NCBI GenBank assembly: GCA_039808485.1
Contig: JBDHTD010000001.1
Location: 64,116 to 128,115 of the forward strand
Length of the DNA stretch: 64,000 nucleotides
Direction of reading: 5' to 3'
Source of the DNA: Aquamicrobium sp.
Lineage (GTDB): Bacteria; Pseudomonadota; Alphaproteobacteria; Rhizobiales; Rhizobiaceae
Each line of letters opens with the position of its first letter. Positions within the stretch are counted from its first letter, which is position 1. The notes beneath the pieces were generated by a model. It ran no database searches. It was not told the DNA's origin and saw only the letters and a list, made by a program, of their open reading frames with translations. A program made the position numbers and the translations under genes. Shown in pieces: positions 1-64,000 of this stretch.

Positions 1-15
1 ACCGGAGAGACGAGC

Positions 16-621
16 TTGACTGAAGTCCGCCACATCGTCTTCGACATCGGCAAGGTGTTGATCCATTACGATCCGGAACTGCCGTTCCGGCGGCTGATCC
101 CGGACGAGGCGGCGCGGCGGCGCTTCCTCGCCGAGGTCTGCACGCCGCAATGGAACGTCGAGCAGGATCGCGGCCGGCCGTGGCCGGAGGCCGAGGCGCT
201 GCTGATCGCCGCGCATCCGCGGGACGAGGAGCTGATCCGCGCCTTCCGCCGCCAGTGGCACGAGATGGTGCCGCACGCCCATGACGGCAGCGTCGCGATC
301 CTGGAACGGCTGGTCGCGGCCGGCCGCGACGTGACGCTGCTGACCAATTTCGCCGCCGACACCTTCGCCGAGGCGCGGCGGCGCTTCGCCTTCCTCGACC
401 TGCCGCGCGGCGCGACCGTCTCGGGCGAGGTCGGGGTCATCAAGCCCGACGCCGCCATCTACCGGCTGCACGCGGAGAAATTCGGGCTGGAACCCGCGGC
501 GACGCTGTTCATCGACGACAGCGCCGGGAATGTCGACGGCGCGCGCGCCGCCGGCTGGCAGGCGGTGCCGTTCACCGACGCGCCGACGCTGGAAAGCGAC
601 CTCGCCCGGTTCGGGTTCTGA
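16..621 (+). CDS. HAD family phosphatase
   Basis: HAD motif I (IVFDIGKV), KP motif (GVIKPD) and motif IV (FIDD). TTG start with GGAGA upstream. Confidence 0.85.
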   Translation: MTEVRHIVFDIGKVLIHYDPELPFRRLIPDEAARRRFLAEVCTPQWNVEQDRGRPWPEAEALLIAAHPRDEELIRAFRRQWHEMVPHAHDGSVAILERLVAAGRDVTLLTNFAADTFAEARRRFAFLDLPRGATVSGEVGVIKPDAAIYRLHAEKFGLEPAATLFIDDSAGNVDGARAAGWQAVPFTDAPTLESDLARFGF

Positions 622-628
622 ACGGGCC

Positions 629-1817
<1,189 letters not shown>

Positions 1818-1985
1818 GGTTACCTTTCTCGGTAAATTTTTAATGAAGCGCGCGCCCCTCTTTTTCGCTCCGGTTTGCCCTGGCGCGGACCATGGTGTAT
1901 GCCGCCCGGCTTTCAGGACGACGGTTCCGCGCCCCCTGCCCTCCCCGGAGGCGGCGGCGGCCGTCCAGCCAAAGGTTCCCTTTCG

Positions 1986-2675
1986 ATGCCGCAACCCGAA
2001 CTCGTCATCTTCGACTGCGACGGCGTGCTCGCCGATTCCGAGATCATCGCGGCGCGGGTCGAGGCCGATCTCCTGACCAAGGCGGGCTTCGCCATCACGC
2101 CGGAGGAACTGGCCGAGACCTATTCGGGCCTGACCTTCAAGGACATCCTGCTGCGCATCGAGCGCGAGGCGGAGATCCCGTTCCAGGCCACCCTGCTCGA
2201 CGAGGTCGAGCGGCTGGTCGACCAGCGGCTGGCGCGCGAGGTGCGGGCGGTCGAGGGCGCGCGCGAGGCCGTGGCATGGGTGGAGGGCAAGCGCTGCATC
2301 TGCTCCAATTCCGGCCCGGCGCGGGTCAAGTCGACGCTGGCGCGGACCGGGCTCGCGCCGTTCTTTCCCGGAACCGTGTTCTCCGTCGCCGACCTGCCCT
2401 CGGGCAAGCCGAAGCCGGCGCCGGACATCTTCCTCCACGCCGCGAAGCAGATGGCGGCCGACCCGCGCGCCACCTTCGTGATCGAGGATTCCGTCCATGG
2501 CGTCGCCGGCGCGCGGGCGGCCGGCATGCGCGTCATCGGCTTCACCGGCGGCGCCCACAGCCATCCCGGCCATGCCGACCTCCTGACGGAAGCCGGGGCC
2601 GAGACGACGATCCGTCGCTGGGCCGACTTCCCGGCCGTGGTCACAGCCCTGTCGGAATGGTCGGAGGATGCCTGA
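1986..2675 (+). CDS. HAD family hydrolase (subfamily IA)
   Basis: MPQPELVIFDCDGVLADSE motif I, KPKPAPD and VIEDS motifs. Start moved to ATG 1986. Confidence 0.88.
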   Translation: MPQPELVIFDCDGVLADSEIIAARVEADLLTKAGFAITPEELAETYSGLTFKDILLRIEREAEIPFQATLLDEVERLVDQRLAREVRAVEGAREAVAWVEGKRCICSNSGPARVKSTLARTGLAPFFPGTVFSVADLPSGKPKPAPDIFLHAAKQMAADPRATFVIEDSVHGVAGARAAGMRVIGFTGGAHSHPGHADLLTEAGAETTIRRWADFPAVVTALSEWSEDA

Positions 2676-2677
2676 GC

Positions 2678-2718
2678 GCGGCTTCGGCCGCCGCCCGGCG
2701 CGCGCCGCTTCGGCGCGC
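2678..2718. terminator. Two GC-rich hairpins between convergent genes
   Basis: GCGGC-TTCG-GCCGC (2678-2691) and GCGCGCCG-CTT-CGGCGCGC (2700-2718). Confidence 0.5.
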
Positions 2719-2723
2719 TATCG

Positions 2724-3320
2724 TCAGCGCCTGGTCTTTTCGTCGAAGCCGACGACCACGCGCACGTTGCGCGAGGTCGGGTTGGGCATCGAGAAATTCC
2801 GGTCGACGACGACGAACTGGGTCGCGCCGACGGTATCGGCGATCGTCACCTCGTGATCGAAACGCTGGGAATGGATTTCCGTCGTGTCCTGAAACACCCT
2901 GATATGCAGCGGCAGGCGCACGGTTCCCGGCGTCCCGGTCGGGCCGGGGATGAGGCGGCCGGCGAGGCCGATCGTCATCGCGGTCATGCCGCCGCCATAG
3001 GTGCAGCTTCGCGTGGTGTCGACGATGGCGGCGCGGTAGTTGAGCTTGGCCGGATCGCCGTCGCCGCCGCGCTGGTAGGAATTCAGCACGGCGTCGCGCT
3101 CGGCCAGCGAGACAGCGGGGCAATAGGCCAGCAGCTCCTGGACGGTGATCGTCTCCTGGCCGGCCGGCGGCTGGGTTTCCACCTGCGGCTGGCCGCGCCC
3201 GCCGCCGATGTTCAACGCCCCGAGCGTGTCGCCCGACTGGCAACCGGAAAGCGCAAGCACGAGACCGAGCGCCGAAAGGCCGGCGAGCTTCAAGCGGACG
3301 AACTCCCGAACAAATGCCAT
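2724..3320 (-). CDS. Putative lipoprotein of unknown function
   Basis: Basic N-terminus, hydrophobic stretch and lipobox LSGC, with genome-typical codon usage. Start ATG 3320. Confidence 0.75.
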   Translation of the reverse strand: MAFVREFVRLKLAGLSALGLVLALSGCQSGDTLGALNIGGGRGQPQVETQPPAGQETITVQELLAYCPAVSLAERDAVLNSYQRGGDGDPAKLNYRAAIVDTTRSCTYGGGMTAMTIGLAGRLIPGPTGTPGTVRLPLHIRVFQDTTEIHSQRFDHEVTIADTVGATQFVVVDRNFSMPNPTSRNVRVVVGFDEKTRR

Positions 3321-3439
3321 GAACCGCACTTCCCTCAAGCAAAGCTGGCGTTCTATACCAACGCCGCAGTAAAAAGGCGACCGCGCGAATGCGGTTTTTC
3401 GAAGACCGCGCCGCAGGCGGCGCAACCGGACGGATCATC

Positions 3440-4891
3440 ATGCGCTATGTGAGCACGAGGGGCGGCGCGCCCGAACTGGGTTTCTGCGACGTCCTGCTGG
3501 CGGGGCTGGCACGCGACGGCGGCCTTTACGTGCCGGCCGAATGGCCGCACCTCTCCCCGGACGACATCCGCGCCCTGCGCGGGCTCGCCTATCCCGACCT
3601 CGCGGTCCGGCTGCTGACGCCGTTCCTCGGCGGCGAGATCGACGAGCGCACCTTCGCCGCGATCGTGCGCGAAGCCTACGCCACGTTCCGCCACGACGCG
3701 GTCGCGCCGCTCATCCAGACCGGGGCGAACGAGTTCGTGCTCGAGCTGTTCCACGGGCCGACGCTCGCCTTCAAGGACGTCGCCATGCAGTTGCTGGCGC
3801 GCCTGATGGACCACGTGCTCGCCCAACGCGGCGAGCGCGCCACCATCGCCGGCGCCACCTCCGGCGACACCGGCGGCGCGGCGATCGAGGCGTTCGCGGG
3901 CCGGGACCGCACCGACATCTTCATCCTGTTCCCGGACGGCCGCGTCTCGCCCGTGCAGCAGCGCCAGATGACGACCTCGACGGCGGCGAACGTCCACGCC
4001 GTCGCGCTTCAGGGCAATTTCGACGACTGCCAGGACATCGTGAAGGGCATGTTCAACCATCATGCCTTCCGCGACCGGGTTTCGCTCGCCGGCGTCAACT
4101 CCATCAACTGGGCGCGGATCATGGCCCAGATCGTCTATTTCTTCTCCTCGGCGCTGTCGCTCGGCGCGCCGGACCGGCCGGTCTCCTTCACCGTGCCGAC
4201 GGGGAATTTCGGCGACATCTTCGCCGGCTACGCGGCGAAGCGCATGGGCCTGCCGATCGAGCGGCTCGTCATCGCCACCAACGACAACGACATCCTGGCG
4301 CGCACGCTCGTCGGCGGCGTCTACGAGACGCGCGGCGTCGTCGAGACCACCTCGCCGTCGATGGACATCCAGGTGTCGTCCAATTTCGAGCGGCTGCTCT
4401 TCGAGGCATCGGGACGCAACGCCGCCGCGGTGGTGCGCGCCATGGACGGGCTGAAGCAGTCGGGCCGCTTCGCGCTCGCCGAGGGAACGCTCGAGGCGAT
4501 CCGCCGCGATTTCGACGCCGGCCGCTCGACCATGGACGAGACCGCGGCGACGATCCGCGCCGTCCTCGCCGGCAGCTCCTATCTCGCCGATCCGCACACC
4601 GCGACGGCAATCAAGGTCGCGCGCGATGCGGCGCAGGCAAAGGTCGCGCGCGACGCGGCGCAGGCAAAGGTCGCGCGCGGCCAAGCACATGACAGGACGC
4701 CGATGGTGGTGCTGTCGACCGCGCACCCGGCCAAGTTCCCCGACGCCGTCGAGGCGGCGGGCGGCGGGCGGCCCGCCCTTCCCGCCTGGCAGGGCGACCT
4801 GATGCAGCGCGAGGAGCGTTACACCGTGCTTCCATCCGACCGGAAAATGGTGGAAGATTATATCAGCCGGCTGACGAGAGCCGTGTCTTAG
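3440..4891 (+). CDS. thrC: Threonine synthase
   Basis: MRYVSTRG N-terminus, PLP lysine motif FHGPTLAFKD, ATSGDTG, NSINWARI, VPTGNFG, STAHPAKF. Confidence 0.96.
   Translation: MRYVSTRGGAPELGFCDVLLAGLARDGGLYVPAEWPHLSPDDIRALRGLAYPDLAVRLLTPFLGGEIDERTFAAIVREAYATFRHDAVAPLIQTGANEFVLELFHGPTLAFKDVAMQLLARLMDHVLAQRGERATIAGATSGDTGGAAIEAFAGRDRTDIFILFPDGRVSPVQQRQMTTSTAANVHAVALQGNFDDCQDIVKGMFNHHAFRDRVSLAGVNSINWARIMAQIVYFFSSALSLGAPDRPVSFTVPTGNFGDIFAGYAAKRMGLPIERLVIATNDNDILARTLVGGVYETRGVVETTSPSMDIQVSSNFERLLFEASGRNAAAVVRAMDGLKQSGRFALAEGTLEAIRRDFDAGRSTMDETAATIRAVLAGSSYLADPHTATAIKVARDAAQAKVARDAAQAKVARGQAHDRTPMVVLSTAHPAKFPDAVEAAGGGRPALPAWQGDLMQREERYTVLPSDRKMVEDYISRLTRAVS
4613..4678 (+). repeat. In-frame 27-bp tandem repeat (about 2.4 copies) inside thrC
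   Basis: AAGGTCGCGCGCGA(T/C)GCGGCGCAGGCA at 4613-4639 and 4640-4666, plus a partial copy at 4667-4678. Encodes KVARDAAQA-KVARDAAQA-KVAR. Confidence 0.95.
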
Positions 4892-4925
4892 GCGGCAAGG
4901 TCGCGTTCGGGGAGTCGAGTTCGAA

Positions 4926-6218
4926 ATGGGTGTTGAGGTCAGCAGGCTGTCCAACGGCCTGACGGTTGCCACGGAGACGTTGCCGCATATCGAGTCGGTC
5001 GCGCTGGGGGTGTGGGTCAAGTCCGGCGCGCGCAACGAGCGCGGCGACGAGCACGGGCTCGCCCACCTCCTCGAACACATGGCATTCAAGGGAACCGGCA
5101 GCCGCAGCGCCTGGAAGATCGCCTCCGAGATCGAGGACGTCGGCGGCGAGATCAACGCCGCCACCAGCGTCGAGACCACCTCCTTCTATGCCCGCGTGCT
5201 GAAGGACGACATGCCGCTGGCCATCGACATCCTCGCCGACATCCTGAACGATTCGCTGTTCGACCCGCACGAGCTCGAGCGCGAGCAGCACGTCATCCTC
5301 CAGGAGATCGGCGCGGCCCACGACACCCCCGACGACATCGTCTTCGACCGCTTCACCGAGACCGCGTTCCGCGACCAGGCGCTCGGCCGCTCCATCCTCG
5401 GCACGCCGGAGACGGTGGAGTCCTTCACCTCCGCCCAGCTTCGCGCCTTCATGGAGCGCCAGTACGGGGCGGAGCGCATGGTGGTGGTCGCCGCCGGCGG
5501 CGTCGTCCACGACGAATTCGTCCGCGAGGTCGAGAAGCGGCTCGGCTCGTTCCGTCCACATTCCGCCAGCGAGGCGTTTCCGGCCGCCGCCTATGCCGGC
5601 GGCGACTTCCGCGAGGAACGCGACCTGATGGACGCCCAGATCGTGCTCGGCTTCGAGGGCCGCGCCTATCACGTGCGCGATTTCTACGCCAGCCAGGTGC
5701 TGTCGATGATCCTCGGCGGGGGCATGTCGTCGCGCCTGTTCCAGGAGGTGCGCGAGAAGCGCGGCCTGTGCTATTCGGTCTACGCCTTCCACTGGGGCTT
5801 TTCCGACACCGGCATCTTCGGCATCCACGCCGCCACCGGCAAGGACGACATCGCCGAGCTGGTGCCGGTGATCGTCGGCGAGCTGCGCCGTGCCGGCGAG
5901 GACATCACCCAGGAAGAGCTGAACCGCGCCCGCGCCCAATACCGCGCCGGCCTGATGATGTCGCACGAGAGCGCTTCCGCCCGCGCCTCGCAGATCGCGC
6001 GGCAATTGCTGCTATTCGGCCGCCCCATCGGCACGGAGGAGCTGGTGGACAGGCTGTCGAAGCTCACCGTCGAGCGCATGACCGACCTGTCCTCGCGCCT
6101 GTTCTCGACGTGCCCCACGCTCGCCGCCATCGGCCCGGTCTCGGCGCTGCCCGCCTTCGACACGATCGGCGACAGCCTTGCCGCGGCAACGGCGGCGCCG
6201 CACAAGCTCGCCGTCTGA
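4926..6218 (+). CDS. M16 family (pitrilysin/MPP-like) zinc peptidase
   Basis: Inverted zincin motif HLLEH, INAATSVETT and GGGMSSRLFQEVREKRGLCY. Confidence 0.93.
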   Translation: MGVEVSRLSNGLTVATETLPHIESVALGVWVKSGARNERGDEHGLAHLLEHMAFKGTGSRSAWKIASEIEDVGGEINAATSVETTSFYARVLKDDMPLAIDILADILNDSLFDPHELEREQHVILQEIGAAHDTPDDIVFDRFTETAFRDQALGRSILGTPETVESFTSAQLRAFMERQYGAERMVVVAAGGVVHDEFVREVEKRLGSFRPHSASEAFPAAAYAGGDFREERDLMDAQIVLGFEGRAYHVRDFYASQVLSMILGGGMSSRLFQEVREKRGLCYSVYAFHWGFSDTGIFGIHAATGKDDIAELVPVIVGELRRAGEDITQEELNRARAQYRAGLMMSHESASARASQIARQLLLFGRPIGTEELVDRLSKLTVERMTDLSSRLFSTCPTLAAIGPVSALPAFDTIGDSLAAATAAPHKLAV

Positions 6219-6240
6219 CCCCGCCGGCGGAAAAAAGCGC

Positions 6241-6852
6241 ATGGTCGCCCTGCCCTTCCTCCGCCGCGAACCGCCGGCACTCAGGGGCAGCAGGGTCGCA
6301 TTGCGCGCGCCACTCAGTTCCGACTACCGCGAATGGGCGGCGCTGCGCCACGAGAGCCGCGCCTTCCTCGAGCCATGGGAGCCGCGCTGGGCGCGCGACG
6401 AGCTGGAGCGCAGCGGCTGGAAGCGGCGCATGCGCCGCTATCGCGAGGATTTCGCTGCCGGCAGCGCCATCCCCTATCTCGTCTTCGACAGCGCCCGCGG
6501 CCATCTCGTCGGCGGCATCACCATCGGCAACATCCGCCACGGCGTGTCGCAATCGGCCCAGATCGGCTACTGGACCGGCGAGCGCCACGCCGGGCGCGGC
6601 TACATGCAGGATGCCGTGGCCGCCGTCCTCGCCCATGCCTTCGGCGCGATGAGGTTGCACCGCGTCGAGGCCGCCTGTATTCCGGACAACGTCCGTTCGA
6701 TCCGCGTACTTGAAAAAACCGGATTCGAGCGGGAAGGACTGCTGCGGTCCTACCTGCGCATCAACGGCGTTTGGCAGGACCACTACATCTACGCCCGGAT
6801 CGCCGACGACGCGCGGCAGGGCGCAAGCGAGACGAGAGGCCCAGGCGTTTGA
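6241..6852 (+). CDS. RimJ/RimL family GNAT N-acetyltransferase
   Basis: AQIGYWTG, GRGYM, LHRVEAACIPDNVRSIRVLEKTGFEREG. Start ATG 6241. Confidence 0.88.
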   Translation: MVALPFLRREPPALRGSRVALRAPLSSDYREWAALRHESRAFLEPWEPRWARDELERSGWKRRMRRYREDFAAGSAIPYLVFDSARGHLVGGITIGNIRHGVSQSAQIGYWTGERHAGRGYMQDAVAAVLAHAFGAMRLHRVEAACIPDNVRSIRVLEKTGFEREGLLRSYLRINGVWQDHYIYARIADDARQGASETRGPGV

Positions 6853-6860
6853 CAGCAACG

Positions 6861-9737
6861 ATGCGAACGGGGCAACGGCTGACGGGCGCGCTTCTGGCGC
6901 TTCTTTTCATCCTGTCGGCCTTTCCTGCGCTGGCCATCGAGCCGATCAAGATCTCGCGCGAGGACGTCGCGCTCGACCTGTCGCGCGCCGTCGAGATCTA
7001 CCGCAACCAGGGCCAGAATTTCCAGGTCTCGACCGCGCCCGGCATCGACGGCATCGTGCGGCGCATCGAGGTCGAAGCACTGGACGAACGTTCCAGCGGC
7101 GACTGGGCGGTGTTCGCGCTCGCCAACACCACCGACCGCCAGCTCGACCGGCTGATCGTCGCGCCGCACTACCGCCTGGTCGGCTCGGGGCTGATGTGGC
7201 CGGACCTAGGCTCCAACCGCATCGCCGCGATCACGCCGAGCGAGGGCTTCGCGCTCGACCGCCAGGCGAGCCGCGACGCCGACATCTTCCTCGTCACGCT
7301 CAATCCCGGCTCGATCGTCACCTTCATCGCGGAGCTGTCCTCGCCGCGCCTGCCGCAGGTCTATCTGTGGGAGCCGGAAGCCTACAAGGACACGATGAAT
7401 TCCTACACGCTGTTCCGCGGCATCGTCATCGGCATCGCCGGGCTTCTGGCGCTGTTCCTGACCATCCTGTTCGTGGTCAAGGGCACGTCGATGTTTCCGG
7501 CGACGGCGGCGCTGTCATGGGCGGTGCTGGCCTATATCTGCATCGATTTCGGCTTCCTGAACCAGGTGCTGGAAATCACCGCCGGATCGGAGCGATTGTG
7601 GCGCGCCGGCACCGAGATCGCGCTCGCGGCGACGCTGGTGGTGTTCCTCTACACCTATCTGAACCTGAACCGCTGGCACCTGCACTTCAGCTACGGCGCC
7701 GTCACCTGGGTGCTGGCGCTGGCGGCGCTGTCCGGCGTGCTTCTGTTCGATCCTTCGGTCGCCTCCGGCATCGCGCGCTTCTCCTTCGCGCTCACCGCGG
7801 TGCTCGGCCTCGGCATCATCACCTATCTGTCGATCAGGAGCTACGACCGCGCCATCATGCTGGTGCCGAGCTGGCTGATGATCCTGGTCTGGCTGGCGGG
7901 GTCGTGGATGACCGTCACCGGCGCGCTCGACAACGACATCGTGCAGCCGGCGCTCGGCGGCGGGCTGGTGCTCATCATCCTTTTGATCGGCTTCACGGTC
8001 ATGCAGCACGCCTTTGCCGGCGGCGCGCTGCACCAGGGCCTGTTCAGCGACATGGAACGGCAGGCGCTGGCGATCGCGGGCTCGGGCGACACGGTGTGGG
8101 ACTGGGACGTGCTGCGCGACCGCGTCGTCACCCGGCCCGACGTCTCGCGCCAGCTCGGCCTGCCGCAGGGCAGCCTGAACGGGCCGGTGCGCAACTGGCT
8201 GCCCGTGCTCCACGCCGAGGACCGCGACACCTTCCGCACCACGCTCGACGTCATCCTGGAACACCGCCGCGGCCGGGTCTCGCAGTCGTTCCGCATGCGC
8301 GGGGCCGACGGCCACTATCACTGGTTCACGCTGAAGGCGCGGCCGATCATCGGCTCGGACGGCGAGATCATCCGCTGCGTCGGCACTCTGGTCGACGTGA
8401 CCGAGGAGAAGAAGGCCGAGGAGCGGCTGCTGCACGACGCCGTCCACGACAACCTGACCGGCCTGCCGACGCGCGAGCTTTTCCTGGACCGGCTGGACGG
8501 CGTCATCGCCATCGCCCGAACCGAGGAAGGTGTGCGCCCCACCGTCATCGTCCTCGACATCGACCGCTTCAAGCAGGTCAATGACGGGCTGGGCATCTCG
8601 GCCGGCGACACCATCCTGCTCACCGTCGCGCGGCGGCTGCACCGGCTGCTGAAGCCGCAGGATTCGCTCGCCCGCTTCAGCGGCGACCAGTTCGCGCTCC
8701 TGCTTCTGTCGGAGCAGGAGCCCAGCCGCGTCGCCACCATCGCCGAGGCGATGAAGAAGGCGATCAACGCGCCGATCACCTTCGCCAAGCGCGAGATCGT
8801 GCTGTCGGCCTCGCTCGGCCTCGTCTCCTGGACCAATTCGCAGTCCAGCGCCGGCGAGATGGTCAAGGACGCCGAGCTCGCCATGCACCAGGCCAAGCGC
8901 TTCGGCGGCGATCGCATCGAGCCGTTCCGCCCCGCCTTCCGCTCGGTCGGCACCGACCGGCTCCAGCTCGAATCCGACCTCCACCGCGCGGTCGAGCGGC
9001 AGGAACTCAGGCTTGCCTACCAGCCGATCGTGCGGCTCGAGGACCGCTCCATCGCCGGTTTCGAGGCGCTGCTGCGCTGGGACCATCCGCGCCGGGGGCA
9101 GATTCCGCCGGCGGATTTCATTCCCGTGGCCGAGAATTGCGGCCTGATCGTCCAGCTCGGCCTGTTCGCGATGCAGCAGGCGGCGGACGACCTTTCGATG
9201 TGGCAGAAGCAGATCGGCGAGGTGCCGCTGTCGGTTTCCGTCAACCTGTCGAGCCGGCAACTGATCCGCCGCGACCTCGTCAGCGACGTGCGCTCGGTGG
9301 TGGCGCGGGCCAACATCAAGCCGCGCTGCTTCCGGCTGGAGCTGACCGAATCGCTGGTGATGGACAATCCCGAGCAATCGACCCACATCCTGGCCAAGCT
9401 GAAGCAGCTCGGCATCGGCCTGTCGCTCGACGATTTCGGCACCGGCTATTCCTCGCTTGCGTACCTCACCCGCTTCCCCTTCGACACGATCAAGATCGAC
9501 AAGAGCTTCATCGACGACACCAGCCCGAAGCGCTCGGTGCTGCTGCGCTCGATGGTCGGCATGGCGCACGAGCTCGGGCTGTCGGTGGTGGCCGAGGGGG
9601 TCGCCGACGACAACGACGCGCTGGAACTCCGGCAGATGGGCTGCGAGTATGTCCAGAGCTTCCTGTTCGGCCCGCCGATCCAGGCCGACGCGGCGCTGAA
9701 GCTGCTCAAGGAGCAGTTCCCGCTGGTCAAGGCGTAA
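6861..9737 (+). CDS. Membrane sensor c-di-GMP protein (periplasmic domain, multi-TM, PAS, degenerate GGDEF, EAL)
   Basis: Signal peptide and about 7 TM helices, PAS-like segment (WDWD...HAEDR), HDNLTGLP, SGDQF in place of GGDEF, GFEALLRW and DDFGTGYSSL. Confidence 0.9.
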   Translation: MRTGQRLTGALLALLFILSAFPALAIEPIKISREDVALDLSRAVEIYRNQGQNFQVSTAPGIDGIVRRIEVEALDERSSGDWAVFALANTTDRQLDRLIVAPHYRLVGSGLMWPDLGSNRIAAITPSEGFALDRQASRDADIFLVTLNPGSIVTFIAELSSPRLPQVYLWEPEAYKDTMNSYTLFRGIVIGIAGLLALFLTILFVVKGTSMFPATAALSWAVLAYICIDFGFLNQVLEITAGSERLWRAGTEIALAATLVVFLYTYLNLNRWHLHFSYGAVTWVLALAALSGVLLFDPSVASGIARFSFALTAVLGLGIITYLSIRSYDRAIMLVPSWLMILVWLAGSWMTVTGALDNDIVQPALGGGLVLIILLIGFTVMQHAFAGGALHQGLFSDMERQALAIAGSGDTVWDWDVLRDRVVTRPDVSRQLGLPQGSLNGPVRNWLPVLHAEDRDTFRTTLDVILEHRRGRVSQSFRMRGADGHYHWFTLKARPIIGSDGEIIRCVGTLVDVTEEKKAEERLLHDAVHDNLTGLPTRELFLDRLDGVIAIARTEEGVRPTVIVLDIDRFKQVNDGLGISAGDTILLTVARRLHRLLKPQDSLARFSGDQFALLLLSEQEPSRVATIAEAMKKAINAPITFAKREIVLSASLGLVSWTNSQSSAGEMVKDAELAMHQAKRFGGDRIEPFRPAFRSVGTDRLQLESDLHRAVERQELRLAYQPIVRLEDRSIAGFEALLRWDHPRRGQIPPADFIPVAENCGLIVQLGLFAMQQAADDLSMWQKQIGEVPLSVSVNLSSRQLIRRDLVSDVRSVVARANIKPRCFRLELTESLVMDNPEQSTHILAKLKQLGIGLSLDDFGTGYSSLAYLTRFPFDTIKIDKSFIDDTSPKRSVLLRSMVGMAHELGLSVVAEGVADDNDALELRQMGCEYVQSFLFGPPIQADAALKLLKEQFPLVKA

Positions 9738-9800
9738 CGGCGCGGCGGCATCCCCGCGTTCAGGCCCCCGTGCCCAGACCGCTCAAGCCGCTCGGGCCGC

Positions 9801-10409
9801 TCAGGCGTGGCCGGCTTCCATGCTCAGATGCGCCGGGTCGATGCCGATCGAGGCGAGGATGCGGTCATATTTGCGCTCGATGTCGGGGTCGAACACCAGA
9901 TCGACGCTGGCCGGGCAGGTGAGCCAGCCGTTCTCGGCGATCTCGTGCTCGAGCTGCCCCGCACCCCAGCCGGCATAGCCGAGCGCCATCAGCGCGTGGC
10001 GCGGCCCCTTGCCGGACGAGATCGCGCGCAGGATGTCGACGGTGGCCGTCAGGCAGATCTCGTCGGAGACCGGCATCGAGGATTCGACCATGTAGTCGTC
10101 GCTGTGCAGCACGAAGCCGCGGCTGCGGTCGACCGGGCCGCCATGGCGCACGACGATGTCGCGCGTCTTGGCCGGCAGGCGGATCGCCTCCTTCTCGTCG
10201 AGGAGGCCGAGCTGGACCAGAAGGTCGGGGAACATCAGGTGCTGGACCTGGTTGATGATCAGGCCCATCGCCCCTTCCTCGCTGTGGGCGCAGACATAGA
10301 TGACGGAACGCGCGAAGCGCTCGTCCTTCATGCCCGGCATGGCGATGAGGAACTGGTCGTCGAGGAAGCCGCCGCGCGCGGCGCCCCTGTTTTTGCCCAG
10401 CAGGTCCAT
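9801..10409 (-). CDS. YqgE/AlgH family protein (UPF0301)
   Basis: [45 protein letters not shown]. Start ATG 10409. Confidence 0.92.
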
Positions 10410-10563
10410 GAAACAAAAGCTAGCGCGTTTCCAGCCGACGCGAAAGGCGTCTTGAACGGCGATTCGACCGCCGTCGGAAGATGACGTTTCTCTCACGCAA
10501 TTATGATGCAGGCGCGGGCGGCGGGCGGTTGCGAAAGCAGGCGGTTGCGGCCACATTCGCGCC

Positions 10564-11376
10564 ATGTCGCCGTTCGCCCGCCTCCTGCCCCGCGCCAGCA
10601 TCGTCGCCCTCGCCTGCGCCTGCTCCACCCTCGCGCAGGCGGCGTCGAGCGGCTGGCACCATGTCGAGGGCGGGGCGATCCGCATCGTCACCAGCGGCGA
10701 GCCCGGCCCCGGCGGCCATCTGCGCGGGGCGCTGGAAATCCGCTTGAAGCCCGGCTGGAAGACCTACTGGCTCGACCCCGGTGCATCGGGCGTGCCGCCG
10801 ACGCTGACCGCGAGCGCCGGCGACACGGACACGGCGGTGGCGATCGGCTTTCCGCCGCCCAGGCGCTTCGACGACGGCTACGCGCCGTGGGCGGGCTACG
10901 ACCATCCGGTCTCGCTCGCGCTGACCATCGCGCTGCCGCAACGCACGCCGGCCAGGCTGGACGCCAGCGTCTTCCTCGGCGTCTGCGAGACGATCTGCAT
11001 CCCGGTCGCGGCCACGCTTTCGTTCGATCCGCGCGACGGCACGCACGCTCCCGAGGACGCGAGGGTGGTCAAGGACGCCTTCGCCGCCCTGCCCGCGCCG
11101 GCCCGGCCCGGCTTCTCTGCCGCCGCCGCCAGGGTCGGGGACGACGAAATCCTGATCGAGACCGCGCTGCCGGCGGGCGCGCGCGTGCTCGACCTGTTCG
11201 TGGCCGGCAGCGCGACGCTGGCGCTCGGCACGCCCGAGCGGCAGGGCGCGGAGCCGGACGGGCTCTTCCGCGTCCCGGTCGCGTTGCGCACGGGCGACCA
11301 CGCCGAGGAAGTCGCCTATACGCTGGTCACCGATGCCGGCGCCGTTTCCGGCACCATGGAGCTTCCGCCGCGCTGA
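10564..11376 (+). CDS. DsbD N-terminal-like thiol:disulfide interchange domain protein
   Basis: Signal peptide, [17 protein letters not shown] and GVCETICIP motifs. Confidence 0.8.
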
Positions 11377-11458
11377 AACGATTGTCAGCCCGCGCGCGAA
11401 CCGCTAACGGTTCGGGCTCCACCCCCTCGACGAACCCCTTCCCGACCAGAGGTGAAGT

Positions 11459-11944
11459 ATGACCATCGAAGTTGGCCAGAAGCTGCCGGACGTTTCCTTC
11501 AAGACCGGCACCGCCGACGGCCCCAGGGAGCTGTCCACCGCCGAAATCTTCGCCGGCAAGCGGATCGTGCTGTTCGGCGTGCCGGGCGCCTTCACCCCGA
11601 CCTGCAACAACAACCACCTGCCCGGCTATCTCGAGAACCGCGACGCCATCCTCGGCAAGGGCATCGACGGAATCGCGGTCGTCGCGGTCAACGACGTCTT
11701 CGTCATGAACGCCTGGGCGAAGGCCACCGGCCGCGACGGCAAGATCCTGTTCCTCGCCGACGGCAGCGGCGATTTCGCCAGGGCGGCCGGCCTCGACCTC
11801 GACCTCGCCAAGGGCGGGCTCGGCCTCCGGCTGAAGCGCTTCTCGGCCATCGTCGAGGACGGCACGGTGACGGCGCTCAACATCGAGGACGTGCCCGGCA
11901 CGGTCGTGAATTCCGGCGCGGCGACGATCCTGGAACAGCTCTAA
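11459..11944 (+). CDS. Peroxiredoxin (Prx5-type)
   Basis: FGVPGAFTPTC peroxidatic motif, VAVNDVFVM, FLADG, KRFSAIVEDG. Confidence 0.93.
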   Translation: MTIEVGQKLPDVSFKTGTADGPRELSTAEIFAGKRIVLFGVPGAFTPTCNNNHLPGYLENRDAILGKGIDGIAVVAVNDVFVMNAWAKATGRDGKILFLADGSGDFARAAGLDLDLAKGGLGLRLKRFSAIVEDGTVTALNIEDVPGTVVNSGAATILEQL

Positions 11945-11957
11945 GCGCATTCGAACG

Positions 11958-12018
11958 GGACGGTCCGGCTCGCCGGACGGGCGGAATGGGCCGGCTCGCC
12001 GGACGGGCCGGACCGTCC
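11958..12018. repeat. 61-bp element with 12-bp inverted ends and two 18-bp direct repeats; probable bidirectional terminator
   Basis: GGACGGTCCGGC (11958-11969) and GCCGGACCGTCC (12007-12018). CCGGCTCGCCGGACGGGC at 11965 and 11991. Lies between convergent genes. Confidence 0.75.
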
Positions 12019-12022
12019 GCAA

Positions 12023-12460
12023 TCATTTCTTGAACGGCGCCATGGCCAGGCGGGCGAGCTCGTCGGCGCGCTCGTTCTCCGGGTGGCCGGCATGGCCCTT
12101 GACCCAGTGCCACGTCACCTTGTGGCGCCGGTTGGCCTCGTCGAGCGCCTGCCACAGCTCGGCGTTCTTGACCGGCTTCCTGTCGGCGGTCTTCCAGCCG
12201 TTGCGCTTCCAGCCGTGAATCCAGCCCGATATGCCGTCCATGACATATTTGCTGTCGGTGTAAAGCTCGACCGCGCACCGCTCCTTCAGCGCGCTGAGCG
12301 CGGTGATCGCCGCCAGAAGCTCCATGCGGTTGTTGGTCGTCTCGGCCTCGCCGCCGGACAGTTCCTTCTCGATGCCGTTGAAGCGCAGGATCGCGCCCCA
12401 GCCGCCGGGGCCGGGATTGCCCGAGCACGCGCCGTCGGTGAATATCTCGATCTTCTTCAC
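12023..12460 (-). CDS. rnhA: Ribonuclease HI
   Basis: [47 protein letters not shown] start overlaps the thrB stop. Confidence 0.96.
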
Positions 12461-13425
12461 GGGCGGACGAGGCCGTATTCGCCGGCCGACGCGACGCCGC
12501 GATGAAAGCGCAGCCTGCGGACATATTCCATCGGGTCGCGCTTCATCACCAGCGCGCCGTCCGGGCCGTGCAGCCAGTCGTAAAGCCGCGTCAGCATGAA
12601 GCGCAGCGCCGAGCCGCGCGCGAGCAGCGGCAGCGCCGCGATCTCGGCCGGATCGAGCCGGCGCACGCTCTGGTAGCCGGCGAGAAGCGCCGCCCCCTTG
12701 GTCAGGTTGAAGGCGTGGTCGCGCTCGAAGCACCAAGCGTTCAGGCAGGTCGCCAGATCGTAGGCGAGGAAGTCGTTGCAGGCGAAATAAAAATCGATCA
12801 GCCCCGAAAGCGTCTCGCCGAGGAAGAACACGTTGTCGGGGAACAGGTCGGCATGGATGACGCCGGCGGGAAGGTCGCGCGGCCAGCCGGCGTCGAGCGC
12901 GGCGAAATCGGCCGCCACCTCGACCCCGAGCCCCGGCTCGACCTCGTCGGCGCGGGCGCGGCAGCCGTCCCACAGCGCGCGCCAGCCCGGCAGCGACAGC
13001 GCGTTGGGGCGACGAAGCGGAAAATCGGCGCCGGCGACATGCAGGCGCGCCAGCGCCTCGCCGACGGCGCGGCAGTGCGCCGGCGTCGGCCGGCGCGGCC
13101 ACATGCCCTCGAGGAAGGTGATGATGGCCGCCGGCCGGCCGGCCAGCTCGCCGGTCATCTCGCCGTCGGCGCGGCGCACCGGCAACGGGCAGGACACGCC
13201 GCGCCGCGCCAGATGCTCCATCAGGCCGAGGAAGAACGGCAGGTCGGCGCGCTCGACGCGCTTCTCGTAAAGCGTGAGGATGAACGGGCCGGCCTCGGTG
13301 TGGAGGACGAAGTTGGAATTTTCCGTGCCCTCCGCGATGCCCTTGTAGGACAAAAGCCCGCCGAGGCGATAGCCGGCGAGGAAGGCGGCGAGTTCGCCCT
13401 CGGTGATGTCGGTGTAGACGGCCAT
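12457..13425 (-). CDS. thrB: Homoserine kinase type II
   Basis: MAVYTD start, [32 protein letters not shown]. Confidence 0.94.
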
Positions 13426-14420
13426 CAGGCGCTTCCGTTCACAAACGCCATGTCGGCGGCCGTCAGTTCGACGTCGCGCAGCACACGATTGACGAGGAAG
13501 GTCTCGGTTTCCTCGGCGGTGATGGCCAGATCCACCTTGACCTCGAACCGGGCGCGGAAGGCGTCGATGATCTCGTCGACGATGATCTCCGGCGCCGACG
13601 CCCCGGCCGAGAGGCCTAGGACGGCGATGTCGCCGACGGCGTCCCAGTCGATCTCGGCGGCGCGCTGGACCAGCAGCCCGCGCCGCGCCCCGGCGCGCTC
13701 CGCCACCTCGACCAGGCGCTTGGAGTTCGAGGAATTGGGCGCGCCGACGACGATGAACAGGTCGGCGCCGGGCGCTGCCTCCTTGACTGCGTCCTGGCGG
13801 TTGGTGGTGGCGTAGCAGATCGATTCCGCCGCCGGGGCCTGCAAGGCCGGAAACCGCGCCTCCAGCGCGCGGACGATGCCGGCGGTGTCCTCGACCGACA
13901 GCGTGGTCTGGGTGACGAAGCCGAGCGCCTGCGGGTCGGCCGGCTCGATCCGCGCCGCGTCGGCCTCGGTCTCGACCAGCGTCACCGCGCCCGCGGGCAA
14001 CTGGCCCATGGTGCCGATCACCTCGGGGTGGCCGGCATGGCCGATCAGGAGGACATGGCGGCCCTGGCGGTGATGGCGCATCGCCTGCTTGTGCACCTTG
14101 GAGACCAGCGGGCAGGTGGCGTCGAGATAGAACAGGTTGCGCGCCTGCGCCTCCTGCGGCACCGACTTCGGCACGCCGTGGGCGGAAAACACCACCGGCT
14201 TGTCGTGGTGCTCGGGCGGGATCTCGTCGATCTCCTCGATGAACACCGCGCCGCGCTCCTGCAATCCCTCGACCACATAGCGGTTGTGGACGATCTCGTG
14301 GCGGACATAGACCGGCGCACCGTATTTCTTCAAAGCCAGGACCACGATCTGGATGGCACGGTCGACGCCGGCGCAGAAACCGCGCGGACCGCAAAGCCTG
14401 ATCGTGAGAGGTGGTTTCAT
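13425..14420 (-). CDS. ispH: 4-hydroxy-3-methylbut-2-enyl diphosphate reductase
   Basis: [40 protein letters not shown]. Confidence 0.96.
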
Positions 14421-14546
14421 GGTCTGATCTCTTTGTCCGGGCCCGATGCCCGCGAAAACCGGCGCGCGGCCCGGGCCGGCGCGATTCCACGGGTTGGGAT
14501 CATGCCCCGGCCGCCAGGCGGTGGATGGCCGTTGCCGCCCTTCCTG

Positions 14547-15314
14547 TCAAGCCGGCGGCCGCCACCTGCGCCACAGCCAGACGCCGAGCACCCCGGCGAG
14601 CGCCGCCGCCAGCCCGTACCATGTGATGGCATATTGCAGGTGGCTGTTGGGCATGTCGATCAGCGTCACGCCGCCCACCGGCAGCCCGCCGGGGTTGGGC
14701 GCGTCGTCGGCATCGACGAAGAACGGCAGGTAATCGGCGGGCCGGCCGACGCCCGCGCTTGCCGCCATCGCCGCGAGGTCCTTCCAGTAGAAGACGTTCT
14801 TGGCCAGGTCGTTGTCGGGCATCAGCGAATTCGGCTTCCCGTCCAGCCGGTTGCGGGCGAGGCCGACGATCTCCCGCCGGCCCTCGACCTGGCCTTCGCC
14901 GCGGCGGCCCGGCTCCTTCAGCTCGAACGGCACGAAGCCGCGATTGACCAGGACGAGGCGGCCGTCGTCGAGCTCGAGCGGCGTGTAGACGAAATAACCG
15001 GTGCGACCCTTGTGGGTGGCGAAGAAATGCCGCTCGCCCTCGTGACGGAAGGTGCCGGAAAGCGACACCGGCCAGTAGTCGACGTCGCCGGTCTCGGCCA
15101 GCCGCGCCTCGATCGCGGCCAGCGGCCGCGGCGCGGCGTTGACGCGCGCCTCGATGGTGGCGAGCAGCTCCTCCTTCCAGTGCAGGCGCTGGACCTGCCA
15201 GGTGCCGAGGCCGATCAGGACGGCGAAGGCGACGAGCCCGAGAACGGCGAAAAGCGCCGTGCCGACGCGCCCGGCCTTGCCGTCTCCCTTTCCGCCGCCG
15301 GCATCCGCGCTCAT
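14547..15314 (-). CDS. SURF1 family cytochrome oxidase biogenesis protein
   Basis: LGTWQVQRLHWK, VLVNRGFVP, NSHLQYAITWYGLA. Located downstream of the cox operon. Confidence 0.92.
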   Translation of the reverse strand: MSADAGGGKGDGKAGRVGTALFAVLGLVAFAVLIGLGTWQVQRLHWKEELLATIEARVNAAPRPLAAIEARLAETGDVDYWPVSLSGTFRHEGERHFFATHKGRTGYFVYTPLELDDGRLVLVNRGFVPFELKEPGRRGEGQVEGRREIVGLARNRLDGKPNSLMPDNDLAKNVFYWKDLAAMAASAGVGRPADYLPFFVDADDAPNPGGLPVGGVTLIDMPNSHLQYAITWYGLAAALAGVLGVWLWRRWRPPA

Positions 15315-15727
15315 GGCCGCTCCTCCCCGCCGCGAGAGCTGTCCAGCCGGCCCTCGGCGGCCTTGTTGCGATATTGCAGCACGATCAGCAGCCCTTTCAG
15401 CGCGCGCAGCGTGACCAGCGACAGCACCAGCGTCAGCGGAATCCACAGCATGAAATGCAGCCACAGCGGCGGGTTGTAGGAAACCTCCATCCACAGCGCC
15501 AGCCCGACGACGACGAAGCCGATGATGAGGATGACGAACACGGCCGGACCGTCGCCGGCATCGGCGAAGGAATAGTCGAGCCGGCAATTGCCGCAGCGCT
15601 CGCCGACGCCGAGGAAGCCCTTGAACAGGCGCCCCTCGCCGCAGCGCGGGCAGCGGCCCGACAGGCCGGCCTTCACCGGGTCGACCGGGGCCCACAACGC
15701 CGTGTCCATGTGGTCGTGCTCGTTCAT
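15311..15727 (-). CDS. DUF983 domain-containing membrane protein
   Basis: RCPRCGEGRLFKGFL and CGNC zinc-ribbon-like motif, DAGDGPA, two TM helices. Confidence 0.88.
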   Translation of the reverse strand: MNEHDHMDTALWAPVDPVKAGLSGRCPRCGEGRLFKGFLGVGERCGNCRLDYSFADAGDGPAVFVILIIGFVVVGLALWMEVSYNPPLWLHFMLWIPLTLVLSLVTLRALKGLLIVLQYRNKAAEGRLDSSRGGEERP

Positions 15728-15760
15728 CGCATCCGTCCCGGCCGCTCACCGGCCTTTCAT

Positions 15761-15790
15761 GACAAAGGCGGCCGTGTCGCCACGGCCGCC
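15761..15790 (-). terminator. Intrinsic terminator after cox subunit III
   Basis: 10-bp stem GGCGGCCGTG/CACGGCCGCC with 4-nt loop, followed by TTTGTC on the minus strand. Confidence 0.65.
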
Positions 15791-15818
15791 CTTGGATTAT
15801 CCGTTCGGTCGGGCCGTC

Positions 15819-16700
15819 TCAATGCACGGCGATGGTGCCGCCGGACGAACCCCAGACATAGATGGCGGCGAACAGGAACAGCCAGACCACGTCGACGAAG
15901 TGCCAGTACCACGCCGCCGCCTCGAGGCCGAAATGCTGCTTCGGCGTGAAGTGGCCGGCCATCGCCCGCAACAGGCAGACGATCAGGAAGATGGTGCCGA
16001 TGATGACGTGGAAGCCGTGGAAGCCGGTGGCCATGAAGAAGGTCGCGCCGTAGATCGACTGCTTGAAGTCGAACGGGGCGTGGGCGTACTCGTAGAACTG
16101 GACGTAGGAGAACAGGAGGCCGAGCGCGACCGTGATGGCGAGGCCCCACACCAGGCCCTTGCGGTCATTGTGCAGCAGCGCGTGGTGCGCCCAGGTCAGC
16201 GTCGTGCCCGACAGGAGCAGGATGATGGTGTTGTAGAGCGGCAGGTGGAAGGGATCGAGGATCTCGATGCCCTTCGGCGGCCAGACGCCACCAGTATATT
16301 CCGACCGCAGAACCTGCTGCGCCTCGCCGGGAAACAGGCTGGCGTCGAAAAAGGCCCAGAACCACGCCGCGAAGAACATCACCTCGGAGGCGATGAACAT
16401 GATCATGCCGTAGCGCAGGTGGATCGAAACCACCCGGGTGTGATGGCCCTCATGCGCCTCGCGGATCGTGTCCGACCACCAGGCGAACATGACGTAGAGC
16501 ACCAGCGCCAGGCCGATGAAGAAGACCCACGGCGTGGCGAGCGGGATGCCGAGCAGGGAGAAATCGGCGTTGCCCTTGAGATACTGCATCCAGCCGATGC
16601 CGCCGACCGCCAGCACGAAGGCGGAGAACGCGCCAAGGATCGGCCACGGGCTCGGGTCGATGATGTGGTAGTCGTGGTTCTTGGCGTGGGCGTCTGCCAT
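15819..16700 (-). CDS. ctaE: Cytochrome c oxidase subunit III
   Basis: HDYHIIDPSPWP, GMIMFIASEVMFF, FFMATGFHGFHV, WYWHFVDVVW. Confidence 0.96.
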   Translation of the reverse strand: MADAHAKNHDYHIIDPSPWPILGAFSAFVLAVGGIGWMQYLKGNADFSLLGIPLATPWVFFIGLALVLYVMFAWWSDTIREAHEGHHTRVVSIHLRYGMIMFIASEVMFFAAWFWAFFDASLFPGEAQQVLRSEYTGGVWPPKGIEILDPFHLPLYNTIILLLSGTTLTWAHHALLHNDRKGLVWGLAITVALGLLFSYVQFYEYAHAPFDFKQSIYGATFFMATGFHGFHVIIGTIFLIVCLLRAMAGHFTPKQHFGLEAAAWYWHFVDVVWLFLFAAIYVWGSSGGTIAVH

Positions 16701-16701
16701 T

Positions 16702-17328
16702 CTATCCCCCGAGTTTCGTGTCGGTGTTGACCTGCGTCTTCCCGGCCGAAGCCTGATTCCGCGATTGCTCGCCGTCGATCGGGAAGAAGGTGTAGGAAAG
16801 GGTGATGGTGTGGATATTCTTCAGCTCCGGCACGTCGACGATGGCCGGATCGACATAGAACACGACCGGCATGTCCATGGTTTCGCCGGGCGCCAGCTCG
16901 TTGTCGGTGAAGCAGAAGCACTCGACCTTCATGAAATAGGCGCCGGCGAGCTGCGGCGTCACGTTGAAGGTGGCGCGGCCCGAGGTCGGCGCCGAAAAGA
17001 CGTTCTGGGCCTGATAGTGCGCCTGCGTCGTCTCGCCGATCCTGATCTCGACCTCGCGCACCACGGGCTTGAACTGCCAGGGCAGGCCGCCGGCGACGTT
17101 GGCGTCGAAGCGCACCGTCACCTTGCGGTCGAGCACCACGTCCGAATACTGGCTGACGCGCTGGGTGGTGCCGCCATAGCCGGTGACGCGGCAGAACATG
17201 TCGTAGAGCGGCACCGCCGCATAGGACATGCCGAGCATGGTGCCGAGGAACGTCAGGCACACCAGGACCACGGCGCGGTTGGAGAGCCGTCGTCCTTCCT
17301 GGTTTGCCGATGTCGCCGGAACCGTCAT
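16702..17328 (-). CDS. ctaG: Cytochrome c oxidase copper assembly protein (Cox11)
   Basis: YAAVPLYDMFCRVTGYGGT and KVECFCF copper motif. Start ATG 17328. Confidence 0.94.
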   Translation of the reverse strand: MTVPATSANQEGRRLSNRAVVLVCLTFLGTMLGMSYAAVPLYDMFCRVTGYGGTTQRVSQYSDVVLDRKVTVRFDANVAGGLPWQFKPVVREVEIRIGETTQAHYQAQNVFSAPTSGRATFNVTPQLAGAYFMKVECFCFTDNELAPGETMDMPVVFYVDPAIVDVPELKNIHTITLSYTFFPIDGEQSRNQASAGKTQVNTDTKLGG

Positions 17329-17335
17329 CTTGCCC

Positions 17336-17503
17336 TCACATCGGCCGGTTGAGGATGGCCGGGCCGAACTTGACCAGCGTGATGACATAGAACAGCACGA
17401 CGAGGGCGGCGAGCGCCAGGCCGATGGCGATGGAACGGCTGCGCCGCGCCTTCTTCTGCACCTCGGTCATCTCGATGCCGCGGTCGGGTCCGTTTTCTTC
17501 CAT
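17336..17503 (-). CDS. Small single-TM protein of the cox operon (CoxF-like)
   Basis: 55 aa, [29 protein letters not shown], at the usual position between ctaB and ctaG. Confidence 0.75.
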
Positions 17504-17508
17504 CACGC

Positions 17509-18447
17509 TCACCACATGCCTCCGATGCGCCCGACGATGCCGTCCGCCAGCAGCGCGGCGAAGATGGCGAAGAGGTAGAATACCGAATAGGCGAACAACA
17601 GCTTGGCCGGGCGCATGGCGCGGTCGGCCTCGGGCATGCGCAGCACCTTCCACGCATACCAGACGAAGGCGAGGCCGAGCGCGGCCGCGAACAGTCCGTA
17701 GGCGAGGCTGGCCACCCCCATCAGCGTCGGCACGACCGCGATCGCCGCCACGGGCGGCGAATAGGCGAAGATCTGACGCTTGGTCGAGGCTTCGCCGGCG
17801 ACGTTGGGCATCATCGGCACGCCGGCGCGCTGGTAGTCGCCGGACTTGAACAGCGCCAGCGCCCAGAAATGCGGCGGGGTCCACAGGAAGATGATGAGGA
17901 ACTGGACAAGGCTGAACAGGCTGACCTCGCCGGTGACGGCGGCCCAGCCGATGACCGGCGGAAAGGCGCCGGCGGCGCCGCCGATGACGATGTTCTGCGG
18001 CGTCCAGCGCTTCAGCCATATCGTGTAGACGACGGCGTAGAAGAAGATGGTGAAGGCGAGCAGGCCCGCCGCCAACCAGTTGGCGACGAGGCCGAGCGTC
18101 AGCACCGACAGCGCCGACAGCACCAGGCCGAAGGCGAGCGCCTCGCGGGCGGCGACGCGGCCGGCCGGCACCGGCCGGGTGGCGGTGCGACTCATGACGG
18201 CGTCGATGTCGGCGTCATACCACATGTTGAGCGCGCCCGACGCGCCGGCGCCGACCGCGATGGCGAGAATCGAGAACACGGCGATGACCGGATTGACCGA
18301 GGCCTGGGCCGTCACCATGCCGACGAAGGCGGTGAAGACCACGAGCGACATCACCCGCGGCTTCAGCAGCGCGAGATAGTCGCGTGGCGTCGCCTCCGAA
18401 ATGCGGAAGCCGACATCCTCGAACCTGCTTTCATCCATGAGGGCCAT
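17509..18447 (-). CDS. ctaB: Protoheme IX farnesyltransferase (heme O synthase)
   Basis: [55 protein letters not shown]. Confidence 0.95.
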
Positions 18448-18477
18448 GCGTACCTGATCCGGTCTATCCGTTTGGCC

Positions 18478-18521
18478 GAAGCCGCCGGCGCCCAGGGAAA
18501 AGAGGGAGGGCCGGCGGCTTC
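18478..18521. terminator. 12-bp inverted repeat downstream of ctaD
   Basis: GAAGCCGCCGGC (18478-18489) and GCCGGCGGCTTC (18510-18521). Confidence 0.45.
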
Positions 18522-18543
18522 ATCGTTGTGGCGGGACGGCTTC

Positions 18544-20238
<1,695 letters not shown>

Positions 20239-21138
20239 TTAGTGCGCGCTGGCGCTAATGCTGGCGTTGGGGCCGGCGTCGGCGACGTCCACCGCGCGGC
20301 TCGCGAGCGAGGCCATGAGCGACTTGTTCGCCTCGTCCAGATTGGCCTGCGCGCCCGCGCGCCAGGTGTCGTACTGCTCGCGGCTGACGACGCGGATGCC
20401 GATCGGCATGAAGGCGTGGTCCTTGCCGCACAGCTCCGAGCACTGGCCGTAATAGATGCCTTCGCGCTGGGCCTTGAACCAGGTCTCGTTCAGGCGGCCG
20501 GGCACGGCGTCGACCTTGACCCCGAATGCGGGCATGGCGAAGGCGTGGATGACGTCGTTGGCGGTGACGAGGACGCGCACGGTGGTGTCGACCGGGACGA
20601 CGACCTCGTTGTCGACGGCCAGCAGCCGCGGATAGGCGGCGCGGTCTTCCTTGCCCGCCGCGGCGCGGTCTTCGTCGCGCAGCAGGAACGAGGAGAAGGT
20701 CAACGGCTCGTCGCCGTCCTGGTATTCGTACTCCCAGCTCCACTGGACGCCCGTGGCCTTCAGGGTCAGGGCCGGCTCTTCGCCCGGATCGTACTGCGCG
20801 GTCAGAAGCTGGAACGAGGGGATGGCGATGAACAGGAGTACGATCACCGGCCCGACGGTCCAGATCACCTCGATCAGCGTGTTGTGGCTGGTGCGCGAGG
20901 GGTTGGGGTTGGCGCCGGCGCGGTATCTGAACATGCACCAGGCGAGCAGCGCCATGACGAGCAGGGTGATCGGCACGATGAACCAGAGCGTGTAGCGCTC
21001 GAACCAGCGGATCTCTTCCATGATGGAGGTCGCGGCCGGTTGCAGGCCGAGCTGCCACGGCGTCGGCTGCGCCGCATACGCGCTGGCGGCAGCCAGAAGC
21101 GGCAGGAGAACGGCCGCGCCTGCAAGGAACTTCTTCAT
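20239..21138 (-). CDS. ctaC: Cytochrome c oxidase subunit II
   Basis: Signal peptide, IEVIWT, DVIHAF and CuA motif CSELCGKDHAFM. Start ATG 21138; ATG 21150 is an alternative. Confidence 0.96.
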   Translation of the reverse strand: MKKFLAGAAVLLPLLAAASAYAAQPTPWQLGLQPAATSIMEEIRWFERYTLWFIVPITLLVMALLAWCMFRYRAGANPNPSRTSHNTLIEVIWTVGPVIVLLFIAIPSFQLLTAQYDPGEEPALTLKATGVQWSWEYEYQDGDEPLTFSSFLLRDEDRAAAGKEDRAAYPRLLAVDNEVVVPVDTTVRVLVTANDVIHAFAMPAFGVKVDAVPGRLNETWFKAQREGIYYGQCSELCGKDHAFMPIGIRVVSREQYDTWRAGAQANLDEANKSLMASLASRAVDVADAGPNASISASAH

Positions 21139-21354
21139 CACCCTCGTCATCTCCCCGTCGGAATTTGCCTGGCGATTTTCTTCGGAAAACCACAAGCGCC
21201 CCGCCCTTCGTCGAGGGACGAGGGGCGGGCCACTGGCACAATCTCAAACCACAATCTTTATCAGACCGCAAGGAATGGTTTGACGGAGGGCGAGGATTGC
21301 CGGGAATGCGGCTGCGGCATTTTTGCCCGCCCTTGCCGGAACGACGCCTACGCC

Positions 21355-21368
21355 TTGATTTTGCTCAA
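21355..21368. promoter_or_regulatory. FNR/FixK-type box in the ctaC-ialB divergent intergenic region
   Basis: TTGAT-TTTG-CTCAA, one mismatch to TTGAT-N4-ATCAA. Confidence 0.55.
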
Positions 21369-21482
21369 CTTGCGGCCAATTTTGCCATTGGCCATGCCTG
21401 CCCATGCGTAAGGTGCCCCGCCCGGCCGGCCCGTGCTAGATTTGCGTGATTCGTCACGCCCTTTGTCGAGAGGATACGCTTC

Positions 21483-22025
21483 ATGACGCTTCGCTGGACC
21501 GCGCCGGAGGCCGCCCGTTCGACCCGCTTCGCGGCACTCTTCGCCGGCGCATTCGCCCTGTGCGGCCTCGCCGCGCCGGGAGTCGCCACGGCGCAGCAGG
21601 GCACGGTGCGCTCGACGCACGGCTCATGGTCGGTCGTCTGCGACACGCCCGGCGGCGCCGCCGCCGAGCAGTGCGCGCTGATGCAGAACGTCGTCGCCGA
21701 GGACCGGCCAGAAGTCGGGCTTTCGGTCGTCGTGCTGCGCACGGCAGACAGCCGCGCCGAGATCCTGCGCGTGCTGGCGCCGCTCGGCGTGCTCCTGCCC
21801 AACGGGCTCGGCCTCAACGTCGACGGCAAGGACATCGGCCGCGCCTATTTCGTGCGCTGCTTCCAGGACGGCTGCTACGCGGAGGTGATCCTGGAAAAGC
21901 CGCTGCTCGACACGCTGAAGAGCGGCCAGGCCGCGACCTTCATCGTCTTCCAGACGCCGGAGGAAGGCATCGGCATCCCGGTCGACCTCGCCGGCTTCTC
22001 GGCCGGTTTCGACGCCCTGCCCTGA
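21483..22025 (+). CDS. Invasion-associated locus B (IalB) family periplasmic protein
   Basis: Signal peptide, HGSWSVVC, PLGVLLPNGL, CFQDGC, GFSAGFDAL. Confidence 0.85.
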   Translation: MTLRWTAPEAARSTRFAALFAGAFALCGLAAPGVATAQQGTVRSTHGSWSVVCDTPGGAAAEQCALMQNVVAEDRPEVGLSVVVLRTADSRAEILRVLAPLGVLLPNGLGLNVDGKDIGRAYFVRCFQDGCYAEVILEKPLLDTLKSGQAATFIVFQTPEEGIGIPVDLAGFSAGFDALP

Positions 22026-22104
22026 ACGAAAACGCGGCGCACGGGTGCAACCCGCGCCGCGCCCGCCTATATGACAGGCGCGGCAGGCAGGAAAGGCGAC
22101 GAAG

Positions 22105-23520
22105 GTGGCGGCAAGGCTTCTCGAACAATTCGACATCGCGCCGGAGGCGGTGCGCCGGATCGTCGCCGAGGCGACCGGAGGTGCCGACGACGGCGAGCTC
22201 TATGTCGAGCACCGCGAGGGCGAGGCGCTGGTGTTCGACGACGGCCGGCTGAAGACCGCCAATTTCAACACCGAGCGCGGGTTCGGCCTGCGCGCCGTCG
22301 CCGGCGAGGCCACGGGCTATGCCCATTCGGGCGAGTTGTCAGAAGCCGCGCTCAGGCGGGCGGCGGCGGCCGTCGCCGCCGTCGGCAAGGGCCGTTCCGG
22401 CACCGCCGCCGAGGCGCCCGCCGGCACCAACCGCAAGCTCTACGGCGAGGACAACCCGACCGCCGCGCCCGGCTTCGACGCCAAGGCGAAGCTGTTGCAG
22501 GAGGTCGACGCCTTCGTGCGCGGCCTCGACCCCAGGGTGCGCCAGGTCACCGCCTCGCTCGCCGCGTCGTGGCAGCAGGTCGAGATCCTGCGCGCCGACG
22601 GGCGGGTGGCGGGCGACATCCGGCCGCTGGTCCGCTTCAACGTCGCGGTCGTCGTCGGCGACGGCGACCGGCAGGAGACCGGCTCCTACGGCATGGGCGG
22701 GCGCAAGGGCTTCGGCGAATTCCTGGCCGAGGACTCGTGGCGGCACGCCGCGCGCGAGGCGCTCAGGCAGGCGCTGGTCAATCTCGACGCCGAGCCCGCG
22801 CCCGCCGGCACGTTCGACATCGTGCTCTCAGCCGGCTGGCCGGGCGTGATGCTGCACGAGGCGGTCGGGCACGGCCTCGAAGGCGATTTCAACCGCAAGA
22901 AGACCTCGGCCTTTTCCGGGCTGATGGGCAGCCAGGTGGCGGCGAAGGGCGTGACCGTGGTCGATGACGGCACCGTGCCCGAGCGGCGCGGCTCGCTGAC
23001 CATCGACGACGAGGGCACGGCGACCAATCGCACCGTGCTGATCGAGGACGGCCGGCTGGTCGGCTACATGCAGGACCGGCAGAACGCGCGGCTGATGGGC
23101 ATGGCGCCCACCGGCAACGGGCGGCGCGAATCCTACGCCCACCAGCCGATGCCGCGCATGACCAACACCTACATGACCGATGGCGCCTACGCGCCCGACG
23201 AGATCATCGCCTCGGTGAAGGACGGCATCTACGCCGTCTCCTTCGGCGGCGGCCAGGTCGACATCACCAGCGGCAAGTTCGTGTTCGGCTGCACCGAGGC
23301 CTACAGGATCGAGAACGGCAAGGTGACGCGGCCGATCAAGGGCGCGATGCTGATCGGCAACGGGCCGGACGCGATGCACCGCGTGTCGATGGTCGGCAAC
23401 GACATGAAGCTCGACACCGGCATCGGCATGTGCGGCAAGGCCGGCCAGCAGGTGCCGGTCGGCGTCGGCCAGCCGCATCTGCGCATGGACCGCATGACCG
23501 TCGGCGGCACGAAAGCCTGA
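22105..23520 (+). CDS. tldD: Metalloprotease TldD
   Basis: GVMLHEAVGHGLEGDFNRK, GNGRRESY, PMPRMTNT, CGKAGQQVPVGVGQP. Confidence 0.95.
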   Translation: MAARLLEQFDIAPEAVRRIVAEATGGADDGELYVEHREGEALVFDDGRLKTANFNTERGFGLRAVAGEATGYAHSGELSEAALRRAAAAVAAVGKGRSGTAAEAPAGTNRKLYGEDNPTAAPGFDAKAKLLQEVDAFVRGLDPRVRQVTASLAASWQQVEILRADGRVAGDIRPLVRFNVAVVVGDGDRQETGSYGMGGRKGFGEFLAEDSWRHAAREALRQALVNLDAEPAPAGTFDIVLSAGWPGVMLHEAVGHGLEGDFNRKKTSAFSGLMGSQVAAKGVTVVDDGTVPERRGSLTIDDEGTATNRTVLIEDGRLVGYMQDRQNARLMGMAPTGNGRRESYAHQPMPRMTNTYMTDGAYAPDEIIASVKDGIYAVSFGGGQVDITSGKFVFGCTEAYRIENGKVTRPIKGAMLIGNGPDAMHRVSMVGNDMKLDTGIGMCGKAGQQVPVGVGQPHLRMDRMTVGGTKA

Positions 23521-23590
23521 TCCCCTCCCGCCGGCTCTGTGCCCCTTCCATCACGCTCCGTTTCCCGCCCAGCCCTTTCCCGGTGACGCC

Positions 23591-24301
23591 ATGGCCTTGA
23601 AACCTTCCTCCATCGTCATTCTCACCGGCGCGGGCATCTCGGTCGAATCGGGCATCGCCTCGTTCCGCGACCGCGACGGCATCTGGGCCAGGACCGACTG
23701 GCGCGACTACGCGACGCCGGACGCCTTCGCGCGCAACCCGTCGAAAGTGCACGATTTCTACAATCGCCGCCGCGACAGCGTCGCCGAGGCCAGGCCCAAC
23801 GCCGCGCACCGGGCGCTGGCGCGGCTGGAAAAGGCTTATTCCGGCGCGTTCACCCTGATCACCCAGAACATCGACCATCTGCATGAGATGGCCGGCTCCG
23901 AGAAGCTGATCCACATGCATGGCGACCTGTTCTCGGCGCTGTGCGAGGCGTGCCACCAGCGCTCGCGCTGGCATGGCGACATGACGACCTCCTCGCAATG
24001 CCCGGCCTGCTCGACCATCGGCCGGTTGCGGCCGGACGTGGTGTGGTTCGGCGAGATGCCCTATCACATGGACCGCATCTATCGCGCGCTGGGCGAGGCC
24101 GAGCTGTTCGTCTCGATCGGCACGTCGGGCCATGTCTATCCGGCCGCCGATTTCGTCGAGGAGGCGAAGCACGCCGGCGCGCGCACCATCGAACTGAACC
24201 TCGAGCCGTCGGAAACCGCCTCGTCCTTCGACGAGCTGGTGCAGGGGCGGGCGAGCGAGACCGTCCCGGCCTTCGTCGAGGGGCTCTTGGCGACAGTGTA
24301 G
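23591..24301 (+). CDS. cobB: NAD-dependent protein deacylase (sirtuin, CobB)
   Basis: LTGAGISVESG, PNAAH, ITQNIDHLHE, HMHG, two CxxC zinc motifs, RPDVVWFGE, IGTSG. Confidence 0.93.
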   Translation: MALKPSSIVILTGAGISVESGIASFRDRDGIWARTDWRDYATPDAFARNPSKVHDFYNRRRDSVAEARPNAAHRALARLEKAYSGAFTLITQNIDHLHEMAGSEKLIHMHGDLFSALCEACHQRSRWHGDMTTSSQCPACSTIGRLRPDVVWFGEMPYHMDRIYRALGEAELFVSIGTSGHVYPAADFVEEAKHAGARTIELNLEPSETASSFDELVQGRASETVPAFVEGLLATV

Positions 24302-24340
24302 TTCGCGGAAACACCGCTTCGCACCTTTCCTGGAATTGCC

Positions 24341-25597
24341 CTAACGCCGCTTCTTCGGCTTCTCCAAGAGCGCCACCGCCTCGAGATGCGGCGACCACAG
24401 GAACTGGTCGACCGGCACCACCCGCTTCAGTTCGTAGCCGCCGGCGATCAGGATCGAAAGATCGCGCGCCAGCGTCAGCGGGTTGCACGACACCGCCGCC
24501 ACCAGCCGCACCTGCGAACGGGCGATCTGCGCGGCCTGCGCCTCGGCCCCGGCGCGCGGCGGATCGAACACCAGCCCGTCATATCCGGCGTCCAGCTCCT
24601 TGAAGGTCAGCGGGCGCACGTAAAGGTCGCGCTTTTCCACCGTCACCTTCTTCAACCCCGCGCCGAAGCGGAAGGCGCGGTCGAGCGCGGCGAGCGCCGG
24701 CGCGTCGCCCTCCACTGCATGGACCTCGCTGGCGCGCGCCAGCCGCAGCGCGAAGGCGCCGACGCCGGCGAACAGGTCGGCCACACGCTTCGCCCTGGCG
24801 AGATGTTCCGAGACGATGCCGGCCATCGCCGCCTCCGCGCCCTCGACCGCCTGAAGGAAGCTGCCCGGCGGCGGCGCGACGGCCACCCCGCCGACCAGGA
24901 TCGCCGGCTTCTTCGGCTCGATGACGATCTCGCCGTCGACGGTCAGCCGGGCGATGCCGCCGGCGATGCAAAAGTCGATCGCCGCCTGCCGCGGCTTGCC
25001 CTCCAGCCGGCCGCTGCCTTGCGCCGCGACGTCGAGGCCGGAATCGGTCTGCGTGACGGCGAGGCGGAAGGCGTCGTCGGTGCGGGCGATCAACCGCGCC
25101 AGCCGGCGCAGAAGCGGCAGCACCGCGACCAGTTGCGGCAGCAGCACCGGGCATTCCTCGATATCGACGATGCGATGCGACAGCGCCGCATTGAAGCCGA
25201 GAAGGACGCCGCCTTCGCCGCGCTTCGCCGTCAGCGCGGCACGGCGTCGCGCATGCGGCGGGAACGAGACGAGCGACTCGACCTCGATGCCGATGCCTTT
25301 CGCCCGCAGCGCCTCGACCAGCAGGCCGCGCTTCCAGCCGCGATAGGCGCTCTCTTCCAGATGCTGCATGGCGCAGCCGCCGCAGCGGGTGAAATGGCGG
25401 CAAGCCGGCGTGACGCGCTGGGGCGAGGCTTCGAGCACCGAGACCAGATCGGCCTTCCTGGCCCCCCGCGCGACCCCCCGCGCGACATTGACCTTCTCGC
25501 CCGGCAGCGCGAACGGCACGAACACCGGCCCGTCCGGCGTGTCGGCGACGCCGTCGCCCTGCGCGCCCAGCCGCGCGATGGTCAGGATCGCGTTCAT
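24341..25597 (-). CDS. TrmA/RlmD-family class I SAM RNA methyltransferase
   Basis: CRHFTRCGGC Fe-S motif, FLQA, DLFAGVG, DPPRAG, VSCNP. Confidence 0.9.
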   Translation of the reverse strand: MNAILTIARLGAQGDGVADTPDGPVFVPFALPGEKVNVARGVARGARKADLVSVLEASPQRVTPACRHFTRCGGCAMQHLEESAYRGWKRGLLVEALRAKGIGIEVESLVSFPPHARRRAALTAKRGEGGVLLGFNAALSHRIVDIEECPVLLPQLVAVLPLLRRLARLIARTDDAFRLAVTQTDSGLDVAAQGSGRLEGKPRQAAIDFCIAGGIARLTVDGEIVIEPKKPAILVGGVAVAPPPGSFLQAVEGAEAAMAGIVSEHLARAKRVADLFAGVGAFALRLARASEVHAVEGDAPALAALDRAFRFGAGLKKVTVEKRDLYVRPLTFKELDAGYDGLVFDPPRAGAEAQAAQIARSQVRLVAAVSCNPLTLARDLSILIAGGYELKRVVPVDQFLWSPHLEAVALLEKPKKRR

Positions 25598-26385
25598 TCG
25601 TCCCCTTCCCTACGGTCCTTGATTCCTCCGAGCAGGAATTCGCGGTTGCCGTCGCCGCCCTCGATCGGCGACGGCGCGAGCCCGAGGCTGCGCCAGCCGG
25701 GCTGCGCGTCGAGCCAGCGGGAAAGCTCGGCGGCGACGCGCTCGCCGGCGGCCGGATCGCGCAGCAGCCCGCCCTTGCCGACGCCTTCGCGGCCGACCTC
25801 GAACTGCGGCTTGACCAGCAGCACGCAGCGCGCGCCGGGTGCCGCGAGGCCGAGCGCCGGCGGCAGCGCCAGCTTCAGCGAGATGAAGCTGACATCGGAA
25901 ACGACGAAGTCCGGCCGCCTCCCGCCGAGGTGGCCGCCGAGATGGTCCGCCGTCAGGTCGCGGGCGTTCAGCTTTTCGAGCGAGGTGACGCGGCTGTCGG
26001 CGGCAAGGACGGGGTCGAGCTGGCCGTGGCCGACATCGAGCGCGACGACATGGGCAGCATTCCGCTCCAGCAGGACCTGGGTGAAGCCGCCGGTCGAGGC
26101 CCCGACATCGAGCGCGAACGCGCCGGCGGGATCGAGGCCGAAGGCGTCCAGCCCCGCGATCAGCTTCAACGCCGCGCGCGAGACGTAGGCCCGCGCCGGG
26201 TCGTCGATGGCGAGCGCGGCGTCCGGCGCGGCCGGCTGGCCGGGCTTGGTCGCGGCGCGGCCGTCGACGCGCACCGCGCCGCGCGCGATCGCGTCGCGGG
26301 CGCGCGAGCGGGTCGAAAACAGCCCGCGCCGGACGAGAAGCTCGTCCAAGCGCAGTTTTCCGGTCGAAGACGCCTGCCTGTCCAT
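25594..26385 (-). CDS. tlyA: TlyA family rRNA methyltransferase
   Basis: S4 domain (RLDELLV), YVSRAALKL, DVGASTGGFT, DVSFISL, LVKPQFE, GNREFL. Confidence 0.92.
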   Translation of the reverse strand: MDRQASSTGKLRLDELLVRRGLFSTRSRARDAIARGAVRVDGRAATKPGQPAAPDAALAIDDPARAYVSRAALKLIAGLDAFGLDPAGAFALDVGASTGGFTQVLLERNAAHVVALDVGHGQLDPVLAADSRVTSLEKLNARDLTADHLGGHLGGRRPDFVVSDVSFISLKLALPPALGLAAPGARCVLLVKPQFEVGREGVGKGGLLRDPAAGERVAAELSRWLDAQPGWRSLGLAPSPIEGGDGNREFLLGGIKDRREGDE

Positions 26386-26441
26386 CGCCCCTCAGTGCGG
26401 CATGCGCGCGCCCAAGGCAAGCGCCGCGATCGGGCCAGGCC

Positions 26442-26732
26442 CTACAATTCGGGAGAGACGTCCGACCGGCGCTCGACCGCGATGGCGAGGCCGTCGCGCC
26501 ATTCGCCCGGCTGCGGGGCAGGAAGCGCCTTCGACGCGGGAGCCACCTCGGGCGCGACATCGACCAGCACCGGGCGCTCGTCGGGGGCGAAGCCGGTCCG
26601 CAGCGCGCCCATCCTGGCCGCGACGATCCCGGCGGCGGCCTCGTCGAGCTTGCGGTCGTATCTCTCGTCGGCCACGGCGCCGCCGGCCGCCACAATCGCG
26701 GCCGCCAGCACGGCCAGCGCTCTGGTGCGCAT
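26442..26732 (-). CDS. Small exported hypothetical protein
   Basis: 96 aa with signal-peptide-like N-terminus (MRTRALAVLAAAIVAAGGAVA). Fills the dxs-tlyA gap. Confidence 0.6.
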   Translation of the reverse strand: MRTRALAVLAAAIVAAGGAVADERYDRKLDEAAAGIVAARMGALRTGFAPDERPVLVDVAPEVAPASKALPAPQPGEWRDGLAIAVERRSDVSPEL

Positions 26733-26802
26733 TGCCCCTGCTCCATCTCCCTGCACGAAGGGAGATAGCAAAGCCGGGCTAAGGAAGCCCCAAGCGGAAG
26801 GG

Positions 26803-26817
26803 TTAAGAAACGGTTAG
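26803..26817. promoter_or_regulatory. CtrA-like box overlapping the dxs stop codon
   Basis: TTAA-GAAACGG-TTAG on the plus strand, which reads CTAA-CCGTTTC-TTAAC(C) on the minus strand. Confidence 0.55.
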
Positions 26818-28727
26818 GCCGTGGCCGCCGCGGCGCGGCGGCCCAGCGCGGCGAACACGGCGCGGACGATGCCGGCGCGGTCGAGGCCGGCGGCGGCATA
26901 CATCCCTTCCTGCTTGCCGTGGTCGGTGAACGCGTCGGGCAGCACCAGCGGGCGCACCTTCAAGCCGCCTTCCAGCAGCCCTTCATGGGCGAGGAAATGC
27001 AGCACGTGGGCAGCGAAGCCGCCGATCGAACCTTCCTCGACCGTCACCAGAACTTCATGGTCGCGGGCGAGCCGGCGCACGAGGTCGGCGTCGAGCGGCT
27101 TGGCGAAGCGGGCGTCGGCCACCGTGGTCGAAAGGCCGGCGGCGTCGAGTTCCTCCGCCGCTGCCAGGCAGTCGGCAAGGCGGGTGCCGAGCGACAGCAG
27201 CGCCACCTTGGTGCCTTCCCTGACGATGCGGCCCCTGCCGATGGCGAGCGGCTGGCCGCGCTCCGGCATCTCGACGCCGACGCCGTTGCCGCGCGGGTAG
27301 CGGAAGGCGATCGGGCCGTCGTCATAGTCGGCGGCGGTGCGCACCATGTGGCGCAGCTCCGCCTCGTCGGCGGCCGCCATGACGACGAAATCCGGCACGG
27401 AGGCGAGATAGGCGACGTCGAACGCGCCGCAATGGGTGGCCCCGTCGGCCCCGACATAGCCGGCGCGGTCGATGGGGAAGCGGACGGGGAGCTTCTGGAT
27501 CGCCACGTCGTGGACGACCTGGTCGTAAGCGCGTTGCAGGAATGTCGAATAGATCGCCGCGAACGGCTTCATGCCTTCGGCCGCCAGCCCGGCCGCGAAG
27601 GTGACGGCATGCTGCTCGGCGATGCCGACGTCGAAGACGCGGGCGGGGAACGCCTCGCCGAACAGGTCGAGGCCGGTGCCGGATGGCATGGCGGCGGTGA
27701 CGGCGACGACGCGCTCGTCTTCCCGCGCCTCGCGGGCCAGGCTTTCGGCGAAGACGCGGGTGTAGCTCGGCGCGTTGGCCGGGGCCTTGGCCTGCGCGCC
27801 GCTGACGACGTCGAAGCGGTTGACGCCATGATACTTGTCGGCGGCGGCCTCGGCGGGCGCGTAGCCCTTGCCCTTCTGGGTCACGACATGGATCAGCACC
27901 GGGCCGTCGCCATTGTCGCGGACGTTGCGCAGCAGCGGCACCAGATGCGCGAGGCTGTGGCCGTCGATCGGGCCGATGTGGAAGAAGCCCAGCTCCTCGA
28001 ACAGCGTGCCGCCGGTGACGTAGCCGCGCGCATGCTCGACGGCGCGGGTGACGGCGCGGTCGACCCGGCGGCCGAGATAGGAGGTCAGCTTCTTGCCGAG
28101 GTCGCGGATTTCCTGATAGGCGCGGCCGGTGCCGAGACGGGCGAGATAGTGGCTCAAGGCCCCGGTCGGCGGCGCGATCGACATGTCGTTGTCGTTCAGG
28201 ATGACGATCAGGCGCGCGTCGAGCGCGCCGGCATTGTTCAGCGCCTCGAAGGCCATGCCGGCCGACATCGCGCCGTCGCCGATCACGGCGACGACGTTGT
28301 TCCTGCCGCCCTTGAGGTCGCGGGCCACCGCCATGCCGAGCCCGGCCGAGATCGAGGTCGAGGAATGGCCGGCGCCGAAGGCGTCGTATTCGCTCTCGCC
28401 GCGCTTGGTGAAGCCGGAAAGCCCGCCCTCCTGCCTGAGCGTGCGGATGCGGTCGCGGCGGCCGGTCAGGATCTTGTGCGGATAGGCCTGGTGGCCGACA
28501 TCCCAGATCAGCCGGTCCGCGGGCGTGTCGAAGACGTAATGCAGCGCCACCGTCAGCTCGACCACGCCGAGGCCGGCGCCGAGATGGCCGCCGGTCTGCG
28601 AGACGGCGTCGATCATCTCCGCGCGCAGCTCGGCGGCAAGCTGCGGCAGCTCGCTTTCGGCAAGGCCGCGCAGGTCGGCCGGGATGCGCACCTTGTCGAG
28701 GAGCGGCGTGTGCGGACGTGGGTTCAA
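26814..28727 (-). CDS. dxs: 1-deoxy-D-xylulose-5-phosphate synthase
   Basis: [55 protein letters not shown]. Confidence 0.97.
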
Positions 28728-28811
28728 GGCCTTCCCGCCTGTTCCTGATCGTTGCGCTTCGGTGTCCGGGATTAAGCCGTCAGGCCGGGAAAGTAAATGC
28801 GACGGGGCGGC

Positions 28812-29732
28812 TCAGCCGGCCGGCAGCGGCACGAACTCCTCCTCGTCGCCGGGCACGATGTCGAAGCGGCCGGTGCGCCATTCCTCCTTGGCATGCTCGA
28901 TCCGCTCCTTCGAGGAGGAGACGAAGTTCCACCAGATGTAGCGCTTCGAGCCGAGCGAATCGCCGCCGAACAGCATCAGATGCGCGCCGCGCTCCGAGGA
29001 GACCACGATCTCCGCGCCGGGCTTGAAGGCGATCAGCCGGTCGGCGGGGAAGCGGTCGCCGGCGATCTCGACATCGCCATCGAGCACGTAGATCGCGCGT
29101 TCCTCGGCCTCGGCCGGGATTTGCAGACGAGCACGCGGCGCGATCGTCAGGTCGGCGTAGAGCGTGCGCGAGGCGGTGGCGACCGGCGAGGCCCAGCCGT
29201 GGAACGAACCGATGATGACCCGGCCGGAAACGCCCTCGGCATCGACCACGGGCAGGTCGGCGCGGGACGTGTTCTCGAAGGCGGGCGCGATTTCCTCCTT
29301 CTCGTCGGGAAGCGCGAGCCAGGTCTGGAGGCCGGAGATCGCCAGCGGCCCGCCGCGCAGCTCCTCCGGCGAGCGCTCGGAATGGACGATGCCGCGCCCG
29401 GCGGTCATCAGGTTCACATCGCCCGGCTCGATCACCATCTCGGTGCCGAGCGAATCGCGGTGCCGGATCCGGCCGTCGAACAGGTAGGTGACGGTGGAGA
29501 GGCCGATATGCGGATGCGGGCGCACGTCGAGCGCCTGGCCGCCACGCAGGATCGCCGGCCCCATCCGGTCGAAGAAGATGAACGGCCCGACCAGCCTGCG
29601 CCTTGCCGTCGGCAGCGCGCGGCGGACGGCAAAGCCGTCGATGTCGCGGGCGTTGGGGACGATCAGCGTCTCGATCAGATCGCAGGCAAAGGCATCGCCG
29701 GGGCGCGGGTCGTTGCCGGGGAAGAAGCTCAT
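28812..29732 (-). CDS. Pirin family protein
   Basis: VGPFIFFD, HPHIGLSTVTY, HRDS, MTAGRGIVHSE, GLQTW. Confidence 0.93.
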   Translation of the reverse strand: MSFFPGNDPRPGDAFACDLIETLIVPNARDIDGFAVRRALPTARRRLVGPFIFFDRMGPAILRGGQALDVRPHPHIGLSTVTYLFDGRIRHRDSLGTEMVIEPGDVNLMTAGRGIVHSERSPEELRGGPLAISGLQTWLALPDEKEEIAPAFENTSRADLPVVDAEGVSGRVIIGSFHGWASPVATASRTLYADLTIAPRARLQIPAEAEERAIYVLDGDVEIAGDRFPADRLIAFKPGAEIVVSSERGAHLMLFGGDSLGSKRYIWWNFVSSSKERIEHAKEEWRTGRFDIVPGDEEEFVPLPAG

Positions 29733-29852
29733 GGGCAAATCTCCATGATGGGTCGGATTCCGTGAGCCCCGAGACTATCCCGCTTTGCGCGCAGATGCAG
29801 CCTTGCCGCGCGGCACGCAGCGTTCACTCCGCGGCATGGAGCCGAGGCCCGC

Positions 29853-30107
29853 TCAATCGGGATCGAGCGGCTCGGTGCCGGCGGGCCTGCCGTCGCGCGA
29901 GAGGCGGATCTTTTCCACCTTGTCCTCGGCCGCCTTCAAGAGCTTGCCGCAATGCTCCTTCAGCGCCTCGCCGCGCTCGTAGATGCGGATCGACTGCTCG
30001 AGCGGCACGTCGCCGCGCTCGAGGTCGTCGACGATCCGCTCCAGCGCCTCCAGCGCCTGCTCGAAGCTCATCGCCTTGATGTCGTCGTTCGATGCTTGCG
30101 AGGACAT
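29853..30107 (-). CDS. xseB: Exodeoxyribonuclease VII small subunit
   Basis: [37 protein letters not shown]. Start ATG 30107. Confidence 0.94.
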
Positions 30108-30112
30108 TTCGT

Positions 30113-31042
30113 TTATCCATTCATCAGGCGGCGGACATGGGCGGCGACCGAGAAGGCCAGACCGTGCAGGTCGTAGCCGCCTTCGAGCAGGCTGACCAGC
30201 CGGTTCGAGGACCATTTGCCGGCGCTGTCCATCAGCTTGCCGGTCGCCCAGTCGAAATCCTCCTCCGTCAGGTTCAGCTCGGCCAGCGGATCGCGATGGT
30301 GGGCATCGAAGCCGGCCGAGACGATGACGAGGTCGGGCCGGAACGCGTCGAGCGCGGTCAGGATGCGCGAGGAGAACGCCTCGCGGAACTGCGCCCCGCC
30401 GTCATTGGCGGCGAGCGGCGCGTTGACGATGTTGTTGGCCGTGCCGGTCTCGTCCTTGGCGCCGGTGCCGGGATAGAGCGGCATCTGGTGGGTCGAGCAG
30501 TAGAGCACCGACGGATCGTCCCACAGGATGTCCTGGGTGCCGTTGCCGTGATGCACGTCCCAGTCGACGATGGCGACGCGCTCGGCGCCGTGCTTCCTCT
30601 GCGCGTGGCGGGCGGCGATGGCCGCGTTGTTGAAGAAGCAGAAGCCCATCGCCGTCGTCTTCTCGGCGTGGTGGCCGGGCGGGCGCGAGGCGACGAAGAC
30701 GTTGTCGGCCGCGCCGGAGAAGACGTCGTCCACCGCCGCGTTGGCCGCGCCGATGGCGGTCAGCGCCGCCTGCCAGCTCATCGGGCTCGCCGTGGTGTCG
30801 GCGTCGACCCGCGCCAGCCCCTCGTGCGGGATGCACTGGCGCACGCGCTCGCGGTGCTCTTCCGGGTGGGCGTAGAGGATGGCGGCCTCGTCGCCTTCAG
30901 GGGCTTCGCGGCGGTCGAGATACTGGAACGCCTCGTCCTCCAGCACGCGTTCGATGGCGCGCAACCGGTCGGGACGCTCCGGATGGCCGGCGGGCGTCAG
31001 ATGTTCGAGATAGATCGAATGGGAATAGAGCCGTGTGGTCAT
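30113..31042 (-). CDS. Histone deacetylase family (Zn-dependent) amidohydrolase
   Basis: [42 protein letters not shown]. Confidence 0.93.
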
Positions 31043-31129
31043 GTCGCGATATTGGCCCTTTCCCGTGGCTTCGCCAAGCCGCTTCGCCGAGGAGACCGGC
31101 TGTCCGGCAACGGCGAATTGTCCGCCGCC

Positions 31130-32230
31130 TCAGATCAGGTCGGTCGAGACGATCTCGATGCCGAAGCCCTCCAGCCCGACATAGTGCTTCTCGCGCGAGG
31201 CGATCAGCTGGATCGACGAAATGCCGAGGTCGCGCAGGATCTGCGCGCCGAGGCCGATCTCGCGCCATTCGCTTTCGCGCCTGAGCGCCTCCTCATGCGC
31301 CTCGTCGCCGAGCGCCGGGCGCTGGCGGCCGGCGCCCTGACCGACGCCGACCGAACCCTCGCGCAGGTAGACGATGACGCCGCGCTGCTTCTCGGCCATG
31401 CGGCGCATGATTGTGTCGAGGCGGCTGTCGGGGCCGAACACGTCGGAGACCACGTCCTCCGGATGCAGGCGCACCGGCACCTCGACGCCGTCGCGGATGT
31501 CGCCGAAGACGACGACGAAATGGTGCATCGCGTCCCATGGCAGGCGATAGGTGTAGGCCTTGGCCGGCCCGGCCGCGGTCTCGATGTCGGAGCAGGCGAT
31601 GCGCTGGATCAGCGTTTCCTGGCGCTGGCGGTAGGCGATCAGGTCGGCGACCGAGACCTGGCGCAGCCCGTGCGTCTCGGCGAAGGACCGCACCTGCGGC
31701 CCGCGCATCACCGTGCCGTCGTCGTTGACCAGCTCGCAGATGACGCCGACCGGCGGCAGGCCGGCAAGCTTGCACAGGTCGACCGCGGCTTCGGTGTGGC
31801 CGGAGCGCATCAGCACCCCGCCCTCGCGCGCCACCAGCGGGAAGACGTGGCCGGGGCGGACGAAATCGGACGGCCCGACATTGCCGTTGGCGAGGTTGCG
31901 CGCGGTCAGCGTGCGGTCCTCGGCCGAGATGCCGGTGGTGGTGCCGTGCTTGAAATCGACCGAGACGGTGAAGGCCGTCGAATGCGGCGCGTCGTTGTCG
32001 GCCACCATCGGCGAAAGGTTCAGGCGCCTGGCCTCCTCCCGCGTCATCGGCGCGCAGACGATGCCGGAGGTGTGGCGGACGATGAACGCCATCTTCTCCG
32101 GCGTGCAATGGACGGCGGCGACGATCAGGTCGCCCTCGTTCTCGCGCCCGTCGTCGTCCATGACGACGACGATCTCGCCGCGCTCGAAGGCGCGCAACGC
32201 CTCGACAATCTTCTTCTGGTCGTATGCCAC
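31130..32230 (-). CDS. ribB: 3,4-dihydroxy-2-butanone-4-phosphate synthase fused to a degenerate GTP cyclohydrolase II-like domain (RibBX-like)
   Basis: DDDGRENEGD, TTGISAEDR, RPGHVFPL, RSGHTEA. The C-terminal domain lacks the zinc-binding cysteines. Confidence 0.9.
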   Translation of the reverse strand: MAYDQKKIVEALRAFERGEIVVVMDDDGRENEGDLIVAAVHCTPEKMAFIVRHTSGIVCAPMTREEARRLNLSPMVADNDAPHSTAFTVSVDFKHGTTTGISAEDRTLTARNLANGNVGPSDFVRPGHVFPLVAREGGVLMRSGHTEAAVDLCKLAGLPPVGVICELVNDDGTVMRGPQVRSFAETHGLRQVSVADLIAYRQRQETLIQRIACSDIETAAGPAKAYTYRLPWDAMHHFVVVFGDIRDGVEVPVRLHPEDVVSDVFGPDSRLDTIMRRMAEKQRGVIVYLREGSVGVGQGAGRQRPALGDEAHEEALRRESEWREIGLGAQILRDLGISSIQLIASREKHYVGLEGFGIEIVSTDLI

Positions 32231-32257
32231 CCGAAAAGCTCCGCTTTGAATATGTCG

Positions 32258-33361
32258 TCAGGCAACGCGGCCGGTCTGGCCGCGATGCCGCAGATAATGG
32301 TCGGCGATGGCGCAGGCAACCATGGCCTCGCCCACCGGCACGGCGCGGATGCCGACGCAGGGGTCGTGGCGGCCGACGGTGCGGATGTCGACCTCGTTGC
32401 CGTCGCGGTCGATGGAGCGGCGTGGCGTCAGGATCGACGAGGTCGGCTTGACCGCGAAGCGCGCCACCACCGGCTGGCCGGTCGAGATGCCGCCGAGGAT
32501 GCCGCCGGCATGGTTGGACAGGAAAACCGGCCGGCCGTCATTGCCCATCCGCATCTCGTCGGCATTGTCCTCGCCGCGCATGCGCGCGGTCTCGAAGCCG
32601 TCGCCGATCTCGATGCCCTTGACCGCGTTGATCGACATCAGGTTCGCGGCGATGTCCTGGTCGAGCTTGCCGTAGACCGGCGCGCCGAGGCCGGCGGGCA
32701 CGCCTTCCGCCACGATCTCGACCAGCGCGCCGACGGACGAGCCCTGCTTGCGCACCGCGTCGAGATAATCGGAGAAGATTTCCACCGAGGCCGGGTCCGG
32801 GGTGAAGAACGGATTTTCCGCGTCCTCGACAAAACCCCAGTTCCAGTTGGCGCGGTCGATCCGCTTGTCGCCGACGGCGACGAGCGCGCCGCGCACCACG
32901 AGGCCGGGCACGACCTTGCGCGCCAGCGCGCCGGCGGCGACGCGCGCCGCCGTCTCGCGCGCCGAGGAGCGGCCCCCGCCGCGATGGTCGCGCAGGCCGT
33001 ACTTGACCTCATAGGCGTAGTCGGCGTGGCCGGGGCGGTACTGGCGCGCGATCTCGCCATAATCCTTCGAGCGCTGGTCGGTGTTCTCGATCAGCATCGA
33101 GACGGGCGTTCCGGTCGTCACCAGCGTGACGCCGTCGTCTTCCGTGACGAAGCCCGACAGCACCTTGACCGCGTCGGGCTCGCGGCGCTGGGTGACGAAG
33201 CGCGATTGGCCGGGCCGGCGGCGGTCGAGCTCGGTCTGGATGTCGGCGACGGTGAAGCGGATGCCGGGCGGGCAGCCGTCGACCACGCAGCCGAGCGCGG
33301 CCCCGTGGCTCTCGCCCCAGGTAGTGACACGGAAAAGATGACCGAAGCTGTTGTGCGACAT
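32258..33361 (-). CDS. aroC: Chorismate synthase
   Basis: [42 protein letters not shown]. Confidence 0.97.
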
Positions 33362-33516
33362 GGCGTCTGGCCCGAGGACTGCGTCTGGCATGCTTCTATT
33401 GGCCTTTGGCGAGAGCGTCAAACATGACGGACCAGCGCGCCCCGGCGCGAGGACGGGCGGTTGCCCGGGAGCGGGATATACGTCTACTGTGCCGGCGCGT
33501 TTCAAAGGGGGGGCGA

Positions 33517-34233
33517 ATGCAGTTTCTCAAGAAGCCTGTCTTTCTGATCACCGTCGGGATCACCGTCCTGCTTCTATCTGTGTTCGGGAGCCTTTATTTC
33601 AGCGGGATCGTGCGCCAGATCGCACTGGGCAGGCTCGACTGGACGGGCGTCGGCTCGCTCGCCGCCGTCGTCACGATCTTCATCAACCTCTTCCTTCTGG
33701 CATCCGTGGTCATCGGCTTCCAGAACATCCAGGAAGGCCAGAACAGCCGCACGGCCGAGCTGCTGCGCTGGGCGATGGAACAGATGGACAAGGTGAAGGA
33801 GGACGAGCGGAAGCTGCGCGACCTCGCCCACAGGCCCTATGCCTCATGGCGCGACGACAAGGAGGCGCTGAAATCGGCGCAGGCCGTCAGCAACGCCTAT
33901 TCGCGCATGGCCTATTTCGCCAACAGGGGCCTGATCGACATCGCCCACTTCAAGACCCTGTGGGGCGTGAACATCTGCATTTTCTGGCTTATCCTTGAGG
34001 AACACGTCAGGTCGGAACGGGAGAAATTCTCGGACAGGACGACGCCGGACGACGGCGCGATCATACGCGCCGATTTCAACAGGCTGGCCGAGACGCTCAT
34101 CAGGGAATTCGACCGCGCCAACCCCAAGCTGCTCAATTCCTATCTCGCCAGTTTCGGGTGCACGCGGGACGCGAAACGCGGATTCCGCCTCGCGCCCCTG
34201 CCGGAGACGCCCGACGGCGGCCAGGCCGTCTGA
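33517..34233 (+). CDS. Hypothetical membrane protein, DUF4760-like
   Basis: Two N-terminal hydrophobic segments, then a helical domain ([16 protein letters not shown]...W...ER...DFNRLAE) resembling DUF4760. AT-richer than neighbours. The family call is from memory and was not searched. Confidence 0.7.
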
Positions 34234-34311
34234 AACGACGCAGTGCCGGGAGCCGCAAATTTTTGACACAGTATCGGTGTTTCTGCTTTCGTCACGCCCG
34301 AACGATCACGG

Positions 34312-34367
34312 ACCGCCGCGCCCGCCGGCGCGGCCAATCATACCGCCGCGCCGGCGCGGCCAGTCAT
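34312..34367 (+). repeat. Imperfect tandem duplication (30 + 26 bp) in the 5' region of the DUF1344 gene
   Basis: ACCGCCGCG(CCCG)CCGGCGCGGCCA(A/G)TCAT twice, ending just before the RBS. Confidence 0.8.
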
Positions 34368-34379
34368 AAGGGAATGCTC

Positions 34380-34646
34380 ATGCGTATCGCGACACGGATG
34401 TTCAGCGCGCTGGTGGTGGCCGCGGGTCTCGCGCTTTCGGCGGGCGCGGCGCTGGCCGCCGACGACGAGGGCACGGTCAAGCGCGTCGACCGCGAGAAGC
34501 TGACGATCACGCTCGACAACGGCAACACCTACAAGCTGTCGGGCGAATTCGACGTCGAGGCGCTCCAGGAAGGCGTCGACGTCGTGCTGGCCTACGACAC
34601 GGTCGGCGGCGAAAAGCTCGTCACCGACCTCGTGATCTACGAATAG
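34380..34646 (+). CDS. DUF1344 domain-containing small exported protein
   Basis: Signal peptide, then EGTVKRVD...ITLDNGNTYKL...GVDVVLAY. RBS AAGGGA upstream. Confidence 0.82.
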   Translation: MRIATRMFSALVVAAGLALSAGAALAADDEGTVKRVDREKLTITLDNGNTYKLSGEFDVEALQEGVDVVLAYDTVGGEKLVTDLVIYE

Positions 34647-34649
34647 GTT

Positions 34650-35240
34650 TCACAGCCATTCGAGCGCGCCGCCGGCCAGCCGCAGGATGCGATCCTGCGG
34701 GATGGGCAGCATCACCGCCTCGCCCGGCGGCAGCGCGCCGCAGAGCATGAAGACGGTGCGCAGAACCCCGCCATGGGTGACGCAGACCGTGTCGCCGACG
34801 ACGCCATCCAGCCACGGCCGCACCCGCGCGGCCAGCCGCTCATAGCTTTCCGCCCCCTCGCCCGGCGGCACGAAGCCCCATTTGTCGGCCTGGCGGCGGG
34901 CGAAGCAGCCGGGATCGACCCGTTCCAGCTCGGCGAAGGTGTGGCCCTGCCAGTCGCCGAAATTGACCTCGACCAGGCGCGGGTCGGTGCGGTAGCCGGA
35001 CGCGTCGAGCCCCATGGCGGCGCGCAGCCGCTCCATGGTGTGCCGTGTCCGCAGCATCGGGCTGGAAACGAAATCGAACGCCTCGGGTTCGGGAGTCAGC
35101 GCTGCCAGCGCGCGGCCGTTGGCGCTGGCCTGGGCGCGGCCCTTTTCGTTCAGGTCTGTGTCGGCCTGCCCCTGCAACCGCGCCTCGGCATTCCAGTCCG
35201 TCTCGCCGTGGCGGACGAAATAGACGGTCGGCCCGCTCAT
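34650..35240 (-). CDS. Histidine phosphatase family protein
   Basis: VRHGETDWN, SSPMLRT, GESY, VTHGG. Confidence 0.92.
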   Translation of the reverse strand: MSGPTVYFVRHGETDWNAEARLQGQADTDLNEKGRAQASANGRALAALTPEPEAFDFVSSPMLRTRHTMERLRAAMGLDASGYRTDPRLVEVNFGDWQGHTFAELERVDPGCFARRQADKWGFVPPGEGAESYERLAARVRPWLDGVVGDTVCVTHGGVLRTVFMLCGALPPGEAVMLPIPQDRILRLAGGALEWL

Positions 35241-35250
35241 CTCCCGCCCG

Positions 35251-36069
35251 TCATTCCTTGACGGTGGAGATGTCCGGCGCGTCCACCGCCTTCATGCCGA
35301 CGACGTGATAGCCGGCATCGACATGGTGCACCTCGCCGGTGACGCCGCGCGACAGGTCAGAGAGCAGATAGAGGCCGGAGCCGCCGACTTCCTCGATGGA
35401 GACCGTCTTCTTCAGCGGCGCGTTGTACTCGTTCCACTTGAGGATATAGCGGAAGTCGCCGATGCCGGAAGCGGCCAGCGTCTTGATCGGGCCGGCGGAG
35501 ATGGCGTTGACGCGGATGCCCTTCGCCCCCAGGTCGACCGCGAGATAGCGCACGCTTGCTTCCAGCGCCGCCTTGGCCACGCCCATGACGTTGTAGTGCG
35601 GCATCACCTTCTCGGCGCCGTAATAGGTCAGCGTCAACAGCGAGGCGTTGTGGCTGAGCAGCGGCTCGGCGCGCTTGGCCACCGCCGTGAACGAATAGAC
35701 GGAAATGTCCATCGTGCGCAGGAAATTGTCGCGCGTGGTGTCGACATAGCGGCCGTCGAGCTCGTCCTTGTCGGAAAAGGCGATGGCGTGGACGAGGAAG
35801 TCGAGCTTGCCCCACCTCTTCTCCAGCCCGTCGAACACGGCGTCGACGCTTTGCATGTCGGTGACGTCGCAATCGCCGGCGACATGGGCGCCGAGCTCGG
35901 CGGCCAGCGGCTCGACGCGCTTGCGGAAGGCGTCGCCCTGATAGGTCAGCGCCAGCTCTGCGCCCTGATCCGCGCAGGCCTTGGCGATGCCCCAGGCGAT
36001 CGACCTGTTGTTGGCGACGCCCATGATGAGGCCGCGCTTGCCCGCGAGAAGACCGTTTCCTGCCGCCAT
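35251..36069 (-). CDS. fabI: Enoyl-ACP reductase
   Basis: GVANNRSIAWGI, HAIAFS, YNVMGVAKAALE, ISAGPIKTLAA. Start ATG 36069. Confidence 0.96.
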   Translation of the reverse strand: MAAGNGLLAGKRGLIMGVANNRSIAWGIAKACADQGAELALTYQGDAFRKRVEPLAAELGAHVAGDCDVTDMQSVDAVFDGLEKRWGKLDFLVHAIAFSDKDELDGRYVDTTRDNFLRTMDISVYSFTAVAKRAEPLLSHNASLLTLTYYGAEKVMPHYNVMGVAKAALEASVRYLAVDLGAKGIRVNAISAGPIKTLAASGIGDFRYILKWNEYNAPLKKTVSIEEVGGSGLYLLSDLSRGVTGEVHHVDAGYHVVGMKAVDAPDISTVKE

Positions 36070-36145
36070 GTGAGGTCGCTCCGCAATCATCCTTGTCCGT
36101 CTGCCGTATCGCACAAGCGGTTTGCGGCTTCAAGGCGGCATGGAC

Positions 36146-37099
36146 TCAGTCGCCGGCGGCGCGTTCCCCGCGCATCAGCGCCTCGAGCGCGGCGTCCCGC
36201 TCTTCCGGCAGCATGATGCGGACATGGGCATAGAGGTCGCCATGACCGCCGGACTTCGCCGGCAGGCCCTTGCCCTTCAGCCGCAGCTTGCGGTCGGAGC
36301 TCGACCAGGGGGGAATGGCGACGGCAAGCCGCCCCGACGGCGTCTCGACCGCGACCTTGGCGCCGAGCACGGCGTCGGCGAGCGGAACCGGCACGTCGAC
36401 ATGAAGGTCGCGCCCCTCGACCCGATAGAGCGAGTGCGGCCGGAACCGGACCTTGACCAGCGCGTCGCCCGGCTGGCCGCCATAGGGCGAGGGCTGGCCC
36501 TGGCCCTTCAGGCGGATCGTCTGGCCGTCCTCGACGGAGGCCGGAAGCTTAATGCCGACCTTGCGCCCGCCGGGAAACAGTGCCGTGACCTTGTCGGCGC
36601 GCGCGGCTTCCTCGATGCTGACGTCGAGCACGACATTGATGTCGGCCCCCGCCGGCGCGCCGGAGCGGCCGCGGCCTCCACCCATGCCGGGATTGGGGCC
36701 GCGGCGGGCGGCCTGGCCGAACAGCTCGCTGAAGATGTCGCCCGCGTCGAAGCCCTCGCCGCCGGGGCCGGAGCTGCGGAACTCGAAATGCGCGCCGCCC
36801 GGCCCGGCATTGCCGGCGCCGCGCCGGAACGCGGCGAAGGGGTCGCCACCTGCCCCGCCCTCGAAGCCGGCGAATCGCGGCTTGCCGGCGGCGTCGATCT
36901 CGCCGCGGTCGAACTGGCCGCGCTTGTCGTCGTCGCCGACGATCTCGTAGGCCTGGTTGACCTCGGCGAAGCGGTCCTTCGCCTTGGGGTCCGGGTTCTG
37001 GTCGGGGTGGTATTTCTTCGCGAGCTTGCGGAACGCAGACTTGATGTCCTTCGCCGATGCGTTCTTCGCAACGCCCAAAACGTCATAGGGATCGCGCAT
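36146..37099 (-). CDS. DnaJ-class co-chaperone (CbpA-like, no zinc finger)
   Basis: J domain with HPD (KYHPDQN), G/F-rich linker and DnaJ C-terminal domain. Confidence 0.92.
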
Positions 37100-37182
37100 C
37101 TGTGCTGCCTGCCGGAAAGGGGTTTCGAGGATGTCGCTTCCTATATGCGTCGCCCTAGGAAGAAATTCCAGTATCGCGATGC

Positions 37183-37647
37183 TCAATCGACGCGGTCGAA
37201 GGCGGTCATGGTCCAGATTCTCGCCGCGCCGAGGCAGGTCTCGCCGCGATAGAGATGCACGCCGCCGAAGCTCTCGCGCGATGCGGTGAAGCGGCGGCAC
37301 AGCCGGCTGCCGTCCCTGCGCTCGCTGATCTGGCGCACCGCGCCGCGCGAGCCGGTGGCGGCGTTGGCCCAGCCAATGCCGTCCGCGCCGATCTCGTCGA
37401 CGATCGCCGAGGAAACCGCGTTGCGGATCGTGTCCTCGTCGGAGGCGGCGGGGCTGCCGACGGCTCCCCCGGCCGGCTCGATCTGCGTCCGGCCGATGGA
37501 GCCCGTCACCGCCGAGCGGTCGGGAACGGCGCCCTCGAGCGAGAAGCCGGCCGTTCCGCAAGCGGCGAGCGGCAACGCGGCGGCAAGGCCGAGCCACAAC
37601 AAAACCCGCCTGTTCCAGTCGGCAAAAGCTTGCGTCCGGCGCCCCAA
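37183..37647 (-). CDS. RT0821/Lpp0805-like surface lipoprotein
   Basis: Lipobox [14 protein letters not shown] and CRRF...C motifs. Start uncertain. Confidence 0.72.
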
Positions 37648-37690
37648 TCGGCAATCTCCCGTCGATCAAACGGCATGCAAGGGGTCGAAG

Positions 37691-38305
37691 ATGACGGATT
37701 CAGGGTTAACAGACGGTGACTTCACCGAAAGCGGCGAACCCTACGCGCTGTTCGCGCGCTGGATGGAGGACGCACGCGCCTCGGAGCCGAACGATCCGAA
37801 CGCGGTGGCGCTGGCCACCGTCGACGGCGACGGCATGCCCAATGTCCGCATGGTGCTGCTCAAGGATTTCGACGCGCACGGCTTCGTCTTCTACACCAAT
37901 TACGAGAGCGCCAAGGGCCGCGAGGTGCTGGGCGCGATGAAGGCGGCGATGTGCTTCCACTGGAAGAGCCTGCGTCGGCAGGTGCGCGTGCGCGGCCCGG
38001 TCGAGACGGTGAGCGATGCGGAAGCCGACGCCTATTTCGCCTCGCGTCCGCGCGGCAGCCGCATCGGCGCCTGGGCCTCGAAGCAGTCGCGGCCGCTCGA
38101 AAGCCGCTTCGCGCTCGAAAAGGCGGTGGCCGAGCAAACCGCCCGCCACGCCATCGGCGACATCCCGCGCCCGCCCTACTGGTCGGGCTTCCGGATCAGG
38201 CCGGTGTCGATCGAGTTCTGGCACGACCGCCCCTTCCGCCTGCACGACCGCGTGGTGTTCAAGGCCGACGGCGACGGCTGGCAAAAGACGCGGCTCTATC
38301 CGTGA
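37691..38305 (+). CDS. pdxH: Pyridoxamine 5'-phosphate oxidase
   Basis: [50 protein letters not shown]. Confidence 0.96.
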
Positions 38306-38312
38306 GGGGGCG

Positions 38313-38762
38313 ATGAGCGGGATCGAGGCCAGGGCGCGGGCGCTGTTCGAGATGTACAGCCGGCGCAGCAACGAAGCGCTGCACGATCCCGCCGGCGCCG
38401 ACGTCGACGCGCTCGCTGCCGCCTTCGCCGGCCATTTCGTCGGCGCGAGCCCGAGGGGCGTGATGGGCGGGGCGAAGGACGACGCTTTCGCCGCGATCAT
38501 GCGGCGGGGTTTCGAAAATTATCGCGCCATGGGCGGCACCCGCTTCGAGATCGTCGCCCTCGAGGTCGAGGCGCTGGACGACTTCCACGCCATGGTGCGG
38601 GCCGACTGGGAATTCGACTATCTGCGCCCGAGCGACGGCGGGACGGGCACCGTCGCCTTCCGCAACATCTATCTCGTCAATTTCGCCGGCGGCGAGCCGC
38701 GGATCTTCGCCTGGATCACGCCCGACGAGGCGCAGGCGATGAAGGACCACGGATTGACGTGA
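38313..38762 (+). CDS. NTF2/SnoaL-like fold hypothetical protein
   Basis: 149 aa alpha+beta pattern (RRGFENYRAMG, VRADWEFDY, NIYLV, PRIFAWIT). RBS GAGGGG overlaps the pdxH stop. Confidence 0.68.
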   Translation: MSGIEARARALFEMYSRRSNEALHDPAGADVDALAAAFAGHFVGASPRGVMGGAKDDAFAAIMRRGFENYRAMGGTRFEIVALEVEALDDFHAMVRADWEFDYLRPSDGGTGTVAFRNIYLVNFAGGEPRIFAWITPDEAQAMKDHGLT

Positions 38763-38769
38763 CCGCTCC

Positions 38770-39522
38770 TCACCCCTTCTTGCGGTTCATGAAGGCGACG
38801 AAGGCGTTGCGCGCCTCGTCCGATTTCAGGCGGGCGGCGAACTGCCGGCCTTCCTCCTCGATGCGGGCGACGAGCGCGGCGCGGTCGCCGAGCATCAGGT
38901 CGCGGGCGATCTTCAGCGCCTGCGGCGGCTTCTGCGCGATCCTGCGCGCGGCGGCCAGCGCCGCGGCCTCCACCTCGCCCTCGGGCGCCACGTCGTAGAT
39001 CATGCCGGCGGCCTTGGCCCGCTCGGCCGAGAAGCCTTCGCCCAGCCCGAGCAGCGCGAATGCCCGCTGGCGGCCGAGCAGCGCCGGGCCGAGCAGGCTC
39101 GACCCCGCCTCGGGCACCAGGCCGAGATCGACGAACGGGGTGCGGAACTCGGTGCGCGGGGTGGCGAGCGTCAGGTCGCAATGCAGGATCATCGTCGTGC
39201 CGATGCCGACCGCGATGCCGTCGACGCCGGAGACGATGGGCTTCTCGGCCTTGGCCAGCGCCATCAGGAAGTCGTAGACCTCGGTGCCGTGCTCGCCGCC
39301 GGTCGCCACCGCCATGAAGTCGGCGAGGTCGTTGCCAGACGAGAACGCGCCTGGCACGCCGAGGATCAGGTGGACGCGCATCGTCTCGTCGGCATCGCCT
39401 TCCGTCAGCGCCTTCGCCATCGCCGCATACATCGCGCGGGTGATGGCGTTCTTCTTGTCCGGCCGGTTCATGCGCACGATCTGCACCGCGCCGTCGCGGG
39501 AAACCTCGATATGCTCGCTCAT
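38770..39522 (-). CDS. Enoyl-CoA hydratase/isomerase (crotonase family)
   Basis: NRPDKKNAIT, FSSGNDL, AVGIGTT, PFVDLGLVPEAGSS. Confidence 0.92.
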   Translation of the reverse strand: MSEHIEVSRDGAVQIVRMNRPDKKNAITRAMYAAMAKALTEGDADETMRVHLILGVPGAFSSGNDLADFMAVATGGEHGTEVYDFLMALAKAEKPIVSGVDGIAVGIGTTMILHCDLTLATPRTEFRTPFVDLGLVPEAGSSLLGPALLGRQRAFALLGLGEGFSAERAKAAGMIYDVAPEGEVEAAALAAARRIAQKPPQALKIARDLMLGDRAALVARIEEEGRQFAARLKSDEARNAFVAFMNRKKG

Positions 39523-39534
39523 CGCCCGTCCCCC

Positions 39535-41307
39535 TTACAGCGCCAGCGCCGCGGCGGCGGCATCGAGGCTGTCCGCCCCTTCGATCACCCGGTTCCTCAA
39601 CGCGGCCGTTTCGTCGATCAGGTTCTCGGCGAAGAATCGGGCGAGCGCGACGCGGGCCTTGTCCTCGCCCGCCAGCGCGCCGCGAATGAGATAGGCCCCG
39701 CCCGCCGCCAGCGAGAACAGCCTGAGATAAGGCGTCGCCCCGGCCAGCGCCTCCCCGGTCCGGCCGTCGCCGAGCGCGGCGAGGAGATGATCGGTCGCGG
39801 CCCGGAGATCGTCGAGTGCGGCCGAAACCTTGTCGGCGGCGCGGCCGAAACCCTCGGCATTCGAGTTGCGCAGCGCCTCGACGTCGCCGCGCAGCTCGCC
39901 GATATAGGCGTTGACCGCCCCGCCGCCCGACAGCGGCAGCTTGCGGGTGACGAGGTCGATGGCCTGGATGCCGTTGGTGCCCTCATAGATCGGGGCGATG
40001 CGGGCATCGCGATAGAGCGCGGCCGCGCCCGTCTCCTCGATGAAGCCCATGCCGCCATGGACCTGGACGCCGATGGAGGCGACCTCGACGCCGATGTCGG
40101 TGGGGAACGCCTTGGCGAGCGGGGTCAGCAGGCCGGCGCGCTCGCCCCATCGGGCCGCGTCGTCGCCGCCCGCCCGGCTCATGTCGATGGCGTGGGCGCA
40201 GGCATAGGCGATGGCGCGGGCGGCCTGGGTCAGCGCCTTCATGGTCAACAGGTTGCGCTTGACGTCGGGGTGGTGGACGATGGGCGCCATGCCCTCGCCG
40301 GCATAGTCGGCCGCCTTGCCCTGGCGGCGCTCCTGCGCGTAGGCCAGCGCCTTCTGGTAGGCGGCCTCGGCGACTGCGACGCCCTGCATGCCGACGGCGA
40401 GGCGGGCATTGTTCATCATGGTGAACATGCAGGCGAGGCCGCGATTTTCTTCGCCGATCAGCCAGCCGACCGCGCCCGGCTCCCTGCCCTTCACCGAGCC
40501 GTCGCCATAGATCATGGTGCAGGTCGGCGAGGCGTGGATGCCGAGCTTGTGCTCGATGGAGGCGCAGAAGGCGTCGTTGCGCGCGCCGAGCGAGCCGTCG
40601 GCGTCGACGAGGAATTTCGGCACCAGGAACAGCGAGATGCCGCGCGTGCCGGCCGGCGCGTCGGGCAGGCGGGCGAGCACCAGATGGACGATGTTGTCGG
40701 TGAAATCGTGCTCGCCATAGGTGATGAAGATCTTCTGGCCGAAGATGCGGTAGGTGCCGTCGCCGGCCGGCTCGGCGCGGGTACGCAAGGCGGCGAGGTC
40801 GGAGCCGGCCTGCGGCTCGGTCAGGTTCATGGTGCCCATCCACTCGCCGGTGACGAGCTTTTCGAGATAGGTCGCCTTCAGCGCGTCCGAGCCGTGCTTC
40901 TCCAGCGCCTCGACCGCGCCCATGGTCAGCGTCGGGCCGAGCGCGAAGGCCATCGAGCCCGAATTCCACATCTCCAGCGCCGCCACCGACAGCATCGTCG
41001 GCAGGCCCTGCCCGCCATGGTCGACCGGGCCGGCGAGCGCGTTCCAGCCGCCGTCGATCCAGCGGCGATAGAGGTCGCGCCAGCCGGGCGGCATGGTGAC
41101 GTCGCCGTCCTTCCACACCGCGCCGACCTCGTCGCCGGCTTTCCGCAGCGGCGTCACCTCGTCGGTGGCGAAGCGGCCGGCTTCCTCGAGGATGGCGTCG
41201 ACCAGGTCTTCCGTGAGGTCGCCGAGCTTGCCCGTGTCGAGCGCGGCGGAAAGCCCGGCGACATGCTTCAGCGTATGGGCGATCTCGGCAACGGGGGCGC
41301 GGTACAT
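39535..41307 (-). CDS. Acyl-CoA dehydrogenase
   Basis: GTMNLTEPQAGSDL, GQKIFIT, EHKLGIHASPT, GGMGFIEE, IYEGTNGIQA. Confidence 0.94.
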   Translation of the reverse strand: MYRAPVAEIAHTLKHVAGLSAALDTGKLGDLTEDLVDAILEEAGRFATDEVTPLRKAGDEVGAVWKDGDVTMPPGWRDLYRRWIDGGWNALAGPVDHGGQGLPTMLSVAALEMWNSGSMAFALGPTLTMGAVEALEKHGSDALKATYLEKLVTGEWMGTMNLTEPQAGSDLAALRTRAEPAGDGTYRIFGQKIFITYGEHDFTDNIVHLVLARLPDAPAGTRGISLFLVPKFLVDADGSLGARNDAFCASIEHKLGIHASPTCTMIYGDGSVKGREPGAVGWLIGEENRGLACMFTMMNNARLAVGMQGVAVAEAAYQKALAYAQERRQGKAADYAGEGMAPIVHHPDVKRNLLTMKALTQAARAIAYACAHAIDMSRAGGDDAARWGERAGLLTPLAKAFPTDIGVEVASIGVQVHGGMGFIEETGAAALYRDARIAPIYEGTNGIQAIDLVTRKLPLSGGGAVNAYIGELRGDVEALRNSNAEGFGRAADKVSAALDDLRAATDHLLAALGDGRTGEALAGATPYLRLFSLAAGGAYLIRGALAGEDKARVALARFFAENLIDETAALRNRVIEGADSLDAAAAALAL

Positions 41308-41408
41308 CGGGCTTTCTCCTCAGGGCGTGCCGTGGCAGGGGCGAGAGCCTGGCGGAAACGCCCTTCAGGCCCGGCTGGCAGGGTTATTCGGCAACAGAGC
41401 TATTTTCT

Positions 41409-41426
41409 TTTGACGTAAACGTCAAA
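41409..41426. promoter_or_regulatory. Perfect palindromic operator, LiuR-like
   Basis: TTTGACGT-AA-ACGTCAAA upstream of the acyl-CoA dehydrogenase/hydratase pair. Resembles the LiuR consensus TTTACGTwwACGTAAA. Confidence 0.65.
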
Positions 41427-41429
41427 CAC

Positions 41430-41480
41430 TTACCTGCGCTCGCGCGCGACGGCCTCTCATCCGCGCTCGCGCGCGACCGC
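41430..41480 (-). repeat. 27-bp-period duplication of the purD 3' end including the stop
   Basis: GCG GTC GCG CGC GAG CGC GGA TGA (41480-41457), then GAG, then GCC GTC GCG CGC GAG CGC AGG TAA (41453-41430). 20 of 24 positions identical. Confidence 0.85.
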
Positions 41481-42737
41481 GCGCCAGCCGATGTCGCGGC
41501 GGCAGAAGCCCTGCGGCCAGTCGATCCGGTCTATCGCCGCATAGGCGCGGGCCTGCGCCTCGCCCACGCTTTCGCCCGTCGCCGTGACGCAGAGCACCCG
41601 GCCGCCGGCGGCGACGAGCCGCCCCGCGGCGTCGCGCGCGGTTCCGGCATGGAAAATGACCACGCCCTCGCCTTCGGCCGCATCCTCGAGGCCGGAAATG
41701 ACGCTGCCCCTTTCCGGCGTGCCGGGGTAGCCTTTGGCCGCCATCACCACGGTCAGCGCCGTGTCGTCGCGCCAGCGCGGCGAGAATTCCGCCAGCCTTC
41801 CCTCTGCCGAGGCAAGCAGCAGCGGCAGCAGGTCGTCTTCCAGCCGCGGCATCAGCACCTGGCATTCGGGATCGCCGAAACGGACATTGTACTCGATCAG
41901 CTTCGGCCCGTCCCCGGTCAGCATCAGGCCGGCATAGAGCACCCCGGAGAACGGCGCGCCCATCTCGGCCATGCCGCGCATGGTCGGCTCGATGATCTCG
42001 GCGATGACGCGCGCTTCCAGCGCCGGCGTCAGCACCGGGGCGGGCGAATAGGCGCCCATGCCGCCGGTGTTGGGGCCGGTGTCATTATCGCCGACGCGCT
42101 TGTGGTCCTGCGCGGTGCCGAAGGGGAGCGCGGTCTTCCCGTCGCAGAGGAAGAAGAAGCTCGCCTCCTCGCCGTCGAGGAATTCCTCGACCACGACTTC
42201 CGCGCCGGCCGCACCGAACGCGCCGTCGAAACAGGCATCGATGGCGTCGAGCGCCTCGCCGAGCTCCATCGCCACCGTCACGCCCTTGCCGGCGGCCAGC
42301 CCGTCGGCCTTGACGACGATCGGCGCGCCGACCTTTTCCGCGTAGGCGCGGGCTTCCGCCGCATTGTCGAAGCGGCCGTAGGCGGCGGTGGGGATGCCAT
42401 GGCGCGCGCAAAGGTCCTTGGTGAAACCTTTCGAGCCCTCGAGTTGCGCCGCTTTCGCCGAGGGGCCGAAGACGCGGATGCCGGCGGCATGGAGATCGTC
42501 GGCGAGCCCCGCGACCAGCGGCGCTTCCGGCCCGACGACGACGAGGCCGATCTCCTTATCCCTGGCGAAGGCGACGACGGCTTCATGATCGGCGACGTCG
42601 AGCGCGACGCATTCGGCGTGGCTCGCGATGCCCGGATTGCCGGGCGCGGCATAGAGCTTCGCCAGCAGCGGCGAGGCCGAAATCTTCCACGCCAGCGCGT
42701 GCTCGCGCCCGCCCGAACCGATCAGGAGTACGTTCAT
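41457..42737 (-). CDS. purD: Phosphoribosylamine-glycine ligase
   Basis: [51 protein letters not shown]. Confidence 0.97.
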
Positions 42738-42882
42738 CGCGGCGATTCCTTAGCCTCTCGCATTGGTCCCGTTCCCGGTAGGGCCATGGGACCGAACGGT
42801 CAAGAACCGCGTCGATCCATTGCCTTCCTGCATCAAATATGACATCATTCGATGCCATACTGAGCATATCGAAGAAGCACCC

Positions 42883-43071
42883 ATGCGAACGACTTTGTCG
42901 CTCGACGAGGAGTTGATGGCACAGGCGCAGGCCTTCACCGGCCTGAAGGAGAAATCGGCGCTGGTGCGGGAGGCGCTGAAGGCGCTGATCGAGCGGGAAA
43001 GCGCCCGGCGCCTGGCCAGGCTCGGCGGCAGCGAGCCGCAGATCGAGCCGATCCCGCGCCGCCGCCCATGA
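42883..43071 (+). CDS. vapB: Type II antitoxin, VapB family
   Basis: 62 aa MRTTLSLDEEL...SALVREALKALIERE, ribbon-helix-helix-like. Lies 4 nt upstream of a PIN gene. Confidence 0.85.
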   Translation: MRTTLSLDEELMAQAQAFTGLKEKSALVREALKALIERESARRLARLGGSEPQIEPIPRRRP

Positions 43072-43075
43072 TGCC

Positions 43076-43444
43076 ATGATCCTGGTCGACACCCCGGTCT
43101 GGATCGACCATCTGCGCGCGGGCGATCTCGACCTCGCCCACCTGCTCGAAACCGGGCTGGCCGTAACGCATCCGCTGGTGGTGGGCGAGTTGGCGATGGG
43201 AAACCTGCGCGCCCGCGACACGGTGCTCGGCCTGTTGCGGGCATTGCCGCAGGCGGTGGTCGCATCCGACGACGAGGCTCTCGGCTATGTCGGGCGTCAC
43301 CGGCTTTTCGGCATCGGCATCGGCTATGCCGACGCGCATCTCCTCGCCGGCACCCAGCTCACGGCCGGGGCCAGGCTGTGGACCCGCGACAGCCGGCTGC
43401 GGGCGGCCGCTCACCGCCTCGGCATCGATTCGGGGCGGGATTGA
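43076..43444 (+). CDS. vapC: Type II toxin, VapC PIN-domain ribonuclease
   Basis: MILVDT start with the PIN acidic set in VDT, GEL, YADAHL and TRD. Confidence 0.88.
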   Translation: MILVDTPVWIDHLRAGDLDLAHLLETGLAVTHPLVVGELAMGNLRARDTVLGLLRALPQAVVASDDEALGYVGRHRLFGIGIGYADAHLLAGTQLTAGARLWTRDSRLRAAAHRLGIDSGRD

Positions 43445-43508
43445 CTGGCGGCGGGAGCCGGCAATCTCCCGCTTGACGCCCGCCGCCCGCCCTGCCACTC
43501 AAAGCGCC

Positions 43509-44492
43509 ATGGAAAACATCCAGACAAAGGGCGCGCAGGGCCGCGTCGCCGACGCTCCTTCCGGCCATTGGGTCTATCGCACGCTGCCGCGCGGCCTGTG
43601 GCCCTATGCCCAGCTCGCCCGCTGGGACCGGCCGATCGGCTGGTGGCTGCTGATGTGGCCGTGCTGGTGGTCGGCGGCGATGGCCGCTTCCGCCCGCGCG
43701 CAGCCGGGCGCGGCGCTCGCCGACGTCCTGCCCTCGCCCTGGCATCTCGCCCTGTTCATGGCCGGCGCCATCCTGATGCGCGGGGCTGGCTGCACCTACA
43801 ACGACATCGTCGACCAGGACATCGACGACAAGGTGGCGCGCACCCGCTCGCGGCCGCTGCCCTCGGGCAAGGTGACGCGCCGGCAGGCATGGACCTTCCT
43901 CGGCCTGCAATGCCTCGGCGGCCTTCTCGTGCTTCTCCAGTTCAACTGGTTCGCGGTTCTCGTCGGCGTCGCCTCGCTCGTCACCGTCGCGATCTATCCG
44001 TTCATGAAGCGGTTCACCGACTGGCCGCAGCTTTTCCTCGGGCTGGCCTTCTCATGGGGGGCGCTGATGGGCTGGGCCGCGCATTTCGGCGCGCTCGAGC
44101 TCGCGCCGCTCCTGCTCTATTCCGGCTCGATCCTGTGGGTGATCGGCTACGACACGCTCTATGCCCATCAGGACAAGGAAGACGACGCGCTGGTCGGCGT
44201 GCGCTCCACCGCGCGGCTGTTCGGCGACCGGACGAAGGCGTGGCTGGTCGGGCTCTACGGCGCGGCGCTGCTGTTCTTCCTCGTCGCCTTCGCCAACGCG
44301 GCCGTGCCGATGCCGGCGCTTGCCGGCCTGCTCGCGGCCGGCGCGCATATGTGGCGGCAGATCAGGGTCCTCGACATCGACGACCCCGACCAGTGCCTGA
44401 AGCTGTTCAAGTCCAACTCCACCGTCGGCTGGCTGATCTTCCTCGGCCTTGCCGGCGGCGGCGTCTGGGCCGCGATCAGCCCGAACTTCTGA
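43509..44492 (+). CDS. ubiA: 4-hydroxybenzoate polyprenyltransferase
   Basis: ARWDRPIGWW, GAGCTYNDIVDQDID, RTRSRPLPSG, YDTLYAHQDKEDD. Confidence 0.95.
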   Translation: MENIQTKGAQGRVADAPSGHWVYRTLPRGLWPYAQLARWDRPIGWWLLMWPCWWSAAMAASARAQPGAALADVLPSPWHLALFMAGAILMRGAGCTYNDIVDQDIDDKVARTRSRPLPSGKVTRRQAWTFLGLQCLGGLLVLLQFNWFAVLVGVASLVTVAIYPFMKRFTDWPQLFLGLAFSWGALMGWAAHFGALELAPLLLYSGSILWVIGYDTLYAHQDKEDDALVGVRSTARLFGDRTKAWLVGLYGAALLFFLVAFANAAVPMPALAGLLAAGAHMWRQIRVLDIDDPDQCLKLFKSNSTVGWLIFLGLAGGGVWAAISPNF

Positions 44493-44499
44493 GCGCCGG

Positions 44500-45111
44500 C
44501 TACTCGCGGGCGATGATCTCGCGGCCGTCGACGACGAGCCGGACGCCGAGGTCGCCGACCGAATCGCCGACCCGGCGGCGGGCGAGGAAGCGCGGGCGGC
44601 GCTGCGTCGACACGCGCCCCTTGCGCCGCGCCACCGGCGGCCGCTTCTTGACGAGGCCGAGCGACTCTTCCAGCGTCCGGGCCTCGCCGTCGGCCTCGAT
44701 CAGCAGCATCGGCAGCTCGTAGGCATCCGACCAGGCGCGCCAGTCGGCGGCGACGTCGTCCAGATCGTGGGCGACCAGCAGCGGCACCGACAGCATCGGG
44801 TCGGCATGCAGCAGCTCGAGCGTCACCGTCACCTCGCCGTTGCCATCCTCGATGGCGCGGGCGGCGACGCCGCGGAAGGCGCGCGCCGGCAGCGCGATCG
44901 ACACCGGCAGGCGGCTCGCCTCGAGCACGCGGCGGACGGTGACGCCGCGATGGTCGATGGTGAAGGTGACATCGCCCTGATCGTCGCGCCCGGCATAGGA
45001 GACCGCCTGCGGCAGGCGGAACGGGTCGAGCCGCAGGTCGCTGCCGGCCCATGTCGGCTTCAGGGGGGATGTCGGGGCGGATTTCGGGACGGGATTGAGC
45101 CCGGTGTTCAT
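44500..45111 (-). CDS. DUF6101 family protein
   Basis: RLDPFRLP, FRGVAAR, LELLHADPMLSVPL, DWRAWS, RRPRFLARRR. Confidence 0.78.
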   Translation of the reverse strand: MNTGLNPVPKSAPTSPLKPTWAGSDLRLDPFRLPQAVSYAGRDDQGDVTFTIDHRGVTVRRVLEASRLPVSIALPARAFRGVAARAIEDGNGEVTVTLELLHADPMLSVPLLVAHDLDDVAADWRAWSDAYELPMLLIEADGEARTLEESLGLVKKRPPVARRKGRVSTQRRPRFLARRRVGDSVGDLGVRLVVDGREIIARE

Positions 45112-45290
45112 GTCGTCTTTGCCTTCCTGTCTCTCCTGAGAGCCGGTTTCCGGCGTCTCCGGGCAGCTTTTGCCGCCTCGTTATGGGCGTGACAGTAGGG
45201 GCCGGCGCGTTCCGGAGCGCTTAAAAAGGAGGGTTAAGGCTTTCTCGCCTGCCGCGATGGTTATCGCTTTGCAACCCGGCGCAACGAAAC

Positions 45291-46700
45291 TTAAATCATC
45301 TTGTTCGGGTTCATGATCCCGGCGGGGTCGAAGGCGGCCTTGATCCGCCGCATCAGCTCGGTGGCGACCGGCGGCGCGGTGGCGATCAGTTCGTCGCGCT
45401 TCATCCGGCCGATGCCATGCTCGGCCGAGATCGAGCCGTTGAAGCCGCGCACCACCGCATGCACGGCGTCGTTGACCTCGCGGTAGCGGGCGAGGAAGGC
45501 CGCCGGCTCGGCCCCGACCGGCTGCGAGATGTTGTAGTGCAGATTGCCGTCGCCCATGTGGCCGAAGGCGACCAGCCGCGCCGCCGGCTCGATTCCGGCG
45601 ACGGCCCGCCACGCCTCGTCGATGAAGGCCGGGATCGACGCCACCGGCACGGAGACGTCATGCTTGATCGACGCGCCCTCGGGGCGCTGCGCGTCCGACA
45701 TCGATTCACGCAGCTTCCACAGGCCGTCGGCCTGGGCGAGGCTGGCGGCGAGCGAGGCGTCCCCGACCAGCTCGGCCTCGAAGCCTTCGCCGAGGATCTC
45801 CTCGATCAGCGCGCGCGCGTCCTCGGCCGAGCGGCCGGAAGAGATTTCCATCAGCACATGCCAGGGATGGGCCGAGCCGAGCGGCGCGGCCGTGCCCGGC
45901 ACATGACGCAGCACGAAGGCGAGGCTTTCCCCGATCATCAGCTCGAAGGCGGTCAGGCTCGTGCCGGCCCTGTCCGACGCCAGCGAAAACAGCGCCAGCG
46001 CCGCTTGCGGACTTTCGAGCCCGACCCACGCCACCTCTCTGCCCTTCGGCTTCGGATAGAGCTTCAGCACCGCCGCGGTGATGATGCCGAGCGTGCCTTC
46101 GGCGCCGACGAACAGGTTCTTCAGGTCGTAGCCGGTGTTGTCCTTCTTCAGCTTGCGCAGATCGTCCAGCACCTCGCCGGTCGGCAGCACCACCTCGACG
46201 CCGAGGCAGAGCTCGCGGGCGTTGCCATAGGCGAGCACGCCGGTGCCCCCGGCATTGGAGGAGAGATTGCCGCCGATCTGTGCCGACCCCTGAGAGGCGA
46301 GCGACAGCGGAAACAGCCGTCCGGCCGCGTCGGCCGCCTCGCGCAGCGCGTGCAGCGTCACCCCGGCCTCGGCGGTGACGGTGTTCGAGGCGGTGTCGAT
46401 CTCGCGCACGGCGTCGAGCCGCGACAGCGACACCACCACCTCGCGGCCGGTTCCATCCGGCACCTGGCCGCCGACCAGGCCGGTATTGCCGCCCTGCGGC
46501 ACGATGGGGGTACCCGTCTCGCTGGCGAGCTTCAGGATCGCGGCGACCTCGGCGACGCTGCCGGGACGCAGGACCAGCGGCGTCGCGCCCGGCCACAGGC
46601 CGCGCCGCTCGGTGACGAAGGGGTGCGTCGCGGCCGGGTCGGTCAGGGCGTGGCGGGGGCCGACGATTGCGGAAAAACGTCCGATCAGGGCGGCATCCAT
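45291..46700 (-). CDS. FAD-binding oxidoreductase (D-2-hydroxyacid dehydrogenase-like)
   Basis: PQGGNTGLVGG, IGGNLSSNAGG, KKDNTGYDL, GAEGTLGII, HMGDGNLH, SAEHGIG. Confidence 0.92.
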   Translation of the reverse strand: MDAALIGRFSAIVGPRHALTDPAATHPFVTERRGLWPGATPLVLRPGSVAEVAAILKLASETGTPIVPQGGNTGLVGGQVPDGTGREVVVSLSRLDAVREIDTASNTVTAEAGVTLHALREAADAAGRLFPLSLASQGSAQIGGNLSSNAGGTGVLAYGNARELCLGVEVVLPTGEVLDDLRKLKKDNTGYDLKNLFVGAEGTLGIITAAVLKLYPKPKGREVAWVGLESPQAALALFSLASDRAGTSLTAFELMIGESLAFVLRHVPGTAAPLGSAHPWHVLMEISSGRSAEDARALIEEILGEGFEAELVGDASLAASLAQADGLWKLRESMSDAQRPEGASIKHDVSVPVASIPAFIDEAWRAVAGIEPAARLVAFGHMGDGNLHYNISQPVGAEPAAFLARYREVNDAVHAVVRGFNGSISAEHGIGRMKRDELIATAPPVATELMRRIKAAFDPAGIMNPNKMI

Positions 46701-46706
46701 GGTCGT

Positions 46707-47666
46707 TCACCCGTCCCTCGGCGCGGCGGCGCGGCCGAGCCGGTCGGCGATCGCTTCGCCGAGACCGTGGCGGGGAACGGGCTCGACGGCGATGACCGCC
46801 GCGCCCGCGCCGTCCAGCGCCTTCATGTGATGGTAGAGGTTCGCGGCCGCCTCGCGCAGGTTTCCGGTTTCGGACAGGTTGAGCATGGCGACCGCGCGCT
46901 CCGCGCCGGCGATCCGCTCCGGCCCGAAGGCAAGCAGCGCCTCGCCGGCCTTCACCTCGGCCGCATCGAGCCGCATCCCGGCCACGGGCGCATAGTGCGA
47001 GGCCATCATACCGGGGGCCTCGATGCCTTTGGCGCCGCCGCGCAGCACCTCCGCGCCCAGCGCCGCCTCGATCTCCTCCGCGGTCACGCCGCCCGGCCTC
47101 AGGATGCGGGCGCCGTCCCGCTCCACCTTGACGATGGTCGATTCCAGCCCGACCGGCGTCGGCCCGCCATCGGCGATCAGCCCGATCCTCGCGCCGAGAT
47201 CGTCATTGACGGCCGCGGCCGTGGTGCCGCTGATGCGGCCCGACGAATTGGCCGAGGGCGCGGCGAGCGGCCGTCCCAGGGCCGCGATCACGCTGCCCGC
47301 GAAGCCTTGCGGCATGCGCACAGCCACCGTGTCGAGGCCCGCCGTCACCAGCGGATGGATGCCGCAGCCGGGCCGCAGCTTCAGCACCAGCGTCAGCGGG
47401 CCGGGCCAGAATCTTTCCGCGAGCTTCAGCGAGACGTCGTCGAAGACCGCGACCTCCTTCGCCATGTCGAGGCTGGAGACATGGACGATCAGCGGGTTGA
47501 AGCGCGGCCGGCCCTTGGCCTCGAAGATGCGCGCCACCGCCTCGCCGTTGGTGGCGTCGCCGGCAAGGCCGTAGACGGTCTCGGTCGGCACCGCCACCAC
47601 CTCGCCGGCGGCAAGCAATGCCAGCGCCGGCTGAAGCGCCTCGTCGAGCGGGAGGATTTCGGCCAA
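46707..47666 (-). CDS. tsaC: L-threonylcarbamoyladenylate synthase (Sua5-type)
   Basis: PTETVYGL, KGRPRFNPLI, FWPGPLT, APSANSSG, GLESTI, PGMMASHYAP. TTG start. Confidence 0.93.
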   Translation of the reverse strand: MAEILPLDEALQPALALLAAGEVVAVPTETVYGLAGDATNGEAVARIFEAKGRPRFNPLIVHVSSLDMAKEVAVFDDVSLKLAERFWPGPLTLVLKLRPGCGIHPLVTAGLDTVAVRMPQGFAGSVIAALGRPLAAPSANSSGRISGTTAAAVNDDLGARIGLIADGGPTPVGLESTIVKVERDGARILRPGGVTAEEIEAALGAEVLRGGAKGIEAPGMMASHYAPVAGMRLDAAEVKAGEALLAFGPERIAGAERAVAMLNLSETGNLREAAANLYHHMKALDGAGAAVIAVEPVPRHGLGEAIADRLGRAAAPRDG

Positions 47667-47830
47667 GTGGGTCTCCGCTGGTTTCCGGCTTGGGTAGCGC
47701 GGGCGAACGGCGGCGGCAAGGAAAACCCGCCGAACGGATTTGTTAATCCCTGAAGCGCTAGGATGGAGCCCGTGTTTCCATGCGCGCCGGGCGGGGAATA
47801 GGCCCGCGCGTGAAGACGACGAGTGTGTTC

Positions 47831-48211
47831 ATGCGTAAGGTCGTTCTTTCCGGGCTCGGCTCGGTCGCGCCGCTCGTCGGCCTCGCCGCCGTCGCCGCCG
47901 CTTCCTCCATCGTCGCCGTCGCGCCGCCGCGGGCCGCGCCCTCCATCGTCAGCATGGGCGAGGTGGCACCTGCGCCGATCGAGGCGAGGCCGGCGACGGA
48001 AGCGGCGCAAGCCGGCGACGACGGCGATGAAATCCTCGCCATCGGCCATTCGGTGGTCGCCATCGGCGCCGACGCCATCCCGCCCTCGCGCGAGGAGGTC
48101 GCCGCGATCGCCGGGCCGCCGGCGGAACCCGAAGCGCCCGCCGAAACGCCCCCCCTGGCCGGGTGGCTGGCGGACGATTCCGCGCCCGCCCTGCGCGGGG
48201 CGATGCCGTAG
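47831..48211 (+). CDS. Hypothetical Ala/Pro-rich protein with hydrophobic N-terminus
   Basis: Only coherent ORF in the tsaC-glyS gap. Begins MRKVVLSGLGSV; no family motif recognised. Confidence 0.5.
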   Translation: MRKVVLSGLGSVAPLVGLAAVAAASSIVAVAPPRAAPSIVSMGEVAPAPIEARPATEAAQAGDDGDEILAIGHSVVAIGADAIPPSREEVAAIAGPPAEPEAPAETPPLAGWLADDSAPALRGAMP

Positions 48212-48221
48212 CAGCGGCGGA

Positions 48222-50342
48222 TCAGCCGGCGATCTTCGAGAAGTCGGCCATCTGCCCGGTCGCGCCGCGAATGCGGGCAAGCAGCGCCAGGCGGTTGGCG
48301 CGCACGAAACCGTCCTCGTCATTGACCAGAACCGCCTCGAAGAAGGCGTCGACCGGCCGGCGAAGCGCGGCCAGCGCCTGCATGGCGGCGGAGAAATCCT
48401 GGCCGGCGATGGCGTCGCCCGCCTCGCGCTCGGCCTGGGCGACGGCCTCGTGGAGCGCGCCCTCCTCGTCCTGGCGGAACAGGATCGGATCGACGCTTTC
48501 GGCGACGGCCGTGCCCTTCTTCTCTTCCGCCGCGAGGATGTTGGCGGCGCGCCTGGTGCCGGCGAGCAGGTTCTGCCCGTCTTCCGAATCGAGGAAGATG
48601 CCGAGAGCCGCGACGCGCGAGACGACGATGAGCAGGTCGTCCGCGTCGGGCGAGATCACCGCGTCGATCAGGTCGTGGCGGGCGCCCTTGTCGCGCAGAT
48701 AGACCTTCAGCCGGTCGTGGAAGAAGGAGAGCAGGTCGCGGTCGCCGCCGGTCACCTCCAGCAGATTGAGGCGGATGCCGTTCTCGACCACGATGCGGAT
48801 GACGCCGAGCGCGGCGCGGCGCAGCGCATAGGGGTCCTTCGAGCCGGTCGGCTTCTCGTCGATGGCCCAGAAGCCCGTCAGCGTGTCGAGCTTGTCGGCG
48901 AGCGCGACCGCGATCGAGACCGGATCGGACGGCACGGTGTCGGACGGGCCCTGCGGGCGATAATGCTCCTCGATCGCGGCGGCGATCGCCGCGTCCTCGC
49001 CCTGGAGAGCCGCGTATTTGCGGCCCATCGCGCCCTGGAGCTCGGGAAACTCGCCGACGACCTCGGTTTGCAGATCGGCCTTGGCGAGCACGGCGGCGCG
49101 CCGGGCCATGGCAGGGTCGGCCCCGACCAGCGGCGCGAGCACGGCCGCCAGATCGCGGATGCGCGCGACGCGCGCGCCTTGCGTGCCGAGCCTGGCGTGG
49201 AAGGTGACGTTGAGCAGGTCGAGCCGCGCCATGCGCTGGTCGAGCGGCTTGTTCAGATCGAGCGCGAACTTTTCCGCCGAGGCGGCGAGCGAGGCCAGGT
49301 CCGGCAGGTCGGCCTGGTCGGTGTTCCAGAAATGCACGGCGTCGGAAAGCCGGGCCCGCACCACCTTGCCGTTGCCGCGGGCGATCTCGGCGCCGCCGTC
49401 GCTGGCCTCGATGTTGGAGACCGGCACGAAACGGTTGGAGAGCTTCTCCGCCTCGCCGCGCGGGCGGGTGACGAAGCATTTCTGGTTGGCGCGGATGGTC
49501 AGGCGGATGACTTCCGGAGGGATGCCGAGGAAGGCCTGCTCGAACTCGCCCATCAGCACCACCGGCCACTCGACCAGCCCGGACACTTCCTCGAGCAGCC
49601 CCTCGTCCTCGACCAGATCGAGGCCGGCGGCGAAGGCGAGGTTCCTGGCGTCGTCGAGGATGATGCGCTTGCGCCGTTCGGCGTCGAGCACCACCTTGGC
49701 ACTTTCCAGCTTCGCCACGTAATCGTCGAAGCGCTTGACGGCAATGGCCTGCGGCGCATGGAAGCGGTGGCCATAGGTGACGTTGCCGGCGCGGATGCCG
49801 TCGACCTCGAAATCGACCACTTCGGGGTCCGACGATTCCGGGCCGAAGGTGCAGAGGATGGATTGCAGCGGCCGCACCCAGCGCAGGCTGCCGGGCCTGG
49901 CCGAGGCCGCGCCCCAGCGCATCGACTTCGGCCACGGGAAGCCGCGGATGATGCCCGGCATCAGGCCGGCGATGATCTCTTCCGCCGCGCGGCCGGGGCG
50001 CGAGATGCGCGCGACGTAGAAATCGCCCTTCTTCGGGTCGGTGTGGACATGAGCCTGCGCGACCGATTCGAGCCCGGCCTTGCGCAGGAAGCCCTGGATC
50101 GCCGGCTCGGGCGCGGCCGTCGACGGCCCCTTGATCTCCTCGGCGACATCCTTCGAGCGGGCGGTGATGCCGCGGATGTCGAGCGCGAGCCGGCGCGGCG
50201 TCCAGTATTCGCACGCCGCCTCGTAGGTCAGCCCGGCCTCGACCAGCCCGTCGGCGACCAGCTTCTTCAGGTCGCCCGCGGCTTTCCGCTGCATGCGCGC
50301 GGGGATTTCCTCGGAACGAAGTTCGAGCAGAAGATCAGGCAT
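48222..50342 (-). CDS. glyS: Glycine-tRNA ligase beta subunit
   Basis: [59 protein letters not shown] 7 nt upstream. Confidence 0.97.
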
Positions 50343-50460
50343 CGGTGGGCTCCGCCCGCATGCTGTTTCTTGCGTTGCGCGTCCTCGCGCCGAAGGCGCT
50401 GCGGGCGCGCGGCGATGCGGGAATTTCCTCGGAGCGAAGTTCGAGCAGAAGGTCGGGCAT
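50298..50460 (-). repeat. Direct duplication of the first 45 nt of glyS (copies at 50416-50460 and 50298-50342)
   Basis: 40 of 45 nt identical, with all five mismatches synonymous at third positions. 73-nt spacer. Confidence 0.95.
50335..50460 (-). other. 41-aa mini-ORF beginning with the GlyS N-terminal 15 residues
   Basis: [41 protein letters not shown]. Its ATG overlaps the isochorismatase TGA (TGATG) and its TGA lies 8 nt into glyS (ATGCCTGA). Whether it is translated is unproven. Confidence 0.55.
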
Positions 50461-51053
50461 CAGGACACCAGTTCGGCGGTCGTGCAGACGATGGCGAAGC
50501 GGTCGGCGAGCGCGGCAAGCGCGGCCTCGTGCAGGGAGGCTGCCGGAACGACGCCGCTTCCGCCGGGCGCGGGCAGGTCGCGCGTGGCGGTGGCGTCGGA
50601 GACGACCACCGCGCCGAAGCCCTGCTCGTTGGCTGCGCGGGTGGTGGAGGAGACGCACATATGCGTCATGAAGCCGGCGACGACGACGCGCTTGCGTCCC
50701 GTCGCATCCAGCGCCTCCTTCAGCGTCGTGCCGGCGAAGGAATTGGGCAGGCCCTTGTCGATCACCGTCTCGCCGGCCAGCGCCGCCGCCTGCGGCGCGA
50801 GCGCGTAGCCCGGCGTGTCGGGGCCGAACAGCCCGCCGGACTGGCCCTTGTGGCGGACATGGATCACCGGCGCGCCGGCCGCGCGCGCGGCGGCGAGCAG
50901 CGCGGCGATGTTGTCGAGCGCGGCTTCGACGCCGTGAAGCGGCAGCCGGCCATCGACATATTCGCGCTGGGCGTCGACCACGACCACGGCGGCCTGGCCG
51001 AGCTTCGGCGGGGTCAGGTCCGCGCCGGCGAGCTGAAGAAGGGTTTTTACCAT
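50460..51053 (-). CDS. Isochorismatase-family cysteine hydrolase
   Basis: Asp-Lys-Cys triad motifs VVDAQREY, VIDKGLPNSF and AGFMTHMCVSST. Start ATG 51053 overlaps the glyQ stop. Confidence 0.9.
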   Translation of the reverse strand: MVKTLLQLAGADLTPPKLGQAAVVVVDAQREYVDGRLPLHGVEAALDNIAALLAAARAAGAPVIHVRHKGQSGGLFGPDTPGYALAPQAAALAGETVIDKGLPNSFAGTTLKEALDATGRKRVVVAGFMTHMCVSSTTRAANEQGFGAVVVSDATATRDLPAPGGSGVVPAASLHEAALAALADRFAIVCTTAELVS

Positions 51054-51994
51054 CACGCCGCCTCCGGCTTCCAGCCGAGGCCGCCGGCCTCGGTCTCGAG
51101 GAACGCCTCGCCACACGCCTTGGCGAGGTTGCGCACGCGCAATATGTAGCTCTGCCGCTCGGTGACGGAGATGACGCCGCGCGCGTCGAGCAGGTTGAAG
51201 GCATGCGACGCCTTGATGCACTGGTCGTAAGCCGGCAGCACCATGCGGTGCGGCTGGCCTTCCGGCCGCGTCGCGCCGGCGGCGAGCAGGGCGCGGCACT
51301 CCTGCTCGGCGTCCTCGAAGTGGCGGAACAGGATGGCGGTGTCGGCGAACTCGAAATTGAAGCGGGAATATTCCTGCTCGGCCTGAAGGAAGACCTCGCC
51401 ATAGGTGACTTTTTCCGCGCCCTCGCGGCCGTTGAAGTTCAGGTCGTAGACGTTGTCGACGCCCTGGACATACATCGCCAGCCGCTCCAGCCCGTAGGTC
51501 AGCTCGCCGGCGACGGGCGCGCATTCGATGCCGCAGACCTGCTGGAAATAGGTGAACTGCGACACCTCCATGCCGTCGCACCAGCATTCCCAGCCCAGCC
51601 CCCAGGCGCCGAGCGTCGGGCTTTCCCAGTCGTCCTCGACGAAGCGGATGTCGTGCAGCTTCGTGTCGACGCCGATGGCGTCGAGCGAGCCGAGATAGAG
51701 CGACTGGAGGTCCGGCGGGTTCGGCTTCAGGATCACCTGGTACTGGTAGTAGTGCTGGAGCCGGTTGGGGTTCTCGCCGTAGCGGCCGTCCTTGGGCCGG
51801 CGCGAGGGCTGGACATAGGCCGCGTTCCACGGCCGCGGCCCCAGCGCGCGCAGCGTCGTCGCCGGATGGAAGGTGCCGGCGCCCACCTCCATGTCGTAGG
51901 GCTGGAGAATGACGCAGCCGCGCTCGGCCCAATAGTCGTGCAGGGTCAGGATCAGGCCCTGGAACGACCGGGTCGGGTGCATGTGGGCGGGCAT
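51053..51994 (-). CDS. glyQ: Glycine-tRNA ligase alpha subunit
   Basis: [44 protein letters not shown]. Start uncertain (51982, 51994 or 52018). Confidence 0.96.
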
Positions 51995-52129
51995 TCGGGC
52001 AGGCTGGCTGGCGTTCACGGGGCGGCTCACGGCGGCATGGACGGGAAAGGCCCCCGTCCTAGAACCGCGACCCGCACGCGTCAAGGCGAGAGGCAGCCGG
52101 CTCGCGGGCGCGCCTCCCCTCCCCTTTCG

Positions 52130-54127
52130 TCAGCGCGGCGGCTGCGGCAGGTTGAGCCGCTGGCCGGGGACGATGCGGCCGGGGTCGCCGCGCAAGCCGG
52201 GGTTCAGCTCCAGCAGCTCGATGTAGCGGTTGCCGTCGCCGAGGAACTCGGCGGCGATGGACCACAGCGATTGCCCCGGCAGCACCGTATGAAGCGCCGG
52301 CCCGGCGGAAACGGTCTCGACTTCCGGCTCGGTCGCCGCCTGGCGACCATCCACGCTCTCCGGCAGCGGCACCTCGCCGGGGGCCGCGCCTTCGGCCTTC
52401 TGCGCTTCACCTTCCTCCGGCAGGCCCTCGGCCAGCTTCTTCTCGACCTCTCCCTTCAATGCCGGCTCGGGGTCGAGCGCCAGCGCGTGCTTCCACTGGA
52501 AGCCGGCTTCCAGCCTGCGGCCGACGCGCCAGTAGGCGTCGCCGAGATGGTCGTTCAGGATCGGGTCGGCCGGCATCAGCCCGACGGCGCGCTCCAGCTC
52601 GCGCACGGCGTCGTCGTAGCGGCCGAGGCGGTAGAAGGCCCAGCCGAGCGAATCGACGATGTAGCCGTCCGAGGGGCGCAGGTCGACCGCGCGCTGGATC
52701 AGGCCGAGGCCTTCATCGAGGTTGACGTTCATGTCGACCCAGGAATAGCCGAGATAGTTCATCACCTGCGGCTGGTCGGGGAAGAGCTCCAGCGCCTTCC
52801 TGAAATCCGGCTCGGCCCTGTCCCACTCCTTCAGCCGCTCGCGGGCGATGCCGCGCTGGTAGAAGATGTTCCATTCGGCCCGCGTCGGCGTCCCGATCCG
52901 CGCCACGGCGCGGTCGTAGACTTCGGCGGCGGCGCGATAGTTCTCCTGCGAGGCATAGACGCCGCCGAGCGCCAGATAGGCGCGCATGTCGCTCTCGTCC
53001 CTGGCCAGCGCCGTCTTGAGATGGCTGACGGCCTCGTCGCTGCGCTTCAGATCGGCGAGGTTGAGGCCGAGCTGGAGCTCCGCCACCCGCTTCATCGGCG
53101 AGGCGGCCGGAATCCGCTCGTAGAAGGCGATGGCGGCTTCGGCGTCCTGCTGCTGCTCGGCGACGCCGGCGAGCTGGATCAGGACGGCGTCGCTGTTCGG
53201 GGTCAGCGCCAGCGCGTAGTTGAGATAGAGCCGGACGAAGGATTCGCCGCCGCTGCGGTTCAACGCGGTGGCGATGTTGAGCAGCGCCTCCGCCGCGCCG
53301 GCCCGGATGTCGGGCACCAGCGGCGCGACCGCGCGGCCGTCCTTGATGCGGCCGCGCAGCGCCTCGACCGTCAGCCGCCCGGCGGAGAAGGCGTCGGCCC
53401 TGTCGAGAACGGCAAGGGCGGCGTCGCGCTCGCCCTTGCGGGCGAGGAAGCCGGCATAGGATTCGAGCAGCCGCATGTAGGTCTCGGGCGCGGCGCCGGC
53501 GGCGGCGAGATTGTCGGCGGCGGCGGCGAACGCCGCGGCGGCGGCATCGGCCTCTCCCGCCTGCTCGGCGATCAGCGCCCGGTGATAGGCGACGAACAGC
53601 TCGTACCATTCCGGCCCGGCAAGGGCGTCGAGCGCGGCCAGCGCATCGCCGCCGTCGCCGGCGCCCAGCTTCGTCCACGCGGCCATCAGCCCGGTGATCA
53701 GCCGGTCGAGATCCGATTCGAGCGACAGCTTCAGCCAGTAGCCGGCATCGCCATAGCTGGCCTGGCGAATCGCCTCGACGCCCAGCGCCAGCCGCGAGAA
53801 GCGCTCGACCTCCGGCACTTCCTTCAGCTTCTCGGCAAAGGGCAGCGCCGCGTCGAAGCTGCCCTGCGAAATCAGCCCGAGCAGCAGGCTCTGCTGGATG
53901 GTGCGGTTGTCGGGGTCGAAGGCGAAGGCGCGGCGATAATAGGCGATCGCCGCATCGAGATCGTTGTCGCTTTCGGCGATGCGCGCGGCGAGATAGGCGC
54001 CCGACAGCGTGTTGACGCGCACCGGCTCGTCCGCGGCCGCGAGCGGGACGGCGGACGCCCACGCGCCGGAGGCCGCGCTGGCCGCCAGCCCGGCAGCCAC
54101 GATCCAACGTCCTGTCAAAAGCCGCAT
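52130..54127 (-). CDS. Exported tetratricopeptide repeat protein with C-terminal LysM domain
   Basis: Signal peptide, TPR helices (NYLGYSWVD, DSLGWAFY, DHLGDAYW), linker, then HTVLPGQSLWSIA...LNP...IVPGQRLNLP. Confidence 0.9.
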   Translation of the reverse strand: MRLLTGRWIVAAGLAASAASGAWASAVPLAAADEPVRVNTLSGAYLAARIAESDNDLDAAIAYYRRAFAFDPDNRTIQQSLLLGLISQGSFDAALPFAEKLKEVPEVERFSRLALGVEAIRQASYGDAGYWLKLSLESDLDRLITGLMAAWTKLGAGDGGDALAALDALAGPEWYELFVAYHRALIAEQAGEADAAAAAFAAAADNLAAAGAAPETYMRLLESYAGFLARKGERDAALAVLDRADAFSAGRLTVEALRGRIKDGRAVAPLVPDIRAGAAEALLNIATALNRSGGESFVRLYLNYALALTPNSDAVLIQLAGVAEQQQDAEAAIAFYERIPAASPMKRVAELQLGLNLADLKRSDEAVSHLKTALARDESDMRAYLALGGVYASQENYRAAAEVYDRAVARIGTPTRAEWNIFYQRGIARERLKEWDRAEPDFRKALELFPDQPQVMNYLGYSWVDMNVNLDEGLGLIQRAVDLRPSDGYIVDSLGWAFYRLGRYDDAVRELERAVGLMPADPILNDHLGDAYWRVGRRLEAGFQWKHALALDPEPALKGEVEKKLAEGLPEEGEAQKAEGAAPGEVPLPESVDGRQAATEPEVETVSAGPALHTVLPGQSLWSIAAEFLGDGNRYIELLELNPGLRGDPGRIVPGQRLNLPQPPR

Positions 54128-54309
54128 CGTGTTCCTTCCCTATGGCCTTTCCATGGGCCTTCTCAATAGGTCGTCCAACGGCGGGCCTTCCGACGGCGGG
54201 CGCGCCGCGGCCGTCCCGCCGACAGCCTCATGGAGCGACACAAGCATGGCCTTTTTGCGGACGGGGTTCAATCCGCCGCCCGCCCGCAGCCCGTCCGTCG
54301 CAGCCGCGT

Positions 54310-55326
54310 TCAGTTCACCCGGCTGATGCAGAAGTCGATGACGTCGAGCAGCGCGTCCTTCTGCGGCGTGGCGGCAAGCGGCGCCAGGGCGTCGCGCGCG
54401 ATCTCGCCGAAATGACGGGCCCTGCCGATGGTGTCGCCGATGGCGCCGTGCTTGACCATCAGCCCGCGCGCCCGCTCCAGCGCGACGTCGTCGCTGGCCG
54501 AATCCTCGATCGCGTCCTTCCAGAACCGCCGCTCCTCGACCGTGCCGCGCCGGTAGGCGAGGATGACCGGCAGCGTCACCTTGCCCTCGCGGAAGTCGTC
54601 GCCGACATTCTTGCCGAGGTTGCGCGAATCGCCGCCATAGTCGAGCGCGTCGTCGATCAACTGGAAGGCCAGGCCGAGATTGACGCCATAGGAACGCAAC
54701 GCGGCGCGCTCGGCCCTGGACGCCTCGGCGATGATCGGCCCGACCTCGGCGGCGGCCGAGAACAGCGCTGCGGTCTTGGCCTTGATGACGGCGAGATACT
54801 CGTCCTCGGTGGTCTCCAGGTTCTTGGCGACGCCGAGCTGCATCACCTCGCCCTCGGCGATCACCGAGGCGGCGGCCGACAGCACGTCCAGCGCCTCCAG
54901 AGACCCGACCTCAACCATCATGCGGAAGGCCTGGCCGAGCAGGAAATCGCCGACGAGCACGCTCGCCTGGTTGCCCCAGATCATGCGGGCGGTGCGCTTG
55001 CCGCGGCGCAGGTCGCTCTCGTCGACGACGTCGTCGTGGAGCAGCGTCGCCGTGTGCATGAACTCGACGCTGGTCGACAGCTTGACGTGGCCGTCGCCGC
55101 GATAGTCGAACATCTGGGCGGCGGCCAGCGTCAGCATCGGCCGCAGGCGCTTGCCGCCGGACGAGATCAGGTGGTTGGCGACCTCCGGAATCATCTGGAC
55201 GTCCGACCCGGCCTTCATCAGGATCAGCTCGTTGACGCGGCCCATATCGGCCCGCGTCAGCGCGATCAGCGCCTCGATCGACGCCTTGGCGCGCTTTCCA
55301 TCCTCGATATCGACCACAACGCCCAC
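54310..55326 (-). CDS. ispB: Polyprenyl (octa/decaprenyl) diphosphate synthase
   Basis: GGKRLRP, LLHDDVVD, RRG, KTAALF, FQLIDD, GKNVGDDFREGK. Confidence 0.92.
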   Translation of the reverse strand: MGVVVDIEDGKRAKASIEALIALTRADMGRVNELILMKAGSDVQMIPEVANHLISSGGKRLRPMLTLAAAQMFDYRGDGHVKLSTSVEFMHTATLLHDDVVDESDLRRGKRTARMIWGNQASVLVGDFLLGQAFRMMVEVGSLEALDVLSAAASVIAEGEVMQLGVAKNLETTEDEYLAVIKAKTAALFSAAAEVGPIIAEASRAERAALRSYGVNLGLAFQLIDDALDYGGDSRNLGKNVGDDFREGKVTLPVILAYRRGTVEERRFWKDAIEDSASDDVALERARGLMVKHGAIGDTIGRARHFGEIARDALAPLAATPQKDALLDVIDFCISRVN

Positions 55327-55529
55327 CGGAAAACTCCTTCATGCGACCCCGCCGGCCCCTTGCCAGTTTCCCTGGCAGCCCTGCCGACGGCCGACTCTAG
55401 GCAGAGGCGAAGATGGCGGCAAGTGGCGAATTGGCGCAAACTTCACTGTTTCCGGGCGCCCGGCAGCGGTTTTCGCGGCGGCAGCGACGGGGATTTACAT
55501 CGGCCGTGCAACCTGAAACCCTTCGCGGC

Positions 55530-55754
55530 ATGATCGAGCTCATGCGCACCAACGACGCCGTGCTGATCTCCTTCGTCGAGGCGCTGCTGCGCGACGCGGG
55601 GATCGGCTTCTTCGTCGCCGACAACAATATGAGCGTGGTCGAAGGCTCGCTCGGCATCCTGCCGCGCCGGGTGATGGTGCCGGACGACGACGCCGAGGAC
55701 GCCCGCCGCCTGCTGGCCGACGCCGGCATCGCCGGCGAGACACGGGACGGATGA
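55530..55754 (+). CDS. DUF2007 domain-containing small protein
   Basis: MIELMRTNDAVLISFVEALL...MSVVEGSLGILPRRVMV. Stop overlaps the next start. Confidence 0.82.
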   Translation: MIELMRTNDAVLISFVEALLRDAGIGFFVADNNMSVVEGSLGILPRRVMVPDDDAEDARRLLADAGIAGETRDG

Positions 55755-56551
55755 GCGCCGGCGTGACGGACGCGGGTACGACTGACTCGGGTGCCCCGAC
55801 GCAGGACGCCTTCCATCGCGGCCGGTTCGTGCTCGTCCAGCCGCGCAGGGGCCATCGCGCCGGGCTGGACGCGATGCTGCTCGCCGCCGCGGTGCCGGAC
55901 GGTTTTTGCGGGCGGCTGGCCGATCTCGGCGCCGGCGCCGGCGCAGCCGGACTTGGCGTCGCGGCGCGCTGCCCCGAGGCACGGGTGCTGCTCGTCGAGC
56001 GCGAGGCGGAGATGGTCGCCCATGCACGGCTGACGCTGGCGCACGCGGCGAACACGGCGTTTCGCGGCCGGGTCGATCTCGTCGCCGCCGACGTGACGCT
56101 GGCCGGCCAGGCGCGGCGCGAGGCCGGCCTCGCCGACAACGCCTTCGATTTCGCGGTGATGAACCCGCCCTTCAACGAGGCGGCGGACCGCGCCTCGCCC
56201 GACGCCCTGCGCCGCGCTGCGCATGTGATGGAGGGCGGCCTGTTCGAAAGCTGGCTGCGCACGGCGGGCGCGATCCTGAAACCGCGGGGCAAGGTGGCCC
56301 TGATCGCCCGGCCGCAGTCGCTCGAGGCGATCCTCGCCGCGCTCGGGGGCCGCTTCGGCGGCGCCGCGCTCCTGCCCGTCCATCCGCGCGCCGGCGACCC
56401 GGCGATCCGAATCATCGTCCGCGCCGTGCGCGGCTCGCGCGCGCCGCTTGCCCTTCACCCGCCGCTGATCCTCCACGACGGCGACGGCACCGGCTTCTCG
56501 CAACGGGCCGAGGCGGCGATCAACGGCCTTGCCGCGCTTTTCGCGGCTTGA
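55751..56551 (+). CDS. tRNA1(Val) (adenine37-N6)-methyltransferase-like protein
   Basis: GHRAGLDAMLLAA, DLGAGAG, VMNPPF. Confidence 0.85.
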   Translation: MSAGVTDAGTTDSGAPTQDAFHRGRFVLVQPRRGHRAGLDAMLLAAAVPDGFCGRLADLGAGAGAAGLGVAARCPEARVLLVEREAEMVAHARLTLAHAANTAFRGRVDLVAADVTLAGQARREAGLADNAFDFAVMNPPFNEAADRASPDALRRAAHVMEGGLFESWLRTAGAILKPRGKVALIARPQSLEAILAALGGRFGGAALLPVHPRAGDPAIRIIVRAVRGSRAPLALHPPLILHDGDGTGFSQRAEAAINGLAALFAA

Positions 56552-56612
56552 CCATTGCGCGGCCGGCGCGAGCGCCTACATGCGCAAGCGACCCGAAGGA
56601 GAACCGCCCGCC

Positions 56613-57485
56613 GTGAAACGCCTGTTCAACCGCCTGCTGCCCGCCTCGCTGCGCTCGAACGACGTCACCATTCCCGTCATCCGCCTCAACGGCGCGATCA
56701 CCGCCGGCGGCAGCCAGTTCCGCCCCGGCCTGTCGCTGGCGACGACGGCGGCGGCGATCGAGAAGGCGTTCGCGTTCAAGCAGGCACCGGCGGTCGCCGT
56801 TTCCATCAACTCGCCGGGCGGCTCGCCGGTGCAGTCGCGGCTGATCTACAAGCGCATCCGCGATCTGGCCGAGGAGAAGAACAAGCGCGTGATCGTCTTC
56901 GTCGAGGACGCCGCCGCTTCCGGCGGCTACATGATCGCACTGGCCGGCGACGAGATCGTCGCCGACCCGTCCTCGATCGTCGGCTCGATCGGCGTGGTGT
57001 CGTCGGGCTTCGGCTTCCAGGAGCTGATCCGGAAGATCGGCGTCGAGCGCCGCGTCCACACGGCCGGCCCGAACAAGGCGATCCTCGACCCGTTCCAGCC
57101 GGAAAAGGAAGAGGACGTGGAACGGCTGAAGACGCTCCAGCTCGAAATCCACGACACCTTCATCGACATGGTCAAGGCACGGCGCGGCGCGAAGCTCGCC
57201 GACGACCCGGACCTCTTCACCGGCATGTTCTGGACCGGCAGGAAGGGGCTCGAGCTCGGCCTCGTCGACGCGCTGGGCGACATGCGCGCCCACCTGAAGC
57301 AGCGCTACGGCGAGAAGACGAAGCTCCAGCTCGTTTCGGCGCCGCGGAGCTTCTTCAGCCGCCGGCTCGGCCTTTCCAGCACAGGGGCGGGCATGCGCGG
57401 CGGCGCGGAAATGGCGGCGGCCGCGGCCGGCGGCCTCGCCGACGCGGCGCAGGAACGCGCGCTGTGGGCGCGGCTGGGGCTTTGA
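56613..57485 (+). CDS. S49 family (SppA-like) peptidase
   Basis: INSPGGSPVQS, DAAASGGY, GSIGV, KAILDPF. GTG start with GAAGGAGA upstream. Confidence 0.9.
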   Translation: MKRLFNRLLPASLRSNDVTIPVIRLNGAITAGGSQFRPGLSLATTAAAIEKAFAFKQAPAVAVSINSPGGSPVQSRLIYKRIRDLAEEKNKRVIVFVEDAAASGGYMIALAGDEIVADPSSIVGSIGVVSSGFGFQELIRKIGVERRVHTAGPNKAILDPFQPEKEEDVERLKTLQLEIHDTFIDMVKARRGAKLADDPDLFTGMFWTGRKGLELGLVDALGDMRAHLKQRYGEKTKLQLVSAPRSFFSRRLGLSSTGAGMRGGAEMAAAAAGGLADAAQERALWARLGL

Positions 57486-57568
57486 CCGGCGGCGAAAACG
57501 CTTTAATCTATCCGATGGGATCGCAATCGGCCTTCGGCCGGCCACCCTCGATCGGGGAGGACAGGAAC

Positions 57569-57754
57569 GTGCCGCAACTCATCTTCTTCGCCGTCCTCGG
57601 CGTGGCCGCCTATGTCGGCTATCGCTCCTTCCTGCGCGAGGCCGAGCGGGTGACGGCGAAGGCGCGCCGGACCGAAGCGGAGCAGCGCGCCGGCGCCCAC
57701 GGCACGCTGGTCAAGGACCCCGTCACCGGCGAATACCACCTGACCAAAGACTGA
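57569..57754 (+). CDS. Small single-TM membrane protein
   Basis: 61 aa (V/M)PQLIFFAVLGVAAYVGY...GTLVKDPVTGEY. Strong RBS GGAGG. Confidence 0.75.
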   Translation: MPQLIFFAVLGVAAYVGYRSFLREAERVTAKARRTEAEQRAGAHGTLVKDPVTGEYHLTKD

Positions 57755-57767
57755 GCCCGACCGCGGC

Positions 57768-58655
57768 ATGGCCGACACGATCAGCGAGAACGCGCCGGCC
57801 AAGGTGAACCTTGCGCTGCATGTCACCGGGCAGCGGCCGGACGGCTATCATCTCCTCGACACGCTGGTGGCGTTCACCGCGAGCGGGGACCGCATCCGCA
57901 TCACGCCTTCCGCCCGCGAGGGCTTCTTCGTCAGCGGGCCTTTCGCCGCGGCCATTCCGGCCGATGGCGGCAACCTGGTCGTCAAGGCGCGCGACATGCT
58001 GCGCGGCATCGCCGGCCGACGCGCCTTTCCGGTGGCGATCGAGCTCGAGAAGAACCTGCCGGCGGCGGCAGGCATCGGCGGCGGATCGAGCGACGCCGCG
58101 GCGACGCTGCGGGCGCTGAACCGGCTGTGGCGGCTTGGCCTTCCCACCGCGTCGCTGGCCGAGGCGGCGCTGCCTCTGGGAGCCGACCTGCCGATGTGCG
58201 TCCTGGCCGGCCCGTTGGTGGCGCGCGGCATCGGCGAAGTCCTGACGCCGGTCCCGGGCCTGCCCGCGCTCGACATGGTGCTGGTCAATCCCGGCGTGGC
58301 GGTGGCGACGCCGGCCGCGTTCAGGGGGCTGCAAAGCCGCAACAACCCGCCGCTCGCCGAACTGCCGCGCCGGCCCGATTTCGCCGCCTTCGTCGGCTGG
58401 CTCGCGGCGGCGCGCAACGATCTCCAGACGCCGGCGCTGGCCGTCGCGCCGGAGATCGCGGCGGCGCTGGCCGCGCTTCGCGACAGCGGCGCGGCGTTCG
58501 CGCGCATGTCCGGCTCGGGCGCCACCTGCTTCGGCCTCTATCCCTCGCGTCACGATGCCGCGCGGGCCGCGGCGGCAATCGCCGCCCGACGGCCGTCGTG
58601 GTACGTTCAGCCGACGACGACACTGGACGGAGAACCCGACCGCCATGGCCCATAG
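57768..58655 (+). CDS. ispE: 4-(cytidine 5'-diphospho)-2-C-methyl-D-erythritol kinase
   Basis: APAKVNLALHV, GYHLLDT, KNLPAAAGIGGGSSDAA, GADLP, RMSGSGATCFG. Confidence 0.95.
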   Translation: MADTISENAPAKVNLALHVTGQRPDGYHLLDTLVAFTASGDRIRITPSAREGFFVSGPFAAAIPADGGNLVVKARDMLRGIAGRRAFPVAIELEKNLPAAAGIGGGSSDAAATLRALNRLWRLGLPTASLAEAALPLGADLPMCVLAGPLVARGIGEVLTPVPGLPALDMVLVNPGVAVATPAAFRGLQSRNNPPLAELPRRPDFAAFVGWLAAARNDLQTPALAVAPEIAAALAALRDSGAAFARMSGSGATCFGLYPSRHDAARAAAAIAARRPSWYVQPTTTLDGEPDRHGP

Positions 58656-59205
58656 CGACGACATCCGCCCGTTCCTGCCCGTCGGCTTCGCCGTGCTGAC
58701 CGTTTCGGACACGCGCACGCTCGCCGACGACAAATCCGGCCAGACGCTCGCCGAGCGCATCGGGAAGGCCGGGCACAGGCTGGCGGGGCGCGCGATCGCC
58801 ACCGACGACGTCGAGGCCATCCGCGCCGTGGTCAGGCGCTGGGCGGACGACCCGGCGGTCGATGCCGTCCTCACCACCGGCGGCACCGGCTTCACCGGCC
58901 GCGACGTGACGCCGGAAGCGCTGGAGCCGCTGTTCGAAAAACGCATGGATGGCTTCTCGCAAATCTTCCACCGCGTCTCATACGACAAGATCGGCACCTC
59001 GACGATCCAGTCGCGCGCCACCGCCGGCACCATCGGCACCACCTTCGTCTTCTGCCTGCCCGGCTCGCCCGGCGCCTGCCGCGACGCCTGGGACCACATC
59101 CTCGAGCAGCAATTCGACTATCGCCGCCGGCCGTGCAATTTCGTCGAGATCATGCCGAGGCTGGACGAGCACCTGAAGCGCGGCGCGGCGGAACCCGGTC
59201 GATAG
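58645..59205 (+). CDS. moaB: Molybdenum cofactor biosynthesis protein B
   Basis: AVLTVSDTR, DKSG, TTGGTGFTGRDVTPEA, QSRA, LPGSPGAC. Confidence 0.93.
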   Translation: MAHSDDIRPFLPVGFAVLTVSDTRTLADDKSGQTLAERIGKAGHRLAGRAIATDDVEAIRAVVRRWADDPAVDAVLTTGGTGFTGRDVTPEALEPLFEKRMDGFSQIFHRVSYDKIGTSTIQSRATAGTIGTTFVFCLPGSPGACRDAWDHILEQQFDYRRRPCNFVEIMPRLDEHLKRGAAEPGR

Positions 59206-59228
59206 CCCGGTTGGCTCGTCCGTAAAAA

Positions 59229-59243
59229 GTTCTTGCTTTGTTC
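59229..59243 (+). promoter_or_regulatory. Alphaproteobacterial LexA (SOS) box
   Basis: Exact GTTC-TTGCTTT-GTTC (GTTC-N7-GTTC) 61 nt upstream of a DNA-repair-type radical SAM gene. Confidence 0.75.
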
Positions 59244-59304
59244 TGATTTCCGGTTAGGAATAATTTCATCGACGAGTCGCCCGCATCCACGTGGAGACCC
59301 TGGC

Positions 59305-60459
59305 ATGGAACCGATCAGACAAGCAGACATGGCCGCCTTTTCCGCCGGCGGCGCGCCGCTCGCCAACGCGGTGATCGAGGAAAGCGGCGTGCGCATCGAT
59401 TTCGAGCGCCGGCGCGGGCGCGGCGCGGGAATCAACCCGTCCGGCCGCTACGAGCCCACCTCGCGCCACGTTTTCGACGACGGCTGGAGCAATCTCGAGG
59501 GCCTGCCCGCGTTCGAGACCCAGGTGCAGGTGGAGCGTCCGCGCACCATCATCACCCGCAACGATTCGCCCGACATCGGCTTCGACCGCTCGGTCAATCC
59601 TTATCGCGGCTGCGAGCACGGCTGCATCTACTGCTTCGCGCGTCCGACCCATGCCTATATGGGGCTGTCGCCGGGGCTGGATTTCGAATCGCGGCTGTTC
59701 GCCAAGCCGGACGCCGCGCGCTTGCTGGAGCGCGAGCTGACCAGGCCCGGCTACGAGGCGCGCACCATCGCCATCGGCACCAACACCGACCCCTACCAGC
59801 CGATCGAGCGGCAATGGCGCATCATGCGCGAGGTGCTCGAAGTGCTGGAGGCGCACAACCATCCGGTCGGCATCGTCACCAAGTCGGCGCTGGTGACGCG
59901 CGACATCGACATCCTGTCGCGCATGGCCGAAAAGCGGCTGGCCAAGGTGGCGCTTTCCGTCACCACGCTCGACCGCGCGCTGGCGCGGACCATGGAGCCG
60001 CGCGCCTCGACGCCGCCGAAGCGGCTGGAAGCGATCCGCACCCTCGCCGAGGCCGGCATCCCGGTCTCGGTGCTGGTGTCGCCGGTCGTGCCGGCGGTCA
60101 ACGACCAGGAGATCGAGCGCATCCTCGAATCGGCCCACGCCGCCGGCGCGCGCGAGGCCGGCTACATTATCCTGCGGCTGCCGCTGGAGGTCGCGCCGCT
60201 GTTCAAGGACTGGCTGCTGCGCAACTATCCCGACCGCTACCGCCACGTCATGTCGCTGATCCGCTCGATGCGCGGCGGCAAGGACTACGACGCCGAATGG
60301 GGCAAGCGGATGAAGGGGACCGGCCCCTATGCCTGGCAGATCGGCCGCCGCTTCGAGATCGCAGCGAAGCGGCTGGGCCTGAATGCCGAGCGGCGGCGGC
60401 TGCGCAACGACCTGTTCAAGCCGCCGGCCAGGGCGGGCGAGCAGTTGATGCTGCTCTGA
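59305..60459 (+). CDS. PA0069 family radical SAM protein (SplB-like)
   Basis: SVNPYRGCEHGCIYCFAR (CxxxCxxC), GTNTDPYQPIE, MEPRA. Confidence 0.9.
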   Translation: MEPIRQADMAAFSAGGAPLANAVIEESGVRIDFERRRGRGAGINPSGRYEPTSRHVFDDGWSNLEGLPAFETQVQVERPRTIITRNDSPDIGFDRSVNPYRGCEHGCIYCFARPTHAYMGLSPGLDFESRLFAKPDAARLLERELTRPGYEARTIAIGTNTDPYQPIERQWRIMREVLEVLEAHNHPVGIVTKSALVTRDIDILSRMAEKRLAKVALSVTTLDRALARTMEPRASTPPKRLEAIRTLAEAGIPVSVLVSPVVPAVNDQEIERILESAHAAGAREAGYIILRLPLEVAPLFKDWLLRNYPDRYRHVMSLIRSMRGGKDYDAEWGKRMKGTGPYAWQIGRRFEIAAKRLGLNAERRRLRNDLFKPPARAGEQLMLL

Positions 60460-60620
60460 CGGCTTCCGCCGTCCTCTTCCCCGGCGCATGAGCGCCGGCC
60501 ATGTTCACGGTTCCGTCCGCGCTCCCGTCCCCATGAGCCGGACGGCCGCCTTCCCCGCGCCCGCCCCGATGGCGGGGAAGGCTTGCGGAGGATCGGGACC
60601 GATGCGAGCATCGCCGCACA

Positions 60621-61271
60621 ATGTCTCGCGCGCGTCCCGATTCTCCCCTTCTCTTCGACCTGCCGCTCAGGCCCGACTTCTCGCTCGAGGCGGCGGCCCG
60701 GCGCGACGGCTTCTGGCCGGTCGCCGGCACCGACGAGGCCGGCCGCGGCCCGCTGGCCGGCCCGGTCGCGGCGGCGGCCGTCATCCTCGACCCCGACGAC
60801 ATCCCCGACGGGCTCGACGATTCCAAGCGCCTCGACGCCGCCGCGCGCGAGGCGGTGTTCGCCGACATCCTGTCGCGGGCGGCGGCGGTCTCCTTCGCCT
60901 CGGCCTCGGCCGCCTCGATCGACGCCGGCGACATCCGCAAGGCGAGCCTGGAGGCGATGCGCCGGGCCGTGGCCGGGCTGATGCTTCGGCCGGGACTGGT
61001 GCTGGCCGACGGGCGCGACATGCCGCCCGGCCTCGCCTGCGCGGCCCGCGCCGTGGTCAAGGGCGACCGGCGCTCGCAGTCGATCGCCGCCGCCTCCATC
61101 GTCGCCAAGGTGCTGCGCGACCGCATGATGAGGCGCGCCGGCGCCTGCGACGGCCGCTACGGCTTCGAGGTCCACATGGGCTATGCCACGGCGCGCCATC
61201 GCTCGGCGATCGTCGAGCACGGTCCGGCGGCGAGGCTGCACCGGCTGTCGTTCGCGCCGTTCAGGACGTGA
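60621..61271 (+). CDS. rnhB: Ribonuclease HII
   Basis: [44 protein letters not shown]. Confidence 0.95.
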
Positions 61272-61288
61272 CCGCCCCGGCGGCGGTC
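61270..61288 (+). terminator. Hairpin after rnhB
   Basis: GACCGCC-CCGGC-GGCGGTC followed by an A/T-rich tract. Confidence 0.45.
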
Positions 61289-61289
61289 G

Positions 61290-61364
61290 TTAAATTTTGC
61301 TTAATGAAATCAATCGCGAAGCCCGCGCCGTGTTAACATTCCCTCAAGGTTAATGCCGCATTAT
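61290..61364. promoter_or_regulatory. Cluster of CtrA boxes upstream of the cell wall hydrolase
   Basis: TTAA-ATTTTGC-TTAA (61290-61304, perfect), TTAA-CATTCCC-TCAA (61333-61347), TTAA-TGCCGCA-TTAT (61350-61364). Confidence 0.78.
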
Positions 61365-61450
61365 CGCCGCTCAACAGACAGTGTTCGCGTTTCTGGAGAG
61401 TGTTCGTGTTGCGTCGACTTGTCCTGCGCCGGCGCGCCCCCGCCCGGCAC

Positions 61451-62593
61451 ATGCGTTCTTCCGCCGCCCCCCTCGTCATCGGTATCGCCATCCTGTTCGG
61501 CTCGCCGACGCCGGCCGCCTTTCAGGACATGGCGAGCTTCGTCTCGGGAACCGAAAGGGCGTCGGCGCGCTGGGGCGCGTTCGTCGAGAAGTCGGTCGCG
61601 GGCTCGGTCCACAGCGCCGAGATGCCGTTCCTCGATCCGGCCCTCGACGCGACGACGACAGGCTCGGTCTCGGGCAGCGGGCTCACCGCGCCCGGCCTCG
61701 GCGCCGTGGCGCTGCGCGGCAAGGCCGAGGCGAGCGACACGCCGGACGAGGCCCGCGTCAACCGCGCCGACAAGCGCGGCCGCGTCGCCCATGTCGTTCC
61801 GGTCGCGCCGCCGAAATCGTTCAATGCCGGCTCGGTGTTCCAGCGCACAAGCATGATCGACATGCCCGAGGGCGAGCCCGACATGGCGATGGCCTTCGTC
61901 GAGCCGGCGATCAAGGGCAAGGAAATCGAGATCGCCGCCGCCTTCCACGTCCGCGAGGACGCGACGGCCGAACCCGGCGTTCCCGCTTTCCTTGCCGCGC
62001 TGGTCAACAACGACAGGCCGGACATCCTGGCCACCGCCTATGCGCCGGCCGAGCCGGACTACGCCCGCGCCTCGCCCTTCGCCAGCCTGCTTCAGGACGA
62101 GGAGGCCGGCGGCCGCTTCGTTCCCCCGGTCGCCGAGGGCGACCATCAGTGGATGAGCAAGCCGCTGCCGGAGCACGTCTTCACCGCCGACGAGCAGAAA
62201 TGCCTGGCCGAGGGCATCTATTTCGAGGCGCGCGGCGAGGACGTGAAGGGGCAGGCGGCCGTGGCCCAGGTCATCCTGAACCGGGTGCGCAATCCCGCCT
62301 ATCCCGCGACGATCTGCGGCGTAGTCTACCAGAACAAGAGCTGGCGCAATCGCTGCCAGTTCTCCTTCGCCTGCGACGGCACCCGCCCGCGTGTGCGCAG
62401 CCAGGAGCATTATCGCGTCGCTCAGGAGGTCGCGATGGCGGTGACCGCCGGCAAGATATTCATCCCCGAGGTCGGCTCGGCCACGCACTATCACGCAACT
62501 TACGTCCATCCGCGCTGGGCGCGCACCATGGAGAAGATGAAGAAGATCGGCCTGCACATCTTCTATCGCACCCATGGCGGCGGCTGGAGTTAG
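61451..62593 (+). CDS. SleB-like (Hydrolase_2) cell wall hydrolase
   Basis: N-terminal export signal, C-terminal CLAEGIYFEARGE...AVAQVILNRV...CQFSF...HY...W...IGLHIFY. Start ATG 61451; GTG 61400 is an alternative. Confidence 0.9.
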   Translation: MRSSAAPLVIGIAILFGSPTPAAFQDMASFVSGTERASARWGAFVEKSVAGSVHSAEMPFLDPALDATTTGSVSGSGLTAPGLGAVALRGKAEASDTPDEARVNRADKRGRVAHVVPVAPPKSFNAGSVFQRTSMIDMPEGEPDMAMAFVEPAIKGKEIEIAAAFHVREDATAEPGVPAFLAALVNNDRPDILATAYAPAEPDYARASPFASLLQDEEAGGRFVPPVAEGDHQWMSKPLPEHVFTADEQKCLAEGIYFEARGEDVKGQAAVAQVILNRVRNPAYPATICGVVYQNKSWRNRCQFSFACDGTRPRVRSQEHYRVAQEVAMAVTAGKIFIPEVGSATHYHATYVHPRWARTMEKMKKIGLHIFYRTHGGGWS

Positions 62594-62630
62594 GCCGCAG
62601 GCCGACTTCGGCCGCGGCCCCCGCGGCCGG

Positions 62631-62646
62631 GGATTCGCGCGAATCC
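62631..62646. promoter_or_regulatory. 16-bp perfect palindrome carrying two GANTC (CcrM) sites
   Basis: GGATTCGCGCGAATCC contains GATTC at 62632 and GAATC at 62641. Confidence 0.45.
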
Positions 62647-62736
62647 GTCCCCGCCGATCCGGCAACGGCCACCCCGCAGCTTCAACATATTGAAAAATAT
62701 CGCGAATTAAGTTCCCCCGGATCGGGTCGTCCCGGC

Positions 62737-62765
62737 TTGACTGGATTGGGGGGGCTCACTATGTT
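62737..62765 (+). promoter_or_regulatory. Putative sigma-70 promoter of the atpI-atpB operon
   Basis: TTGACT-N17-TATGTT, with a G7 run in the spacer, 55 nt upstream of atpI. Confidence 0.65.
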
Positions 62766-62820
62766 GCGCGCGACTTTGAAAGCGGAAAGCCGAAGATGGT
62801 TGTCCGGGCAGGAGGTTGCG

Positions 62821-63240
62821 ATGGCCGGCTCTGAAAAGCCGGGCGAAGCGGGAAACCCCTCGCCCGACAGCGCGGGCCGACCGGACGGGGGCGATCGGGA
62901 CGATCTCGAACGCCGCGGCCGCGAACTGGACAAGGCGCTGGCGGCGAAAAGGCCGGCAGCCGGAAGCCAGGACGGACGCGGCAGGCCTGGAACGGACGGC
63001 ATGGCGGGGTTCGGGCAGGCGCTGCGGCTGTCGAGCGAGTTCATCGCCGGCGTCGCGGTCGGCGCGGGCCTCGGCTGGCTGATCGACAGGCTGGCGGGGA
63101 CGTCGCCCTGGGGCCTGATCGTCTTTCTGCTTCTCGGCTTCGCCGCCGGCGTGCTCAACGTCCTGCGCTCGGCAGGGATGGTTGCGGAGCCGAAGACTGG
63201 AATTCCCCGCCCCGACAAGGGGCGGCGGGACGGCAAATGA
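62821..63240 (+). CDS. atpI: ATP synthase protein I (AtpZ/AtpI family)
   Basis: LSSEFIAGVAVGAGLGWLIDRLAGTSPWGLIVFLLLGFAAGVLNV, directly before atpB. Confidence 0.9.
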   Translation: MAGSEKPGEAGNPSPDSAGRPDGGDRDDLERRGRELDKALAAKRPAAGSQDGRGRPGTDGMAGFGQALRLSSEFIAGVAVGAGLGWLIDRLAGTSPWGLIVFLLLGFAAGVLNVLRSAGMVAEPKTGIPRPDKGRRDGK

Positions 63241-63282
63241 ACTAGCGCCGAGAAGGCGCGCGACGCAACGAGGGGGTCCAGG

Positions 63283-64000
63283 TTGGCCAACGATCCGATC
63301 CACCAGTTTCACATCACGGACCTGATTCCGATCGAGGTCGGCGGCTACGATTTCTCGTTCACCAACTCGTCGCTGTTCATGGTGGCCACCGTCGCCATCG
63401 CCGGCGGTTTCCTCTATCTGACGACCGCCAGCCGCGGCCTGGTGCCGAGCCGGATGCAGTCGGTCTCGGAAATGTCCTACGAGTTCGTCGCCAACATGCT
63501 GCGCGAGTCGGCCGGAACCGGGGGCATGCGGTTCTTCCCGCTGGTGTTCTCGCTGTTCATGTTCATCCTCGTCGCCAACATGCTCGGCATGTTTCCCTAT
63601 TTCTTCACGGTGACAGCCCAGATCATCGTCACCTTCGCCCTTGCGATGCTGGTCATCAGCACGGTGGTGATCTACGGCTTCTGGAAGCACGGGCTGAAGT
63701 TCCTCGGCCTGTTCGTGCCGCAGGGCGTTCCGGGCATTCTCGTGCCTCTGGTGGTTGTGATCGAGTTCGTCTCGTTCCTGTCGCGTCCGATCAGCCATTC
63801 GGTGCGTCTGTTCGCCGTCATGCTGGCTGGCCATATCGCGCTGAAGGTGTTTGCCGGATTCATCGTCTCGCTTGGTGGCCTGGGTGCGCTCGGCATCGGC
63901 ACCGCGATCCTGCCGCTCTTCATGGTCGTTGCGCTGACCGGCCTCGAATTCCTGATGTCGTTCATCCAGGCCTATGTCTTCACGATCCTGACCTGCATGT
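63283..64000 (+). CDS. atpB: F0F1 ATP synthase subunit a (partial, runs off the window; not in the ORF track)
   Basis: TTG start, then [46 protein letters not shown]. Read by hand. Confidence 0.95.

Follow-up and report, generated by a model that had tools for sequence, protein, structure and literature searches.

A repeated glyS start and a covarying RNA hairpin as a candidate translated leader of the glycyl-tRNA synthetase beta-subunit gene in Hyphomicrobiales

Structured leaders of aminoacyl-tRNA synthetase genes include the T-box of Bacillus glyQS, the operator of Escherichia coli thrS and the leader-peptide attenuator of pheST, and cis-regulatory RNAs may also be arranged in tandem, as are the paired aptamers of glycine riboswitches and some T-boxes. 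Little is known about the regulation of the genes for heterotetrameric glycyl-tRNA synthetase (GlyRS) in Alphaproteobacteria. In Sinorhizobium meliloti, translational coupling of upstream open reading frames (uORFs) with an ATGA overlap has been shown by reporter fusions (PMC13285730). These uORFs resemble the one described here before glyS, as in both cases a short, operon-internal uORF of an alphaproteobacterium has its stop overlapping the main start, and both would be expected to act by termination-reinitiation or by opening the structure around the main start. Unlike the S. meliloti uORFs, the glyS uORF opens with 15 codons of the main ORF, which are under purifying selection, carries a covarying hairpin and occurs in one to four units.

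The glyS locus lies in a window of 64 kb, by which we mean the whole stretch of DNA that was analysed, and its features are listed in Table 1. Stops and starts overlap along the locus: the TGA of glyQ (51055-51053) overlaps the ATG of the isochorismatase-family gene as TGATG, the TGA of the latter (50462-50460) overlaps the ATG of copy A as TGATG, and the uORF stop TGA (50337-50335) falls within glyS codons 2-3 in the context ATGCCTGA. A first-pass annotation had reported that the first 15 codons of glyS are repeated 118 nt upstream, and we find the same on the minus strand, where ATG 50342 and ATG 50460 open an identical peptide; the edges of the repeat are sharp, with the ATG at one end and codon 15/16 at the other. 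Its description of the five mismatches between copy A and copy A' (CCC/CCT, GAC/GAT, CGC/CGT, ATT/ATC and GCA/GCG) as third-position and silent in every case was correct, and the sequence equally confirmed the 41-aa ORF that runs from the upstream copy to a stop inside the glyS start (AUGCCUGA), as well as the 73-nt spacer with its GGAG-N7-ATG and the hairpin GCGCC-TTC-GGCGC (50399-50387). An assembly artefact, considered at that stage, is contradicted by the recovery of the region without differences in contigs of three unrelated metagenome runs and of the structure in more than 50 independent assemblies. An independent Logan contig encodes an identical isochorismatase-family protein with matching downstream structure, and a metatranscriptome has contigs covering S and A.

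Table 1 Features of the glyQ-glyS interval (positions in the window)
Feature	Position	Strand	Basis
glyQ, glycyl-tRNA synthetase alpha subunit	51053..51994, start approximate	(-)	Pfam PF02091, E 7e-143
Isochorismatase-family gene, between glyQ and glyS	50460..51053	(-)	Pfam PF00857, E 1.4e-41
uORF, 41 codons	50460..50335	(-)	ORF list and sequence
Copy A, duplicate of glyS codons 1-15	50416..50460	(-)	Sequence
Spacer S, 73 nt, between the glyS-start copies	50343..50415	(-)	Alignments
Two-helix hairpin in S	50377..50410	(-)	Covariation and RNAalifold
GCAUGCGGG box (GCAUGCG type) in S	50355..50363	(-)	Conservation
Shine-Dalgarno GGAG, 7 nt 5' of glyS ATG	50350..50353	(-)	Sequence
glyS, glycyl-tRNA synthetase beta subunit, 706 aa	48222..50342	(-)	Pfam PF02092, E 2.6e-173, and PF05746
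Copy A', glyS codons 1-15	50342-50298	(-)	Sequence
CGCAUGC, glyS codons 16-18	50297-50291	(-)	Sequence

The bias towards third positions holds overall, as 210 of the 260 differences counted over 58 distinct copy pairs fall there, and it is equally seen in codons 9-15 (119/143), the part of the copy that is untouched by any search pattern. The same 58 pairs carry 212 synonymous versus 48 non-synonymous differences (pN/pS 0.08), and codons 9-15 of copy A have a pN/pS of 0.073. These values support the earlier proposal that both copies are under selection for one peptide and that copy A is not a plain slippage duplicate. A degraded copy A was found in just 2 of ~52 S-bearing loci (L041 and L137), and codon 16 is retained in only about half of the copies. 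The synonymous-only differences probably result from purifying selection on the first 15 codons of the uORF, a claim to which we give the same weight as to the leader explanation as a whole, of which it is a part.

A start codon, an open frame and a stop overlapping the main start, as in translationally coupled uORFs, were all present. The start codon is ATG, or GTG in four loci, and the first unit normally adjoins the stop of the preceding gene, which in the window is the isochorismatase-family gene. The stop lies on the next start in 67 of the 70 upstream ORFs, as UGAUG/UAAUG or AUGCCUGA. Intact units are 112, 113, 118, 119, 121, 122, 125, 130 or 166 nt long, none of these being a multiple of three, and the uORF has a length of ~37-43 codons per unit, except for one 57-codon unit with an internal S duplication (L103). 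The Pro2 codon is CCT after 23 of 24 units of length 3n+1 and after 10 of 36 units of length 3n+2 (Fisher p 1e-7, not corrected for phylogeny), and this covariation with unit length indicates that CCU creates the uORF stop. As a further part of the leader explanation, and held with the same confidence, the CCC/CCU difference at codon 2 is likely to reflect selection to create this stop. Beyond the 15 GlyS-like codons, codon-periodic constraint is absent from the uORF. A programmed frameshift into glyS was rejected, because the 3n+1 and 3n+2 units have the same hairpin, which would require opposite shifts. Simple coupling leaves unexplained why the uORF must open with the 15 residues of GlyS itself.

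Spacer S measures 71-80 nt across loci (~121 nt in L103), and the complete unit consists of the glyS start (AUG and 15-16 codons), a hairpin of ~34 nt, an A-rich linker, a GCAUGCG(GG) box and a Shine-Dalgarno sequence; in the alignment, the Shine-Dalgarno-like purines of related units stand in the same place as in the unit of the window. In the outer helix (P1), GCGCG (50410-50406) pairs with CGCGC (50381-50377), and in the inner helix (P2), GCGCC (50399-50395) pairs with GGCGC (50391-50387) across a UUC loop. Between them lies a conserved internal loop of invariant bases, CCCGCA (50405-50400) facing GAGGA (50386-50382). Among 54 sequences, eight of the ten base pairs change on both sides (four of five in each helix); P1 pair 19-50, for instance, occurs as GC 32, UA 8, AU 6, GU 5 and CG 3 times. 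The covariation score of the hairpin was reached in 0 of 500 shuffles, slid-partner controls were 17-56% paired versus 95% for the hairpin structure, and RNAalifold independently gave the same two helices. P1 and P2 thus display the compensatory changes by which a structured cis-regulatory RNA is recognised, and the G-U pairs agree with the sense (mRNA) strand. A single-sequence fold of S was not more stable than its shuffles (z = -0.75), and it is therefore covariation, not folding energy, that makes the structural case for S.

S follows the local G+C content, and low-G+C lineages preserve the helices through compensatory changes. The identity of the S core between genomes is 0.75 versus 0.58 at synonymous sites of glyS, and the divergence of S is correlated with that of GlyS (r = 0.43-0.51). 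Lineages differ in the frame, one of two or three, in which the same conserved bases of S are translated, and S is therefore conserved as nucleic acid. An Rfam search of positions 50150-50650 gave no relevant match at E <= 10, and nothing reached the gathering score in six array loci. Searches of the 64-kb window and of ~1.1 Mb of related loci by nhmmer and a covariance model gave no S outside glyS leaders, so that within this scope S does not behave as a dispersed REP/MITE-like repeat. Neither a promoter nor a terminator was found within the unit on the sense (minus) strand, and the sequence 3' of the hairpin is A-rich rather than U-rich. A full-text literature search for this leader structure gave no description. 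Hairpins resembling that of S are present in a few phage-like contigs, and the CCCGCA/GAGGA hairpin is also seen in a few phage and GTA-like operons.

The GCAUGCGGG box is complementary both to glyS codons 15-18 and to the CCCGCA loop of the hairpin, and it is present in 7/7 instances that were retrieved without the box as search key. A long-range helix between GCAUGCG and glyS codons 16-18 was predicted by RNAalifold, with 7-12 contiguous base pairs in 43 of 44 arrays; covariation in this helix was at chance, with pairing at variable positions observed 29 times versus 28 expected. A pseudoknot CCCGCA:UGCGGG was rejected: it is conserved, but none of its pairs varies on both sides, and breaks in the outer pairs are frequent. 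The gating helix and its pseudoknot alternative both rest on invariant bases without covariation.

The first-pass annotation had proposed a search for the duplicated 45-mer across Hyphomicrobiales, and it does recur. Of the 80 other Hyphomicrobiales species genomes scanned, 6 have the arrangement of A, ~73-nt S and glyS, as do ~50 metagenome contigs; the species-level total is 7 of 81 genomes, with the source of the window and L041, whose copy A is degraded, included. The loci behind these and the other counts are not phylogenetically independent. S is present in ~50 of 58 metagenome contigs found via the S 3' box and the glyS start, a set that was ascertained by GCATGCG plus an intact glyS start, and every S-bearing metagenome contig not cut by the contig end has an upstream copy A. 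Units form tandem arrays of one to four, in which the number of S copies always equals that of glyS-start copies minus one. The distribution among Hyphomicrobiales is patchy but wide, including relatives of Mesorhizobium, Aquibium, Pseudaminobacter, Aquamicrobium, Hoeflea, Rhizobium/Agrobacterium, Brucella/Ochrobactrum and Aureimonas as well as Bradyrhizobium-like lineages; cultured strains with the module are related to Mesorhizobium, Aquibium, Pseudaminobacter, Hoeflea, Rhizobium and Agrobacterium. Isolates with such an array include Mesorhizobium sp. Root157 and Root552, Aquibium sp. ELW1220, Pseudaminobacter salicylatoxidans, Hoeflea marina and an M. loti strain in which the uORF is annotated under locus tag C8D77_102411. 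Close relatives differ in its presence (L005 vs L081/L098, L007 vs L127), the absence being clean, and the module is dispensable given that many close relatives lack it. Unequal recombination between the 45-nt copies would shift the copy number between one and four and may also delete the module cleanly, making it easily lost; such clean removal would be the reason why close relatives differ. The resulting natural series of 0-4 units among close relatives invites direct tests.

Some loci depart from the common layout. L022 has a different duplication of A, without S, in which the glyS-start copy is separated from glyS by 2.8 kb of cargo (LemA- and DUF2207-like ORFs); the fusion of this copy with a 3' fragment of glyQ is as expected of a duplication spanning the glyQ-glyS junction, and no recombinase ORF is evident. 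Mosaic patterns were seen in L098, whose first and last copies have a common 5' part that is missing from the internal copies, and in L081, where the glyS copy has AGA and AGC codon families versus CAC (Arg to His) and TCC in copy A. An origin of S as the decayed 3' end of glyQ or as glyS codons 16 onward was rejected, the nhmmer matches being position-consistent but far from significant; likewise, local alignments for a derivation of S from a glyQ/glyS duplication were no better than those with random windows or shuffles (p = 0.18-0.98). In L122 and L085 the glyQ 3' end is identical to the S 3' end, which could equally be a secondary fusion.

Based on these analyses, the duplicate is best read as a single unit of a conserved leader that acts in cis and whose structured RNA and coupled uORF(s) would relay or gate ribosomes onto glyS, and we put the probability of this reading at roughly 60%. 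A translated leader that tunes GlyS synthesis was among the earlier suggestions and is the one we favour, given the stops on the next start, the unit lengths that are never 3n and the covariation of CCU with length. In such a leader, ribosomes from the preceding gene would travel along the uORF(s) before re-initiating on glyS, melting the hairpin and the GCAUGCG box on their way; an unmelted box could pair with glyS codons 16-18 and shut the glyS initiation region. The module may thereby set or buffer the amount of the beta subunit relative to the alpha subunit, and it is a concrete, widely conserved and tractable candidate for subunit balance when genes intervene between glyQ and glyS. A bolder version, in which a 'self-mimicking' leader, with a uORF selected to encode the GlyS N-terminus and a structured RNA, senses GlyRS production or assembly or translation capacity and sets beta-subunit synthesis, the copy number of one to four acting as an evolvable gain control, is speculative and we think it improbable.

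The frame and stop rules could be mere damage limitation if the unit were a tolerated tandem repeat without a function of its own, selection acting only against variants that harm glyS expression (in-frame fusions, untranslated gaps and lost coupling). The variable copy number (1-4), the concerted evolution of the copies, the patchy distribution and the clean absence in close relatives all suit this explanation, which we regard as unlikely; compensatory base-pair changes in two helices, the slower evolution of S than of synonymous sites across families, its adaptation to low G+C and a pN/pS of ~0.07 on copy A are not predicted by it. Moreover, direct repeats of 45 nt separated by 73 nt are expected to be lost easily, and their long persistence in many lineages therefore suggests retention by selection. 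A doubtful explanation is that the uORF product itself is a functional micropeptide which, in trans or as a nascent chain, mimics the GlyS N-terminus and reports on or modulates GlyRS assembly, the hairpin being secondary. This would account for the confinement of codon-periodic constraint to the 15 GlyS-like codons and for the uORF length held at 37-43 codons, but conservation at the protein level does not extend to the remainder of the peptide, as the frames differ between lineages, and a chain of 40 residues is barely out of the ribosomal exit tunnel. In the published GlyRS heterotetramer, residues 1-63 of the beta subunit form domain B1, whereas domain B3 is credited with completing the active site of the alpha subunit (PMC10464925). 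This assignment lends no support to the GlyS N-terminus as an alpha-binding peptide, a candidate we rejected, and counts against the micropeptide.

Two further origins had been proposed for the duplicate. Certain elements carry a replacement gene end, such as phage 21 and e14 in the icd 3' end and SXT/R391 in the prfC 5' end, and they leave a direct repeat of the gene end whose copies differ mainly at synonymous sites. The layout before glyS is similar, and a scar left by the integration of an element or cassette, with a replacement 5' end, at glyS codon 15/16 would also be in keeping with the cargo in L022 and with the S-like hairpins of phage-like contigs. In contrast to those elements, the glyS repeats enclose 73 nt, and neither larger cargo between the copies nor a recombinase gene between or beside them was found in ~55 loci, the cargo in L022 standing at a different junction, the glyQ 3' fragment fusion, without S. 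S is conserved, covaries and occurs as up to four in-register repeats, the integrity of the uORF is maintained, and in place of foreign composition and phylogeny S tracks GlyS divergence and local G+C, which makes an integration scar highly improbable. Capture of a foreign glyS allele junction likewise lacks support as the origin, since the same spacer and architecture occur in several families. More generally, recombination might import diverged functional glyS alleles with tract ends between the copies, giving synonymous-only differences without selection on copy A; selection has acted on imported variants before their arrival, and the mosaics of L098 and L081 fit such exchange. We nevertheless consider it very unlikely. 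It leaves S, the arrays and the stop rules unexplained, low pN/pS is found in nearly all of the 58 pairs from many lineages, and by a rough estimate imports ending in the 118-nt interval would add less than new mutation does unless recombination exceeded mutation ~30-fold.

Like the synthetase leaders named above, the glyS leader places structured RNA and/or a leader peptide, acting in cis, immediately 5' of the gene, plausibly balancing its output. It differs from them in having no T-box or other Rfam match and no U-run terminator on the sense strand, and the P2 loop is variable among the aligned sequences, so that an anticodon-like loop is not evident. The leader has no conserved Gly codon, as the frames differ between lineages, and no terminator-like site on the minus strand, and so lacks the marks of a leader-peptide attenuator. 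Glycine-codon attenuation, tRNA-Gly mimicry and a T-box-like UGGA were rejected, the respective features being unconserved in the alignments. As in tandem riboswitches and T-boxes, a structured leader unit is iterated before one gene, whereas the glyS units include coding sequence and a start site, and their copy number varies between close relatives; we know of no ligand for them.

Translational bypassing signals, as in T4 gene 60 and the mitochondrial 'byps', also have matched coding sequence flanking a non-coding gap, which is ~50 nt long, and share with the glyS leader a hairpin start, an SD-like GAGG and a gap that is never 3n. In the glyS leader the gap is 112-166 nt, no stop follows the would-be take-off codon, and the boundary codons of the copies are often non-identical (GCA and GCG in the window), unlike the identical take-off and landing codons with an adjacent stop of gene 60. 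Bypass is moreover not needed, because each glyS-start copy has its own Shine-Dalgarno sequence and AUG.

The module provides a clear example of a uORF that copies the N-terminal codons of its main ORF under purifying selection, together with a covariation-supported RNA hairpin that is missing from Rfam. It also presents an annotation problem in public records, as the protein sets there contain 71 clusters of 37-43-aa uORF homologues, cultured strains included, which are called 'hypothetical protein' or carry the mistaken name 'glycyl-tRNA synthetase beta subunit' (GlyS).

The two 45-mers at the window's glyQ-glyS locus (alpha and beta subunit genes of glycyl-tRNA synthetase), one opening glyS and the other a duplicate upstream (copy A), specify one identical 15-residue peptide and differ at five third positions, all silent, exactly as the first-pass annotation had listed. 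Its 41-codon ORF was also recovered: the uORF opened by copy A has its TGA within ATGCCTGA of the glyS start. The ATG of copy A overlaps the stop of an isochorismatase-family gene (TGATG), whose own ATG overlaps the glyQ stop (TGATG), so that four consecutive frames, glyQ, the isochorismatase-family gene, the uORF and glyS, are chained (window 50460-51055 and 50335-50342). The annotation had allowed for an assembly artefact. The region is free of differences in contigs of three unrelated metagenome runs, and metatranscriptome contigs from related strains span copy A and the spacer (S), one with an additional S unit upstream; the structure is no such artefact.

Features of the glyQ-glyS locus in the window
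Feature	Position	Strand	Evidence or remark
glyQ	about 51994-51053	minus	PF02091, E 7e-143
Isochorismatase-family gene	51053-50460	minus	PF00857, E 1.4e-41; between glyQ and copy A
Copy A, 45 nt, glyS-start duplicate	50460-50416	minus	sequence
Spacer S, 73 nt	50415-50343	minus	sequence
S hairpin	50410-50377	minus	
GCAUGCGGG box of S	50363-50355	minus	
SD before glyS	50353-50350	minus	
glyS	50342-48222	minus	PF02092 and PF05746

Whether the duplicated 45-mer recurs in relatives had been in question, and it does, in five of 80 species loci and about 50 metagenome contigs with S, loci that are not phylogenetically independent. The species scan (window GlyS as query, one genome per species) found copy A, an S of about 74 nt and glyS in two Mesorhizobium spp. 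(L004, L030), an Aquibium sp. (L040) and two MAGs (L072, L037), one low in G+C; a sixth locus (L041) retains S with a degraded copy A. The metagenome scan, keyed on the S 3' box followed by the glyS start and hence ascertained via GCATGCG and an intact glyS start, gave 58 contigs, and an upstream copy A is present in all S-bearing ones that no contig end truncates. In eleven contigs the units (copy A plus S) number two to four and are perfectly in register, the longest array being A-S-A-S-A-S-A-S-glyS in L131. The number of S always equals that of glyS-start copies minus one, and the first copy is never preceded by S. Homologues of the uORF (37-43 aa) form 71 clusters in public protein sets, including cultured Pseudaminobacter, Mesorhizobium loti, Hoeflea, Aquamicrobium, Rhizobium and Agrobacterium strains, and are labelled 'hypothetical protein' or, wrongly, 'glycyl-tRNA synthetase beta subunit'. 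By GlyS similarity, carriers range over several Hyphomicrobiales families; the module is dispensable, as many relatives, close ones among them, lack it. It is present in L127 and absent from Tianweitania populi (GlyS identity 95% over the 173 residues available), and present in L081 and L098 and absent from L005 (GlyS identity of L005 96% and 84%, respectively), while L005 and L098 have their upstream junction in common.

The start codon is ATG in all 70 units, or GTG in four loci, and the uORF ends on the next start in 67 (UGAUG/UAAUG or AUGCCUGA), the exceptions being two L130 units, whose stop ends 2 bases before the next AUG, and the degraded L137 unit. Intact units measure 112, 113, 118, 119, 121, 122, 125, 130 or 166 nt, none a multiple of three. 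The 166-nt unit of L103 holds an internal S-core duplication, which gives a longer uORF of 57 codons that nevertheless stops on AUGCCUGA. Pro2 is CCT in 23/24 copies after a 3n+1 unit and in 10/36 after a 3n+2 unit (Fisher p 1e-7, phylogeny ignored); after a 3n+1 unit CCT creates the UGA stop, which accounts for CCC in copy A and CCT in glyS, one of the five differences in the window.

Across 58 distinct pairs, copy A and its own glyS copy differ at 212 synonymous and 48 non-synonymous sites (pN/pS 0.08, dS ~0.45); over codons 9-15, a stretch left free by both search patterns, pN/pS stands at 0.073, with 119 of 143 differences at third positions. Identity between copies falls sharply upstream of the ATG and past codon 15/16. 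We argue, by reasoning and not computation, that mutation and homogenisation between copies at steady state would lower pN/pS about two-fold at most, so that the first 15 uORF codons are constrained as codons. Allelic variation already filtered by selection and imported by recombination could yield a low pN/pS with copy A itself unselected; this needs unusually high recombination and we consider it very improbable. Judged from these patterns, selection acts on the unit's translation.

S is not conserved at the peptide level, since different lineages read its conserved bases in different frames (GCAUGCGGG as SMR, ACG or HAE; GCGAGGACG as ART or RED). In an alignment of 54 distinct units, helix P1 (G-Y-N-C-G with C-G-N-R-C) occurs in variants such as GCGCG/CGCGC, GUUCG/CGAAC, GUCCG/CGGAC and GCACG/CGUGC, and P2 (GCGCC, 3-base loop, GGCGC) in variants such as GCGGC/GCCGC, GUGCC/GGCAC, GCAGC/GCUGU and GCGCG/CGCGC. 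Eight of the ten P1 and P2 pairs change on both sides, and paired cells amount to 96.3% (P1), 97.3% (P2) and 94.8% (three-helix structure including a pseudoknot candidate). The observed covariation was reached by 0/500 shuffles, and slid partners abolish pairing. RNAalifold predicts the same hairpin, its G-U pairs agree with the sense strand, and the internal loop CCCGCA/GAGGA is nearly invariant. S is thus a structured nucleic-acid element, most likely RNA. Its core is 75% identical between genomes, whereas the synonymous third positions of the glyS next to it are 58% identical, and the divergence of S correlates with that of GlyS, which fits vertical descent under constraint. S matched no Rfam family, and searches of the window and of ~1.1 Mb of related loci found no occurrence elsewhere; a weak covariance-model match lies distant from glyS at window 26953-27027 (+) (20.1 bits, E 0.14).

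These properties bear on the three explanations proposed by the first-pass annotation. Neither an integration scar nor a foreign glyS allele junction is supported: the copies have no recombinase or cargo between them, and S shows conservation, structure, iteration and a divergence in step with the host gene. A translated leader gains support from the start/stop rules, the lack of 3n unit lengths and the low copy A pN/pS. The feature is most aptly classed as a coupled uORF combined with a structured leader; the module is absent from Rfam, and no description was found in the full-text literature searched.

Unusual codons common to copies within one genome (AGA AGC in L072; CGC AGC in L088 and L124) and mosaic patterns among array copies point to gene conversion or unequal recombination. 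When copy A recombines with the glyS copy, the module is removed cleanly, which fits the patchy distribution. The comparisons do not show derivation of S from flanking glyQ or glyS sequence. In L085 and L122 the glyQ 3' end is identical to the S 3' end: the last glyQ codons (…GMRAEPTDA* and …DMRAETR*; L085:980-1040 and the 20 nt before the first copy of L122) end with the stop on the next start, L085 having neither upstream copy nor hairpin. At L022:3143-3300 a 48-nt glyS-start copy, with 2.8 kb of other genes after it, is joined directly to a diverged glyQ 3' end copy with no S; a glyQ-glyS-spanning duplication would give just such a junction, and L022 shows that such duplications occur.

We infer a ribosome relay in which ribosomes finishing the upstream gene would re-initiate at the copy A AUG, read through the S hairpin, terminate on the glyS AUG and re-initiate there. 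In reporter assays, uORFs of S. meliloti whose stop overlaps the next start act in this manner (PMC13285730). Base pairing is possible between the GCAUGCG box and glyS codons 16-18 (7-12 contiguous bp in 43/44 arrays), in a helix that would enclose the SD together with the AUG and 15 codons, or alternatively between the box and the CCCGCA loop of the hairpin; with either pairing, initiation at glyS would become dependent on translation of the uORF, and neither has covariation support. The heterotetramer structure description (PMC10464925) gives no hint of the GlyS N-terminal segment as an alpha-subunit binder.

S-like hairpins were also seen in a few phage-like contigs (L145, L149, also L141, L148, L153), so the hairpin may be a more general motif. 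L145:2745-2778 (+) carries a complete P1/CCCGCA/P2/GAGGA/P1' hairpin that has a compensated P1 and scores 34.5 bits against the S model; it sits 140 nt upstream of an ORF resembling a replication initiator and beside a divergent HTH ORF. The hairpin at L149:8419-8499 (-) lies in a ~330-nt gap between HK97-type major capsid and head-tail connector ORFs. Rfam has no match there. A second viral group (L140, L147, L155, L160, L154, L157, L151) has CCGCAG-CGGC-UAU-GCCG-CGAGGA-GGGAAC in common, which may be a phage RNA or repeat not yet described, in two copies each in L140 and L154 and after a GUUAAG and hairpin segment in 6/7 contigs (not L151); Rfam gave only a sub-threshold FuFi-1 match elsewhere in L157.

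Across the regions upstream of glyS in L001-L080, the glyQ-glyS junction is an insertion hotspot for genes. Isochorismatase-family inserts occur in the window, L022 and L093/L123 and, by C-terminal sequence, in L005, L007 and L098; L022 (junction region L022:2010-5911) also has inserted LemA and DUF2207-like genes. ORFs upstream of glyS in many Rhizobium-/Ensifer-type loci have a Gly-rich C-terminus (GGGGGW*) in common, and a REP-like palindromic element (…CCGACCCTCCCCATCAAGGGGAGGGTG…) directly precedes glyS in unrelated genomes (L003, L006, L017, L021, L024, L034, L051, L076, L077, L127). Where glyS stands apart from glyQ, a conserved promoter-like motif, GGTGACA-N15-GCTTGCTAAGTC, lies ~40-90 nt upstream of it (L011, L014, L016, L019, L020, L023, L025, L027, L029, L049 and others); unlike these, most array-bearing loci abut an upstream ORF.
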